DNA of 64,000 bases, from the IMG/VR virus record IMGVR_UViG_3300021964_000045, positions 1-64,000 of that record. The stretch is one strand, 5' to 3'. Position 1 is the first letter of the stretch. Each line of letters begins with the position of its first letter. Made by a program: the position numbers and the translations under genes. Below the pieces are notes generated by a model, which saw only the letters and a list, made by a program, of their open reading frames with translations, searched no databases and was not told where the DNA came from. Below, in pieces: positions 1 through 64,000 of this stretch. The stretch comes from a virus.

Positions 1-1
1 C

Positions 2-712
2 AAATTTGATGCAAAAGCTCAAGCTAAAAAGTCAGCTAAAAATAAAAGATCTAAGTGGTATGGTATGACTGAAAAAGAAATACTAGGTGCTTGGGAATCT
101 GAAACAGAAAGAGCAATTGGATTAGGAAACTGGTATCACAATCAGAGAGAAGCAGATATGCTAGACTTTAAGACTATTGAAAGACATGGTGTTGAAGTAC
201 CTATTATTAAGCCTTTAGTTAATGAAGATGGTGTTAAAACAGCACCTGAGCAGAAATTAAAAGATGGTGTATATCCTGAGCATTTTGTTTATTTAAAGTC
301 AGCTGCTTTATGTGGTCAAGCTGATTTAGTTGAGATTGTGAATGGATATATTAATATTACAGATTACAAAACAAATAAAGAAATAAAAGAGAAAGGTTTT
401 ACTAATTGGGAAGGTATAACATCAAAATTATATAATCCCGTAAGTCACTTGGATGATTGTAATTTGAAACATTATAACTTACAACTCAGTATTTATGCGT
501 ATATTATTAAAAAGCACAACCCTAAATTAAAGATAGGAGATTTAGTTGTACAACATGTTAAATTTAAGCAAGTAGGTACAGATAAGAATGGATATCCAAT
601 TAATGAATTGATAAATGGGGAACCTGTAATTGAAGAAATAAAAATGTATAACCTACCATATTTAAAAGATGAAGTCAGAAGTCTTATGATGTGGCGTAAA
701 GATAATATATAA
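2..712 (+). CDS. PD-(D/E)XK superfamily nuclease (5' truncated)
   Basis: The frame is open from position 2, upstream of the track ATG at 65. Motifs GQADLV...ITDYKTN and YNLQLSIYAY are typical of RecB/Cas4-like phage exonucleases. Confidence 0.8.
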   Translation, partial: KFDAKAQAKKSAKNKRSKWYGMTEKEILGAWESETERAIGLGNWYHNQREADMLDFKTIERHGVEVPIIKPLVNEDGVKTAPEQKLKDGVYPEHFVYLKSAALCGQADLVEIVNGYINITDYKTNKEIKEKGFTNWEGITSKLYNPVSHLDDCNLKHYNLQLSIYAYIIKKHNPKLKIGDLVVQHVKFKQVGTDKNGYPINELINGEPVIEEIKMYNLPYLKDEVRSLMMWRKDNI

Positions 713-978
713 TGGAAACACCACAAATATTTCAAAGCATTCAAGTAATATCAATACAAGAGGAATCTTCTGATGGTATCCCAATTACTATCAGACGTAA
801 CGTTAATACTGATATTGTAATTGATTTAAACAAAGTTGTAGCTTTTCAGCATTATGTAAATCCTAACACAGGTAATATAGACGGTTCAATAACACAAGTA
901 AATGTTGCAGGTTTACTTGATGCAAAATTAATAAAATTACCTTTTAGTGCATTTAAACAATTTATAGACGCTTTATGA
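712..978 (+). CDS. hypothetical protein, 88 aa
   Basis: Translationally coupled to both neighbours (TAATG and ATGA overlaps); no recognisable motif. Confidence 0.6.
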   Translation: METPQIFQSIQVISIQEESSDGIPITIRRNVNTDIVIDLNKVVAFQHYVNPNTGNIDGSITQVNVAGLLDAKLIKLPFSAFKQFIDAL

Positions 979-1493
979 TAGTAAGACTTTTTGATATACA
1001 GAATGGTAAAGTAATACCAACAGAACATTGCTACACATTAAAGTTTTTAAAAGATTTAATGGAGGAATATCCAGATACATATATGACTGTATATCAGTAT
1101 TTATTTTATATGTCTTGCCCTAATCCAGATTTAAATCCTTTTTTTAATTTGCCTGAGCATGAAAAAGAAGATATTATAATTGAAGAGATTGGTCTTGAGG
1201 AGTCTACTGAAGATTCTAAAATAAGATATTCTTTAGAGATGGCAAGAAAACTTTATGAAACACCAACGTACAGAGCTTATGTTGGTATTAAGTCAATGCT
1301 TGACAGATTGGCTAGATATATGGAAACAACAGCAATTGAACACGGTAGAGATGGAAATATAAATTCTATGGTAAATGCAGCTGCTAAGTTTGAGCAAATT
1401 AGAAACTCTTATAAGGGAGCCTTTAGTGATATGAAAGATGAACAAGAAAGTTCAGTTAGAGGTGGTGCAGGATTAGCTTATGATCAATTATGA
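975..1493 (+). CDS. conserved phage protein, possible terminase small subunit
   Basis: 172-aa helical protein just upstream of TerL. The function is inferred from position and size only. Confidence 0.45.
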   Translation: MIVRLFDIQNGKVIPTEHCYTLKFLKDLMEEYPDTYMTVYQYLFYMSCPNPDLNPFFNLPEHEKEDIIIEEIGLEESTEDSKIRYSLEMARKLYETPTYRAYVGIKSMLDRLARYMETTAIEHGRDGNINSMVNAAAKFEQIRNSYKGAFSDMKDEQESSVRGGAGLAYDQL

Positions 1494-1636
1494 TAAATGA
1501 TATTAAAAAAGAAAAGTGGGTATTCTGTTATTGGGATGAACCTGTAAAATTAAAATCAAATAAAAACAACAATGCAAAAAGTAAAGATTATCCCAGTGGG
1601 GAAAAAAGTTCTAATAAGAGCAAAAGAGCAATCTAG
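1490..1636 (+). CDS. possible small protein, 48 aa (MINDIKKEKWVFCYWDEP...), not in the ORF track
   Basis: ATGA overlap with the upstream stop. It fills the gap before groES and overlaps the groES 5' end by 65 nt. Confidence 0.35.
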   Translation: MINDIKKEKWVFCYWDEPVKLKSNKNNNAKSKDYPSGEKSSNKSKRAI

Positions 1637-1856
1637 AATGGTGCCTGGTACTAATATTATTATACCAGATTCAGCATTACAAAAAGAATATAAAGGGTAT
1701 GTTATTGGTGTAGGTGCAGAAGTTTCTGATATTAATGTAGGTGACTTAATACAATATGCTGAATATTGTGTACCAACTGAAATGGAACATGAAGGTAAAG
1801 AACATTTACTAATTAATGTTGGGGATATTCATGCAATTATACAAGAAGTAGAATAA
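1572..1856 (+). CDS. groES: co-chaperonin GroES (Cpn10) homologue
   Basis: 94 aa with Cpn10 pattern IIPVGKKVLI, mobile-loop-like GTNIIIPDSA, GYVIGVG, INVGDLIQY and EGKEHLLINVGDIHAII. Confidence 0.9.
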   Translation: MQKVKIIPVGKKVLIRAKEQSRMVPGTNIIIPDSALQKEYKGYVIGVGAEVSDINVGDLIQYAEYCVPTEMEHEGKEHLLINVGDIHAIIQEVE

Positions 1857-4045
1857 TGTATATATCCATTCCAACATATGAATCTGGTAAATGGACTAAT
1901 ACTGAGTTTGAAACAAGAGACAGTTTTAAAGAGTTTGTTTTATCAATCTTTAAAGAACCTGGATTATATGAATTTAATAAAACAGCTTTAGTTTTTAATG
2001 AAGAAGCTGTTAAATTTAACAAAGAAGGTTTCTATTGTTCTGCTCCTTTTAGATCTTCAGATTTTACTTCTTATTGGAATGATCAAAAGAATAAATGCCG
2101 TGTGGGGGTTATCTATAAAGATGGTTCCCACTCTTGGTATTTAACCCGTGACTATTATATGTGGTTAAACTTTCTTCCAATATATGATAAAGAAGAAAAG
2201 AAGTACGGTTTTGCTAAAGTACGTGATGCACAATATCATATGGCATTATATGAAATGTTGGCAGAACTAAGTTATAAGCACTCTGCTATTTTAAAGAAAC
2301 GTCAGATTGCATCTTCTTATTTTCATATGGGTAAGATAATTAATACGTACTGGTTTGAAGAAGGTAGTACATGTAAGATAGGAGCATCTCTTAAAGATTA
2401 TATTAATGATAAAGGTTCATGGAAGTTTCTTGATGAGTATAAAACTTTTTTAAATGAACACACTGCTTGGTACAGACCAAGTAATCCAGAAAAAGTATTA
2501 CTATGGCAACAGCAGATTGAAGTTAAAGTAGGTAATAGAAAAACATCAAGAGGACTTAAATCTAAAATACAAGGTGCTTCTTTTGAAAAGAATGCAACAA
2601 CAGGTGTAGGGGGGCCTACAACTATCTTCTTTCATGAGGAGGCTGGTATTGCACCTAAGATGGATAAGACCTATGAGTACCTAAGACCTGCAATGTCTTC
2701 TGGTATGGTAACAACGGGTATGTTTATAGCAGCTGGTTCTGTAGGGGATTTAGATCAATGTGAACCATTAAAGCAAATGGTACTTAATCCTACAGCAAAT
2801 GATATATACGCTGTAGAAACAGATCTAATGGACAAAGATGGTACTATTGGACTAGCAGGGTTATTCATTCCAGAACAGTGGTCTATGCCACCTTATATTG
2901 ATGATTACGGCAACTCTAAGATAGAAGAAGCATTGGAAGCTATAAACAATGAAAGAGTTCAATGGAAAGCAGATTTAAGTCCAGAACAATATCAATTGCG
3001 TATATCTCAAAAGCCAACTAATATTGCAGAAGCATTTGCTTATAGAAAAGAATCTGTATTTCCTCAAGGTATTTTATCACAACAACAAAAAAGAATTGAG
3101 GAAAAAGAATATGCATATGAGCATATAGAACTTGAAAGAGTCAGTGATGGCATTCTTGCTAAAAGATCAAACAAACTACCTATATCAGAATTTCCATTAA
3201 GCAAGAAAGCCCAAGATAAAACAGGTTGTTTAGTTGTATGGGAAAGACCTGTGTCTAATCCAGAGTTCGGAGCATACTATGCTTCTATTGACCCTGTGTC
3301 TGAAGGTAAGACAACTACTTCAGATTCATTGTGTAGTATTATTGTATATAAAAACTCTGTTGAAATAACAAGAGAAGGCCCACAAGGATTAGAACGTTTC
3401 ATAGAAGCAGGAAAGATTGTTGCATCTTGGTGTGGTAGATATGATGATATTAATAAAACACATAGTCAGTTAGAAATTATTGTAGAGTGGTATAATGCAT
3501 GGACTATTGTTGAAAATAATATATCATTATTCATACAACATATGATAGGTAAAAAGAAACAAAAATATCTTGTACCAAAACAACAGATTATGTTCTTAAA
3601 AGACCTTGGTTCAAACAGAACTGTTTATCAAGAATATGGATGGAAGAATACAGGTACTTTATTTAAAAATCACTTAATATCTTATGCTATAGAATTCTTA
3701 AGAGAAGAGATAGATCAAGAAACAGATGATGATGGTAATATACTTAGTACAACTTTAGGTATAGAAAGAATACCAGATCCAATGTTATTAAAAGAAATGT
3801 TAGCCTACTATCCTGGACTTAACGTGGATAGGCTTGTAACTTTTGCAGCATTAGTTGCTTTTGTTAGAATTCAAGAGTCAAATAGAGGTTATTTGAGAAG
3901 AACTGAATCTGAATTAGATGATTCTTTGGTAAATTCAAATAAATTCCATAAATTAAAGTATAGTCCGTTCAAAAATATTGGAAGGAATAAAACTGCTAAC
4001 GGTGGTCAAAAATTAAAAAGATCAGCATATAAAAATTTTAGATAA
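1856..4045 (+). CDS. terL: terminase large subunit
   Basis: Walker A-like LKKRQIASSY, Walker B-like IFFHEEAG, RNase H-type nuclease motifs ASIDPV and NVDRLV; directly upstream of the portal gene. Confidence 0.92.
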   Translation: MYISIPTYESGKWTNTEFETRDSFKEFVLSIFKEPGLYEFNKTALVFNEEAVKFNKEGFYCSAPFRSSDFTSYWNDQKNKCRVGVIYKDGSHSWYLTRDYYMWLNFLPIYDKEEKKYGFAKVRDAQYHMALYEMLAELSYKHSAILKKRQIASSYFHMGKIINTYWFEEGSTCKIGASLKDYINDKGSWKFLDEYKTFLNEHTAWYRPSNPEKVLLWQQQIEVKVGNRKTSRGLKSKIQGASFEKNATTGVGGPTTIFFHEEAGIAPKMDKTYEYLRPAMSSGMVTTGMFIAAGSVGDLDQCEPLKQMVLNPTANDIYAVETDLMDKDGTIGLAGLFIPEQWSMPPYIDDYGNSKIEEALEAINNERVQWKADLSPEQYQLRISQKPTNIAEAFAYRKESVFPQGILSQQQKRIEEKEYAYEHIELERVSDGILAKRSNKLPISEFPLSKKAQDKTGCLVVWERPVSNPEFGAYYASIDPVSEGKTTTSDSLCSIIVYKNSVEITREGPQGLERFIEAGKIVASWCGRYDDINKTHSQLEIIVEWYNAWTIVENNISLFIQHMIGKKKQKYLVPKQQIMFLKDLGSNRTVYQEYGWKNTGTLFKNHLISYAIEFLREEIDQETDDDGNILSTTLGIERIPDPMLLKEMLAYYPGLNVDRLVTFAALVAFVRIQESNRGYLRRTESELDDSLVNSNKFHKLKYSPFKNIGRNKTANGGQKLKRSAYKNFR

Positions 4046-4047
4046 GT

Positions 4048-6801
4048 ATGAAAGTATTTAATGCAATGCAATTGAAGAATGGTGCCAAGGCTGATAGCGG
4101 GTATCCGTCAACTTCTAGTCTTACCCAGCCTATACAGTTTTTACCTTCAAAGAAAAAAAATGAAGACTGGGCTGCATGGAATTTAGATTGGCTTGAATTG
4201 CAGGGTATGCAATTTCTTAAACAAAATGCTAGAAAACTATTAAAGAATTATAAGTTAGCAAAAGGAATAATTGATAAAACAGATTACATAGTTGAAGAAG
4301 ACAATGATTATAAAGACCTTGTTGATGTATTGACTAAGGAAGATGAATCAGCTTTAGAACTTAAGTTTTATCCAATTATACCAAATGTTGTAAACGTTTT
4401 ATCTGGAGAATTTTCTAAAAGATATTCTAAAGTTCAGTTTAGAGCAGTGGATGATTTATCTTATAATGAGATGCTTGAACAAAAAAGAGCACTTGTAGAA
4501 GAAAATCTATTAGCTGATGCACAAGAAAAACTTCTATTTAGAATGATAGAAATGGGTGCTAATCCAGAAGACCCAGAATTTCAACAAAAACTTTCTCCTG
4601 AAAATCTTAAGACTTTACCTGAAATAGAAGACTTCTTTTCTAAAGATTATAGAAGCATGGTGGAAGAATGGGCAAGTCATCAGTTAAATGTTGATGAAGA
4701 AAGATTTAAAATGCAAGAGCTTGAGGAAAGAGCCTTCCGTGATATGCTTATTACGGATAGAGAGTTTTGGCATTTTAGAATGCTTGAAGATGACTATGAG
4801 TTAGAATTGTGGAATCCTGTTTTAACTTTTTATCAGAAATCACCAGATGCCAGATATATATCTCAATCTAATTATGCTGGCAAAATGGACCTTATGACAA
4901 TTGCTGATGTAATTGACAAGTATGGATACTTAATGAATCAAAAGCAATTAGAGTCTTTACAAGAAATATATCCAGCAAAATCAGGTGCATATCAGGTATC
5001 AGGTTACCAAAATGATGGTGCTTATTATGATGCTACTAAATCACATGAATGGAATACAGGTTCTCCAAGTTTAGGTTATAGACAATTTGTATCTAATTGG
5101 AATACTTCACCTGAATATGGTGGGGACGTAATTACTTCTATATTAAATGAAGGGGATGATGTTACTAATTGGGGAGAAGGATCTTTAATGAGGGTAACAA
5201 CTGTATATTGGAAGACACAACGTAAGGTTGGACATCTAACTAAGATAACAGAAGAAGGTGAAGTCATTCAAGAAATTATTGATGAAACTTTTAAAGTAAC
5301 AGAAAAACCTATATATGATGATTCATTGTTTAAGAATAAAAACAAAGAAACATTACTACAGGGAGAACATATAGATTGGATTTGGATTAATGAAACTTGG
5401 GGTGGTATTAAAATAGGACCAAACTTACCAGCGTTTTGGAAATCAAATGCAAGTGATAATATAAATCCTATTTACTTAGGGATCAACAGAAAAAAACCAG
5501 GTAGAATACCTTTTCAATTTAAAGGAGATAACTCACTTTATGGATGTAAATTACCTGTTGAAGGTAGAGTATTTTCAGATAGAAATACAAGATCAACATC
5601 ATTAGTTGATTTAATGAAAGCATATCAAGTTGGTTATAATATGGTCAATAATCAAATTGCAGATATTTTAGTAGATGAACTAGGTACTGTAATTATGTTT
5701 GATCAAAATGCTTTACCACGTCACTCAATGGGAGAGGATTGGGGTAAAGGTAATTATGCTAAAGCATACACAGCTATGAAAGATTTTAGCATGTTACCTT
5801 TAGATACATCAATTAGTAACACTGAAAACGCTACAAACTTTAATCATTACCAAACTCTTAATATGGAGCAGACTGGTAGATTAATGTCACGTATTCAATT
5901 AGCAAATTATTTTAAGCAACAAGCATTTGATGCAATTGGAGTTAATCCACAAAGGCTTGGAGCACCTATTGGTCAACAAACAGCAACTGGTGTTACTCAA
6001 GCATTGAATCAATCTTATGCACAGACAGAAGTTTATTTTACACAACACTCAGATCATTTAATGCCTAGAGTTCATCAAATGAGAACTGATGTGGCTCAAT
6101 ACTATTATAGCAATAATCCAAGTGTAAGATTGTCTTATATAAGCTCTGAAGCTGAAAAAGTAAACTTTACTATTAATGGAACTGATCTTTTATTAAGAGA
6201 CTTTAATGTATTTGCAACAACTAAAACAAATCATAGAGCTGTCTTAGATCAATTAAAACAGTTAGCAATTACAAACAATACATCAGGAGCTAGTATTTAT
6301 GATCTTGGTAATATAATTAAAGCTGATTCTATTGCTGAAGTAACTGATATTCTTAAAGATGCTGAAGGGAAGCAAGAATCTCAAAGACAACAAGAAATGC
6401 AACAACAGCGTCAAATGCAAGAAGAGCAGCTTAAAGCAAATGCAGAAGAGCAAAAGCTTAAACGTGAATATGAAGCAATGGAAGCTGATAAAGAACGTCA
6501 GAATGATTTAGAAGTTGCACAAATAAGAGCTGCTGGTTATGGTTCAATGTCAGATATAAATGAAAATAAAGTAAATGACTTCCAGGATGAAATGAAAAAC
6601 ATTAGAGCTGATAGGAAAGACAGAGAGAAAATGGATTTTCAAAGACAACAAGCTACTCTAAAAAATTCTAATGATCAGACAAAGCTTCAGATAGAAAGAG
6701 AGAAAATAGCAGCTCAAAAAGATATAGCAGACAAACAGCTTCAGATAGCTAGAGAGAATAAAAACAAGTATGATTTTAAAGATTCTAAAAAAGAAAAATA
6801 A
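4048..6801 (+). CDS. portal protein
   Basis: 917 aa following TerL, with FYPIIPNVVNVLSGE and QTATGV motifs and a Gln-rich coiled-coil C-terminal barrel as in crAss-like portals. Confidence 0.85.
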   Translation: MKVFNAMQLKNGAKADSGYPSTSSLTQPIQFLPSKKKNEDWAAWNLDWLELQGMQFLKQNARKLLKNYKLAKGIIDKTDYIVEEDNDYKDLVDVLTKEDESALELKFYPIIPNVVNVLSGEFSKRYSKVQFRAVDDLSYNEMLEQKRALVEENLLADAQEKLLFRMIEMGANPEDPEFQQKLSPENLKTLPEIEDFFSKDYRSMVEEWASHQLNVDEERFKMQELEERAFRDMLITDREFWHFRMLEDDYELELWNPVLTFYQKSPDARYISQSNYAGKMDLMTIADVIDKYGYLMNQKQLESLQEIYPAKSGAYQVSGYQNDGAYYDATKSHEWNTGSPSLGYRQFVSNWNTSPEYGGDVITSILNEGDDVTNWGEGSLMRVTTVYWKTQRKVGHLTKITEEGEVIQEIIDETFKVTEKPIYDDSLFKNKNKETLLQGEHIDWIWINETWGGIKIGPNLPAFWKSNASDNINPIYLGINRKKPGRIPFQFKGDNSLYGCKLPVEGRVFSDRNTRSTSLVDLMKAYQVGYNMVNNQIADILVDELGTVIMFDQNALPRHSMGEDWGKGNYAKAYTAMKDFSMLPLDTSISNTENATNFNHYQTLNMEQTGRLMSRIQLANYFKQQAFDAIGVNPQRLGAPIGQQTATGVTQALNQSYAQTEVYFTQHSDHLMPRVHQMRTDVAQYYYSNNPSVRLSYISSEAEKVNFTINGTDLLLRDFNVFATTKTNHRAVLDQLKQLAITNNTSGASIYDLGNIIKADSIAEVTDILKDAEGKQESQRQQEMQQQRQMQEEQLKANAEEQKLKREYEAMEADKERQNDLEVAQIRAAGYGSMSDINENKVNDFQDEMKNIRADRKDREKMDFQRQQATLKNSNDQTKLQIEREKIAAQKDIADKQLQIARENKNKYDFKDSKKEK

Positions 6802-6901
6802 ACTTTTTAAATAATTTTAGAAGAAGAAAAACATAGATAGCTATATACTGCAAAAAATGATAATATTTATATGCATTTTATAAGTTTATTTTTAAAATTG
6901 T

Positions 6902-6911
6902 TTGTATATTA
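6902..6911 (+). promoter_or_regulatory. TTGTATATTA promoter-like motif upstream of the scaffold/MCP genes
   Basis: The identical 10-mer occurs in five intergenic gaps, each upstream of a start codon. Confidence 0.65.
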
Positions 6912-6950
6912 TATATGTAAGAAATAACAATTACAAAAACCAACAATATT

Positions 6951-8243
6951 ATGGCAACAGAAAGTAAAACAGTTGAGAGCAATGTAGCTCAAGTTGATAT
7001 TGATTTAGATAGCTTATTTGATGGAGCAGCCGGAGCAGGAAGCGTTACGGTACCAGAAGAAGATAAACCTAAATCTATATTTAGTAAACCAGAGAAAGTT
7101 GACATGTCATTTGCAGATCCTGAGTATAAAGAAGAGGATGCTGAAGATGATAAGGAAGCAGAAAAAGAGGATGACACTAAAGAAGAGTCAGAATCTAAAG
7201 AGTTAAATAATGATGATAAAAAAGATGCAGAAGATATTTTAAATGCATTTAATGATGATTCATTAGAAGAAGAAAAAGAAGAAAAAGAAACAAGAGGAAG
7301 AAAAAAGATTTCTGGAATAAGTGATGTATTTAACAAGCTTATTAAAGATGAAAAAATTGTTCCTTTTGATGATGATAAAGATTTAGCAGATTATTCTGCT
7401 AAAGATTGGCAGGAGCTTATTGAAGCTAACTTGGAGGAAAGAGCAAATCAAGTTAGAAGAGAAACTCCTAAACAGTTCTTTGAAAGTTTACCACAAGAAC
7501 TCCAAATTGCTGCACGTTATGTAGCTGATGGTGGTCAAGATTTAAAAGGTTTATTTTCTACGTTAGCAGAAGCTGAGACAAAGAAAAGCTTAGATGTTAG
7601 CAAAGAAAAAGATCAAGAAACTATAATCAGTGACTATCTACAAGCAACAGGATACGGCAATGCTGAAGAGATTGCTGAAGAGATTGAAATCTGGAAAGAC
7701 TTAGGAAAGCTTGAACAACAAGCTATGAAGTTCAAACCTAAGTTGGACAAGATGCAAGAAAAGGTTTTAGCTAAAAAGCTAGAAGAGCAAGAAATGCGTA
7801 AAGCACAACAGCAAAAAGCATCTCAGCAGTATATGGAGAATGTGTATAACACACTAAAAGAAGGAGCCCTAGGTGACTTAAAAGTTGATAGAAAGACACA
7901 GTCTATGCTATACAACGGATTAGTACAACCTAATTACCCTTCAGTTAGTGGAAAGAACACAAACTTGTTAGGTCATTTGCTTGAGAAGTATCAGTTTGTA
8001 GAACCAAACTATACATTAATTTCTGAAGCACTATGGTTGTTATCTGATCCAAATGGTTATAAAAACAAAATAATGGAGAAGGGTGCACAAAGTAGTGTAG
8101 AAAAAACAGTAAGAAAGCTAAAGACTGAACAAGCTAATGCTGGAGGTTCCTCTCTTGGAGTAGATCAACGTGAAGAAGAAACAAAATCACGTTCTACAAA
8201 AAGAAAGATACCAAGAAGCAATAACATATTTAAAAGGTTTTAA
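6951..8243 (+). CDS. putative capsid scaffold/assembly protein
   Basis: Highly acidic N-terminal half, helical C-terminal half and basic tail; lies between portal and MCP. Confidence 0.65.
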   Translation: MATESKTVESNVAQVDIDLDSLFDGAAGAGSVTVPEEDKPKSIFSKPEKVDMSFADPEYKEEDAEDDKEAEKEDDTKEESESKELNNDDKKDAEDILNAFNDDSLEEEKEEKETRGRKKISGISDVFNKLIKDEKIVPFDDDKDLADYSAKDWQELIEANLEERANQVRRETPKQFFESLPQELQIAARYVADGGQDLKGLFSTLAEAETKKSLDVSKEKDQETIISDYLQATGYGNAEEIAEEIEIWKDLGKLEQQAMKFKPKLDKMQEKVLAKKLEEQEMRKAQQQKASQQYMENVYNTLKEGALGDLKVDRKTQSMLYNGLVQPNYPSVSGKNTNLLGHLLEKYQFVEPNYTLISEALWLLSDPNGYKNKIMEKGAQSSVEKTVRKLKTEQANAGGSSLGVDQREEETKSRSTKRKIPRSNNIFKRF

Positions 8244-8295
8244 TGAGTAAAACAATAATAAACAATAATAATTAACTAAATAACAATTAACAATT

Positions 8296-9912
8296 ATGGC
8301 AACTCCGGTATTAAACAATGGAATTTTCCTTAGAGATACAGCCTACAAGGCTAGTTCTCACGTTGATTCTTATCACCTAACCCAAATGCTTGGATCTTCT
8401 GAGCCTATGGATATGGGACCAGTTGATCTTTGGGCAATGACCCAAAAGGTAGAAATGCCTTTGTATCAAATGGCTTCTTTTGGTGGAAAGAACACAATCT
8501 TAGTAGACAACGCTCGTGGTGAGTACAAATGGCAAACGCCAATTGCACAAGACCTACCTTTTGTAGTGGCAGACATTGAGCCTACACTTACAGAAAAAGG
8601 TATTGACGGTACTACTTTTAAAATCAAAATATCTAAAAGATCTTTTGGACATGGTGATATCATTACTTATGATAAGTACAATGGTTTAGAATTATACATT
8701 ACAGCAGATGATATTATCCCTGCAGGTGATGGATTTATCTACACTGTACAACTTGTAAATAATAATAGTGCTGTTTCATTAGACAATGCTTACTTAGCAC
8801 CAGGAACTAAATTCTTTAGAAAAGGTTCTGCACGTGGTGAGTATGGTGAAAGATTCTCAGACATTGAAACTGGATCTGGATTCCGTGAGTTCTACAACTT
8901 TGTTGGTGGAGCTGAAGCACACGTACACTATTCTATTTCTAGCCGTGCTGATCTTATGATCAAAGGTGGTTTGAATGCTGATGGTACTGTGCCTGTAACA
9001 GAAATCTGGAGAAACTTTGATGAGTCTGGAGATCCTTCTGTATCTTCTATTGAAAGCTTAGTAGCATCTATGGGTAAAGCAGGTGCACGTGAAGCAATGG
9101 AAGATGGACGTTTATCAAGAACGTTTGTTACTAACATGGAAGCTGCTCACTTGAGTAAGATTGCAAATGATATTGAAACTTACCTAATGTGGGGTAAAGG
9201 TGGTAAAGTAAAACAAGACGGACCAGATGACATCAGATTGTCTGTAGGTTTATGGTCTCAGTTGGATAACTCTTTCAAAAGAGTATACAACAAGTCTTCA
9301 TTTACTTTGGATATGTTTAAGTCTGAATTATACAACTTCTACCAAGGTAAAGTTGAATTTAAAGGACCAGACCCACAAAGACAATTGGTTGTACAAACTG
9401 GTATTGGTGGTATGCAACTAATCAACAAAGCTATTGCTGATGAAGTATATGGTTCTGGGTTAGTTCAAAATGCATCTGATATTGGTGCTGTGAAAGGATC
9501 AGGAATGGATCTTGACTTTGGTTTTGCTTACACAAGCTTTACTATTCCTTTCTTAGCTAACGTTAAGTTTGTATTGAATCCAGCATTTGATAACTTACAT
9601 ACTAATGATGTAGAGAATCCATTAATTGATGGAAGACCTTTGAGCTCTTACAGCTTTATCATCTTTGACGTAAGTGAAAATGGAAATGATAACATTCACT
9701 TGTTGAAATTGTCATGGGATAATCAACTTAAGTGGTTCTACCAAAATGGTACTATGGACTATATGGGAAGAACTCAAGGATTTGCATCTACAGGTAACTT
9801 CAATGGTTATAGAGTATATATGACTCAAACCATGCCAGCTATTTGGGTTAAAGATCCAACTAAAGTTCTTAAGATTGTAATGAGAAACCCTGTAACAGGA
9901 GGATCATTCTAA
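8296..9912 (+). CDS. major capsid protein
   Basis: 538 aa at the crAss-like MCP position, with high-expression codon bias (TTC, AAC, TAC, CGT) and a strong terminator downstream. Confidence 0.85.
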   Translation: MATPVLNNGIFLRDTAYKASSHVDSYHLTQMLGSSEPMDMGPVDLWAMTQKVEMPLYQMASFGGKNTILVDNARGEYKWQTPIAQDLPFVVADIEPTLTEKGIDGTTFKIKISKRSFGHGDIITYDKYNGLELYITADDIIPAGDGFIYTVQLVNNNSAVSLDNAYLAPGTKFFRKGSARGEYGERFSDIETGSGFREFYNFVGGAEAHVHYSISSRADLMIKGGLNADGTVPVTEIWRNFDESGDPSVSSIESLVASMGKAGAREAMEDGRLSRTFVTNMEAAHLSKIANDIETYLMWGKGGKVKQDGPDDIRLSVGLWSQLDNSFKRVYNKSSFTLDMFKSELYNFYQGKVEFKGPDPQRQLVVQTGIGGMQLINKAIADEVYGSGLVQNASDIGAVKGSGMDLDFGFAYTSFTIPFLANVKFVLNPAFDNLHTNDVENPLIDGRPLSSYSFIIFDVSENGNDNIHLLKLSWDNQLKWFYQNGTMDYMGRTQGFASTGNFNGYRVYMTQTMPAIWVKDPTKVLKIVMRNPVTGGSF

Positions 9913-9926
9913 GAATATTAATAGTT

Positions 9927-9963
9927 AAAGGGGAGGTTGGTAAAACTTCCTCCCTTTTTTTTT
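9927..9963 (+). terminator. intrinsic terminator after MCP
   Basis: GGGAGG...CCTCCC stem followed by a 9-T run. Confidence 0.85.
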
Positions 9964-10044
9964 ATTTAAAAAGTGTTATTTAATTCAAATAACTTTTGCT
10001 AGTTTATCTAGCATTAGAAATATTAATAATAAATGTACAAATTA

Positions 10045-10055
10045 TTGTACTTTTG
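10045..10055 (+). promoter_or_regulatory. Bacteroidota -7-like promoter element (TTGTACTTTTG)
   Basis: TACTTTTG at 10048-10055 fits TAnnTTTG and lies downstream of the MCP terminator. Confidence 0.45.
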
Positions 10056-10096
10056 AGTTAAACATAAACATTATTAATTTTTAAAAACCAAAGAAA

Positions 10097-11113
10097 ATGA
10101 GTGATTACACTATTGTAGAAAAGTATCAGCAGAATAAAAACACTGCTATTGCAATCAGACCTTTTTTTAATCCTAATAAAGATAATATGGGATTACAAAA
10201 TTATGGAATGGCTTTGCATGAAGGTGTTTGGCATGAAGAATCTTTAGCTTGTCTAGAGATGAACGGAGTAAAAAGATATCTTACGGGATTGAATGAATTT
10301 GCTCCTGAAGTAAAAAGATTATCTCCTGGAGAGAGAGAAATTAAAATTAAAGAAATAAGAACTACTGTAGCACAATTGGAAGCAGAATTAGCAGCTAATG
10401 TTATAGAGGTTGAAGATAAAGACTTCTGGAATAAAGTAACATTACTTAAGCCTGATAATGATTCATTTTGGTCACGTATTAGTTTAAGATGTGGTAATGA
10501 TCCAGTTTATTTAGATCCTACAAAAGATTCTTATGATTTAATTAAAATTCATGCTATTAATGCAGGTGGTTTTGCTATGGTTGGTAGATCTTTAAAAGAA
10601 GCAAAGAAAGCAGTAAATGCACCTAAGTTTTATTTAGATCAATTGGAAGAAACCATTAGTGAAAGAACTGTATATACTAAACTTAGAAACAGAGCATTGT
10701 CAGAGTTACAAAAACTTTATGATACTGACATTACTAAGTTGATGTATGTTGCAAAAAGTGTTGACATGGAAAGTGTACAATACACTAAATCAACACCAAA
10801 TGATATCATGTATGAAAATATGGATATGTATATAAATGGTGAAGGAACTGAATCAAATAGCAAAAGAGCTGCACAACAGTTTTTAGATGCTTCTAAAGAT
10901 TCAATGGAAAATCTTAAAATTAGAGCTCTTGTTAAAGATGCTTTATTTTATAGATTTATACTTCCTAAATCTTCAGGTTGGATTGAAACAATGGATAGTT
11001 CAGAAAAGCTAGGTAAAAGATCTGGTGAAGTAATTGAATATCTAAAGAATCCTGCAAATGAAGATACACTATTAAGTTTACTATCCAAGGTTGAACCTTA
11101 CTGGAACTCGTAA
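10097..11113 (+). CDS. conserved crAss-like head-module protein (first gene after MCP)
   Basis: Position and size (338 aa) match the conserved gene following MCP in crAss-like phages. Confidence 0.55.
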   Translation: MSDYTIVEKYQQNKNTAIAIRPFFNPNKDNMGLQNYGMALHEGVWHEESLACLEMNGVKRYLTGLNEFAPEVKRLSPGEREIKIKEIRTTVAQLEAELAANVIEVEDKDFWNKVTLLKPDNDSFWSRISLRCGNDPVYLDPTKDSYDLIKIHAINAGGFAMVGRSLKEAKKAVNAPKFYLDQLEETISERTVYTKLRNRALSELQKLYDTDITKLMYVAKSVDMESVQYTKSTPNDIMYENMDMYINGEGTESNSKRAAQQFLDASKDSMENLKIRALVKDALFYRFILPKSSGWIETMDSSEKLGKRSGEVIEYLKNPANEDTLLSLLSKVEPYWNS

Positions 11114-11123
11114 ACTATAAATA

Positions 11124-11825
11124 ATGAATAATCAGACTCTACAAATTAAATTAAAGCAAAGACTTAACAAGCTTGCCAGTAATGACTATGATAATATAGA
11201 ATGCTGGCAAGTTGTAGAGACTTTTAATAAAGCTCAGGTGGAATGGGTGAGACGTCAATTGCATGGTAACAATATGTTCCGTGAAGGAGATGAGATGTCA
11301 AAAAGAAGAATAGATGATTTACAGATTCTATTAGAAGAAACAAATCTACCTGGTATACAACTTGATAACTTTTTTGAATCTACTGCCATTCCTGCTAACT
11401 ATATGGAATTCAAAAGGATATCTGCATTTGCTACAAGTGAATGTTGTCCTGAGCCTAGATCAATGACAGTTTATCTTGCTGAAGAAGCTAATGTAGATTT
11501 GCTTATGAGAGATCCTTTGAAGAGACCTGATTATGAATGGGGTGAAACATATTGCACATGGATTGGTAATGATGTTAGAGTATACAGAAGAGATTTTAAT
11601 ATTACTGATGTTAATTTAACATATTACAGACAACCAACTCTTATTGAAATAGCAGGTTGTCAAAATCCTTATGATGGCACTACTACAGTTACAGATGTAG
11701 AAGCTGATTTTAAAGATGATATAATGGAATTATTATTGGATGAAACAGCAGCTGTAATTGCAGGAGATATAGAAAACTTTAATCAGTATACAACTAATCA
11801 GCAAGATGCTGAGAGAAATAATTAA
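11124..11825 (+). CDS. putative head-tail ring/adaptor protein
   Basis: 233 aa with helical N-terminus (FNKAQVEWV) and a LTYYRQP motif; crAss-like gene order. Confidence 0.55.
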   Translation: MNNQTLQIKLKQRLNKLASNDYDNIECWQVVETFNKAQVEWVRRQLHGNNMFREGDEMSKRRIDDLQILLEETNLPGIQLDNFFESTAIPANYMEFKRISAFATSECCPEPRSMTVYLAEEANVDLLMRDPLKRPDYEWGETYCTWIGNDVRVYRRDFNITDVNLTYYRQPTLIEIAGCQNPYDGTTTVTDVEADFKDDIMELLLDETAAVIAGDIENFNQYTTNQQDAERNN

Positions 11826-11827
11826 TC

Positions 11828-12310
11828 ATGGATTATAAAAGACCTTTAAAACCAAAAGACAATTCTAAAACAAGTTTATCTAGACCATCTGTAAAAAAAG
11901 CTTCAATGGAAAGATCTGATGAAATGAAAAAGGTTGATGCAATTACTTCTGATCTTGTTGTTGAAATAATGAATGCTAGAACTAGTTTTCACAAATTGCA
12001 TTTACAAGTTACAGGAGATGGATCATTTGCACAACATAAAGCATTAAATGAAATATATGATGCTTTACCAGATCTTATAGATACAGTAGCAGAAGGATAC
12101 CAAGGAGCATGTGAAGTAATATTAGCATATCCTGATAAAGCACCTGTTACTTTAACTAACGTTGAAGGTGCTATTGAATATCTTAGATTTTTATCTTCTC
12201 AGGTTACCAACGCTCAAGCAGTAATACCACATACTGAAGTTGTAAATAATTTAGATCTTATTAAAGATGAAATTAACGCAGCTAAATACAAATTATTATT
12301 TCTTAGTTAA
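11828..12310 (+). CDS. ferritin/Dps-like four-helix-bundle protein
   Basis: FHKLHLQVTG...FAQHKALNEIYDAL...IDTVAEGYQG matches the Dps ferroxidase helix pattern (H...H...D..AE). Confidence 0.75.
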   Translation: MDYKRPLKPKDNSKTSLSRPSVKKASMERSDEMKKVDAITSDLVVEIMNARTSFHKLHLQVTGDGSFAQHKALNEIYDALPDLIDTVAEGYQGACEVILAYPDKAPVTLTNVEGAIEYLRFLSSQVTNAQAVIPHTEVVNNLDLIKDEINAAKYKLLFLS

Positions 12311-12330
12311 TTGGTAAATTAAAAGAAAAA

Positions 12331-12340
12331 TTGTATATTA
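12331..12340 (+). promoter_or_regulatory. TTGTATATTA promoter-like motif
   Basis: Repeated intergenic 10-mer; a TTG at 12311 lies 20 nt upstream of TATATTAT. Confidence 0.65.
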
Positions 12341-12393
12341 TATATGTGCAATGACGCACAATTATATATTTGTTAAATTTAAATTAGAAAAAA

Positions 12394-13605
12394 ATGGCTT
12401 ATTTTAATCATGCTTTTTATAAAAGCTTTTTAGCATCAGACGCAAGTGCTGCTGATGGAACAAAAACTTCTGCATTGGCTCCTGGTCAATTGGCATTAGT
12501 TGACGGTAAAGACTGGACTGCTCATGCAGGTGGTGCTTTCCCTACACCTGGACTTGCTTATTTAGTTCAAGGTTCTTTACATGCAAGTGACACTATTGGT
12601 GGTAACAAACATCATGGTGGTTACGCTGAATCTGTAAAATCAAAAGGAATTAACCCAAAATACTTAACAAGAGTATGGGAATCTTCTTGTATTGATGCTG
12701 CTCCAGCAACAGTAGAAATTGAAGTTGGTCCTAAGTGTGCACCATGTGGTTCATCACTTTTCATGAGACTTGACGTTAAAGGTGCTCCTGCATTACGTTT
12801 TTTAAATCACAATGCTTACGCTGTTGGTGATTCTGCTGGTGTATGTTGTATTGATGGTCAAGAATTTGTTGATCCTGCATTAGCACTTGCTGAAGCTGCA
12901 AGAATGTTGCTAGCTGATCCAATCATTGAACCTTTTGTTAAAGAAGCTGTAGGTGGTGGTGTATCAATTACTACTAGTGCTTCAGGTGCTCCTGTAACTA
13001 CTGTATACACAATTGAAGATGCATTGAATGGAACTTACGTACCATCTACTGATCCAGTAGCTGATGCTGTTTCTGCTAAAGTTGCTTTTGTTGGTGCTTA
13101 TGTAGATACTAAGTTTGGAGATTGTTCTTTTGATACACGTGATTACTTTGGTAAAGAGCCAATTCAATTGGTAGCTTCTATCATGGATGAAACTGGTAAC
13201 CCATGTAATGATTGTGGTACTGTAGTAACTACTCCAGGTACTATGCAACAAAAGACTGGTGAGAGTGTTTTAAGAAACATTTTATTGACAGAGTCTTATG
13301 GGCAAGCTCCTTTCCATCAAGGAAACACGGATGCACAACGTATGCGTGAGATTGAAGGATCTGAGGAAGTAATTGCTGCTGTTGATCGTTCTGCTTTATA
13401 CAAAGCTTACTATGTACAACACAGTATTCCACGTTTAAACAATGCTACAAGCGTATTTGATAATGATCAGTATGTTTATGAAATCTTTGTTAAATGTGAT
13501 GATGCTGCAACTCAAGGTGAAGTTGAAGCATTATTGGATGTATTGATTGCTGCAGCTGTAGCTTCAGGAAACCCAATTGTAAGAGAAGATTCTATTGATC
13601 AATAA
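12394..13605 (+). CDS. abundant virion structural protein, possibly auxiliary capsid protein
   Basis: 403 aa with its own promoter motif and terminator, MCP-like codon bias and a position in the crAss-like head module. Confidence 0.55.
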   Translation: MAYFNHAFYKSFLASDASAADGTKTSALAPGQLALVDGKDWTAHAGGAFPTPGLAYLVQGSLHASDTIGGNKHHGGYAESVKSKGINPKYLTRVWESSCIDAAPATVEIEVGPKCAPCGSSLFMRLDVKGAPALRFLNHNAYAVGDSAGVCCIDGQEFVDPALALAEAARMLLADPIIEPFVKEAVGGGVSITTSASGAPVTTVYTIEDALNGTYVPSTDPVADAVSAKVAFVGAYVDTKFGDCSFDTRDYFGKEPIQLVASIMDETGNPCNDCGTVVTTPGTMQQKTGESVLRNILLTESYGQAPFHQGNTDAQRMREIEGSEEVIAAVDRSALYKAYYVQHSIPRLNNATSVFDNDQYVYEIFVKCDDAATQGEVEALLDVLIAAAVASGNPIVREDSIDQ

Positions 13606-13628
13606 ATATTAGATAACTCTAAATAATG

Positions 13629-13664
13629 AAGGGTGAGGGAGAAATCTCTCACCCTTTTTATTTT
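13629..13664 (+). terminator. intrinsic terminator
   Basis: AAGGGTGAGGGA-GAAA-TCTCTCACCCTT followed by a T-rich tail. Confidence 0.9.
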
Positions 13665-13680
13665 ATAATTAGATCTTTTT

Positions 13681-13690
13681 TTGTATATTA
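13681..13690 (+). promoter_or_regulatory. TTGTATATTA promoter-like motif
   Basis: Repeated 10-mer immediately after a terminator and 48 nt before an ATG. Confidence 0.65.
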
Positions 13691-13728
13691 TTACTGTAGC
13701 ATAATAGTTTTATTTAATCAAAATAATC

Positions 13729-14280
13729 ATGGCAGATAAGCACATACTAAGTTTAGAAGTTCCAACAGTAGCAAACTGTGAGATACTATCTATAAAAGAT
13801 ACAAGCCAATATTCATCTAAGCTTAATGTAGATTGCGGTGAAATATTCATTACTCCTCCTGGGTATAATGCACCTGCTATTATAAAAGTAGACCCAAATT
13901 TTGATGTTACTTTAAATGGGTGCCTTTTAGGAACTCAAGTTGATAATTGCGGTACAATGAGAACACAATTACCTGATGGAATATATATAATTAAGTATGT
14001 TGTTTCTCCAGGATTAAAAGTTTTTGTAGAGTACAATCATTTAAGAATAACAAATTTACTTACTTTATACTATGAAACTCTTTGTCATATTGATGTAAAG
14101 GATTGTGAACCCCATAGTGAAAGAAAAGATTTAATTGATGAAATGAAATATATTAGAACTTTGATAGACGCAGCTGTAGCTAAAGTAGAATATTGCAATA
14201 GTCCATCAGAAGGTATGTCTTTATATGATTATGCTAAGAAAAGATTACAAAAGATATCTTGCAAAGTTGTAGGATGTTAA
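13729..14280 (+). CDS. Cys-rich putative structural (collar/hub) protein
   Basis: 183 aa with LPDGIYIIKY motif and multiple Cys; first gene of the fibre operon. Confidence 0.5.
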   Translation: MADKHILSLEVPTVANCEILSIKDTSQYSSKLNVDCGEIFITPPGYNAPAIIKVDPNFDVTLNGCLLGTQVDNCGTMRTQLPDGIYIIKYVVSPGLKVFVEYNHLRITNLLTLYYETLCHIDVKDCEPHSERKDLIDEMKYIRTLIDAAVAKVEYCNSPSEGMSLYDYAKKRLQKISCKVVGC

Positions 14281-14299
14281 ATTAAAAAACCAATAAATT

Positions 14300-14422
14300 A
14301 TGTGTAAGCACTGTAATAAATCATTTAGTTGTGGATGTCAAAAAACAAAAGCTTCAAATGGAGTTATTGTTCACAAGACATGTCTTAAACAATATGAAGA
14401 AGCTTTAAAAAATAGCAAATAA
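14300..14422 (+). CDS. small Cys/His-rich protein, 40 aa (MCKHCNKSFSCGCQK...HKTC), not in the ORF track
   Basis: Fills the gap between two genes, has CxxC-x5-CGC...HxxC, and is preceded by the AAAACCAA element shared with other genes. Confidence 0.7.
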   Translation: MCKHCNKSFSCGCQKTKASNGVIVHKTCLKQYEEALKNSK

Positions 14423-14427
14423 ACAAC

Positions 14428-14934
14428 ATGGATTCTGCATTAGAAAAAACAATACACACTCAGCAAAAATTTGCAACAGCAGTGTATAAAAATTTTATGT
14501 CATTAAGATATGGAATGGAACCTTGTTGCATTGTTGATATGGAAGCAGCTGTAATAGATAAAGAACTTTGTGATTGGCAATCCTTAAAAAGTAAAAATGA
14601 AATGGGTTTAAGAAAAAGAAATATAAAACAATGTGAAACAGCTTCAGAAAAAGATGCTGTTATATGGACAAGTGTTGATGTAGATGCTTTAATAAAAAGA
14701 TTAGACATATTAGAAACAACAACATTAGAAGATGAAAAAGATTTAAACTTTATATATGAACAACCTGTAGGATCACTTAAATGGGTTATAAATCACAATT
14801 TAGGTAAGAAGCCATCTGTAAGATTAGAAGATCTTGCTGGTAATGATCTTATGGCTGAAATAGATTATATAAATAATAATACATTAGAAATAGTATTTGC
14901 AATACCTGTTGCTGGTAGTGCTTATTTAAATTAA
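14428..14934 (+). CDS. structural protein with C-terminal fibre-associated beta domain
   Basis: C-terminal WVINHNLGKKPSV...IDYINNNTLEIVF pattern, common in phage fibre proteins. Confidence 0.55.
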   Translation: MDSALEKTIHTQQKFATAVYKNFMSLRYGMEPCCIVDMEAAVIDKELCDWQSLKSKNEMGLRKRNIKQCETASEKDAVIWTSVDVDALIKRLDILETTTLEDEKDLNFIYEQPVGSLKWVINHNLGKKPSVRLEDLAGNDLMAEIDYINNNTLEIVFAIPVAGSAYLN

Positions 14935-14977
14935 TAGCAACAAATAAATAACAATTAATAACAACTAAAAAACAATT

Positions 14978-16825
14978 ATGGCTTTTAAGTATTTGTCTCA
15001 TTTAGAGACGTTAAACATTGACATGCAAGGGTATGAGTTACAGAATGCTGTAGTACACTCTCTTACCACTGCAACAAGACCCGCCAGTCCAACTGAAGGG
15101 CAAATTATTTACAATCAGACATCATCTTCTTTAGAAGTTTATGATGGTTCTAGTTGGGTATCTGCAGCTGGTGATATTACTGCTGTAACTGCCGGTGCTG
15201 GTTTATCAGGCGGTGGTGCTTCAGGTTCTGTCACACTTGCTTTAGATTATGCTGGTGCTGATAACTTTATCTTAGCTGCTGGTGCAGGTTCAGGTGATGT
15301 TACAACATCAATGAAGATTGCAGTTAGTAATGCTTCAGATAATGTAGATTACTTTACAGTAGCTGCTTTACCATTTACAAATAACACTGGTACTGTAACT
15401 TCTGTTGGTGGTACTGGTACAGTAAGTGGTCTTACTCTTACAGGAACTGTAACTAGTTCTGGTAACTTAACACTTGGTGGTGCATTAACATTAACTTCAG
15501 CACAAATAGTAGCTGGTTTAGGTTATACACCTTATGATGAGACAAATCCAGACGGATTTACAGATTTTGCTGAACCAGGTATTTTCTCTGGTGGAGGTAC
15601 TCCTACATTAGCTGCTGGCGTTACTGCTGCAGAAATCAGAACATTAATTGGTGCTGGTACTTCAAGTACTTCAGGTACGGTTACTTCTGTTGCTGCTGCT
15701 GGTAATGACGGAATTACAGTTTCTGGTTCTCCAATTACTGGTGCTGGTACTATTACGTTAGGTTTATCAGACGGTGGGGTTAGTAATGCTAAATTAGCTA
15801 ATTCTTCTGTAACGTTTGGTTCTACTACAGTTGCATTAGGTGCTACTTCAACTTCTATTGCTGGTTTAACTGCATTAGATTTTGTAGCAGGTGATAGATC
15901 AATTGGTGCTTCTATTGGTGCTAATGATTTAACTCTTGGTGCTGCTGCATCTACAGTTGTAATTCCTGGTAACTTAACTGTTAACGGAACAACAACAACT
16001 GTTAATTCTAACACTGTAAATATTGGTGATGCAATTATCACATTGAATTCTGATGAAGCAGGTGCTCCTTCTCAAAACGCAGGTTTTGAAGTAGAAAGAG
16101 GTACATCAGCTAATGTTCAGTTTGTATGGGATGAATCAGCTGATAGATGGGACTTTGGTGCTGCCTATGATGTACGTGCTAATGCCTTTGTTGGTGATCT
16201 AGAAGGTAATGCTGACACAGCATCTGCTTGGGCAACTGGAAGAACTATTACTCTTGGTGGTGATGCTGCTGGTTCTGTATCAATTGATGGTACTGCCAAC
16301 GTAACTCTTACTGTTTCTGGTGTTGAAGCATCTAGCGTTAAAGCTAACTCTGTTGCTCTTGGAACTGATACTACTGGTAACTATGTGAAATCTATTGTTG
16401 CTGGTGAAGGTATTGATGTTACTGCAGCTGGTGAAGGTGCAGACGTAACAATTTCTGCTGAAGATGCTTCTACAAGTAATAAAGGTATTGTTGAATTAGC
16501 AACATCTGCTGAAGCAGTAGCAGGAACTGATACTTCACGTGCTGTAACACCAGCAGGAGCCAATGCATTAGTTACAGACAGAATAAATGCACATAAGTTT
16601 GCTGATACGATGCCAGCAGGGCTAGTAGTTTATCCAGCTCCGCATGGTTTTGGTAGTACTTTTGGTGTTGTTACTGTTCTTCCTATAGTTGCTACTCTTT
16701 TTGATGCAGTAACAGGTGAGCAAGTTATGGCTGAAATGGTTCAAGTAGATCCAGATAACCTTGAAATTAGATTGGTAGCACCACATGCTAACGATATAAT
16801 TATAGCATTACAATACGTTGGGTAA
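14978..16825 (+). CDS. fibre protein (Gly/Ala/Thr/Ser-rich)
   Basis: GTVTSV repeats, GNLTVNGTTTTVNS and the fibre repeat KGIVELATSAEAVAGTDTSRAVTP. Confidence 0.75.
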   Translation: MAFKYLSHLETLNIDMQGYELQNAVVHSLTTATRPASPTEGQIIYNQTSSSLEVYDGSSWVSAAGDITAVTAGAGLSGGGASGSVTLALDYAGADNFILAAGAGSGDVTTSMKIAVSNASDNVDYFTVAALPFTNNTGTVTSVGGTGTVSGLTLTGTVTSSGNLTLGGALTLTSAQIVAGLGYTPYDETNPDGFTDFAEPGIFSGGGTPTLAAGVTAAEIRTLIGAGTSSTSGTVTSVAAAGNDGITVSGSPITGAGTITLGLSDGGVSNAKLANSSVTFGSTTVALGATSTSIAGLTALDFVAGDRSIGASIGANDLTLGAAASTVVIPGNLTVNGTTTTVNSNTVNIGDAIITLNSDEAGAPSQNAGFEVERGTSANVQFVWDESADRWDFGAAYDVRANAFVGDLEGNADTASAWATGRTITLGGDAAGSVSIDGTANVTLTVSGVEASSVKANSVALGTDTTGNYVKSIVAGEGIDVTAAGEGADVTISAEDASTSNKGIVELATSAEAVAGTDTSRAVTPAGANALVTDRINAHKFADTMPAGLVVYPAPHGFGSTFGVVTVLPIVATLFDAVTGEQVMAEMVQVDPDNLEIRLVAPHANDIIIALQYVG

Positions 16826-16869
16826 TAATTAAATAATCAATTAGATTTGTAAAATCTAAAAAAAGAAAT

Positions 16870-19800
16870 ATGGCAATTAAAATTTTATCTTCATTAGAAC
16901 TTGGCAATTATCAGTTTTCATCAGAAGATGGTAGCAATGGTCAAGTGTTAACAACAGATGGTAGTGGAAATGTGAGTTTTCAATCAATCCCACAATCTTC
17001 TAACTTTTATTTGAACGGTGCATCTTTTAATACAGGCTCAGGGGTATTAACTTTGACTGTTAATGGTGCAACTAATCAAACTGTTGATTTAGATGGCAGA
17101 TATGCTTTAAGCAGTCATGTTCATGATTATGACAATTATGGTTCTTGGTCACTTAAAACAAATAGTGTTCAAAGAACTACTGTACAGTCTGGGGGCACAT
17201 TAGATCTTATTGCAGGATCTAATGTAGCCCTCAGCTACAGTGCTGGAGGAAAAGTCACAATTTCTTCCACAGATACAAATGATAATACAAATCATTATGT
17301 GACAGGTGCATCTTTTAGTACCAGCAATGGTATACTAACATTAAGTAGACTTGGTTTAGGTGATCTAACGGTAGACCTAGATGGTAGGTTTACAGATAAT
17401 GGTTACGCAGATGCAATGAATCAACATGTAAGAGTTGCTGATTCACCTACATTTAGAAATTTAACTCTTGGGGGAACAGCTAATCCTAGATTAGATTTTA
17501 ATGGATCAAGTGATACTGGTGTTGATATGTCAATTGTAGCTACTCCGGAAGGTCTTGATTTTATTGAGCCAGAACAATCTGATAAAATACAGTTTCAAAT
17601 ATTTGATGATGGTGGTGTAAATTCTCCATTTGGTTATCAGTGGAACGGTCAATCATTAGATTCAAGGTATGCAGCGGCTTCTCATGAACATCCTATTTCA
17701 GAAGTAGCAGGTTTACAAGAACAATTAGATGGTTTACAACCAGCTGGTTCTTATTTAACAAATGAGACTTTAACAGAATTATCTATAAGTGCTAATGTTC
17801 TTACATATAAAGATGAAGCAGGAGTTACCCATGATATAGATTTATCATTATATTTAGATGATAGTAATCTTGCTAGATTGACAAGTGGTACTCTTAATGG
17901 TAGTACAGGTGTTGCAACTTTTACGCGAAGTGATAGCTCTACATTTACTGTAGATTTTAGTGCATTTCTTGCAGACGCTAATAACTATGCTGATGCACTT
18001 TCTTTTAGTACTAGCAATGGTGTTCTTACTTTAGGAAGAAACGGATCTTTAGCTGATTTAACTGTAGATTTAGATGGTAGATATTTAACCTCATTACCAA
18101 GTCATAACCACAATTCATTATATGATACAATTGGTTCTGCCAATGAAGTAAACACAAGAATTGATCAAGAAGTATTACCTGCTATTGATGCTAAATTAGA
18201 TAGTTCTGTAAATCCAATTAAAGCTGCTACAGTGTCTAATGATACTATTACATTTACAAGAGCAGATAATACAACATTTAATGTAACAACTTCTGATGCA
18301 AATACATGGAGAGGAATTCATGATACACCAGTTGATGGTGCTACTGCAATTTCAATTAGTTCTAACTGGGCTTTTGATAATGTTAAAAAAGCAGTTCCTT
18401 CTAATGCGGTATTTACAGATACTAATACACAGCTTACAGATGCGCAGGTTAGAAGTAAATTTAGTGCTGGTTCAAATGTTTCTATAAGTTCATCTGGTGT
18501 AATATCATCAACTGATACAAATACTGATACAAATAATTATTTAAGTTCTGCTTCTTTTAATACAACTAATGGAGTACTTACACTTAATAGAAGTGGATTG
18601 GGTGCAGTAACCGTTGACTTAGATGGGCGTTATGCTTATAGTTCACATAACCACACTTCTTTAACAGGAGTTACTTCCATAGGCTTTGCTGCACAATCAT
18701 CAGATGCTGCTTCAATTTCAACAACCATTAGTAGTACATCAACATTTTTTGATTTTAACTTAACTGATGACAATAGTAATGATTGGTGGAGATGGAGGTT
18801 TACACCTTCAGGTAGTACGGTTTATGATGCAATGACATTAAAACCTATAAGCAATGGTAGATCAGATTTAACTCTTTCTGGTGTTATGTATGCTTCTGGT
18901 GGTAATAGTGGTCAATGGAATCAAGCAGTTGCTTGGGGTAATCATGCTCTTGCCGGATACACAAGTAATGTAGGTACTTTAACAGGTATATCTACAGGTA
19001 CTGGTTTGGATGGAACTTGGAGTTCTGGTTCTGGTACTATTACTTTGGATTTATCTGAGTTAGCTGATAAAACTGATGCTATTGATGCTTCAGTTGATGA
19101 AATAATAATGTTAGATAATGGAGCAGAAAGAAGAAAAAGGTTTGCTGAAATCTTTGGTTCTGCTGCATATGTGAATACAGGATCTTTTGATGCTGCTGGT
19201 TCAGCTGCTGCTGTAGCTGATGAACTCAATCTAAGAATTGATAATGAAGTTTTTTCTGCAATCCCAACAAATAACAATCAATTAACAAATGGGGCTGGTT
19301 ATATCACGGATGGTAATACTGGGTGGAATAACACTTACGGTTTTATTACAGATGGTAATACTAATTGGAATAATACTTATGGGTTTATTACTGCTAGTTC
19401 TACCGACACCCTAACTAATAAGTCAGGTAATATCTCTCAATGGACTAATGATTCTGGATATATTACATCTATACCATCATCATATGCAACTGATTCTGAA
19501 GTTGACACTAAAATAACTACAGCAATTAATAATCTTATTGATGGTGCACCTGGTGCGCTTAATACATTAAATGAATTAGCTGCAGCAATTGGTGATAATT
19601 CTAGCTATGCAGCTAGTATCACTACAGCATTGGCTGGAAAGCAAGCAGCAGGTAATTACTTTACAGATGGTGATACTGTTATTAACATGGCTAATAATGA
19701 TGGTTTTGTTTATAATGACTCAACCAACAGAATGTATGTTAAACTTGATGGTAGTGACAAGGAGATTTATCATACAGGTAATTTTAATCCTGCAAGTTAT

Positions 19801-21762
19801 CAAGCTGCAGGTACATACAATACTATTATTGGTACAGACTCAGATATAAATACTTCTGGAGCTACTATTATAGATAACATCTACGTTACTGATGGTGTAA
19901 TTACAAGCATGGGAACAAGAGTATTGACCTTAGCAAATTTAGGTTATACCGGTGCTACTAATGCAAACTACATAACAAATAACAATCAGTTAACAAACGG
20001 TGCAGGATACCTAACTTCTACAAACGACAGAAACTATATTACAGATAGTAGAGGTGGTTATAGACTTCCTTCTTATTATAATGACAGATATGCTCAATGG
20101 GATTTCCAAAGTAGTACAGATACTGCAGCCGGAGGTGATGAATGGCATGGTATTTTAACTGTATCCAAATGGTCAGCTTTTGATATAACCCATAGACAAG
20201 AACAATTATTATTTACTGGGGATAATTTAAAAAGAAGAACTGCATTAAGTGATAGTGAGTGGGGTGAAGTTAAAACTATTTGGGACTCTGGTAATATTAA
20301 TCCAATTGTTTCTGCTACTGTATCAAATGATACTACAACCTACACAAAGGCTGATGGTAGTACGTTTGCACTAACTACTTCAGATGCTAATAGCAATGTT
20401 TATGTAACAGGTGCTTCATTTAATACAGGTAATGGTGTACTAACATTAACTAGAAATTCAGGATCTGTTACAGTTGATCTTGATGGGCGCTACTTACAAA
20501 GTATTAGTTCATCAAATGTTACAACTGCTTTAGGTTATACTCCTTTGAGTACATCAGGTAAAGCTGCAGATTCAAACCTTTTAGATGGATTAGACTTAGC
20601 AACAGGTAGAAATAATGTAGCAAATCAAGTTGTAAGAACCAATTCAAGTGGTTACGCTGACTTTGGTTGGATTAACACAACATCTGGAAACACAACAGGT
20701 ACTCTTACAGATATATATGTAAACACTAATGATGGATACATAAGAAAAGCAACACCTGCTCATTTTAGAAGTCAGATTACTGATGGTGCTTATGACTCTA
20801 TAGGTTCAGCAGATGCTGTTAACGCTCGTATTGATAATGAAGTGTTACCAGCTATACCTATAAATAATAATCAGTTGACTAACGGGGCTGGATATATAAC
20901 ATCTTATGTAGATACAAACTACTACTTAAACGGAATTACTAAGAGTGGTAATACTTTAACATTCTCTGTAAACGGAACTACTAATCAGACCTACACATTT
21001 GGCGATGCTGCATTCCAAAACGCTGCGGCTATGACTGTAGCAGAAGCAGGTTATGCTTCAAGTGCAGGTGAAGCAAATTATGCTGAGAGTGCAGGTGCTG
21101 TAGATTGGGCGGCAGTGACAAGTAAGCCTACAATACCTACAAATAATAACCAATTAACAAACGGTGCAGGATATATTACATCTTATGTAAACACCACATA
21201 CTCAGCTGATGGTAATTATGGTATGACTTTATCTGGCACTACATTCAGATTAGAAGATGATAGAAGAAGAAACTCAACATCTACTGATATATATACAGGT
21301 AATACACATGATTTTACTTGGTATGATGCATCTGTAGGTATTAGATGGTATACTGCTGGTGCTGAAGATATGCGTTTGCAAGATAACGGTACACTTCATG
21401 TAGATGGTGATGTTATTGCTTATTCTAGTACAATATCTGATAAAAGACTTAAAGATGATGTTGTTACAATAACAAATGCTGTAGACAAAATTAAAGCATT
21501 AAGGGGAGTTGAATACACATGGAATGCAGGTACAAGAAAAGATAAAAGAGATCTTGGTCTTATAGCTCAGGAAGTTGAAGAAGTTTTACCAGAGATTGTG
21601 CATGAGCATGAAATGCCTCTTATGGAAGATGCTGAAGAAGGTACAGTTTACAAAACAGTTGATTATGAAAAAATTGTAGGTGTATTAATTGAAGGTATGA
21701 AAGAACAACAAGCGGAGATTGACTTATTGAAAGCAGAAGTAAAATTATTAAAAAGTAACTAA
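16870..21762 (+). CDS. long tail fibre with C-terminal peptidase S74 intramolecular chaperone
   Basis: Internal repeats (VDLDGR x5, NNNQLTNGAGY x4), GAPGALNTLNELAAAI, and a terminal SDKRLKDDV...GLIAQEVEEVLPE...VDYEK segment with coiled coil. Confidence 0.88.
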   Translation: MAIKILSSLELGNYQFSSEDGSNGQVLTTDGSGNVSFQSIPQSSNFYLNGASFNTGSGVLTLTVNGATNQTVDLDGRYALSSHVHDYDNYGSWSLKTNSVQRTTVQSGGTLDLIAGSNVALSYSAGGKVTISSTDTNDNTNHYVTGASFSTSNGILTLSRLGLGDLTVDLDGRFTDNGYADAMNQHVRVADSPTFRNLTLGGTANPRLDFNGSSDTGVDMSIVATPEGLDFIEPEQSDKIQFQIFDDGGVNSPFGYQWNGQSLDSRYAAASHEHPISEVAGLQEQLDGLQPAGSYLTNETLTELSISANVLTYKDEAGVTHDIDLSLYLDDSNLARLTSGTLNGSTGVATFTRSDSSTFTVDFSAFLADANNYADALSFSTSNGVLTLGRNGSLADLTVDLDGRYLTSLPSHNHNSLYDTIGSANEVNTRIDQEVLPAIDAKLDSSVNPIKAATVSNDTITFTRADNTTFNVTTSDANTWRGIHDTPVDGATAISISSNWAFDNVKKAVPSNAVFTDTNTQLTDAQVRSKFSAGSNVSISSSGVISSTDTNTDTNNYLSSASFNTTNGVLTLNRSGLGAVTVDLDGRYAYSSHNHTSLTGVTSIGFAAQSSDAASISTTISSTSTFFDFNLTDDNSNDWWRWRFTPSGSTVYDAMTLKPISNGRSDLTLSGVMYASGGNSGQWNQAVAWGNHALAGYTSNVGTLTGISTGTGLDGTWSSGSGTITLDLSELADKTDAIDASVDEIIMLDNGAERRKRFAEIFGSAAYVNTGSFDAAGSAAAVADELNLRIDNEVFSAIPTNNNQLTNGAGYITDGNTGWNNTYGFITDGNTNWNNTYGFITASSTDTLTNKSGNISQWTNDSGYITSIPSSYATDSEVDTKITTAINNLIDGAPGALNTLNELAAAIGDNSSYAASITTALAGKQAAGNYFTDGDTVINMANNDGFVYNDSTNRMYVKLDGSDKEIYHTGNFNPASYQAAGTYNTIIGTDSDINTSGATIIDNIYVTDGVITSMGTRVLTLANLGYTGATNANYITNNNQLTNGAGYLTSTNDRNYITDSRGGYRLPSYYNDRYAQWDFQSSTDTAAGGDEWHGILTVSKWSAFDITHRQEQLLFTGDNLKRRTALSDSEWGEVKTIWDSGNINPIVSATVSNDTTTYTKADGSTFALTTSDANSNVYVTGASFNTGNGVLTLTRNSGSVTVDLDGRYLQSISSSNVTTALGYTPLSTSGKAADSNLLDGLDLATGRNNVANQVVRTNSSGYADFGWINTTSGNTTGTLTDIYVNTNDGYIRKATPAHFRSQITDGAYDSIGSADAVNARIDNEVLPAIPINNNQLTNGAGYITSYVDTNYYLNGITKSGNTLTFSVNGTTNQTYTFGDAAFQNAAAMTVAEAGYASSAGEANYAESAGAVDWAAVTSKPTIPTNNNQLTNGAGYITSYVNTTYSADGNYGMTLSGTTFRLEDDRRRNSTSTDIYTGNTHDFTWYDASVGIRWYTAGAEDMRLQDNGTLHVDGDVIAYSSTISDKRLKDDVVTITNAVDKIKALRGVEYTWNAGTRKDKRDLGLIAQEVEEVLPEIVHEHEMPLMEDAEEGTVYKTVDYEKIVGVLIEGMKEQQAEIDLLKAEVKLLKSN
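19297..19390 (+). repeat. 36-nt coding tandem repeat (G[YF]ITDGNTxWNNTY, about 2.5 copies)
   Basis: Visible in both protein and DNA within the fibre gene. Confidence 0.75.
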
Positions 21763-21763
21763 T

Positions 21764-22663
21764 ATGCCACTTCAAGGATCAGGTCAAATAAGTATAAGTG
21801 ATATTAATGCAGAGCTTGGATTATCAAATTCAAATTCAAGTTTAAGAACTTTATCTGCTGATGCTGGATTTTCTACTCCAGATGCAATGTCTGAGTTTTA
21901 TGATTATAGTTCTAGTCCACCAGAAGTAAATGAATATTTTTGGGATTTTGTTGAAGATCAAAACGGTACTCGTTATTTAGCTAATTTTCCCAGCATTAGC
22001 CATACAGATAATTTTTCATTTAGTATGTGGGTACGGCCTTCATGGACGGCTACAGATATTAATGTTGTTTTGTTTGACTTCGTACAGGATACCAGTAATA
22101 GGTTTTTCCTAATTTATGACTACGGATTAAATAGATTTGTTTGGAGGTACAGGTCTGCCGGAGCTAATTTTGATAGACAGTGGAACCTAACAGGAGCTAA
22201 CAGTGCAGCTACAGGCTTGGGTACTAACTGGAGCGCAATAAATAGAGGACTCCGTAACGGATTTGATTTTGTACATCTTGCAGGGTCTTATGATGCTTCT
22301 CAAACTAATGCTTCTAATGCTTATAAGATATATTGGAACGGTGTAGAAATGCCTGTACAAGCAGTAGCAAACAGTAACGCAAAAAACGACTTTATTAAAG
22401 AGTCTTTATACATAGATGTTAACGGAACAAACAGTACTGCTGATAGAGATGCTGAATTTGATAATATTGCCTTCTGGAAAGGTAGGGTACTTTCTGCTGC
22501 TGATATCACAGCATTATACAATAACGGAACACCGGCTACAGCAGCATTTGTCAATCAAGAAAACAGTCTAGACTTTGAAGCCACCTTTGAAGAAGGAATA
22601 CCAGAGGATACTACTGGTAACTGGCAATTAGAGTACGCTGGAGGAAACCCAGAACCGTATTAA
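21764..22663 (+). CDS. fibre-associated protein with LamG/ConA-like lectin domain
   Basis: N-terminal MPLQGSGQISISDINAELG; LamG-like FSFSMWVRP, FVHLAGSYD, KIYWNG and FDNIAFW...LSAADITALYNNG. Confidence 0.75.
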   Translation: MPLQGSGQISISDINAELGLSNSNSSLRTLSADAGFSTPDAMSEFYDYSSSPPEVNEYFWDFVEDQNGTRYLANFPSISHTDNFSFSMWVRPSWTATDINVVLFDFVQDTSNRFFLIYDYGLNRFVWRYRSAGANFDRQWNLTGANSAATGLGTNWSAINRGLRNGFDFVHLAGSYDASQTNASNAYKIYWNGVEMPVQAVANSNAKNDFIKESLYIDVNGTNSTADRDAEFDNIAFWKGRVLSAADITALYNNGTPATAAFVNQENSLDFEATFEEGIPEDTTGNWQLEYAGGNPEPY

Positions 22664-22699
22664 AATTAACAAATATTTTTTTATTTAAATTTCTTTTGA

Positions 22700-22707
22700 T
22701 ATATTTG
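22700..22707 (+). promoter_or_regulatory. Bacteroidota -7-like element TATATTTG
   Basis: Exact TAnnTTTG match 22 nt upstream of the ATG at 22730. Confidence 0.45.
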
Positions 22708-22729
22708 TAGAAATTAATTTTATAATACC

Positions 22730-23014
22730 ATGGCAAAAGCAAAAAAATCAACACCAGCAGTAGAAAAGATTTCTGCTGAAGAATTAGAACAATTACAAGG
22801 TTTGCAAAAATCAATTGGATCAGCTTTAAACAGCTTATCAAATATTGAGATTGCAAAGTTTGAACTACTTAATGATCATTCTAGAATGAAAGCAGCAATG
22901 CAAGAACTTTCTGCTCAACTACAAGAAAAATATGGGGAAGTAAATATTTCTCTTATTGATGGAGTTATTTCAGAAGTACCTGCTCAAGAAGCTGAAATGG
23001 AAGTTGCTAAATAG
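22730..23014 (+). CDS. small coiled-coil protein, possible fibre assembly chaperone
   Basis: 94 aa helical with LQEKYGEVNISL; follows the fibre genes. Confidence 0.55.
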   Translation: MAKAKKSTPAVEKISAEELEQLQGLQKSIGSALNSLSNIEIAKFELLNDHSRMKAAMQELSAQLQEKYGEVNISLIDGVISEVPAQEAEMEVAK

Positions 23015-23084
23015 CATCACTTACATTTTTTAAATCCTATTTTATAACTTAAGTAATCATCTTCTTGTTTGATTACAAAAACTT

Positions 23085-23094
23085 TTGTATATTA
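23085..23094 (+). promoter_or_regulatory. TTGTATATTA promoter-like motif
   Basis: Repeated 10-mer; a TTG at 23065 lies 20 nt upstream of TATATTAT. Confidence 0.65.
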
Positions 23095-23138
23095 TATATA
23101 TATACAAGTAGGTTTTCTAAGTTGTAAAATAGGATTTT

Positions 23139-25304
23139 ATGTTACCAATAAAAAACGGAAGCACTTCACCGTGCTCAAATATATCTTCAAACTGTGTTGT
23201 TTGGCAAGGTCCAGACATTCCTTGCATAGGTTTGTGTAGTGGAGACACGGTTAGTGATGTTATTGCTAAGCTTGCAGAAAAATTATGTAATCTATTAGAA
23301 GCAGGTTCTCCTGATATAGATCTTTCAGGTTTAGATCTTGCTTGTGTATTACCGGAAGGTTCTAAGGCACCAGATGCATCACAAGATATTATACAACTTA
23401 TTATTGATTATGTGTGTGATATTGAAACAGGTACCATAGCTGGAGAGGTGTCACCAATAGAACTTTGTGATGAGTTAATTTATGAAGATCCTGCAACTGG
23501 ATTAGACGTAACTGAGCTACCACTAGCTGATTATGCAGCACTTCTTGGTGCTAAAATTTGTGATATAATTGAGAGTATTGATGTTATTAAGTTAACTCTT
23601 TTAGATTATGAATCAAGAATTACAATATTAGAAGAGTGTGTTGGTTTACCTTGTACAGAGACTGTAGATGAAGTAAATGTTGTTTCATCTTGTATTATAC
23701 CATCTGCTACAGTTCCTCACTCTACATTAACTTTAGCTTTAGAAACAAGATTTTGTAATTTAGAAGAAGCTATAGGTAGCCCTGCAATTATAGTAAATGC
23801 TGTCAATACAGCAGGTTGTATCACAGGCTCTGATTCTACGCTATCTCAAACAAGTACATATGGTAGTAATCCTGATTGGATTAATACACCAACAACTTTA
23901 ACACATTCTGTTCAAAATGCTTGGGTTGTACTATGTGATATGTATGCAGCTATACAAGATATACAACTGAACTGTTGTCCAGGTGGATGTGATTCTATTA
24001 TGTTTGATTATTCAGCATCTGTCAATAATGATGGTGCTGGTGTAGCAACTAGTATTTCTTTATTATTTACAGGTACATCACTAAGCTCTGGTTTTAGTGA
24101 TTGTGGTGGTTCTACCACAGTTACTTTGACTGATGTTAATGGTGCAACAAAAAGTTCTGTAGTAAGTGTAGCTGCTTTAGCAGGAACTACTACAGCTTCT
24201 GTAATACCAATTAGTCCTTTAAGTCCTTATGGGGATATAACAATTGAAGTTCCTTTTTGTGTAGAAGATGAAACAGATCAATGTAATGAAACTAAAATAA
24301 TTACATTACCAATCGGAGTTGTATGTCCAACAGATATAGCAGCAGAAAATGTTACAGCAACTGATGTAACTGTAACATTTACAAATGTACTTGGTTCTGG
24401 AGCATCCTATGTAATAGAAATATTGAAAGATGGTTTAGTTGTTCAGACAAGAACTGTAAACTCTCCAGCAGGTTCTGTGGCGGAAGTCTTTACAAGCTTA
24501 GATCCTAATGATGGATACACTATTAGAGTAACAGCATCTATAAGTGGACAATCAAGTACTTGTACAACTGTTTATTTTGTAACATTGACAGATGAACCTC
24601 CATGTGACTCTGGTATAGACCTGGCAATTATTATGGATTATACGGCTTCAATGTCATTACAAATAACTAATGCAAAAAGTGGAGCTGCGTCTTTAGTATC
24701 AACAGTAGCTCTAGAATCAGGATCAAATGCTTATAGAATGGGTCTTGTAATTACTGATGAAGTCCCTAATGGTGGTAATGTAACCTATTCAACTAATACA
24801 GAATATACATCATTACCAACTGCTCAAAAATATGTTAATACTGCAGGGACTCCTAATTCAGATATTTATATTACTGCAATGGAAATGTTTGGATCAAATA
24901 ATGGATTTCAGTTCCAAACTCAATTAAGCAAATTAGATAATACACTACCTTTGGGTCTCGGTGTTAATGGAGCAGAACCAATGGATATAGCATTAGATTT
25001 AGTTATAAATAATAATTTCCTTGGTTCATTTAGAAATAATATTGCTAAATATATTGTGATAATTACAGATGCCGAACCTAGTGGTACAGATGATGCCTAT
25101 AATTCTCCAGGAGGAGATAATGATGATGCATTTATTGCAACTTTGGAAACATCTTGTATTGCTCAAGGTATAAAAGTATTTGTATTGGGTACAGGTGCTA
25201 ATAATCAAGTATATAAAGATCTTGCAACAAATACAGGTGGATCATGGAATACTTCATTTGGAAGTGATTCAATTCAATCTGCTATTGAAAATGCATGTGA
25301 TTAA
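23139..25304 (+). CDS. Cys-rich structural protein with FN3-like and C-terminal vWA domains
   Basis: N-terminal SSNCVVWQGPDIPCI; FN3-like segment (VTATDVTVTF...FTSLDPNDGYTIRV); vWA MIDAS-like DLAIIMDYTASM and IVIITDAEP. Confidence 0.75.
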   Translation: MLPIKNGSTSPCSNISSNCVVWQGPDIPCIGLCSGDTVSDVIAKLAEKLCNLLEAGSPDIDLSGLDLACVLPEGSKAPDASQDIIQLIIDYVCDIETGTIAGEVSPIELCDELIYEDPATGLDVTELPLADYAALLGAKICDIIESIDVIKLTLLDYESRITILEECVGLPCTETVDEVNVVSSCIIPSATVPHSTLTLALETRFCNLEEAIGSPAIIVNAVNTAGCITGSDSTLSQTSTYGSNPDWINTPTTLTHSVQNAWVVLCDMYAAIQDIQLNCCPGGCDSIMFDYSASVNNDGAGVATSISLLFTGTSLSSGFSDCGGSTTVTLTDVNGATKSSVVSVAALAGTTTASVIPISPLSPYGDITIEVPFCVEDETDQCNETKIITLPIGVVCPTDIAAENVTATDVTVTFTNVLGSGASYVIEILKDGLVVQTRTVNSPAGSVAEVFTSLDPNDGYTIRVTASISGQSSTCTTVYFVTLTDEPPCDSGIDLAIIMDYTASMSLQITNAKSGAASLVSTVALESGSNAYRMGLVITDEVPNGGNVTYSTNTEYTSLPTAQKYVNTAGTPNSDIYITAMEMFGSNNGFQFQTQLSKLDNTLPLGLGVNGAEPMDIALDLVINNNFLGSFRNNIAKYIVIITDAEPSGTDDAYNSPGGDNDDAFIATLETSCIAQGIKVFVLGTGANNQVYKDLATNTGGSWNTSFGSDSIQSAIENACD

Positions 25305-25321
25305 GATAAAAAAATAAAAAA

Positions 25322-25882
25322 ATGAGTTGTAATTGTAATACATGTAAATCAAGTCCGTGTGGTTGTAAAGATCATAGTTTAACTACACCTTGTGGTTATA
25401 CTGACTGTAGTCCAGGTAATGAAAGATGTGATGATGTACAGTGTACTGAATGTGTTTCATATTGTGGATCTACATTTCAAGTTGAAACACCAGGTGGTAT
25501 TTTAAAAATAAATACCGGTGAAAGGCTTGATATGATTATACAAAAATTTAGTTTAATGATAGCTAATGGTTTAGGTGTTTGTACTGCAGATAATGTACAT
25601 CATGCACCTTATAACGTTTATGCTGAAGATATTACAGATACAAGCATAACTGCAGTTTGGGGTGGTATATCTTCTTTAAGTACAGCATTTAATGTTTATT
25701 ATGATACTGTGGTTAGTCCATCTGGTTGGGTTTTAGCTAACGCAACTCCATTGGCAACAGCAATAGATGATTTTAACATTACTTTATTAGCACCAAGTAC
25801 AGAATATAAAATTAAAATAGTATCCGTTTTAGGATCAACAACTTGTGATTCAGTTGAGATTTTGGTTACTACAACAGCATAA
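25322..25882 (+). CDS. Cys-rich protein with C-terminal FN3-like domain
   Basis: Dense Cys cluster in the first 50 aa; ITDTSITAVW...LAPSTEYKIKI resembles FN3. Confidence 0.65.
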   Translation: MSCNCNTCKSSPCGCKDHSLTTPCGYTDCSPGNERCDDVQCTECVSYCGSTFQVETPGGILKINTGERLDMIIQKFSLMIANGLGVCTADNVHHAPYNVYAEDITDTSITAVWGGISSLSTAFNVYYDTVVSPSGWVLANATPLATAIDDFNITLLAPSTEYKIKIVSVLGSTTCDSVEILVTTTA

Positions 25883-25957
25883 CAACAAGAAGTGGTGGTT
25901 TGTTGGTTTTCTACTACTAACGTTGGAGAGGGTCCCTACGGGGACCTTCTTTTTTTT
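25883..25957 (+). ncRNA. candidate structured 3'-UTR RNA (hairpin with 12-nt U/G loop plus terminator)
   Basis: CAAC/GTTG outer stem, AGTGGTGG/CTACTACT inner stem with two G-U pairs, and loop TTTGTTGGTTTT complementary to three translation-initiation regions. Confidence 0.45.
25927..25957 (+). terminator. intrinsic terminator
   Basis: AGAGGGTCCC-TACG-GGGACCTTCT followed by a T run. Confidence 0.9.
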
Positions 25958-26002
25958 ATACAATAAATTTTAATATATTTGGTAAACTTTTAAATATTTC
26001 TT

Positions 26003-27223
26003 ATGAGTAACTTAAAACAAAAAGTAAAAGATAGTTTAAGATGGAAAAAGCATCCAGCCATTAGTAGTGAAAGACTTGGTATAAGTGAAGAAGAATATAT
26101 TAAGATAAAAAAACAAATTTTGCAAGAAAGAAAAAAAGATAAAAAGCAAAATAATTTTTTTAACAAACTATCTAAAAATTCAGAAATAACAGAGGCCATA
26201 AATCTAGATAAAGGTGAAGGTAAGATATCAGGAACCTTCAACCATGAACCAAAGAGCGCAGAAGAGATAATTAAGTTATTGAAGATAGATATAAACAAAT
26301 GGAAACTATCTCAGTACTGGAATAAACAAATGGGTGATCATTGGAGAGTATCTGCTTTAGTATCTCAAGTTAAAAACTCTGAACAAAAGCTATTTGAAGA
26401 TTTACTAAAAAACTGGGAACCTAAAACGTATAGAATACCTTCATCTAAAATTAGCAAAGGAAATAAAGAAACTGTATGTGGTGTTATGTCACTTCAAGAT
26501 ATTCATTTTGGTAAAGAAGGTAATGATACAATTGATAAAGATTTTGAAGATACTATTATAAATTTAATGGAAAGAGCAACACCAGCTCATTACATTGAAA
26601 AAATGTATTTTGTTGTAGGAGGTGATTTAATCAACATGGATACTTTTGAGGGTACAACTACAAGCGGTACAGGTTTAGATAACTGTATGCCTGCCACAGA
26701 GGCTTATATGCAAGCGTTTGATGCAATGCATTGGGCAATTAATTATATTAGTGCTTTTTGTAAAGAATTGGTTGTTGTCTATGTACCAGGAAATCATGAT
26801 AGGCTTTCTTCATTTCATTTAGTTCATGCTTTATCTAAGTCCATAAAGTCAAGTAAAATAACCTGGGATGTTAAATATGAAGAAAGAAAAGTGCATGTAT
26901 ATGGTAACAACTTTAATGCATTTGAACATGGTGATAAGAGAAGTAAAAATAATCCTTTAATATATGCCAGTGAGTACCCAAAGCAATGGGGAACTACAAC
27001 TAACAGAACATTATTTAAGGGTCATATTCATACTGATAGACGAGTGGAATATATGACATCAAATGAAACAGCTGGATTTATAGAAAAAACATTACCAAGT
27101 TTAGGTAAAACAGATTACTACCATTACTCAAATAAATATGTTTGTAATAGAAGATCAGGAAAATTAGAACTTCAACACCCGTTAATGGGTAATATCTGTG
27201 AATTAACATATCAGGCAATATAA
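26003..27223 (+). CDS. calcineurin-like metallophosphoesterase with N-terminal extension
   Basis: All five motifs present: DIHFG, GDLIN, GNHD, HGD and GHIH. Confidence 0.88.
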   Translation: MSNLKQKVKDSLRWKKHPAISSERLGISEEEYIKIKKQILQERKKDKKQNNFFNKLSKNSEITEAINLDKGEGKISGTFNHEPKSAEEIIKLLKIDINKWKLSQYWNKQMGDHWRVSALVSQVKNSEQKLFEDLLKNWEPKTYRIPSSKISKGNKETVCGVMSLQDIHFGKEGNDTIDKDFEDTIINLMERATPAHYIEKMYFVVGGDLINMDTFEGTTTSGTGLDNCMPATEAYMQAFDAMHWAINYISAFCKELVVVYVPGNHDRLSSFHLVHALSKSIKSSKITWDVKYEERKVHVYGNNFNAFEHGDKRSKNNPLIYASEYPKQWGTTTNRTLFKGHIHTDRRVEYMTSNETAGFIEKTLPSLGKTDYYHYSNKYVCNRRSGKLELQHPLMGNICELTYQAI

Positions 27224-27225
27224 AG

Positions 27226-27262
27226 AACAGCAACTTATACTTTCATAAGTGCTGTTTTTTTT
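27226..27262 (+). terminator. intrinsic terminator
   Basis: AACAGC(A)ACTTAT-loop-ATAAGTGCTGTT followed by a T run. Confidence 0.8.
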
Positions 27263-27281
27263 GTAAATTAATAATATAAGT

Positions 27282-27848
27282 ATGATTAATAATTTTAATA
27301 AGCCTGACTTAAATGCCCCTAGATATAGGAGTAAAACGTTAGGTATACTAAATAAAGAAACATTTAAAGAATTTAAAGACAAGAGACCATTATACTCAAA
27401 CATAGATGATGATAAGTTAAAAAATATTATTAAGCTATATAACAGAGCATTATGGAAAGGAGTAATAGAACATAGAGACGGTGTAGAGTTACCAGATTCA
27501 TTAGGTTATATATTTATAGGAACATGTCCTCCGGCTAAGACTGTGAATATAGATTATTCTAAATCTAATGAATATGGTAAAGTTTTAAGAAATAAAAATT
27601 GGGATACGGACGGAAACATAGGAAAGATATTTTATACAAATTGGTCAACTAAATACAGATTTAAAAACAGAGAACTTTGGTCTTTTGTTGCCTGTAGAGA
27701 TTTTAAAAGATCAGTGGCTAAAGAATATCCTAAAAGTTGGACTAAGTATGTAAAGATGCAGAGCAAAATGAAAGTCTCTCATTTATATGATCCTAATTCA
27801 AATGATACTAAAGAAGCACTAAAGAACTATGATGAATTTGAAACATAA
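27282..27848 (+). CDS. IHF/HU-like protein of the crAss-like tail module
   Basis: Basic 188-aa protein with a helix followed by GVELPDSLGYIFIG (HU/IHF-like strand-turn); located before the tail tubular genes as in crAss-like phages. Confidence 0.5.
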   Translation: MINNFNKPDLNAPRYRSKTLGILNKETFKEFKDKRPLYSNIDDDKLKNIIKLYNRALWKGVIEHRDGVELPDSLGYIFIGTCPPAKTVNIDYSKSNEYGKVLRNKNWDTDGNIGKIFYTNWSTKYRFKNRELWSFVACRDFKRSVAKEYPKSWTKYVKMQSKMKVSHLYDPNSNDTKEALKNYDEFET

Positions 27849-27853
27849 ACATC

Positions 27854-28525
27854 ATGACAACTATAGGATCAGTAATATCAAGAATAAGAGGTCAAGTAAA
27901 AGCAGAAGTACAAGATGCTTTTGTAACTGACAGATATGTATATAGCTTAATACAAAAATTTGCACAACTGTTAATTAGAAGGCAGGATAATGCAAATAAG
28001 CTTATGAAATTTAATGCTATATGGAAGACTCTTCCTTTTATAGAATTAATTGAAGTAGATAAAGTAGAAGCAGCTTGTACTGGAATCCAATCAGGTTGTA
28101 CAATTAAAAGAACTAAAAATAAGCTTCCTAATATGATGGAAGGTTATTGGGGTCCATTAATTAGAACTGTTAGCTCTATAGATGGCTCTAGAGAACTTAA
28201 AGCTACCCATCCGGGTACTTATACCTCCTTAACAAAAACAACTTCTTTTAGATACAATAATCAAAAATATTTTTGGTATATGAATGGCTATTTATATTTA
28301 CCAGATTTAGAATGGGATGCTGTAAAATTAGAAGGTGTTTTTGATGATGATATATCAGATTGGCTGTGTGAAACCAAAGATGAATGTACGCCAAGATACA
28401 AGCAAGAAATAAATATTCCAGAATCATTATTTGCAGAGATAGAGCAGCAAGTTATGCAAGTTATGTCTAATACATTAAGAATACCATCTGAAGATTCTGA
28501 TAACAAAATTAATTTACATAGATAA
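27854..28525 (+). CDS. putative tail ring/tubular protein
   Basis: 223 aa with KYFWYMNGYLY motif; position before the tail nozzle gene. Confidence 0.55.
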   Translation: MTTIGSVISRIRGQVKAEVQDAFVTDRYVYSLIQKFAQLLIRRQDNANKLMKFNAIWKTLPFIELIEVDKVEAACTGIQSGCTIKRTKNKLPNMMEGYWGPLIRTVSSIDGSRELKATHPGTYTSLTKTTSFRYNNQKYFWYMNGYLYLPDLEWDAVKLEGVFDDDISDWLCETKDECTPRYKQEINIPESLFAEIEQQVMQVMSNTLRIPSEDSDNKINLHR

Positions 28526-29406
28526 TGGCAATATCACACAAATACAGAACCTTTGATAGTTTAATGGAAGACGTTTCTATTGACTTTTCTTCTTATGCTT
28601 TAGAAGGCATGATTGACGCTGCACAACTTATTAAAGTAGCAACAAGAGTTAACTATGATTTAGGTATAAGAATACATAGAACAAAACAAGTAGTTTTGGA
28701 TGTAGAACACAATAAAGCTAGACTACCTCATGACTTTGCATATTTAAACTATGCATTTATTTGTGGTGATTACAATGTTGAAGTAAGCATGCCATCAGGA
28801 ACTCATATTGAAGATGTTGCTGTAGATTATGTACCTGATCCAGGTTTTACAGATTCATGCAGTGATGGTACTTGCAATGATGTTTGTGTAATTCAGAATT
28901 GTCCTGACGGTAAAGAATATAAATTAATACATAAAGTAGCACCAAGTCAATATAGATCTTACACTGCTTTTTCACCGTTACGTATAACAAATGTCAATGA
29001 TGCTACTTGTGACTGCCCTAATATAAATGTTAAATCAGAAATGATTGCTGAAATTAAAGATGGATTTTTAAAAACAAACTTTAAGACAGGAAAAGTATAT
29101 CTAAATTTTCAAGGAGCAATGGAAGATAATGAAGGTAACTTATTAGTACTGGATCATCCTTATTGTAATGAGTATTATGAATACGCTTTAAAACAAAGAA
29201 TACTTGAAAATATGATATTTGCAGGAGAACCTGTAGGTAATCAAATGGGGTTAATAGAACAAAGGCTTAGAGCTGCAAGAAATAACGCTTTATCATTTGT
29301 TAATACTCCTGACTTTGCTGAATTAAAAAAGATGTGGTTGGTTAATAGAAAAGCTCAATATCATAACTACTACAATATGTTTAAAAGTGGACCTACATTA
29401 AGATAA
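28525..29406 (+). CDS. putative tail tubular protein
   Basis: 293 aa with KARLPHDF and GFLKTNFKTGKVYLNF motifs; coupled to the previous gene. Confidence 0.6.
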   Translation: MAISHKYRTFDSLMEDVSIDFSSYALEGMIDAAQLIKVATRVNYDLGIRIHRTKQVVLDVEHNKARLPHDFAYLNYAFICGDYNVEVSMPSGTHIEDVAVDYVPDPGFTDSCSDGTCNDVCVIQNCPDGKEYKLIHKVAPSQYRSYTAFSPLRITNVNDATCDCPNINVKSEMIAEIKDGFLKTNFKTGKVYLNFQGAMEDNEGNLLVLDHPYCNEYYEYALKQRILENMIFAGEPVGNQMGLIEQRLRAARNNALSFVNTPDFAELKKMWLVNRKAQYHNYYNMFKSGPTLR

Positions 29407-29410
29407 TATT

Positions 29411-32400
29411 ATGGCAAAGAAAAGAAATACAAAAAAAGCCAGCAAACCTAATTTACAAAATACATCTAGTGTAGACATTAGAATATTTTTAAAAGGTATG
29501 GTTAAAGATCCTAATGCTTCTTTTCAACAAAAAGATACTTGGTCTCACGCACGTAATGCAATAAATAATTCTGTAGACGGAGATGTAGGTTTGTTAGGTA
29601 ATGAACCAGCAAACGTAGCTTGTGGTAGAGCGCCTTATACTATTATAGGAGCAGTGCATACTTATTCAGATCAATGGATTATTTATTCCACTGATAATGT
29701 TAATTCAGAAATTGGACTATTTGATGATAGCAAATGTGAATATACTACTTTAGTTAATGATCCATGTTTAGCATTCAATCAACATCATTTAATAACAGGT
29801 GCAGCAAAAGAAAATTTTGATTGTACTTGGCAAGTATATTGGGATGATGGAAATAATCCATCCAGGACACTTAACATAGATGATATACCTTGGAAACAAA
29901 TTGTTGTATCTAATCCAGGAGATCCTTGTGTTATATATGAAGATACCAATGATTTAGATTGTGAAAAAATAAGACTTGCTCCTTTGTTAGATACGCCTTG
30001 CGTTAAGATAAAAAAGTCTGAAAGTGGTGGTCAGTTAAGAAATGGATCATACCAAGTCTTTATAGCTTATACTGTAAATGAACAAAAGGTAACTGATTAT
30101 ATTGGAGTATCTAATATTCAATCATTATTTGATCATGCAGGTACTTCTGGTTCATTAGCTATAAACGTTACTAATCTTGATAAAGAATTTGATTATTATG
30201 AGTTAGTAATACTAAGTAATAATCAAGAAAATACTGTTGCAAAAAAAATAGGATTATATAGCACTGAGCAATCAGATATAGAAATAGATTATATTGATCA
30301 ATCTTTAGTTACTGTACCTCTAGAATTTATACCTCTGCGTACACCTGCTTATGAAAAATCAGATGCAATGTATGTTGTAAATGATTATTTAATAAGACAA
30401 GGACCTACAGAACAATTTGATTTTAACTACCAACCTCTTGCTAATAAAATAAAAACAAGATGGACTGTAGCTGAATACCCTGCTGACTACTATTATAAAA
30501 GTGGTAATAAAACAGGATTCATGCGTGATGAGCAATACGCTTTTTTTATAAGGTGGATTTACAACACAGGTGAAAGATCAAGTTCATATCACATACCAGG
30601 TAGAGCACCAAGAACAAATGGAGTTAATCAATTTGGACAGACTGTTGATGAGACAGCAATTAATGTTACACAAAATGCATTAAACGGTACAGAACAAAAT
30701 TATCAAGTTTATAATACTGCTACTATAACTCAGCCTAGTTTAAGTATACCCACTGGTGATGGAGGTACTATTATTGCAAAAGGGGATATGGCTTATTGGG
30801 AGTCAACTGAAAAATATCCAGCAACTAGACCAGATCTATGGAATACTTCTTCAAATCCTATATGGGGAGGTGGTAATCCAGATTATGATTTATGTGGCTT
30901 ACCCATAAGACATCATAAAATGCCAACAGAAGAAATTGGATCTCAGTTAATGCTTTCTGGTCTAAATGCTGGTGGTGCTAATACAATAAGAATCCTTGGT
31001 GTTGAATTTTATGATATACAACCTCCTTTAGATAATGATGGTAATTTGATTACTAACATAGTTGGTTATGAAATACTAAGAGGTTCAAGAGAAGGTCATA
31101 GATCTATTCTTGCAAAAGGTATATTTAGAAACATGAGAGTTTATGATATACCAGACGGTGGACAAACTCTTGGTAATGATAAAGGATTATATCCAAATTA
31201 TCCATACAATGATTTAAGACCTGATATATTTTTTCATGATGGTAAGAAAAATGATCAACACAGAACAGATGGTTGTGATAATTTTACTCAGTCTAAAAAT
31301 AATTACAAGCCCTTAACAGGTTATAAAAAAGATTACTTTACATTTCATTCACCTGAATTAATGTTTAGAAAGCCTTTTTTAAATGCTTATGAAACTAGAA
31401 TATATGGTGAGTTAAATGGTGAGTCTGTTGGTAAATTTATAAAATCAGAAAATCACCCTCAAAATAAATTATTAAGAAATGGTGCTGCAATTGTTGCCGG
31501 GCTTTTTGGTATTGGTTATGCAGTCAGACAAGTTCAAGGAGAAACAACAAAAGAACAACAAGCACTTCAAGGTTTTAATCCAATATATGCACCATGGTTT
31601 GTTGGTGGTCCAGGTTCTACAGGTGGTACTTTTACAGGTGGTTTTACTGCAGCAAGTGGTACGATACCACTAATGGCAGGTGGAAGTGCTATAGCTAATA
31701 TCCTTGTTAATGAGCTTTTAAAAAATGCCGTAGATGTTAGTGATATATATACGGGTGGTCTTGTATCTGATTTAGTATTGGAAGGTAGAGGAGCAACTAG
31801 CTTTTTAGCTACTGCTGCTCCTGGTACAATGGGTGGTGGAGTGAATAGAGGTGTTACCTATACTAGCCCTGACTCTGCAATACCTAGTTTATTAGGTGTA
31901 GCTATGGGTCTTGTTATTGCTCAGAAAAATATTACAATAGGAGCTCAAGAACTTATTGATTTAATGTATAACCTTGTTGCTGAAGATGATTTTGCATTTA
32001 AATATAATTCACATGGATTTTATAATTTTTTTAGAAAAAGATTATCTAATCAACTTTATAGAACCAAAAATAAAAATGCTAATTATGTAAAAAGTTCATT
32101 TCAAGAATTTGAAGGTTTTAAAATAAATAATTTATTTAGACCAATGACAGTTGCAATTGCAACAGAAGATGAATTTGATAATCCTATTAAACTTGATAAT
32201 TCTAGATATGCAATTGGTGGTGATGCTACTTCTGACTACTTAGATAATTTTTTAGAAAATCCAGAGCAAGAACAAACAAGAAATATATCTGCCTTATATG
32301 GTGGTTTGAAATTTGAGTTTGAAAATCAGTATGGTCAATTGGATGGTATTAAACAAGTTCAAATGAAAGGGTGTGTTGAATTAATTACTGCAGAAAACAC

Positions 32401-34498
32401 ATATGACACTTTTCAATCAGAACCTATTTTTTCAGGTGATATTTATGTAAATAGATACACAGAAAAAACAATCATGCCTATCTTTGCTGATTTTTTAAAT
32501 GGACAACCTGATCAATTTACTTATGATTATTTACAAAGAATAAATATTCCTTACCCAAGATTTTGGATGGACACAAGGAAATTTGACACTTCTGCTTTAG
32601 CAATGGAAATTGTTACGCTTGGTTTTGCAGACACAAAAAATCAAGCTTTACCAAATGATTTATTTTATTTAGATAGAGGGATAAATAGTTGTGGAACTGG
32701 TTTTTCAGATGTATTTAAAGGTAATGATCCTAATCAAGCTTTCAATATGACAACAGCATATATGTATACTCATGTAAATGGTGTACAAGATTTTTATGTT
32801 GAGTCTGAATATAATTTAGCTTATAGAGATTGGGATGATCAAGATGATAAAAGACATTATGATTCATATGAGTTTGCAGAAGTTGATGCTTTATTTCATG
32901 CTGATCACATTAAAAAAGGTAACTTTTATAAATATGATTTATCATTAAGTGTAAGCAAGATGATAACTCAGGTTACTTCTTTTGGTAATGTTCAACCTAG
33001 AGATTATGATCCTACAATAGCTGAAAATTGTTATCAGCATTATCCTAAAAGATTAATTTATTCTTTGCAGGCTAAACAAGAAGCTAAGAAAGATTTTTGG
33101 CGTGTGTTTTTAGCAAACAACTATAAAGATTTTAAAACTAAGGTTAATGTAATAAAACCAATTAATAAAAGTGGTGCTATTATATTTTTTCCATATCAGT
33201 CACCTCAGATGTTCCAGGGTGTAGATCAACTACAAACAGACTTAGGAGTTAAGGTAACAATAGGAGATGGTGGTTTATTTAATCAACCTTTTCAAAATAT
33301 TGTTAACTCTGATTTGTCAAATGAACATGGCTCATCTGAAAGTGCAAGATCTGTTGTTAATACACCAATGGGTTTATTTTATATATCACAAGCCCAAGGT
33401 AAAATATTTCATTATACCGGAAGGTTAGATAACATATCAAATGTTGGTATGAAGCAATGGTTTAATAAATACTTACCATCTCAATTAATAAAACAGTTTC
33501 CAGAATTAGAGTTTAGTAAACTATCAGATAACCCTGTTGTTGGTATAGGTTGTCAGTCTATATTTGACCCTAACTATAATATTGTATATTTTACTAAAAA
33601 AGATTATAGAGTAAAAGAAAGATACTTAGATCAGAATTCAAGATTAGGTTTTGTTGTTTTTGAAAATGGTAATTTCTTATTCAAAAGAAGTGCAACATCT
33701 GCTGGTTTTTTAATTAGCATAGGTGATCCTACTTTCTTTGAAGATGCATCTTGGACTGTGTCTTATGACCCAAAAATAAAAGCATGGATATCATTTCACG
33801 ATTGGCATCCTGAACTTGTACTACCTAGTATAAATAACTTTTTAACTACTAAGACAGATACTAATCCAGCTGCTAGAAATAAAGGTAGTATATGGAGACA
33901 TAACAGCAGATGTGATTTATATAGTAATTACTATGATGTTGATTATCCTTGGGAGGTTGAAATAATAGAAAATACAGGCTCTAATGTTAATACATTAAGA
34001 AGTGTAGAATATCAGTTAGAATCTTATGTTTATAAAGGTGATTTAGAAAATGGTTGTGCTGATGATAGATGGCATGATTTAGATTACAATTTTAATGAAG
34101 CTATAATTCATAATTCAGAACAAGTATCTGGTTTACTAAGATTAAATTTAAATCCTAAAGAAGATCCTTATGGTGCACTACAATATCCAATAGTTGGTTT
34201 AAATGATATTAATATTCTTTATTCAAAGGAAGAACAAAAATATAGATTTAATCAATTTTGGGATATTACAGATGACCGTGGTGAATTTACTGGTGTACAA
34301 CGTAGTGCTTTTATAACTCAAATAAATGGATATATAAAAGATTTAAATTTTGCAAATCTTAACTATTCTAAAGAAGAGGTTCAACGTAAGAAATTTAGAC
34401 ATTATTATAATAAAGTTTTATTAAGAAGAAGAGTATCTGGTAATAGAAAAATGTTAATAAAACTAGCAAGTACAAAACTTAATAATTCTTTTAGATAA
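29411..34498 (+). CDS. tail stabilisation/nozzle (muzzle) protein
   Basis: 1695 aa with KGMVKD...ARNA N-terminus, FMRDEQYAFFI and WTVSYDPKIKAWISFHDWHP, typical of crAss-like Tstab proteins. Confidence 0.78.
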   Translation: MAKKRNTKKASKPNLQNTSSVDIRIFLKGMVKDPNASFQQKDTWSHARNAINNSVDGDVGLLGNEPANVACGRAPYTIIGAVHTYSDQWIIYSTDNVNSEIGLFDDSKCEYTTLVNDPCLAFNQHHLITGAAKENFDCTWQVYWDDGNNPSRTLNIDDIPWKQIVVSNPGDPCVIYEDTNDLDCEKIRLAPLLDTPCVKIKKSESGGQLRNGSYQVFIAYTVNEQKVTDYIGVSNIQSLFDHAGTSGSLAINVTNLDKEFDYYELVILSNNQENTVAKKIGLYSTEQSDIEIDYIDQSLVTVPLEFIPLRTPAYEKSDAMYVVNDYLIRQGPTEQFDFNYQPLANKIKTRWTVAEYPADYYYKSGNKTGFMRDEQYAFFIRWIYNTGERSSSYHIPGRAPRTNGVNQFGQTVDETAINVTQNALNGTEQNYQVYNTATITQPSLSIPTGDGGTIIAKGDMAYWESTEKYPATRPDLWNTSSNPIWGGGNPDYDLCGLPIRHHKMPTEEIGSQLMLSGLNAGGANTIRILGVEFYDIQPPLDNDGNLITNIVGYEILRGSREGHRSILAKGIFRNMRVYDIPDGGQTLGNDKGLYPNYPYNDLRPDIFFHDGKKNDQHRTDGCDNFTQSKNNYKPLTGYKKDYFTFHSPELMFRKPFLNAYETRIYGELNGESVGKFIKSENHPQNKLLRNGAAIVAGLFGIGYAVRQVQGETTKEQQALQGFNPIYAPWFVGGPGSTGGTFTGGFTAASGTIPLMAGGSAIANILVNELLKNAVDVSDIYTGGLVSDLVLEGRGATSFLATAAPGTMGGGVNRGVTYTSPDSAIPSLLGVAMGLVIAQKNITIGAQELIDLMYNLVAEDDFAFKYNSHGFYNFFRKRLSNQLYRTKNKNANYVKSSFQEFEGFKINNLFRPMTVAIATEDEFDNPIKLDNSRYAIGGDATSDYLDNFLENPEQEQTRNISALYGGLKFEFENQYGQLDGIKQVQMKGCVELITAENTYDTFQSEPIFSGDIYVNRYTEKTIMPIFADFLNGQPDQFTYDYLQRINIPYPRFWMDTRKFDTSALAMEIVTLGFADTKNQALPNDLFYLDRGINSCGTGFSDVFKGNDPNQAFNMTTAYMYTHVNGVQDFYVESEYNLAYRDWDDQDDKRHYDSYEFAEVDALFHADHIKKGNFYKYDLSLSVSKMITQVTSFGNVQPRDYDPTIAENCYQHYPKRLIYSLQAKQEAKKDFWRVFLANNYKDFKTKVNVIKPINKSGAIIFFPYQSPQMFQGVDQLQTDLGVKVTIGDGGLFNQPFQNIVNSDLSNEHGSSESARSVVNTPMGLFYISQAQGKIFHYTGRLDNISNVGMKQWFNKYLPSQLIKQFPELEFSKLSDNPVVGIGCQSIFDPNYNIVYFTKKDYRVKERYLDQNSRLGFVVFENGNFLFKRSATSAGFLISIGDPTFFEDASWTVSYDPKIKAWISFHDWHPELVLPSINNFLTTKTDTNPAARNKGSIWRHNSRCDLYSNYYDVDYPWEVEIIENTGSNVNTLRSVEYQLESYVYKGDLENGCADDRWHDLDYNFNEAIIHNSEQVSGLLRLNLNPKEDPYGALQYPIVGLNDINILYSKEEQKYRFNQFWDITDDRGEFTGVQRSAFITQINGYIKDLNFANLNYSKEEVQRKKFRHYYNKVLLRRRVSGNRKMLIKLASTKLNNSFR

Positions 34499-37400
34499 TG
34501 AAGAAGAAATTTGAATACACGGAAACAAAAGGATTACCGGGAGGACCTAATGAATACATAACTCATGTATCAGGTATGTTTAGTACTGAAGGGTATAAAA
34601 GAAACTCACCTGATGTAAACAATCCTTACAATATAATTCCTTCTGGGTCTATAACAATGAAAGGTGTAGACTTCCCTGTTATGGGAACAGATAATCTGGG
34701 TAATAGCAAAGCAATGATACCGGGTAATGATTATCAATTTCCTGGAGATATGGTATTTGAAACTCCTATGTATAAAAGAGGGGGTGGTTTATTAACTAAG
34801 ACTATGAAGTGTAATAACTGCAGTTGGGAATGGAAAGCTGCAGATGGAGGTAATGATGTAACAACGTGTCACAAATGTGGAGGAGAAGCTTTACCTAAAG
34901 CTCAAGATGGAAATGGAGAATATATAGTTAAATCAGGAAATACTTTTGATGGGATTGCTAATAAATTAGGTATTGATAAACAAGCTCTTAGAGAAGCTAA
35001 TCCTGGAATAGATTATAATAAACTTAAAATAAATCAATTAATTAAATTACCTACACAAGTTGTACAGAAACCTGTACAACAACCTGAAGAAACATCAAAA
35101 GCAGTTGTTAAAAAAGAACCATTTAATAATTATACAATTACTCCAGATTTACTTTATAAACAAGCTTATGTAGAATCAAGGCTTGAACCTAAAGCAAAAA
35201 ATAGTTTAGGGTATATGGGTTTAGGGCAGATAGGGGAAGGTGTTATAACTGATTATAAAAGAGCAACAGGGGTTAAAGAAGTAGATCCATATGATCCAAA
35301 ACAAAATCATGATGTACAAGAGTGGTCAATGAATGAATTATATAATGCTTCATTTATAGATAAACCAGGTGCCACTGCAGAAAATAGATTGATTAAGGCT
35401 TTAGCTTCTTATAATTATGGACGAGGTAAAGTAAAAGATATATTAGAAGCAGAAAAAGCTAAAGGTAATGATATTTACAAAAGTAATGATTGGACAAAAC
35501 AATTACCTAAAGAAACAAGAGAGTATATAGATATGATTGTTTATAATGGTAAAACTGAAAAGAGACCCAATGTGCAAGAAAATTATCTTAATGCTACAAC
35601 AGATGATTCTTATAAAGATTTAAGAAGTATATATAAGTTTCAACTTAAAGGTGAAGTAAATTCTAAATCTGCAGCTGTATTTGATATACCATCTTACTAT
35701 GGTGATTTGGGTAGAAGATTTGTGCAAGAACAAAGAATTGTTGCTCAAGATAATACAAGGGTTAGTATACCTGCCGTAAATAAAGAACTGGCTTTCTTTA
35801 ATAAAATAGAAAAACAAGATTTAAGTAATTTTAAATATGATGTAAGACCAATAGAAATTGCAAGAGATAATACAAATGTTGTATTACCCGGTAGACCGGA
35901 ATTAAATACATCTTCTCCTGAACAATTAGATATTGCAGGTAGACAATTAGAACGGCCTAATTTAGCACGTCAATTTACAGAAGCAGTAAATGAGTATACT
36001 CCAAAAAATAAGTATGAAAAGGATTATGCAAATGCTTCATCAGATGAAATAAAAAATCTTCAAAGAACTTTAATTAAAGAAGGTTATGGTAGTTTATTGG
36101 GTGAATTTGGTGAAGAAGGAAATGGTGTAGATGGTAAATTTGGACCTAAAACAAAAGCTGCTTATAACAGTTTGATTTCTGACGGAAATTTAGGTTTAAA
36201 TAATATTGATAAATATTATAAAAAATATTCTAACAATAATAAAGCAGATGTAATAAAAATTCAAAATACTCTTGTAGAACAAGGTTATTTACCAGAAAAA
36301 ACAAAAGATGGTAAAAGTAATATAGATGGTAAATTTGGAGACAGAACTAAACTTGCACTTCAAGAATATAACTCATCCACCAAAGATGAAGATCCTAATG
36401 CTTTTATATTTAATAATATACCAAATAAATTAGAAGATCCAAGATGTGCTGCTGGTATGTGTTCTATACTTGAAGATAACAATATAATAACAGAAGCTCT
36501 TGGTATAAAGTATAAGAATGCTTGGGACATACATGAAAATATGAGGAATGCAGGTAATAGTCAAAGTATATACAATATATATGATGAACCTGAATTTGCT
36601 AATTTGGGTCCAGGTACATCTGCTGAAGAACTTAAATCAATAACAAAGGAAGTTAAACAACGCTCACAAACAAAAGAATCAGATTATGAAGTTGGAGATA
36701 TTGTTGGTTTGTATTGGCCTAATTCACAGTATCATGAAGAAACTTTGAAAAATTCAAAAACGTTTAATACACACGTTGGTTTTGTTTCTGATTTTGATAA
36801 GAATGGTAAACCCATTATAACCCATAACGTTAGTGGTAATGTCTTACAGCAACCGTATGATCAGCTTCAAACAACTTGGATATCAAGACCAGAAAAAAAT
36901 GTAAAACTTAACAAAAAGTATGATGCTTCTGAATATCAAAAAATAGAAGTAGATGAAAATCTTATTTCTAATTTTGAAGCAAAAAAGGAAAGACCTTTAA
37001 CAACTAATGAAAGAGATGTTGTTGGTAATATAATGAAGAGGTCAAGATATAATGCACAAGCTATTCCTGAAATGCTTAATTCATCAGTTGACAGAAATTG
37101 GTTAGAAGCAGCAACATTTGCAATAACAGGTGTTGAAAGTTCTGCGGGAATTTCACCAAATACACCAAGAACTGTAGAAGAAGCAGCTAGTCAAAATTAT
37201 GGTTTGCAGGGGTTAGCATATACTATTAAAGATAAAACATCAGAAGATATATCATTAGGTGTGGCCAAAACAAAGTTTAATTCTTTAGATAATTTTGCAA
37301 AAGAGTATTTTAATATTAATAGCCCAGAAGATCTGGCCAATGATAATAAAGCAACAGATGCAGTAAGTTATTTATTAGTTAAGCATTATGAATTATTTAA

Positions 37401-37962
37401 AAATTATTCTCAACAATATCCAGAGTTAGGGCTAACAGATCAAGACATTAAAAACATGTCTATTTTAGCACATAATCAAGGTACAAATATGCTATTAAAA
37501 ACAGGAAGAAATTTATCTGGACCTGGAGATAATAGATCAATAGAAGAACAAATTGAAAGTTTAAGAAAACTATATCAAGGAAAGATAAAAGATGTATCAT
37601 CTACAAAACTTAAGTATCTTGGTGACGTTGGTGAATTTATTTATAATCTTACTAAAGATGAAGGTGATGAAACTTACGTGTCTAAATCAAATAGATACAT
37701 AGATGAAGTTTACAATAAAAATAAAAAACAATATGTAAATGTTGATAGCCGTAAACCTAAGCCATCAATAATGGCAAAAGGCGGTGAGTATCAAGTATTT
37801 AGCAATTATGTAAATGGAATGTACGATAATACACCTAATGATAAAGAAGCTAAAAAAATATATGACAAATTAAATAGAGTACACTACAAAGATGCAAAGA
37901 AAGCTGGCACAACAGTTCCTAATTACATTTTAAGTGTGTTAATGAATACAGCTAATGATTAG
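34498..37962 (+). CDS. multi-domain virion-associated peptidoglycan hydrolase (Zn ribbon, LysM, SLT, two PG-binding, Cys-His amidase-like, second lysozyme-like domain)
   Basis: LysM YIVKSGNTFDGIA...LREANPGI; SLT VESR...GLGQ...ALASYNYG; DGKFG twice; RCAAGM...THVGFV; GVESS...AHNQG. Confidence 0.8.
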   Translation: MKKKFEYTETKGLPGGPNEYITHVSGMFSTEGYKRNSPDVNNPYNIIPSGSITMKGVDFPVMGTDNLGNSKAMIPGNDYQFPGDMVFETPMYKRGGGLLTKTMKCNNCSWEWKAADGGNDVTTCHKCGGEALPKAQDGNGEYIVKSGNTFDGIANKLGIDKQALREANPGIDYNKLKINQLIKLPTQVVQKPVQQPEETSKAVVKKEPFNNYTITPDLLYKQAYVESRLEPKAKNSLGYMGLGQIGEGVITDYKRATGVKEVDPYDPKQNHDVQEWSMNELYNASFIDKPGATAENRLIKALASYNYGRGKVKDILEAEKAKGNDIYKSNDWTKQLPKETREYIDMIVYNGKTEKRPNVQENYLNATTDDSYKDLRSIYKFQLKGEVNSKSAAVFDIPSYYGDLGRRFVQEQRIVAQDNTRVSIPAVNKELAFFNKIEKQDLSNFKYDVRPIEIARDNTNVVLPGRPELNTSSPEQLDIAGRQLERPNLARQFTEAVNEYTPKNKYEKDYANASSDEIKNLQRTLIKEGYGSLLGEFGEEGNGVDGKFGPKTKAAYNSLISDGNLGLNNIDKYYKKYSNNNKADVIKIQNTLVEQGYLPEKTKDGKSNIDGKFGDRTKLALQEYNSSTKDEDPNAFIFNNIPNKLEDPRCAAGMCSILEDNNIITEALGIKYKNAWDIHENMRNAGNSQSIYNIYDEPEFANLGPGTSAEELKSITKEVKQRSQTKESDYEVGDIVGLYWPNSQYHEETLKNSKTFNTHVGFVSDFDKNGKPIITHNVSGNVLQQPYDQLQTTWISRPEKNVKLNKKYDASEYQKIEVDENLISNFEAKKERPLTTNERDVVGNIMKRSRYNAQAIPEMLNSSVDRNWLEAATFAITGVESSAGISPNTPRTVEEAASQNYGLQGLAYTIKDKTSEDISLGVAKTKFNSLDNFAKEYFNINSPEDLANDNKATDAVSYLLVKHYELFKNYSQQYPELGLTDQDIKNMSILAHNQGTNMLLKTGRNLSGPGDNRSIEEQIESLRKLYQGKIKDVSSTKLKYLGDVGEFIYNLTKDEGDETYVSKSNRYIDEVYNKNKKQYVNVDSRKPKPSIMAKGGEYQVFSNYVNGMYDNTPNDKEAKKIYDKLNRVHYKDAKKAGTTVPNYILSVLMNTAND

Positions 37963-37979
37963 GCATTCTCACCAATATT

Positions 37980-37989
37980 TTGTATATTA
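37980..37989 (+). promoter_or_regulatory. TTGTATATTA promoter-like motif
   Basis: Repeated 10-mer in a 46-nt intergenic gap. Confidence 0.6.
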
Positions 37990-38008
37990 ATTATATATAT
38001 TATTATCA

Positions 38009-40300
38009 ATGAAAGCAAATAAAAAAAGTTTATACCAAGAAGGTGGTTCAGTAGATAAAGAGTCTATTAATCCTGTAGTTAATGAACTTTCTGCAGTTAT
38101 AAAAAGTAATATAGAAAATGGAGGTTCCCCGGAAGAAGTATTAAAAACTTTTTTATTACAAGGTATACCTGTTGATCAGCTTACAATAGCCTTTGAATCA
38201 GCTGGTTATGATCCAGGAGCATTTGGTGAATTATTGCAAAATGTTGAAATAATGATGGCTCAAGAAGAACAAGCTCAACAACCAGAGCAGCAAGTTCAAG
38301 AGCAAATGCCTCCATCAATGATGCAACCAGAAAACATAGAACAACCTCAAATGCAATTTGGTGGTGGTACAAATGTATCATCTGGTTTTTTATCACAAAG
38401 CCCTCAAGACAAACGTCCTATTTATATGCCTCCAGTTCCTGCAAAAGGAAATTTATTGGGTGCTGCTTTTTTATTAGATGACGCAGCTGGAAGATTATTT
38501 TCAGGAGAAGATGCCAACAATGATGGTGTTATGGATGGAACATTTAGAGACTGGAGTGCAAAACGAGCAAGATATAAAAAGAAGCAGTTAGGTAATAGAA
38601 GTTACACTGTAGATTACAAAGGTTTAGATCCTGCTGATTATGCACCTAATTGGGAAGATTTAGCAGATTTAACAGAGACAAAATTTTCAAAGTTTTTTAA
38701 AGGTAAAAAAGAAAGAGAAAGAATAAACCAAGTACAGAATACAGGTTTGCAAACAAAAGAAGAGTTTGCTGAAAATATTTTTAAAAATAGTTTGGTAAAC
38801 TTTGATCCAGAAACAAATAATTATACTGGTGTATTAGCATCAGATGAAGAAGACTATGATGTATTAGGTAAAAAAACTAAAATAGATCTTGGTTTACTTG
38901 GACCAAAAAAAGAAAGAAAATTTAAAGATCCATCCTCTTGGTTTGGAAGAGAAGAAGCCCCTTTAAGTCAAAATGCTAATTCATTTCAGAATGTTGTAGA
39001 AAGATTAAACCAAGTAAATGATATAGATTCAGAAATGATGATTGAGGCTGCTACAAATTATGAATCAGGTCAAGGCTTAAATGCAAATAGAAGTTCTTAT
39101 GATAAAAGTTTATTAAGTCCTGAAGAATATGTAAAGGCACAAGCTGATTACAGAAATATAATGCTTGGTAATATACCAATGGAATCAACAAATCCAGCTA
39201 ATTTTATTACAAATACACCTAGTAAAGTAACAAAAACAGAACCGGTAGAACCAGAGCAACAACAAAGATCTGTTGTAGAATTACCACGAGAAGAAGTAAC
39301 ATCTACACCGGAAGTTGATTCTTACAAGGATTGGGCTAAAAAAAATCAGGTTAGACTTCAATTAAAAGGGTTAACTACAGAGGCTCAACAACGAGCTGTT
39401 TATGAAGCTGAATCTGAATTTGAATTTAAATATGGAGGTGATTATTTACCTAAAGCTCAGATGCTTGGTGAATTTGATCCTAACAATCCATTTGGTTTAC
39501 CTGACTTTTCTCAGATGGGTCAAACATCATACATAAATCCAGCAACTGGACAACCTTGGACTGCTGGTACACCTAGTACTACACCTAGTACTACACCTAG
39601 TACTACACCTTTACAAGATCAACAACCTGTTTATGCCAGTGGCCCAGGTTCTGGTATGGGAAGTATGTTCTTAGATCAACAAGCATTTCAGCAAGAGTTA
39701 GATGCATTAAATACATCTTTAGGGGATGCAGAAGAATCTACTGCAACAGCTTTAGGGGATGCACAAGAACCTACTGTAAAAAGAAAAAGAACAGTGGGTA
39801 ATGCTCTTAAGCAAGCTAAAACTTTTATAAAAGAAAATCCATCAATGAGGGCTTTTGGTGATGTTTCAGATTTTGTTGTTAAAGGTGCTAATATGGCCAA
39901 TGAGCTTTTTACTCAGGCTAAATTTTATGACTATAAAAATGAATTAAGAAATTCAACAATGGCTGACAAAGTCTATTTAGCTACAGAAAATCCCGTAAAT
40001 AAAAGAGGTACCTTTGATGCTAATTTAGGTTTGGCAGAACCAGACAATCTTGTTGATTATTATGCTCAAGCAATGTACGGAAAAGAAACGTACAAATCAG
40101 GTGGTGAGTTTGAACCACATATGATGTTTGATCCTGTATCAGGAAAAGGTTATAAAGCTAATGTAGAATCTGATCATAATAGATATGCTAAGTTAGGTTT
40201 CTTACATCAAGATGAAATGCAAAAAGGTGGAGAAGTAGAAATAGATAATGATACGCTAGCAGCATTAATAGCTGCAGGTGCAGATATAGAAATATTATAA
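38009..40300 (+). CDS. putative internal virion (cargo/ejection) protein
   Basis: Low-complexity Q/P/E-rich protein with several xxxGG motifs; lies between the tail and RNAP genes. Confidence 0.55.
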   Translation: MKANKKSLYQEGGSVDKESINPVVNELSAVIKSNIENGGSPEEVLKTFLLQGIPVDQLTIAFESAGYDPGAFGELLQNVEIMMAQEEQAQQPEQQVQEQMPPSMMQPENIEQPQMQFGGGTNVSSGFLSQSPQDKRPIYMPPVPAKGNLLGAAFLLDDAAGRLFSGEDANNDGVMDGTFRDWSAKRARYKKKQLGNRSYTVDYKGLDPADYAPNWEDLADLTETKFSKFFKGKKERERINQVQNTGLQTKEEFAENIFKNSLVNFDPETNNYTGVLASDEEDYDVLGKKTKIDLGLLGPKKERKFKDPSSWFGREEAPLSQNANSFQNVVERLNQVNDIDSEMMIEAATNYESGQGLNANRSSYDKSLLSPEEYVKAQADYRNIMLGNIPMESTNPANFITNTPSKVTKTEPVEPEQQQRSVVELPREEVTSTPEVDSYKDWAKKNQVRLQLKGLTTEAQQRAVYEAESEFEFKYGGDYLPKAQMLGEFDPNNPFGLPDFSQMGQTSYINPATGQPWTAGTPSTTPSTTPSTTPLQDQQPVYASGPGSGMGSMFLDQQAFQQELDALNTSLGDAEESTATALGDAQEPTVKRKRTVGNALKQAKTFIKENPSMRAFGDVSDFVVKGANMANELFTQAKFYDYKNELRNSTMADKVYLATENPVNKRGTFDANLGLAEPDNLVDYYAQAMYGKETYKSGGEFEPHMMFDPVSGKGYKANVESDHNRYAKLGFLHQDEMQKGGEVEIDNDTLAALIAAGADIEIL
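39569..39610 (+). repeat. perfect 12-bp tandem repeat ACACCTAGTACT x3.5 (TPST)
   Basis: Read directly from the sequence. Confidence 0.95.
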
Positions 40301-40302
40301 TC

Positions 40303-42990
40303 ATGGCAAAAATTAAAATAAATAAATTACCTGAAGGTTTTGAATTAAAAGATGGTAAGGTTACAAAGTCTATGCAGCAAGGTGGTGCCACCACAGGTGA
40401 TCAATCTGGATATGGTCTTGTAACAGATAACTTAACACCAAATCAATTCAATGATGATGAAAGTAAGTCAATAAGATATTCACTTTCTTCAGTGCCTAGA
40501 GATATGGCTAATTTAGAAGCAGAGGGTGGTGAAACTGTATTAACTGATTTAAATGACAGTGGTCAGTTTGGTTTATATAATATAACTGGTCCTAGACATG
40601 GTAGCGGTGGAGTTCCTATGTTTTTACCAGAACAGTCATTTGTATTTTCTGATACACAAAAAATGAAGCTTAGTAGAAAAGAGTTAGCAGAATTTGGTGT
40701 AGAATCTAAAAAGAAAATGACTCCTGCACAAGTATCAAAAAGATATCAACTTAATGAATTTATAGGAGCAATGGAATCAGAAGATACTGATCCTATAAAA
40801 TTTAAAAGTGCAGAATTAATGGTTGATAAAAATCAAAATAAATTATCTAAGTTGGCATTTGCACAGGAATCAAAGAAAAATTTTGAGGATGGTGTACCTC
40901 TTGCTTCACATCCTTACTTAGTAAGTATGGGGATTGATCCTATGGAGTTTACTCAAAAAGTGGAAAATATAACTAGGGAACAAGCGGCACAAAGAATGCT
41001 ACAATCTCTACCTCCAGAAGAACAAGCAAAAATGGCAGCTCTTCAACAGATGATGGCTCAAGCTGGACAACAGCAACAAATGCCAATGGCTAAATATGGT
41101 AATGAATTACCAAAAGCTCAAGATGGTAACAAGGAGTATAAAAGTTTTTTATATGATTATCAACCACCTATAGTTGCCCAGGATAATACATATGTTAACA
41201 ATCCATATATAAATGTTGAAAGGAATCTTGATTATATGAATAATCAGCTAAAGCAAGCAAAAGAAGAAGACGATGCGCTTGAGAATAAATATTTTAGCAC
41301 TGACTTAGGAGATACTCCGGAAGGTTCAATTGATTTTGGAGTAACTTCAGTTAATGATGATGTTGTAAAAGAAGAAACTGCAGTAACACAACCGGCTAAC
41401 AATAATCAATCTAACCCTTCTACTGAACGTAGAACAGCCGGTAGACAGATTGGTGGTAGAAGAATTGACCTTCAAGGTTTTAAAGGTGGTAAAGCTTTAG
41501 GTTCTGGTTATAAGCAATATCAAGAATTAGAGCGTTTGTTTACATCTGATTCACCTGAGTGGGTTGCAACTACTGATAAAGCATATGCTGCATTTAGAGC
41601 TAATGCTATAGCACAAGGGATACCAGAAGCTGATATTCCAACAAAAGATGTTGCTATGCAAAATTTCTTGAAGTATCAAGAAAATAACTATAAGATACAA
41701 GACTTGGTTCCTGATGAATATAGATATGCTACTCAATTAGATAAGGGTAGTGATAATGCAAAGGATGTAAAGAAAAATGAAAATACACAGAAGCTTTTTA
41801 ATAAAACTGCTGAGTTATATCCTGATCAATATGAAGCTTATCAAATAGATGATGCAACAACTAAAATGAATCAGTTGTTTTTCCAAGCTGTTACTTTAGC
41901 AGATGAGCAAAGTGATAATCCTAATTTAAATTATTTAGCTAGCGGGCCTACCCAAAAGGGCAACTGGGCTGACAACAAAACAATATCTAAGGCAGAAGGC
42001 TTTTATGGTAACAATACTTTAAATCAAACATTACAAGTAAGAGAACCAGAGAAACCAGAACCACCAGAAACACCACCACCACCAGACACACCAGAACCAC
42101 CTCCTGTTAAAACCTATACTCAACCTGATCCAGAATTTTGGACGCAAGATTTAAATAATCTAGCTGCAATTGCCATGAGGGATAGAGAGTTATTTTTACC
42201 ATGGCAACCTGCTGTGGAAATACCAAAAGCTGATTATGTACTTGAAGAACCCACAAGACAGTTGGCTGATGTTAATGAGCAACTAAATATAATTACTCAA
42301 GGTGCAGGAGCATTTGGAAATCCTCAAGCATTTAATGCTAGAGCATCACAAGCTCAGGGTAAAGCATTTGCACAAAACGCAAATACTTTTGCTCAAGTTC
42401 ATCAAAGAAATATAGGAACTGTTAATAGAGGTTTGGCACTGAATGCTCAATTAGAAGCGGGTGCAAAAAGGGAACAGAGAGATAGAGATGTTAAGTTATA
42501 TGATGATACACAACTTACTCTTCAAAACTATATGGATGAAAAGAATTTAGATAGAGAACAATACACAGGTTTAATGAACACAGCTCTTACTAATAGAGCT
42601 AATACAGCAAACCTAAATACATTGTATCCTTACTATAACATAGATCCAACACAAGGTGGTATAATTGAAATGACAGGTGATTTACCAAGTATAGTTGCTA
42701 ATAAATCAGCAGGAAATCAATTGAATAAATATGATGAAATGTCACAAAGAGCTTTAGATTTAGAGGCTAAAGGTTTAGATGGTAGCACAATAAACACAAT
42801 ATTGCAAAACACATATGGACAAGCACCTAAAGTAGCACCTAATACAGGAGCAGATCCGTATGCTGATGCTTTAAGAATGATACGTGAATCAGGTATGCCT
42901 GCTGGCTATCCAGGTGGACGTAAAGCAAACAAAGGTAAAGAGATTAAAGAATACGCTATTCCTTTTTATGCAGGTAAGACAGGTTTTTAA
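40303..42990 (+). CDS. putative internal virion (cargo/ejection) protein
   Basis: EAEGGETV and GPRHGSGGVP motifs, Q/M-rich and Pro-rich linkers; position in the ejection module. Confidence 0.6.
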   Translation: MAKIKINKLPEGFELKDGKVTKSMQQGGATTGDQSGYGLVTDNLTPNQFNDDESKSIRYSLSSVPRDMANLEAEGGETVLTDLNDSGQFGLYNITGPRHGSGGVPMFLPEQSFVFSDTQKMKLSRKELAEFGVESKKKMTPAQVSKRYQLNEFIGAMESEDTDPIKFKSAELMVDKNQNKLSKLAFAQESKKNFEDGVPLASHPYLVSMGIDPMEFTQKVENITREQAAQRMLQSLPPEEQAKMAALQQMMAQAGQQQQMPMAKYGNELPKAQDGNKEYKSFLYDYQPPIVAQDNTYVNNPYINVERNLDYMNNQLKQAKEEDDALENKYFSTDLGDTPEGSIDFGVTSVNDDVVKEETAVTQPANNNQSNPSTERRTAGRQIGGRRIDLQGFKGGKALGSGYKQYQELERLFTSDSPEWVATTDKAYAAFRANAIAQGIPEADIPTKDVAMQNFLKYQENNYKIQDLVPDEYRYATQLDKGSDNAKDVKKNENTQKLFNKTAELYPDQYEAYQIDDATTKMNQLFFQAVTLADEQSDNPNLNYLASGPTQKGNWADNKTISKAEGFYGNNTLNQTLQVREPEKPEPPETPPPPDTPEPPPVKTYTQPDPEFWTQDLNNLAAIAMRDRELFLPWQPAVEIPKADYVLEEPTRQLADVNEQLNIITQGAGAFGNPQAFNARASQAQGKAFAQNANTFAQVHQRNIGTVNRGLALNAQLEAGAKREQRDRDVKLYDDTQLTLQNYMDEKNLDREQYTGLMNTALTNRANTANLNTLYPYYNIDPTQGGIIEMTGDLPSIVANKSAGNQLNKYDEMSQRALDLEAKGLDGSTINTILQNTYGQAPKVAPNTGADPYADALRMIRESGMPAGYPGGRKANKGKEIKEYAIPFYAGKTGF

Positions 42991-43049
42991 ACCTAAAGAG
43001 TGTATTAATAAAGTTTTTAAAACTTATAAAATTTTAGTAATTTAGTATT

Positions 43050-46000
43050 ATGGCAACATACGTACCAGGAAGTAAGACATATTCAAGAGAGATTCAACCA
43101 TTTACACCAGACTATAAGTTTTTGTCTAGTGTATTAGGTACCAGACAGGATCGCTATGATACCAACTATAAACAATTAAGTGATTTATATGGTAAAGTTG
43201 TGTATGCAGATTTATCAAGAGAAGACACAATTGGAATGAGAGATCAGTATGCAAATAAACTTGCACCAAAAATTCAACAAATTTCAGGTATGGATCTTTC
43301 TCTACGTCAAAATGTTGATTCAGCAAAGAGTGTATTCAAACCTTTTTATGAAGATGATCTTATTGTTAAAGATCTTGTTTATACAAAACAGTTTAAACAA
43401 AACGCCCAATTAGCACAAGCATTTAAAAACTCTGATAATGTAGAACAAAGAAAAAAGTATTGGTCTACGGGCATGCAATATTTAAACTATCAAATGGAAG
43501 ATTTTAAAACTGCTGATAGAGATGCAGCTTTAAAGCAAGGTCTACCAACATATATAGAAAACGTTGATTTATATTCAATGTCTACTAAGCTTTTAAAGGA
43601 TGCTGGATTTGGAGATGTAGAAATTGATATTCCAGATCCAACAGGTCATTGGATTATCAGAGAAAAAAATGGTAAACAACAAGTACCAGGAGCTTATAAC
43701 TTTTTACAAAAAACTTTATTAGAAGACCCAAGGGTGATGGATGCTTATAGAGCAAGTGGTTATGTTGATTCTAGAAACTTTGCACAAAAAGGATTAGACT
43801 CTGGTTTATATTCTACTGTGTTAGAGGGACAGACTGCATGGGCTAAAGACAAGCTAAGTGATCTTGCTCAAAGAAATGCTACGGCTAATGAAATAATTAA
43901 ACAGCAGTTTGATGAAGCTTTATCAGCTAAAAATAATTGGGAGGAGTATGAAAGAACATCTGGTGTAATACCCAATAGTCCAGAAGCAAAAGCAATGATG
44001 GAAGCTCTTGAGCAATATGAAAAGAGTAGAGGTGCATTAGAGAGAAATGAAGAAACATTACAAAGGGTAGACAATCTAAATATTGATGAAGATCCTGATC
44101 TTTTAAACAAAGCATTTAATCTTTTGATGAACTATAATCTTAGCACTGACATATTAGGTGCAGCTAAGGCACATAGCATGAAAGATTATTCTAGAACTAT
44201 TACTGCTAACCCATACAAAAAGTTGGAAGTTCAACATAAGTACAGTATGGCTAGAATTGAACAGCAGCATATTAATAGAAAAAAAGAAATTGCTCTTAAA
44301 GCACAATTAGATCCAAGTGTTGCTCCAACTGCTTCTAGTAGTTTAGTAGATGCATTATTTGGTGGAACTATAACAGGTATAACAAAAAACTCAACTGAAG
44401 TTAGAGAAGTGGAAGATGCAATGGCAGACAATACTGAAAGAGCTGCTGAATATGCACAAGAAACTAATAAAGGTAAAGCTGATTTTATTCTAAAAATGGA
44501 TCAACTTAGCAAAGTAGGAGGCGGTCTTCAAAATACTGAATATAACAGTATGGAGATTAAGCTAAATGATGGCACTAAGTTTAAAGGTACATATGATGAA
44601 ATAAAAGCAAAACTTAATGAAGAAGGTAATGAAAATCTAGTTGATTTAAATTATGATAATGCTGTTAAGATACTTACAAATAAATTACCAACTAATAACC
44701 CTAAAGCTTTAGAAAGTCCAGAACTTATACAAGCATATAGCATGTATAATACTATACAAGGACGACAGAATAAATCAATTGCTTATGAAAAAAGTTTAAA
44801 CACTGTATTAGCTAAGAACTATGATTTATTAAAAGTTGGAACTACAAAACAAGGTCAACAATTAAAAAAACAAATTGACGCTAATATTCCAGAGCTCGTT
44901 ATTACAAGTCAACTTGATGATACAAAAAGAGCAGTTCTTTCTAAAGATGATTTTGTAGAATTATATCTAAAAAGAGCTAAGGCTGGTCAGATTGAAGGTA
45001 AAAATTATAAAGAAGGTAGAGGAAGAAGAAATGATAAAGGTGAATATGAATATATTTCTGCTACAATTTTTCCAGAAGTTGCTGATTGGATAGATGAAAA
45101 AATTGATGAAAAAATATTTGGTGATATAATTTTTCTTGAAAAAGATGCAAGAAAAGATGCAGAAGCGGCTTATAAAGTTCAATATGATTTACTTAATCAG
45201 AGTATAGATGGTACCTTAAATGTTAATGAAATGGGAGGGTCAAGAACTTTCCAACCATTTTCAGCAGAAGCTGTATTTAGAGGAATTCCTTTAGATGAAA
45301 TGAATGAAAGCAATCTGTTTACTTATCAAGGTTACGGAGCTACATTTAATGTCAACACAATAGCTTCTGATAAAAAAGCACAGGAAATGATTTTCAACTT
45401 TAAGAGACAGTATGATATGAGCTCAGAAAAAGTTGTTATGACTGCAGGTGCAACTGAATTAGTAAATGATACAAGAGCTCAATTTATTGTTGATGAAGTG
45501 ATAAGAGACAGTAGACAAGCAATGCTTGATCCCAAAGCTGCAGCCTCTAAGAAGTTTTCTTATCAGTTAGAGTATAATCCTGTTGAAACAATAGACGGTA
45601 AAACATATGCATCATACACAATAAAAAATGACTATGACTATGTTAAAGGTTTTTCAGGAGCAACAAAAGGCGCTGGTGGTGGAAAAAATACAGCAATGTT
45701 AAATCCTACGGAAATACCACAGTACACAGAAATTAAAGTAATAGTTCCTTCAGAGCAAGACATGAATCCTAGAAAAGCAGGTCAGTACAATGTATCTTCA
45801 GTTGATACAAGTATTGATTTAGCAGATGATAAAGTTTATAATTATAATGCATTTTCTGAAAAAGCTGGATCTTTTAAAGTATTTAAAAATAATGATAATT
45901 ATTATGTTGCTATGGAAATGATGCAACTAGATCCAAAAACAGGTTTGTTTAATTCAGCTGGTGTTCAATCACCAATGTTGATTGAAGATAAAAATGGTCC

Positions 46001-46118
46001 TGCTGGTAAGCATAATATTGATAACTTTGTAAATCATTATCAAATGATAATGATGGAAGAGTTTAGAAGAAATATTGAAGCAGAGCAGGCTTGGAAGAAA
46101 AAAAACATGCCTAAATAA
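43050..46118 (+). CDS. putative ejected protein preceding the virion RNAP
   Basis: 1022 aa, mostly helical, with N-terminal QPFTPDYKFL; position matches the crAss-like giant-gene cassette. Confidence 0.55.
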   Translation: MATYVPGSKTYSREIQPFTPDYKFLSSVLGTRQDRYDTNYKQLSDLYGKVVYADLSREDTIGMRDQYANKLAPKIQQISGMDLSLRQNVDSAKSVFKPFYEDDLIVKDLVYTKQFKQNAQLAQAFKNSDNVEQRKKYWSTGMQYLNYQMEDFKTADRDAALKQGLPTYIENVDLYSMSTKLLKDAGFGDVEIDIPDPTGHWIIREKNGKQQVPGAYNFLQKTLLEDPRVMDAYRASGYVDSRNFAQKGLDSGLYSTVLEGQTAWAKDKLSDLAQRNATANEIIKQQFDEALSAKNNWEEYERTSGVIPNSPEAKAMMEALEQYEKSRGALERNEETLQRVDNLNIDEDPDLLNKAFNLLMNYNLSTDILGAAKAHSMKDYSRTITANPYKKLEVQHKYSMARIEQQHINRKKEIALKAQLDPSVAPTASSSLVDALFGGTITGITKNSTEVREVEDAMADNTERAAEYAQETNKGKADFILKMDQLSKVGGGLQNTEYNSMEIKLNDGTKFKGTYDEIKAKLNEEGNENLVDLNYDNAVKILTNKLPTNNPKALESPELIQAYSMYNTIQGRQNKSIAYEKSLNTVLAKNYDLLKVGTTKQGQQLKKQIDANIPELVITSQLDDTKRAVLSKDDFVELYLKRAKAGQIEGKNYKEGRGRRNDKGEYEYISATIFPEVADWIDEKIDEKIFGDIIFLEKDARKDAEAAYKVQYDLLNQSIDGTLNVNEMGGSRTFQPFSAEAVFRGIPLDEMNESNLFTYQGYGATFNVNTIASDKKAQEMIFNFKRQYDMSSEKVVMTAGATELVNDTRAQFIVDEVIRDSRQAMLDPKAAASKKFSYQLEYNPVETIDGKTYASYTIKNDYDYVKGFSGATKGAGGGKNTAMLNPTEIPQYTEIKVIVPSEQDMNPRKAGQYNVSSVDTSIDLADDKVYNYNAFSEKAGSFKVFKNNDNYYVAMEMMQLDPKTGLFNSAGVQSPMLIEDKNGPAGKHNIDNFVNHYQMIMMEEFRRNIEAEQAWKKKNMPK

Positions 46119-46146
46119 TAATACATTTTAAGATAAAATAATCAAC

Positions 46147-49100
46147 ATGCAAGATTCAAATATACAGACTGATCCTATCTATCAACCAGATGACTTTCAG
46201 TTTCAACCAATTGATGAAATGTTTGACTTAGACTTTGATGCAGAAAGCGTTCAAGGTATGGGAGATTACATGAAAAATTTAGAAGCATTGGCACCAGCAA
46301 TGAATCAATATGCAATGCCTCTTGATCTACCTATTTCAAAACACAATTCACCTAAACCTGGTTTTGATAATTTTGAATCATTTAAAAAAGTATTTAATTC
46401 ACCAACTCCTTTTTTAGGTGGTGAACAACAAATGAAATTACAAGATCCTATAATTTCTGGAATTAAGTCTTCTAGTTATGACAGGTATGCAAGAATGGAT
46501 GCTTTTGATAAATTGGGTTGGAGACCTGATATGGATATGGAGTCTTACTATAATGCAAATACTACAGGATGGGATGATTTTAAAAGGTCATGGGGTCCGT
46601 GGTGGACTAACTTTTCAAGTGGTTTTACAAGTGCTGCTAGATCTTGGGGTGATTTGTTTAGTGGTGATGAAAGCTACTGGACATCAGCAGATTTAGAAGG
46701 TGCTACTGCTATGTCAGAAGCAAACAGATTAGGAGCAAGTACAAGAGGTGGTACCACTGGTTTCTTAGTTAATCTTAATCTAAATGCAGCTCAAACATTA
46801 GGAACAATTAGTGAAATTGCTGCAGAAGAATTAGCACTTGCCGCTGCTGGTGCTGCTTTAACTTCAACTGGTGCTGGAGCTCCAGCCGGTATAGGTGCAT
46901 TTGTTGCTGGTACGGGTAAAAATTTTGTAAAAGGGATTAAGAGTATAGGTAATATATTTGATATTACAAGAACAGTAAGGCTTGGTAAAGATGTATTATC
47001 AACTCTTAGAACTGCCGATAAAGCAAAAGATTTTTGGAGTGTAGCTAAAGCAGGAGGAAGATTAGCTGGTGACTTTTTTACACCAGAATTAAGAGCCACT
47101 TTAAAGTCTTTTAAATCTTCTGAAAGTGCCGCGAGAGGTTTAAGTAATTTAGCTAAGACATCAAAATCATTTGGTGCATTTTACAGAGATGCTAGAGCAA
47201 TAAACCTTACAATGAGTGAATCTAAACTTGAAGCAGGTTTTGCTTATCAAGATATGTTTGCTGAAAATGTTGAAAGAGTAATGCGTGAAAACGGTGGTGC
47301 TCAATTAACACCAGAACAATTAAATGATATAAATATTGAAGCATTAAAGGCAGCTACAAATTCTGTTTTATTTAATGCTCCAGCAATTTTTATAACTAAT
47401 AAAATTGTTTTAGGTAAAGCCCTTGGCGGATTTTCTCCGCAACTAAGAAGAATTTTTAATAAAGTAGGAAATTCTAAAAACATAGTAAGAAAAACTACAG
47501 TACAAAATTTTATAAAGAATAGAGCTGCTGGTAAGACAGCAGGTAAATTATTTCAAGAAACATCTAATAAATCAGTTATTGGTAAATTATTTGGTTGGAA
47601 TAAATTAAAAGCTTTAGGTGTTAAGGGTAGTCTTAAATATACAGCTGGAGGAATACTTAGATATTCTGCCGGTGGTTTAAGTGAAGGTTTGCAAGAAGTC
47701 TATCAAGAAGGTGTTGCTGTAGGTCTTGTTGATTATCATTCAGCATTATTAGATACACCAAATGCTAATAGACATGATCTTCAAAAAGCAGCAATGATGG
47801 CTGGTATTGATAGTCAAACAACCGGTCAAGGGTTTGAAACTTTCTTGTCTGGATTTTTAATGGGTGGATTAGTCCAAGGTCCTCAAAGACTAATGTTTGA
47901 GGTATTGCCTAGTTACATTCAGGAAAAAAGAAATCCTAAAGACTATGCAGAATATAAAAAACAAAGAGATGAATTTGTAGATAAGGTTAATGACATAGCA
48001 GAAGAAGTTGCTAAAGATCCTGCAAATTTTATGAGTTCTTCAAAACTAAACTTTTTTAGCCAAAAACAATCTGAAGATGATGGTGATAAACACATGTTTG
48101 AAGATAGTGAATTAGGCTTAAGAGATAGCAATGATGATTCTTTTATTATGAATGCTCATCATATGGTTGCTAATGGAACAGAAGGTTTATATATAGAACA
48201 ACTGGAAGATATTCAGAAATTATCTGATGAAGCATTAATAGAAGCTTATCCTAATCAAAAAGAAGATATAGAGTCTGGTAAGTTTAAAGAACGTGTTGAT
48301 AAATCAATTGAAAGAATTAAAAACTTCAAAAAAGACTATGATGCAAGTTTTAACATTATAGAAAACCCTTATGCGTTTAAACAATTTGAACAAGGTTCAA
48401 AAGAATATAATATTGCATTAGCAAAATACAGTGCTGTAGAACATGGACGTTTGCTTTATCTACTCAGTAAAGAATCTTTTAAATCTGCTGCTAATAGAAG
48501 AGATGCAATTGAACAAGCTCTTAAGCTTACAACAGCAGAAGGTAGCGCTGACGTTAATGATCTTACACCTTTATTGGCTGTTGATTCTATACAAAGAGAA
48601 GTTGCTTTATTAAGTAGTGAAATAGAAGCTTTAGAAAATGCAGAAAATATAGATAAAACCATTCTTGATTCTAAGAAAGATAAACTTGTTGCTCTTACCG
48701 GATACTTAGTTACTCTTCAAAGCATAGAAGATAAAGAAGCAGGTGTATATGATAGAGATAAGATGGAAGTTCTTAAAACTCCACTTAAAGCATATATTGA
48801 ATCTGTATCAAAGAATGTTTTACTTGATGATGAAAAGTTGTCTTACTTAGTAAAGCAATTAGTAGATCACAGTTATTTAGATAAAAGAGCTCAAGTTTAT
48901 GCTCGTAGTGTATCTATGTTTAGTGATCAAGCTAAGTTTACTGAAATGTCAGATAGATTAAGTGAAGTGTTTTTAACACGCTTTAATAATATTAAAAGAG
49001 ATTTTAAAGCAAGTGTTATAAAGGGTATGCAAAACCAGGAAAGAGTTTCTTTGCTAGAAGCTTTGGCTGCTATAGGTAGTGAAAATAAAAACGGTGGTGT

Positions 49101-52100
49101 TTACGCAGAAACAGAACAGTCTGTTAAATTTATGGAAACAGGTGATGCATCTGTTTTAGTTGATTTCTACACAGAAGCAGGAAAAGTTTTTAAGTCTAAT
49201 AGTAATGAGTTGTATGGAAAAATACAAACTCTTATAGATAACTATAATAGAGTTAAGTTTGAATCTGAAAAGTCTGATGTTAAAGCTGAAGAAACAAAAA
49301 CAGATGTAAACAAAAAAGATACAAGTACTGATAAAAAATCAGAGTTAAATGATTACTTAAAGTTATCTTCTGATAGCCCTATACTTAACGTAGAAGATGG
49401 TATTGATATACTAAAAGAAAATGAATCTCCTTTTTCTAAACTACTATTAGAAGATTTATATTCAAGATACAAGCAACAGCAAAGAATTGCTAAAGAACCA
49501 ATTGTAAGCAAAGCAGATTGGATTAATACAACAGAAGGAACTAATGCTGTAGCAGCGCTAGAAAAACTTAAAGGTATATGGCTTGCCTCTGAAAGCAATA
49601 AAGCTTTAACAGATCAAGCTAAAAATAACATTGCTAAGAGTGAAGAAGGATTCCAAGAATGGATACTTTCTCAAAAGGATGATGCTTCTGTTTATAGATC
49701 ACTTGAATTTGGTGGTTTAAAAGCTACAGACGTAGAAAGAAATGAAACTAATGAAGGGTTTGATTCTGTTGTAGAAGATAATCCTTTGCTTGAATGGGCA
49801 GATAAAGGCCCTGGTGTAAATATTCTTAAAAAAGAAATAGCAAGTATTGATTCTATAGATGATGAAGATGTATCTGATGTTAGAGAAACAATATACACTT
49901 TAACAGATAACTCTGGTAACAGAGTGTCAGATGATCTTTTAGATTTAGCTGGTTTAGATAGAGCTGCTTTTACAGATTTTCAACAAGCCGTTGATGCATT
50001 TGAAGAACTTAAAAAAGTTATACCTGATACAACTCCTTTTAATTTTGATGGTGTTACATTAAAAAATCTAGATGTTGTAGAAGATGCCAATGGTAATAAG
50101 TTTAGAGTTTTAGGCACTGCATCTTCTGCTAATAATGGAGCAAAGCTTGAATTAATTTCTCTTGAAAAACAAGATACAGAAGGTGTAGATAAAGCACTTT
50201 CTTCTTTTACAGTTGAACAATCTGGTTTTTCAGATTTGTATACAAAGGTTGAAGAAACATTTGAAGGTGTTAAGCTATCAGCTAATGCTGTAAAACTTTT
50301 ACCATCTGAGGTTAATGGTATCTATCCTAAATCATTTGGGCCATTTGGCACAGACACAGATGTAGATATGAGATTTAACAAGGTTCTTTCTTTATTATCT
50401 CCAGAGCAACTATCTACTTTAGAAATTAAAATAAGACCAAACCCAAATCAATCATCAAATTTCTTAAGAGCAGGTGATGATACTACTGAAAACAAACTTA
50501 TTGTTAGAGGAGATAAGTATACAATGGAAGTAGTTATACCTGAAAACATGAGAGAAGGTATATTAGAAAGAATGGATGGCTTTAGTTATCCTGAAAATTG
50601 GGATGGTGCTATTGGATTTGTAAGAAATGATCATTTTAGATTTACTAACAACGGTAATCAAAATGATATAGTTGAAATAAATCAATTAGAAGATAAAGTA
50701 ATAGAGAGATATATTACACCAGATGGAGTGAGTGTTTCAGAAATGAAGCAAGAAATGCTTAAGCAAAAATATCTTACTCTAAAGATAGATGAGTTGATGA
50801 AAGATAAAACTAATGCTACCATAACCATGGCAGACTTAGAAAGCTTAAACTTCTCATTTAAAGTAACAGGTGGTCAGTATGAAGACACCAATAGCTATGA
50901 TACTACATATGATAACTTAGATCAAAATAAATATGATGGTCATAAGATTGTAATTGTTAATACAAGGAACGTTGATTCTATTGGTGAAAGATTTGAAACA
51001 GATATTGAAGATCCACAAGAACATCTAGCATTTGTAGAAAAAGTAATTAGTGAGTTAGAATCAACTCCTGTTGAAGGAGGTGATGCTAACATGTATCAAA
51101 AGGCTATTTCAAAAGGAGGGTACGTAGGTATTATTAAAGATCCTCTTACAGGTAAGATTGTACTGGCTAGATTAGTACCTAGAAATTTAGAAGTAGATGA
51201 GCGTAATGAATTATTTACAGAGCTTATAACCAAAGCTAAAGAAGTTAGAGATTCTAAAACTGGTACACAACCTAAGCAAACTACTGAAGCAGAAAGTTTA
51301 AAAGCTGTTCAGATTCTTTACCAAGGAATATATGGTACCCCTTATCAGCAAAATGTAGGTGGTCCTGGCTTAGTAAAACTTGAGGTAGAGGTTGAGGAAG
51401 AACAAGATCAAAACTATGTAGGAATTAAATTTGTAACTACAATAATAAGCAAAAAAGGAAATTCTATAAAGCAAAACGAAAAGAGATATGTTACTGCAGA
51501 GCAGTTTATAAATGAGTTTAATTTAACTGATGAAGAACTAGATAATACTAAACCAGCTACTAAAGAATCAGGAAGCCAATCTATACCTCTTACTAAAGAA
51601 GATGGAGAAAGGCGTATAGCAGAATATGGGCAAGAAAAGTTAAAGCTTGAAAAAGTTGGTAGTGGTTATGGTATGCCTTTGAGAACTTACTTACAGTTAA
51701 TGGAAGAAGAGTCTACTGGTAAAATTACTGTACTAAGCATTAGAAAAGATACGGCTAATGGTAATACATTCATATCTATTGTGGGTCCTTATGGTCCGCT
51801 TGATATACAGGTTAATAGGGAACCCGCTTCTATAAAGCAAGCTGCTAAATCTCAACAAGCTAGTAAGGCTGAAACTACAAAAAGTAGCATGCCTTTATTT
51901 GATTGGAATAAACAATTTAATAATAAATTTTTTAGTGCAACTAACCCAACAGAAAAAACATACTTAGACTTACAGGTTACAAAATCTGGAGACATTGTTT
52001 TAAGAGTTAAAGTTGGAGCTAAAGGCTCTACATTGACAGCAATGCAAAGCTTTAAATCTGCTGAGTTAGATAACTTAAAACCAGAAGACATTTTAAGTTT

Positions 52101-55100
52101 ATACTCATTGCTTAATCAAAATCAAAAAGTTATAGACTTTAATGCAAAAAGCAATAATATATTAAATTTTGGTGAGCATAATTTAAAAACAACTTTCCCA
52201 TTAGATGCTACGTTAGATCAAATTTTAAATCAAACAAAAACAAATTTAGACTCACGTGTTCTTAAAGGTGTTAGGGTAAAGCTTGAAACAACAGATGAAA
52301 TGGTTGCTGGCCTTAAAATGGTTCAAGCATCTAAACCTGTTAATGCTCCATCTGATGAGTATAGTCAATTTGTTGATACTGGTTTTGTGTCACAAGAAAC
52401 ACTGGAAAGAATAGCTAATAAAGAAGCTAATAAACCCGGTTCTCTTACACTTGAAGAGCAAGCAATATATGCAGACAAAGTTGCTGAAATAAATAAAATA
52501 TTACAGCAAAAAGCAAATGTTGAAATGCAAGAAGATATTGACTTGCAGGCTATGAGTGAAGAGCGTTATAATGAATATAAATCTAAAGACTTTAAAGATT
52601 TACCAAGAGAAATAAAAATTGGTATTGTAAATCAAGTTGTTCAGGAAGGTAGAGAATCTCTAACTGAAAGACAACAAGAAATACTAAAGGTTAACAATGA
52701 TGAGCTTGAATTGCTTATCATGTCTAAGTCATATACTAAACCAGTTGAAGCTGAGGGTAAAACATTAGAGCAAGAAATAGCAGAGGTTGAGGAAGCAATA
52801 AAGAAAGAAAAGAAACGTATTGCCAATGAAGCTAAAAGAACAGGACAACATCAAGCTACTTTAAGAAAAAATTCTAAGATTTATGTAAGCTTGGTAGATA
52901 AGCTTGATGAATTAGAAAAAAGAAGTACTGATGAAAGTGCATTTAAAATACTTGATCCTTCTGAGACTTTACAGAAAGAGGAATCTATTGATGAGTTTTT
53001 AGAATGGGCTGCTGTAAACTTACCTGACTTTATTAAAATTAAAGACTTGTCTGAGATTAAGACACGTTTAAAAAGTACAGGTACAACAGTAGGTCAGTTT
53101 ACAATGGCTTTAAGAAATATTGCAGGAGGCCTTAGTGTTGAAGGTACAATTTACACTGGACCATCTAACGGTATAGGTTATCATGAGTCTTTTCATGCTG
53201 TATTTAGAATGCTGCTTACTACAGAAGAGCAAAATAATTTATTGAAACTTGCCAAAGATGAGGTAAGAAAGAAATTTAAAACATATAAAGCTCTTCAGGA
53301 AGACATAAGCAAATTTGCAAACAGACATCCTAAGTATAGACAGTTGTCAAAAGCTGCATTAGAACGTGAATACTTAGAGGAGTATATGGCTGATCAATTT
53401 CAGGCATTTAAAACAAATCCAAGAAGTACAAAAACTAGTTCAACAATTAAGAGTTTCTTTAACCGTGTTGTTGAATGGATTAAGTCTGTATTAAAGTCTT
53501 TTAGAAAAAATGAACTTGATTTATTTTATGAAAGAATAGACGCTGGTAAATACAGAAATACTCAAATATTAGATAATCAATATACTAATTCATTAGAATC
53601 TGGAGTAGCAATAGATGCATTTAAAGCAATACCTTATAAGATCATTAGAGGTACTAAATTAAAATCAGCTAAATACTTAGATCCTGCCAAAGCAGATATG
53701 CTTACAAGAATGATTGGACAAGTATATGTTACAAGAAGAGGTGATTCAAAGTATAGTGAATTACAAGATGAGGAACTATTATCTGCAACAATTATTGATT
53801 TTGCAGATTTATATGATTCAGAAAAAGATATCTATGCAAGTCTTTCTGATGTTGATTTAGATACTGTTGAACAGTTAAATGAAGCCCTTAATCTTCAAGA
53901 AGGTAAAGCTGTTAAAGAATCAGTAACTAAGTATCTTGATATTTTGAATCTTAAGTTTGATGAGATGGATGATCAAATTGAGGAAGATGAAGATGATTAT
54001 GGTTCAAGAAAAGTAGGTGATTATACAAAAGATGCAAATCAAACAGGTGGTTATAATTCAGCTACAAAAGAAGTTAGAACATTTATAGCAGGTGTATCTA
54101 TTGATTCTAAAGATATGTTTGGTAATGTAGAGTTACAGGACGGTACACCAATAAGAGTACCTGTTAACCATATAGACGTTTATAACGGTCTTATGTTGGC
54201 TGGTATGAATGAAACAAGTGACAGTAAGATGTTAGAGAAGTTGTATTATTTTTCACGTAGAAATGAAAATACAGCTGCAGTAATTGATGAGTTGTTTAGA
54301 GTAACTGGAATTGACATAAATGAATTTAAAGAAACTGGTCAAATACCAAATAAAATAGATAACTCAATGTTGTTTAATCAATTCATGACAACATTTAAAA
54401 ATGCTAGATTTGATTACATCTTTCAATTAACTGATCCTACTACAGGAAAAGTTAGAATTATTTCAGCTTCCAATAGAGATGCAGCAAATGCACAAATAGA
54501 CTATTGGAAAAAAATATTTAATGATAAGTTTGAAATATTTAGAACAGATAATGCAAGTGTAAGACAAGCTGTATCTGGAGTTGCCATGCTTTCAAAAGAT
54601 ATGGAAAAGAAAAAGATTACAAATAAAGATTTAAAAGCTAAATCATTATTGTATTCTAAACTTATTAGTGAACAGCTGGGTATAAAGTTAAGTCCTTTAT
54701 ATATAGAAATAAGTATTGCAAATAACCTATCAGGTAAATTAACCAAGTATCAAGAAACTCTTATTGATATGGGTAAAAATGCAAGATTACTTAGAAGAGA
54801 AGATTTAACTTTAATTACTACTAAGCTTACAGGTAAAGAAAAAAGCACAGGTAAACCATTACCAGAAAATTTATTTATTGATGACTCAGAAAGAGGTTTA
54901 AGTTCAAGGTTAAAACAAATAGCATTAGGTAATGCATTATTTGATGAGACAGTTGGTAATACAGTTTTTGAAGATCCTGAAAGAAACTTAATATATGCAC
55001 ATCAAAATCAGACATTTCATTCAAGAAGAATGATTGAGTTGTCAGATGATGCTGTAATTAGAAAATTACAAGAACAGTTTCCAGATAACACACTTCTTAA

Positions 55101-58100
55101 TTCTGAAGCATTTTTAGAATTGAGTACATCAAAGCAATTACAATTAATCAGAACCGCTGGTTCTAACATGCTTGCTGAAAATGTAGAATCAATGGATCTA
55201 CAAGAAGCAGATGACTTATCAAGACAATCTGTACAAGGTACAAAGTATGGTAAGTTTAATTCAGTTGAATTCACAAGCAACTTAATAAATAGCTACTTTG
55301 AAAGATTCAATACTAAATCAAATAAAGTTGAGACAGCAGCAAATACTGCATTAGCTCCTGTATTTATAAGGCTAATTGAGTCATCAAATACTGGTGATAG
55401 TGTTGGACTTCCTGTTATTAAAGCCGTTAAACTAAGTTCAGATGGTAAAGATGTTGTACTAACACCAGAAGCATTTGATCAGTTTGTAAATAGACTTAGA
55501 ACAGAGTACAATATTATACAAAAAAATAATCAAGACTATGATAAAAATGGTCCTGGTAATATTAAAGGTTATAATGATAGTAAGAATGGACGTGGGTTTA
55601 AGTTCTTTAAAGGTGATTCTCTTATAAGCAAAGAAACACAAGCTGAATTAATTAAATCAGCAGTTGAAGGTAAAACCTTTGATGAAGTATTTGGTAAAGA
55701 ATACAAGACAGAATTGAATAATATAATTAAAGACTATATTAAAGAATTCCAAGGTCTAGCTCAAAAAGCAAGATTAACTACTTCACAACATGTCAAAGGT
55801 ATATTCCCAGATACAGAAAAAGCTTCATCTAGTATGGAAAAGCTAAATGTATTTAGAAAGAATGAACCTGCCAACTTAGCTCAAATATTTATAAGCAATT
55901 GGTTAAACACAATGGCTATTAATGAACTGATATTAGGTGAAGAAGCTAAGTTGTTTAAAGATGCAGTGATAGATCCTATTAAAAGAGCTAAGATGCAAAA
56001 CGCAGCTCATGATTCTATTGCTTTTGATTTCTTACCAAAGGATGATAGCTTAGGTATATCTCATACACTTGGTAGAGAATCTATTGGTTTATTTACATTT
56101 ACTGATCCGGCTACAGAAGACGGTGGTGATAAAGCTGATGCACAATCTTATCAAACAGCTAAAGGTGCTCGTTACTCTGCATATGGATTAGGTAGTTTAA
56201 ATAGTGCATTAGCTAAGATGTATGATGCTATTGATAACGGGGAGAGTGTTGATAATGATTGGTTTAGTACATATCTAAAACAACATCCTAAACATGCTCC
56301 TTTAAATTCAAAGAAATATGTTTTTGGTAATGGTCAAACATTTATCAAAACATCTACAGTTGTCTTAACAAAAGAACTTACTTCTTATAAAAATGAAGAA
56401 GGTGCGTGGGTGGCTAAAGTAGGAATGGAAAGACTACACAACTTACGTGAAAACATGGAAAGGTGGGAGTCTCAAAATGATGGTAAGATTGCAATTGCTG
56501 CTCCTGAGTCAGCAGTTAAAATGCTAAAACAAAATGTAATTGATAATGAAAGCATGACAGCTGAAACAATGGTTTTAAATGAAGAGCATGTTACTTTATT
56601 GGATGCCAAAGATTTTGGTAGACAGATGGTAAATCCTTCAAACAAACTTTTGATGACGGATGCTAGTCAAATTAAAACTATTATAACATCTGAGCAAGCA
56701 GTACTAGATAAAGACTTTAAAGTTGTAATTGATGGTGAAGAATTACCAATTGCTGATGTGGTAAAAGAATATCATAGATTTACAGCTGCTGGTGTTAACT
56801 TTGAATACAGTGATAAAAAGAATTTAATATTTGATTTACTACCTCACTTGGAAGAGAGTGTATTAGAGCAAATGGATATTGAACCAAATTTATATTCTTT
56901 TATTAAGACAGCACAAGCAAATTTAAAATCATCTGCTGCAAGTAGTACGGAAGTAGAATTCTTTACAGAAGAAGATGGAAAACCTAAATATGAATTAAAC
57001 AATCCAATAACAAGTCAGAAGTTTGAACAGTTCTTTATGGCATACTTTAGCAAAAAAGTATTAAGTCAAAAAGTACCAGGTGTAACACTTGCATTAATGT
57101 CTGACTTTGGAGTACCTGTTATTAGAGAGATTTATTCTTTTGACACAACAGGTAGACCGGATAAACAAAGAGTTGTTAGAAGAAAAAATTCTAATCAGTA
57201 TAATGGTCAAAATCTATTAGACATAACCAATGCTGAAGATTTAGAATTGGCAAAACAACAACTTGAATCAGATCCTTCTAAACCAATTGTTGTTTTAGAT
57301 AGATTACGCTATGACATGAAAGAATATGACATGGTTAATCCAAATGATCCTTCAACTTGGGTGGCAACTAATATTAGATATGCTGAGACACTTATGCCTG
57401 CTCATCATGAAGACGTGATGCGTCATTTAGAAAATAAAAACATTAAGGATCTACCTGATTCTGTAGCTAAAATGTTTGCTGTTAGGATACCTACACAAGA
57501 TAAGCATTCTTCAATACCTTCAAAGGTTGTTGATTTTTTACCTGTCTTTTATGGGTCAACTGCAATATTCCCTGAAGACTTAATTAAAGTATCAGGAGCA
57601 GATTTTGATATTGATAAAGTATATGCAGCAATTAAAGAGTGGTATTATAAAGACGGTAAGTTTACTGAATATGGTACCAGAAAAGGCTCTGAAGGATTTG
57701 CTGATTATATTAGATATACAAACAAAAAAGTTGCTGAAAGAGGTAGTAACTTAAATGAAGCTTTATTAAAGTATAATGCTGGAGGTCTAGCAGCTGAAGT
57801 TGAAAGTAAATCAATTGAAGAAATAATGGATCTTTTAACATTAGGTTATAGCCCTGAAGCAATTGATGCTTCTATTATGCTTGGACTACCTATTACAGAA
57901 AAAGAATATAATAAGTATATTAAAGATAATGGAGTAGAACCATATAAAGCTTCTATTACAAATAAATTAGTTAGCTTAAAATATTCACTTGTAGGAAATA
58001 CTAAACTTACAGAAACAACAGATGGCTCTGTTCCTGTATCATACCAGCCTGCAGATATTGAAGCTGTTAAAGAAGTGTGGGAAAGCTTAAGTAATCGTTT

Positions 58101-60975
58101 TGAAATACTTAAGACTTATACTAAAGATGGTGACATGTCAATTGATAATTTGATAGGTCAATTCTACAGTCACAAAAATGTTAAAGAAAACTCAGGTCTT
58201 ATTGGAGCTGTTGTACCACCTGCTACAATCATTAACTTTTTAAAGGAAATGAATGTTTCTTCAGAATGGTTTAGTTTAGATGTAGATGGTATATCCTATA
58301 ATAGATTTACTAATAAAAGTGAATCAGATAGAACACACTATATAATATCTAATTTAATTACGCTTGCAACAGATGATGCAAAAGAACGTTTGCTGAGTAA
58401 ACTTGGATATAACAAAAAAGGAATAAAGCTTGTTTTGGCTATGGTTTCTTTTGGTATTCCATTAGAGCAAGCATCAATGCTCGTTAATGTAAAAGCTGTA
58501 AGAGAAATTCTTGAAGAAAGTGAATCACCAATGAGTGATATTAGAGTAGCAAGAAAAGATCTTTTAAAACGAAATGTTGAAGCTAAGCCTGTAACAACTG
58601 CTTCATTAGGTAAAGGTATAGAAGGAGATGTATCTGATCAAGAATTATTAGGTTTATTAAATCTAGTAATTCAAGCAGATGCACTATCTGGTGAAATAGA
58701 TAATTTGCAAGCAATATTTAGTTTGAATAAAGGTTTTGGAAAAGACTTTTCATCTTTAATGAATGTAGATGATTCAATAGATAAAGCAGGATTGTATTTA
58801 TCTAATCAAGAAATGCAAGATTCTATTTCAAACAAACAAAGAATATTTGATTTAAGAAATGCTTTTAGCACAGACTTATCAAAAGATAAACCAGTGCGTC
58901 ACTACATTGGAGAATACATAAGAATATTTGAAGACTTTAAAAGAAATGTATTACCTGAAGTATTTACTTCTCAGAGTCCTGATTTTAAACGTATTCTTCA
59001 AGGAGTATTAAGCTACACTAAAATTGTTGGTGGAAAAGAAGGAGCTAAAGTAAAAGCTCAAATTCAAAAAGACATGCTTTCTTACTTTACAATTAAGGCT
59101 TATATGAAAGACTTATTTGATAGAGAAGCAGGATCTCTTGTTGGTGGTTCATTAACAAATGAATTTTTGTATCCAAGTGAAAACAGTGACTTTAATATTA
59201 CTACAGTATTTAAGGATCTTAAGAATAACTTTAATACAGGTGATAATTATTTTCTTGACTATTTTGTATTTACAAAAACTGTAAAGTCAGAGGATAATAA
59301 AACAGGGATGAATATTGCAACTACAAGAAGCTTTGGTAAATTAAGTGACAATGAAAAAGTAAGAATACAAAATGGTTTTCAAGCCCTTTACGGTGATATC
59401 AAAACAAGAAAGGAAGCTGTGCATATACTTCATTATATAATGGCCAAAGACGGTTTAAGTTTGGCAGCAGGTAGTTTGTTACAAGCTATTACACCATTTG
59501 GTTTAGAAAAATATTTAGGGGCAAGTACTGAAGTGTTTAAAACATTTAAAGGACAAAATAAATTTGAGGATGTATTTGGTCAAAGCTTACAAGAATTAAG
59601 TTTAGATTTTATAAATAACTATGGTATGTCTGCTTCTTTTGCTAGTAATATAAAAGCTGACTATACTGTTTTTTCTAAAAATTCTGGATACTCAACTAGA
59701 GCTGATAAAGATAGATTAACAGTTGTTAGATCAGATAAAGATTCAGCACCTATGATATTTCCTAAATTTATTTTTAGAGAAACTAAAAATCCAATTGGAG
59801 TTCAAAAACAATATTATAAGTTAGTAAGTGGAAGTTTAAAAGAAAATGAAGTATCTGTTGACAATATAGACGCTTCTCTATTGACAGAAGGTCTTTATGA
59901 AAAGTTTGATTTAGAAGGTTCTTATTATCAAAATGGAATAGGATTTATTTTTGATAATGAAAATTTTAAAAGACCAAAGACATTTGAGTTATATACAACA
60001 GATAGATTTGATGCAGTAGATGTAAACTTTGATACGACTACTATTCCGGATGATGTTACAATGCCAGAAGGTATTTCTGAATTAAGTAGTTTAAATAATG
60101 TAAATAGAGTTGCAACAGAAAAAGGTATTGAAGTTGGAGGAAAAAATATTGCAGATATTACAGATAAAGATATACCAGAGGGAATTAAAGATGCTGCTGA
60201 TAAATTGCTAGCATTTACTAAAAAAGGTTCACCAGCAACACAAACTAGTGGGGTTACTATAAATAATAAAAAATGGACTAAAGATTCTCCAAAAGAAAAC
60301 CTTAATACTGCTTATGTATTTACAGAGAATATAAACTCAATAGGAGATACTAGAGTTGGAGGAGGCTCTGCTGTAATTAGAAATAATCCTAATGCCGTTG
60401 GTATAGTAACTAAGAAGTATTATACATATAAAGAAAATAGGGATGCTAATAATAAAGAGCAATGGAATGCTAACTTTCAAGATACAGATGCTGATTTTGA
60501 ATTATTTAAGAAAGTTAACTTAGAACAATTTGCTAAATTAGATAAATTTGATTCTAAAATATTTCCAGATTCTTTTGCTAATTCTTTGGCTGCTGTACCT
60601 AATAGATTTGCGTTATGGCTTCAGAATGAATTACAAACTAGATATGGTTTAGTTACTGAAGTAAACAGTAAAGGAACGGGTCTAATATCTAAATCTGTAC
60701 AGCCAACACAACCAACACAACAAACTAGTGAAGTTGAAACTGGTCAGTTAGATTTGTTTGATGTTAGTGAATTGCAATCATTAGGTTTACCTTTGACAGA
60801 TAATTTTAGTATATTGCTGGAAGATTTAAAAACAACACCTGGGGCAATTCAAAAAATGAAAGAAGATGGTGTTAATATATCAGATTTAAATTCTCTTAAA
60901 GAATCATTTAAGAAGAGTGCATTTACAGAAGAATCACAATATGAAGAGCACTTGAGAAAGTGTTACTTAAAATAA
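46147..60975 (+). CDS. virion-packaged double-psi beta-barrel RNA polymerase polyprotein with zincin-like protease domain
   Basis: Catalytic SGADFDIDK (DFDID at 57601-57615) preceded by RIPTQ; zincin YHESFH (HESFH at 53182-53196) with downstream EEYMAD; N-terminal Gly/Ala hydrophobic segment. Confidence 0.9.
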   Translation: MQDSNIQTDPIYQPDDFQFQPIDEMFDLDFDAESVQGMGDYMKNLEALAPAMNQYAMPLDLPISKHNSPKPGFDNFESFKKVFNSPTPFLGGEQQMKLQDPIISGIKSSSYDRYARMDAFDKLGWRPDMDMESYYNANTTGWDDFKRSWGPWWTNFSSGFTSAARSWGDLFSGDESYWTSADLEGATAMSEANRLGASTRGGTTGFLVNLNLNAAQTLGTISEIAAEELALAAAGAALTSTGAGAPAGIGAFVAGTGKNFVKGIKSIGNIFDITRTVRLGKDVLSTLRTADKAKDFWSVAKAGGRLAGDFFTPELRATLKSFKSSESAARGLSNLAKTSKSFGAFYRDARAINLTMSESKLEAGFAYQDMFAENVERVMRENGGAQLTPEQLNDINIEALKAATNSVLFNAPAIFITNKIVLGKALGGFSPQLRRIFNKVGNSKNIVRKTTVQNFIKNRAAGKTAGKLFQETSNKSVIGKLFGWNKLKALGVKGSLKYTAGGILRYSAGGLSEGLQEVYQEGVAVGLVDYHSALLDTPNANRHDLQKAAMMAGIDSQTTGQGFETFLSGFLMGGLVQGPQRLMFEVLPSYIQEKRNPKDYAEYKKQRDEFVDKVNDIAEEVAKDPANFMSSSKLNFFSQKQSEDDGDKHMFEDSELGLRDSNDDSFIMNAHHMVANGTEGLYIEQLEDIQKLSDEALIEAYPNQKEDIESGKFKERVDKSIERIKNFKKDYDASFNIIENPYAFKQFEQGSKEYNIALAKYSAVEHGRLLYLLSKESFKSAANRRDAIEQALKLTTAEGSADVNDLTPLLAVDSIQREVALLSSEIEALENAENIDKTILDSKKDKLVALTGYLVTLQSIEDKEAGVYDRDKMEVLKTPLKAYIESVSKNVLLDDEKLSYLVKQLVDHSYLDKRAQVYARSVSMFSDQAKFTEMSDRLSEVFLTRFNNIKRDFKASVIKGMQNQERVSLLEALAAIGSENKNGGVYAETEQSVKFMETGDASVLVDFYTEAGKVFKSNSNELYGKIQTLIDNYNRVKFESEKSDVKAEETKTDVNKKDTSTDKKSELNDYLKLSSDSPILNVEDGIDILKENESPFSKLLLEDLYSRYKQQQRIAKEPIVSKADWINTTEGTNAVAALEKLKGIWLASESNKALTDQAKNNIAKSEEGFQEWILSQKDDASVYRSLEFGGLKATDVERNETNEGFDSVVEDNPLLEWADKGPGVNILKKEIASIDSIDDEDVSDVRETIYTLTDNSGNRVSDDLLDLAGLDRAAFTDFQQAVDAFEELKKVIPDTTPFNFDGVTLKNLDVVEDANGNKFRVLGTASSANNGAKLELISLEKQDTEGVDKALSSFTVEQSGFSDLYTKVEETFEGVKLSANAVKLLPSEVNGIYPKSFGPFGTDTDVDMRFNKVLSLLSPEQLSTLEIKIRPNPNQSSNFLRAGDDTTENKLIVRGDKYTMEVVIPENMREGILERMDGFSYPENWDGAIGFVRNDHFRFTNNGNQNDIVEINQLEDKVIERYITPDGVSVSEMKQEMLKQKYLTLKIDELMKDKTNATITMADLESLNFSFKVTGGQYEDTNSYDTTYDNLDQNKYDGHKIVIVNTRNVDSIGERFETDIEDPQEHLAFVEKVISELESTPVEGGDANMYQKAISKGGYVGIIKDPLTGKIVLARLVPRNLEVDERNELFTELITKAKEVRDSKTGTQPKQTTEAESLKAVQILYQGIYGTPYQQNVGGPGLVKLEVEVEEEQDQNYVGIKFVTTIISKKGNSIKQNEKRYVTAEQFINEFNLTDEELDNTKPATKESGSQSIPLTKEDGERRIAEYGQEKLKLEKVGSGYGMPLRTYLQLMEEESTGKITVLSIRKDTANGNTFISIVGPYGPLDIQVNREPASIKQAAKSQQASKAETTKSSMPLFDWNKQFNNKFFSATNPTEKTYLDLQVTKSGDIVLRVKVGAKGSTLTAMQSFKSAELDNLKPEDILSLYSLLNQNQKVIDFNAKSNNILNFGEHNLKTTFPLDATLDQILNQTKTNLDSRVLKGVRVKLETTDEMVAGLKMVQASKPVNAPSDEYSQFVDTGFVSQETLERIANKEANKPGSLTLEEQAIYADKVAEINKILQQKANVEMQEDIDLQAMSEERYNEYKSKDFKDLPREIKIGIVNQVVQEGRESLTERQQEILKVNNDELELLIMSKSYTKPVEAEGKTLEQEIAEVEEAIKKEKKRIANEAKRTGQHQATLRKNSKIYVSLVDKLDELEKRSTDESAFKILDPSETLQKEESIDEFLEWAAVNLPDFIKIKDLSEIKTRLKSTGTTVGQFTMALRNIAGGLSVEGTIYTGPSNGIGYHESFHAVFRMLLTTEEQNNLLKLAKDEVRKKFKTYKALQEDISKFANRHPKYRQLSKAALEREYLEEYMADQFQAFKTNPRSTKTSSTIKSFFNRVVEWIKSVLKSFRKNELDLFYERIDAGKYRNTQILDNQYTNSLESGVAIDAFKAIPYKIIRGTKLKSAKYLDPAKADMLTRMIGQVYVTRRGDSKYSELQDEELLSATIIDFADLYDSEKDIYASLSDVDLDTVEQLNEALNLQEGKAVKESVTKYLDILNLKFDEMDDQIEEDEDDYGSRKVGDYTKDANQTGGYNSATKEVRTFIAGVSIDSKDMFGNVELQDGTPIRVPVNHIDVYNGLMLAGMNETSDSKMLEKLYYFSRRNENTAAVIDELFRVTGIDINEFKETGQIPNKIDNSMLFNQFMTTFKNARFDYIFQLTDPTTGKVRIISASNRDAANAQIDYWKKIFNDKFEIFRTDNASVRQAVSGVAMLSKDMEKKKITNKDLKAKSLLYSKLISEQLGIKLSPLYIEISIANNLSGKLTKYQETLIDMGKNARLLRREDLTLITTKLTGKEKSTGKPLPENLFIDDSERGLSSRLKQIALGNALFDETVGNTVFEDPERNLIYAHQNQTFHSRRMIELSDDAVIRKLQEQFPDNTLLNSEAFLELSTSKQLQLIRTAGSNMLAENVESMDLQEADDLSRQSVQGTKYGKFNSVEFTSNLINSYFERFNTKSNKVETAANTALAPVFIRLIESSNTGDSVGLPVIKAVKLSSDGKDVVLTPEAFDQFVNRLRTEYNIIQKNNQDYDKNGPGNIKGYNDSKNGRGFKFFKGDSLISKETQAELIKSAVEGKTFDEVFGKEYKTELNNIIKDYIKEFQGLAQKARLTTSQHVKGIFPDTEKASSSMEKLNVFRKNEPANLAQIFISNWLNTMAINELILGEEAKLFKDAVIDPIKRAKMQNAAHDSIAFDFLPKDDSLGISHTLGRESIGLFTFTDPATEDGGDKADAQSYQTAKGARYSAYGLGSLNSALAKMYDAIDNGESVDNDWFSTYLKQHPKHAPLNSKKYVFGNGQTFIKTSTVVLTKELTSYKNEEGAWVAKVGMERLHNLRENMERWESQNDGKIAIAAPESAVKMLKQNVIDNESMTAETMVLNEEHVTLLDAKDFGRQMVNPSNKLLMTDASQIKTIITSEQAVLDKDFKVVIDGEELPIADVVKEYHRFTAAGVNFEYSDKKNLIFDLLPHLEESVLEQMDIEPNLYSFIKTAQANLKSSAASSTEVEFFTEEDGKPKYELNNPITSQKFEQFFMAYFSKKVLSQKVPGVTLALMSDFGVPVIREIYSFDTTGRPDKQRVVRRKNSNQYNGQNLLDITNAEDLELAKQQLESDPSKPIVVLDRLRYDMKEYDMVNPNDPSTWVATNIRYAETLMPAHHEDVMRHLENKNIKDLPDSVAKMFAVRIPTQDKHSSIPSKVVDFLPVFYGSTAIFPEDLIKVSGADFDIDKVYAAIKEWYYKDGKFTEYGTRKGSEGFADYIRYTNKKVAERGSNLNEALLKYNAGGLAAEVESKSIEEIMDLLTLGYSPEAIDASIMLGLPITEKEYNKYIKDNGVEPYKASITNKLVSLKYSLVGNTKLTETTDGSVPVSYQPADIEAVKEVWESLSNRFEILKTYTKDGDMSIDNLIGQFYSHKNVKENSGLIGAVVPPATIINFLKEMNVSSEWFSLDVDGISYNRFTNKSESDRTHYIISNLITLATDDAKERLLSKLGYNKKGIKLVLAMVSFGIPLEQASMLVNVKAVREILEESESPMSDIRVARKDLLKRNVEAKPVTTASLGKGIEGDVSDQELLGLLNLVIQADALSGEIDNLQAIFSLNKGFGKDFSSLMNVDDSIDKAGLYLSNQEMQDSISNKQRIFDLRNAFSTDLSKDKPVRHYIGEYIRIFEDFKRNVLPEVFTSQSPDFKRILQGVLSYTKIVGGKEGAKVKAQIQKDMLSYFTIKAYMKDLFDREAGSLVGGSLTNEFLYPSENSDFNITTVFKDLKNNFNTGDNYFLDYFVFTKTVKSEDNKTGMNIATTRSFGKLSDNEKVRIQNGFQALYGDIKTRKEAVHILHYIMAKDGLSLAAGSLLQAITPFGLEKYLGASTEVFKTFKGQNKFEDVFGQSLQELSLDFINNYGMSASFASNIKADYTVFSKNSGYSTRADKDRLTVVRSDKDSAPMIFPKFIFRETKNPIGVQKQYYKLVSGSLKENEVSVDNIDASLLTEGLYEKFDLEGSYYQNGIGFIFDNENFKRPKTFELYTTDRFDAVDVNFDTTTIPDDVTMPEGISELSSLNNVNRVATEKGIEVGGKNIADITDKDIPEGIKDAADKLLAFTKKGSPATQTSGVTINNKKWTKDSPKENLNTAYVFTENINSIGDTRVGGGSAVIRNNPNAVGIVTKKYYTYKENRDANNKEQWNANFQDTDADFELFKKVNLEQFAKLDKFDSKIFPDSFANSLAAVPNRFALWLQNELQTRYGLVTEVNSKGTGLISKSVQPTQPTQQTSEVETGQLDLFDVSELQSLGLPLTDNFSILLEDLKTTPGAIQKMKEDGVNISDLNSLKESFKKSAFTEESQYEEHLRKCYLK

Positions 60976-60982
60976 AATAATA

Positions 60983-63900
60983 ATGGCTAAGTGTTATAAT
61001 AAAAATTTACCTGAGTATCAATCTTTATCTGAAGAGTTTAAAGATAACATGGTTGTTGATAGCTTAATTGAAAAATGGCAAGCATTAAATAACTCAGAAG
61101 AGTTCCCTACTGTAGAACAAGCAAAACAAGTAAAAGAAGAACTTAATTTATCTTTTTCATTAAAGACTAAGGCTTTTACAGATGCGTTAATATCTAATTT
61201 AGTAAGAAACAAAATTATACATTACTCAGAAAAGTATGGTGGTTACTATCTTAATAATACTAGAGGGGATGAAAGAATTGGTAATCCTGAAAGCTTAAGA
61301 ATTAACTATAATAGATTAATGGGTTACTTAGATAAAAATAAGATACCTAGAGATGTTATAGATGATACTGAAACAAGGAGGTCACGTAGGATTTTTATAA
61401 ATGAAGATGCACTGATGCCTGCAGATGTTTTACCAAAAAGCAGAAGAGCAGCAGGTACTCACACAGTTGATGTATTAAATCACGTGAGACAAATGATACC
61501 TGGCTTAGAGTATAAAATTCTGTCTGTTAAAGAAGCAGAGAATCTTTATGAGTCATTACCACCATCTCAAAAAAATAAAACACCATTTGCTCAAATAAAT
61601 AGTTTTTACGTAAATCAAACAGCTATCTTAATCAAAGGTAGAGTTACCCATGACATTGCAATAGAAGAGGTCTTACACCCTTTAATTGATGCAGTGTATG
61701 TAGACAACCAAGAGTTATTTAATAGCTTGTACAATGAAGCTGTAGCTAATTTTCCTGAACTCAAGCAAGAAATAGATGAAGCTTATAATACTAAGTATAG
61801 AAAGTTTAGTGAAAAGCACAGACAACTTGAACTTGTTACTCAAGCTTTAACAAGATATTTTTCTAATGAGTTTGAAAATACACCAACTAAATCATTTAGA
61901 GATAAGGTTGGAGAGTTTTTAAATTGGTTCTTAGATGTAATTAAAAATCTTTATGAAGTATATACAGGTGGTACAGCTAAGCTTAAAGTAGATAATATAA
62001 AACCAGGAACAAGTTTATCAGATATTGCAAAACTTCTTAATACAAGTGAGCTTCAATTTAAGTTAGAAAAGAAAGTTGATTCTAAGGTTAGATATTCACT
62101 ATCTGAAGAAAAGCAAAACTCATTAGATCAAATAAGAAGAAAAGGTAATGATGCACAAAAAATTGTTTTAGATAAACTATTTCATGCTGCACAACAAAGA
62201 AAAGGAGATACGCCTACATTCAGTGTAGGTAAAAAAGATATTGGAGATAATGATGACATAGTAATATTAAATGAGAAAAATCATACTTACTATAATTTAA
62301 AAGATCTATCTATTGAATATGTTTCATCTACAACTGCTATTGGTGGTAAGATGGAAAACTTAGATAATGTACAAATGAATCTTGCCGTTGGTAATGACTT
62401 TGACAATATAGCTGAGTCTATAGTATTAGGAAAGTCATTAGCGGATATCAAAGAAGCTGGTATGCAAATCTTAACTGATGAGCAACTAACCAGAGCATAT
62501 TATTCAATGGATGGATATATCAAGGCAATTACCAACCAAGGAGATATATTAGTACCTCAAGTTGTTGTTCATGGTAAAAACGCAGAAGGTATTAACATTG
62601 CAGGAACTATTGATTTACTTGCAATAACACCACAGGGTAAATTAAAAATATTAGATTTAAAGACAAGTAAAAATAGATTATCAACTAGTGAAGATGGTAA
62701 ATATAATACTGAATGGGATTTAAAAGATGATTCTTTATTAAAAGCTTATGGTGTAGAAAAATTATCAACTAAACAAAAACATAATCTTCAAGTAAACTTA
62801 TATGCAAGAATGCTTGAGAATATGGGCTATGAAGTTGACTCTTCTGAACAAGGGGCAAGTACTCATCATATATGGGTTGACATAAAAGGTAAAGGTAAAA
62901 ATCAAACATTTTCAGGAAATTTTGAAATAGAGGATATGGTTTTTCATCCTATAAGTCAAAATAAACCTTACGTTGATGCTCTAATGCCTAAGAATATAAA
63001 TAAAGTATCACAAGCAGAACTTGATAAGGCACTAGCTGATACGGGTGATTCAACCAAAATACTTGATGAAATAAACAACTCTGAATTTGAAGGACTAGAT
63101 GAATATAACCCATCTGAATTTGGTGGATTGGAACAAAACATGTACTTCAATGCAATTAAAAAATATAGAAAAAGTCTTACAACTAGACGTGATGTAATTG
63201 AAACAGTAAGATCTGCTGTTTACATGGACAGATCTAAAGAAGATGCAGTAGAAAGAATAAGTACTATGCTTGCATTTACAACTATTGCATTAACGGAAAA
63301 AGGAGAAGCACCTAGAGTATTTACAGAATTGCTTAGAGATGTTAAAAAAGAATTAGAATCCTATGAAAAGTTTCTTTTAAATAAAGACAATGCATCTAAT
63401 CCACTATATTTAACAAGGGCAACAAATTATGAAAACTTTATTAAAACATTTGAAGGATTATATAAATTACCATCTATTGCCTCGTTAACTGGAATACAGA
63501 AAGATCTAATACTACAAATACAAAATACATTAAATAGACTTAGTGAATCTACTGCGGAAAAACCAAGCATTATTGATGAAGCATTATTTACTCATGGAAA
63601 AGCTATTATTAAAAAATATTCAGGTAAAGATTTTACATCTTATGTAGATCCTATAACAGGAGAAGTTGTAAATCCATTTGACGATTTATTTTACTCTGTA
63701 ATAGAAGACATGAGTACTGTTGATTATTATACAAGAGATATAAATACAGCAGAAGATACTATTCTTGCTACAATGAAAAAGATGTGGCATGCAAAAAGGC
63801 AAGAAGTTCTTGATAGAATAGAAGCAAGAAAAGGTTTTGTTTTATATGCGTCTAGACTAGCTAAGCTATCACCAGGAAAAAGTCCAAAAGATATCTATGA

Positions 63901-64000
63901 ATTCATGATTGAATTGGATAAAAATGGTGTACATACGGGAGAGCTAGTTAAAAAGATAGGACCTCAATACTATGATCAGTTTAATGCTTTATATAAATCA
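60983..64000 (+). CDS. giant virion protein (3' truncated) with degenerate zincin-like and PD-(D/E)XK nuclease domains; not in the ORF track
   Basis: ATG at 60983 (MAKCYNKNLPEY...), in frame at the points checked through to the window end. Motifs IEEVLHP, IAGTIDLLAI...KILDLKTSK and HNLQVNLYARML. Confidence 0.8.
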   Translation, partial: MAKCYNKNLPEYQSLSEEFKDNMVVDSLIEKWQALNNSEEFPTVEQAKQVKEELNLSFSLKTKAFTDALISNLVRNKIIHYSEKYGGYYLNNTRGDERIGNPESLRINYNRLMGYLDKNKIPRDVIDDTETRRSRRIFINEDALMPADVLPKSRRAAGTHTVDVLNHVRQMIPGLEYKILSVKEAENLYESLPPSQKNKTPFAQINSFYVNQTAILIKGRVTHDIAIEEVLHPLIDAVYVDNQELFNSLYNEAVANFPELKQEIDEAYNTKYRKFSEKHRQLELVTQALTRYFSNEFENTPTKSFRDKVGEFLNWFLDVIKNLYEVYTGGTAKLKVDNIKPGTSLSDIAKLLNTSELQFKLEKKVDSKVRYSLSEEKQNSLDQIRRKGNDAQKIVLDKLFHAAQQRKGDTPTFSVGKKDIGDNDDIVILNEKNHTYYNLKDLSIEYVSSTTAIGGKMENLDNVQMNLAVGNDFDNIAESIVLGKSLADIKEAGMQILTDEQLTRAYYSMDGYIKAITNQGDILVPQVVVHGKNAEGINIAGTIDLLAITPQGKLKILDLKTSKNRLSTSEDGKYNTEWDLKDDSLLKAYGVEKLSTKQKHNLQVNLYARMLENMGYEVDSSEQGASTHHIWVDIKGKGKNQTFSGNFEIEDMVFHPISQNKPYVDALMPKNINKVSQAELDKALADTGDSTKILDEINNSEFEGLDEYNPSEFGGLEQNMYFNAIKKYRKSLTTRRDVIETVRSAVYMDRSKEDAVERISTMLAFTTIALTEKGEAPRVFTELLRDVKKELESYEKFLLNKDNASNPLYLTRATNYENFIKTFEGLYKLPSIASLTGIQKDLILQIQNTLNRLSESTAEKPSIIDEALFTHGKAIIKKYSGKDFTSYVDPITGEVVNPFDDLFYSVIEDMSTVDYYTRDINTAEDTILATMKKMWHAKRQEVLDRIEARKGFVLYASRLAKLSPGKSPKDIYEFMIELDKNGVHTGELVKKIGPQYYDQFNALYKS

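Follow-up and report, generated by a model that had tools for sequence, protein, structure and literature searches.

DicF of the Qin prophage is a base-pairing small RNA (sRNA) of the kind that derives from a 3' UTR or ends at a terminator. The c4 antisense RNA of phages P1 and P7 and the CI RNA of P4 are processed phage RNAs whose loops pair with short repeated sites in their own transcripts; both govern immunity or lysogeny and share an operon with their targets, which they precede. Antitermination RNAs are promoter-proximal and act on downstream terminators, boxB being a short hairpin with a 5-nt loop that is accompanied by a linear boxA, and put consisting of two stem-loops. To our knowledge, most members of Bacteroidota lack Hfq. 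CisR, an sRNA from the prtV 3'UTR, is reported to act on the cep mRNA of CTX-phi (PMC13250501). The CA-rich translational enhancers with which GcvB pairs precede ribosome-binding sites; its seed R1 masks those of gltI and yifK, and SgrS blocks the S1-dependent enhancer of manY (PMC7534054). Trans-acting sRNAs that pair around start regions also operate in a phylum poor in Shine-Dalgarno (SD) sequences, as GibS and other sRNAs of Bacteroides thetaiotaomicron illustrate (PMC7366714).

The element analyzed here is a hairpin with an adjoining intrinsic terminator in the genome of an uncultured phage. It is like the 3'-UTR-derived and terminator-ended sRNAs in having a stem-loop with a conserved single-stranded candidate seed, in using the terminator of its parent operon and in facing putative targets in 5' leaders. 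It differs from them in being known from sequence alone, in carrying its seed in a 12-nt hairpin loop and in having hosts from a clade without SD-led initiation. With GcvB and SgrS it shares a G/U-rich seed opposite an unstructured C/A-rich element that stands at a variable distance upstream of the start codon and is common to several mRNAs, and the expected mechanism, masking of a ribosome-loading element, would be like that of GcvB. However, it has no sequence or structural homology to these sRNAs (no Rfam match), is phage-encoded and would target head-assembly genes of its own phage. The c4 and CI RNAs, which control a set of genes, are alike in being phage-encoded RNAs whose loops face sites in their own transcripts, but the RNA described here would be the 3'-terminal part of a late operon, and its candidate targets lie 11-19 kb upstream. 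A search of the whole window (defined below) against Rfam 15 gave no family at its gathering threshold, and the best sub-threshold matches were generic sRNA-plus-terminator models. GibS (RF04182) scored 22.9 bits and FopS (RF04319) 15.7 bits against gathering thresholds of 115 and 56 bits, which amounts to a generic stem-loop-plus-terminator likeness. The first-pass annotation knew of no such element in crAss-like phages, and we likewise found none in Rfam 15 or in the literature on crAss-like phage small RNAs; a literature search with the loop/tag motif string returned unrelated primers only.

The window, by which we mean the whole 64,000-nt stretch of DNA that was analyzed, is one strand-coherent stretch of 32% G+C and is part of a 76.9-kb uncultured virus fragment. 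We classify the virus as a marine crAss-related phage. In tblastn comparisons its terminase is 24-27% identical to crAss-like phage terminases, and for the capsid protein the identities to Lbo-JY46, csAssE-Sib and the Cellulophaga phages phi4:1 and phi17:2 range from 24 to 29%. No close cultured relative emerged from tblastn searches with the exonuclease, capsid and terminase proteins, whose best matches (24-29% identical) were to Lbo-JY46 and to crAss-like, Cellulophaga and Flavobacterium phages. Blastn searches with the 4-kb neighborhood of the hairpin and with the 85-nt element against 50,697 phage records returned nothing, or noise. The hairpin begins directly after the stop codon (25880-25882) of a 186-aa FN3-like gene on the + strand, the last of the structural block, which has a weak match to the PHROG category "major tail protein". 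On its 3' side, a gene for a 406-aa DNA-repair-exonuclease homologue (+ strand, start 26003) opens the next operon. Between the two lies a -7 box of the TAnnTTTG type (TATATTTGG, 25974-25982, + strand), the likely promoter of the exonuclease operon; a similar box follows the terminator in relatives. The consensus used is that refined for Flavobacterium johnsoniae (PMC6847099). Because the terminator is followed by this box, the hairpin and terminator appear to close the preceding transcription unit. Judged by promoter type, we assign the host of the phage to Bacteroidota. A search with the phage histidine kinase against genome contigs gave weak Herbaspirillum matches only, and no host.

The first-pass annotation had proposed that the whole gap between the stop codon and the terminator folds as RNA on the + strand, and RNAfold of 25870-25975 reproduced that structure in full. 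An outer 4-bp helix pairs CAAC (25883-25886), directly after the stop codon, with GTTG (25922-25925). An inner stem pairs AGTGGTGG (25891-25898) with CTACTACT (25911-25918), two of its pairs being G-U, and displays the 12-nt loop UUUGUUGGUUUU (25899-25910), the candidate seed. The adjoining intrinsic terminator (25926-25957), with an 11-bp G+C-rich stem, a tetraloop and U8, would form the 3' end of the RNA. Together, hairpin and terminator fold at -31.4 kcal/mol (z -3.9), and none of 200 shuffled sequences folded as well; the hairpin alone is only modestly stable (-10.7 kcal/mol, z -1.8), being equalled by 11 of 200 shuffles. Both the minimum free energy (MFE) and the centroid structures leave the loop unpaired. 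The reverse strand does not fold, and in the alignment of the window's family two stem positions are mostly G-U; such frequent G-U pairs imply a structure that exists only in the + sense RNA. This layout of a stem-loop and then an intrinsic terminator, ending a coding transcript, is common to every relative examined that has the hairpin.

Two other kinds of element were considered. A structure acting at the level of DNA, such as a cruciform or an N4-like hairpin promoter, was rejected in view of the strand-specific G-U pairs and of the terminator and host-type promoter that follow. In its layout the element does not match phage antitermination RNAs such as lambda nut boxB or HK022 put either: its one hairpin, with a 12-nt loop, closes an operon of ~19 kb, 0 nt from a terminator that is itself followed by a fresh promoter.

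Comparative data establish decisively that the hairpin is real and selected far beyond chance. Our first relative set comprised 80 viral contigs anchored on the exonuclease (64-84% protein identity), 79 of them with an intact upstream gap. Lack of loop conservation among relatives had been named at the outset as grounds for dismissing the element. The loop was identical in 79/79 of these syntenic gaps, down to an exonuclease identity of 64%, and in all 79 a terminator of unrelated sequence adjoins the hairpin. Stem covariation, the companion check, was also observed: in an alignment of 55 hairpins from the window's family (43 distinct), pairing is kept at 98% across the 7 inner pairs, and double compensatory changes occur at 4 of them. 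The CAAC...GTTG outer helix is kept in most relatives, around a variable internal loop, and one contig (L054) is without both arms together. Four of five complete genomes of ~116 kb hold one copy of the element, and the fifth has two extra exact loop 12-mers. Rarer loop variants occur in more distant relatives (UUUUGUUUGGUUUU, UUUAGUUGGUUUU, UUUGUUGGUAUAU, UUUCUUGGUUU, UUGUUGGUUUG and UUGUUGGUUU), and UUGGU is kept in every variant seen. By our sequence comparisons, the hairpin has kept its position in hundreds of relatives.

A scan of IMG/VR for the loop 14-mer GTTTGTTGGTTTTC uncovered, among the matches listed, a second group of contigs; the other matches listed were chance occurrences inside genes. 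This second family, again among the matches listed, has the same loop (GUUUGUUGGUUUUC) on entirely different covarying stems and with a different terminator. Its gene order is as in the window, a tail-fibre gene, hairpin and terminator being followed by genes of 416, 242, 158, 323 and 1691 aa, and its 416-aa exonuclease homologue is 25% identical to that of the window, its capsid protein about 20%. Pooling both families gave at least 59 hairpins (58 distinct), in which 7/7 stem pairs show double changes and 96% of cells are paired, the corresponding values being 64% for column shuffles and 38-59% for slid controls. Because contigs entered this pooled set through a search with the loop, it is necessarily invariant there, which is not so in the protein-anchored sets. 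As a separate observation, six second-family contigs (L367, L417, L423, L430, L432 and L438) carry a conserved palindrome, TAACTAAnTTAGTTA, between terminator and exonuclease gene, ~10-30 nt past the terminator; a DNA-binding regulator of the exonuclease operon may use it as its operator.

Among cultured phages, Leptolyngbya phage Lbo-JY46, whose capsid protein is 29% identical to that of the window, has a hairpin (AUAUAAA-UUUGUUGGUUG-UUUAUAU) and terminator upstream of an exonuclease homologue. The recorded host of this phage (PP438436.1, L362-L364) is cyanobacterial, and TAnnTTTG boxes such as taactttgtaaac and attttgtaaatc precede its structural genes. Given these Bacteroidota-style boxes and a loop as in the marine phages, its host assignment may deserve a check. 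Cellulophaga phage phi4:1 carries an 11-bp look-alike hairpin with the loop UUUUUGGUUUUU after its tail-fibre gene, followed by a terminator and promoter-like sequence. Phage phi17:2 is identical to phi4:1 in the hairpin gap and so adds no independent support, leaving the phi4:1 element as a single observation; a search for its relatives with gp045 recovered phi4:1 itself only. The crAss-like Flavobacterium phage Fpv20 had neither hairpin nor tag in the structural half examined.

The loop has as its complement the word AAAACCAACAAA. The first-pass annotation had pointed to three complementary sites on the + strand just upstream of genes, and RNAduplex returned the same positions and pairings. 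The best candidate target is the leader of the scaffold-like gene, where AAAACCAACAA (6936-6946; ATG 6951) would form 11 bp with the loop at -12.4 kcal/mol, the third-best loop duplex on the whole + strand of the window. Before a 40-aa Cys-rich ORF, AAAACCAATAAA (14286-14297; ATG 14300) would form 12 bp with one G-U (-11.2 kcal/mol), and before the 338-aa gene that follows the capsid gene, AAAACCAAAGAA (10084-10095; ATG 10097) would form 8+3 bp (-7.5 kcal/mol). Very little secondary structure is predicted in the three leaders, whose folding energies over 60 nt are -1.9 to -3.4 kcal/mol. The + strand of the window contains 6 copies of AAAACCAA, of which 3 lie just before start codons.

The shared core of these sites, AAACCAA, is kept in orthologous leaders. 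Within positions -30..-1 it is found before the scaffold-like gene in 82/84 leaders and before the 338-aa post-capsid gene in 78/80, compared with 0/89 for the capsid gene. The scaffold-like leader has a conserved block, AAAACCAACAA(A), set between variable positions, and the boundaries of this block are those of the complement of the entire 12-nt loop. The 338-aa gene's leader keeps AAAA(A)CCAA, usually followed by an A that faces a loop G. The orthologue of the Cys-rich ORF has the tag in G006, G007, G010, G013 and L434, and has it altered or absent in G011 and G012. In L434, a lineage whose exonuclease is 40% identical, AAACCAA stands in the same orthologous leaders. Across the 80 capsid-anchored loci plus the window (~1 Mb), about half of 383 + strand copies of AAACCAA lie 0-18 nt before an ORF start, with a spacer peak of 5-7 nt; start-region counts are approximate, gene calls being crude (ATG-only, longest ORFs). 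AAACCAA was also the commonest of the 21 A5C2 words at start regions in 5/5 family genomes tested, a permutation test that we used in place of a 7-mer z-score enrichment, which was dominated by singletons.

In the second family, both genes flanking the capsid gene (L494-L571, G016-G018) share a leader of ~26 nt, AAACCAA-N5-7-TAAACTACAT-ATG, which the capsid gene does not have. The TAAACTACAT stretch is conserved and is not complementary to the loop, so this leader has functions of its own. In phi4:1, the leader of the post-capsid gene gp063 contains AAAACCAAAAA, which matches the tag imperfectly and is complementary over 11 nt to the loop of phi4:1 itself. Tag and ATG are about 5-8 nt apart in the window's family; the second family has 18-25 nt between them, and phi4:1 has 11-25 nt.

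Several further motifs were noted in these genomes. The lowest loop duplex energy on the + strand, -13.0 kcal/mol and reliant on G-U pairs, belongs to AAAAGCCAGCAAA (29434-29446), 24-36 nt inside a 1695-aa ORF (ATG 29411), a match that may be coincidence. AAACCAA also stands just before the ATG of a 171-aa gene in G009 and G010 and of a 102-110-aa gene in G006 and G007, outside the head module; the tagged set is thus larger than three genes and depends on lineage. In the window genome, AAAAACCAA is the tag word and TTTGTATATTA a promoter-like motif. An intergenic motif, TTGTATATTATATAT, occurs at 6902-6916, 12331-12345 and 23085-23099, upstream of the + strand genes that start at 6951, 12394 and 23139. 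This motif differs from the host-type TAnnTTTG boxes and may be a late promoter specific to the phage. It directly abuts AAACCAAC in L083, L098, L153, L154 and G014. A strong intrinsic terminator (GGGGAGG...CCTCCC, T9) lies at 9930-9963, right after the capsid gene, and a TACTTTTG -7 box at 10048-10055; with these two signals, the tagged 338-aa gene appears to start its own transcription unit.

Whether loop and tag are complementary beyond chance was approached in several ways, with mixed results. The first-pass annotation had proposed comparing enrichment at start codons with AT-matched controls and had cautioned that the match is short and the genome AT-rich. That caution was justified: at 7, 8 and 9 complementary bases alike, the true loop matched no more start regions than did 219 composition-matched permutations of it (U9G3). 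U-rich loops pair with A-rich leaders anyway, by composition, so the raw enrichment does not carry the argument for pairing. In our reading of the alignments, the support comes instead from conservation of orthologous leaders.

Natural variants give a divided picture as well. One genome fits compensation (G007): an additional U in the loop (GUUUGG) goes together with CCAAAU at the scaffold site, which forms 12 bp with this genome's own loop versus 8 bp with the canonical one. Two others do not fit. In G011 a loop G is changed to C opposite a leader base A, and in G012 the loop ends in GGUAUAU and has lost its U-run while the leaders keep AAAAACC. The core UUGG/CCAA never varies in loops or tags, and a table of loop variants versus leader variants in the second family held no informative combinations. 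Some of the pairings are weak, with only 8 contiguous bp in the 338-aa gene's leader and only 7-8 bp in the second family. In 115 kb of Lbo-JY46, in which the hairpin is present, the start regions are devoid of AAACCAA, indicating that the loop is conserved more deeply than these targets.

With these data in hand, we propose that the hairpin is probably a phage-made RNA that controls translation of the tagged head-assembly genes. The stem drifts and the loop is frozen, which argues that the element is read through its loop. Pairing of loop and leader is the most economical account, since the loop complement is the sole conserved block of the scaffold leader and its core is kept in 2-3 orthologous leaders in every lineage with a canonical hairpin, down to 20-25% protein identity. 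Specifically, positions 25883-25957 would be the 3' end of the late structural transcript, with the loop UUUGUUGGUUUU displayed on a hairpin stacked on the terminator, and a discrete RNA would accumulate. Its loop, acting as a seed, would pair in trans with the tag (A)AAACCAA(C) in the unstructured leaders of the scaffold-like, post-capsid and small Cys-rich ORF mRNAs, leaving the capsid mRNA alone. In F. johnsoniae an A-rich upstream stretch contributes to initiation, and Bacteroidia initiate via upstream adenines, those at -12 to -15 possibly being read by bS1 (PMC6847099). The proposed duplex would cover an A-rich stretch at about -6 to -16, and the predicted outcome is repressed translation initiation through masking of an upstream A/C-rich ribosome-loading element. 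Repression is favored because unstructured leaders offer nothing for an activating RNA to open. We consider it somewhat more probable than not that the element is a terminator-ended base-pairing RNA masking a C/A-rich leader element. Being made as the end of the structural/tail-fibre transcript, the RNA could lower synthesis of the tagged proteins, and the output of head-assembly genes would be tied to accumulation of the late/tail-fibre transcript. We speculate that, with continuing late transcription, less of the scaffold-like and accessory head proteins is made compared with the capsid protein, whose mRNA has no tag.

The main rival to this proposal, which we think possible but doubtful, is that the loop is a docking site for a host or phage RNA-binding protein or for a conserved host RNA, the complementarity to AAACCAA being secondary or coincidental. 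Candidate proteins would be a single-strand binder of the RRM or cold-shock type, or a termination/antitermination factor at the adjacent terminator. Such an account explains well the extreme conservation of the loop, of which 12-14 nt are identical across families whose proteins are 20-25% identical, as would suit a partner that does not drift. It also accommodates the Lbo-JY46 hairpin without tagged leaders, the invariance of the loop's 5' half (UUUGU) where most targets pair only with UUGGUUUU, the mostly uncompensated variants of loop and target, the equal performance of permuted loops at start regions, and a hairpin that always adjoins a terminator at an operon boundary. Invariance as such does not discriminate pairing from another partner, however, since shared use by several targets should freeze a seed as well. 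No candidate partner emerged, and docking leaves aside two features of the leaders: the same 2-3 orthologous leaders keep the loop-core complement in every family with the canonical hairpin, and the conserved block of the scaffold leader coincides with the full loop. If, by contrast, the hairpin were a purely cis-acting 3'-end element that stabilizes the mRNA against 3' exonucleases or assists termination, no sequence-specific partner would be needed; its place directly upstream of a terminator on which it could stack, and its occurrence as a single copy ending a long operon, would agree with such a role. A stabilizer needs only a stem, though, and here the stem drifts and the unpaired loop is frozen, the opposite of what is predicted, so we judge this explanation improbable.

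The first-pass annotation had offered an antisense repressor or a surrogate anti-SD adaptor as alternatives for a phage-encoded RNA binding initiation regions. The part of that interpretation that holds is a selected + strand structure with an invariant loop and a tag kept before three genes; the adaptor part fares poorly, because the spacing of the tag varies. As an adaptor, the RNA would bind the ribosome and its loop would recruit tagged mRNAs, with activation rather than repression as the result. In favor of such an adaptor, ribosomes of Bacteroidia are reported to be blind to SD sequences (PMC7797042, PMC13000457). In the window's family the tag ends at an SD-like distance before the ATG (about 5-8 nt), and loop and tag are co-conserved as SD and anti-SD are. 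Yet no fixed SD-like spacing holds across families (18-25 nt in the second family, 11-25 nt in phi4:1), and outside its loop the 75-nt RNA has no conserved part that could dock on a ribosome, stems and terminators varying freely. The most abundant virion protein, capsid, has no tag (0/89), and nothing links the RNA to the ribosome. We therefore hold the adaptor to be very unlikely. An extended form, to which we give as little credence, is that RNA and tag are a phage-owned pair replacing SD/anti-SD in the SD-blind Bacteroidota, a private translation channel for a few assembly genes. Tagged mRNAs would then be docked on host ribosomes or on a phage-modified subset of them, and the co-conservation of loop and tag would reflect a lock-in like that which freezes the anti-SD.

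Returning to the base-pairing RNA that we favor, its consequences would reach beyond this genome. If the pairing is true, crAss-related phages would gain their first described regulatory RNA, and the hairpin would be one of the rare phage RNAs by which morphogenesis genes of the same phage are tuned. It would also exemplify post-transcriptional control on non-SD leaders, exerted by masking an upstream A/C-rich element. Cultured phi4:1, with its look-alike element, and Lbo-JY46, with a near-identical loop, are possible experimental systems. Since 14 identical bases persist across families of ~25% protein identity, the loop may also serve as a compact single-copy marker for a group of uncultured marine and freshwater phages in metagenomes.
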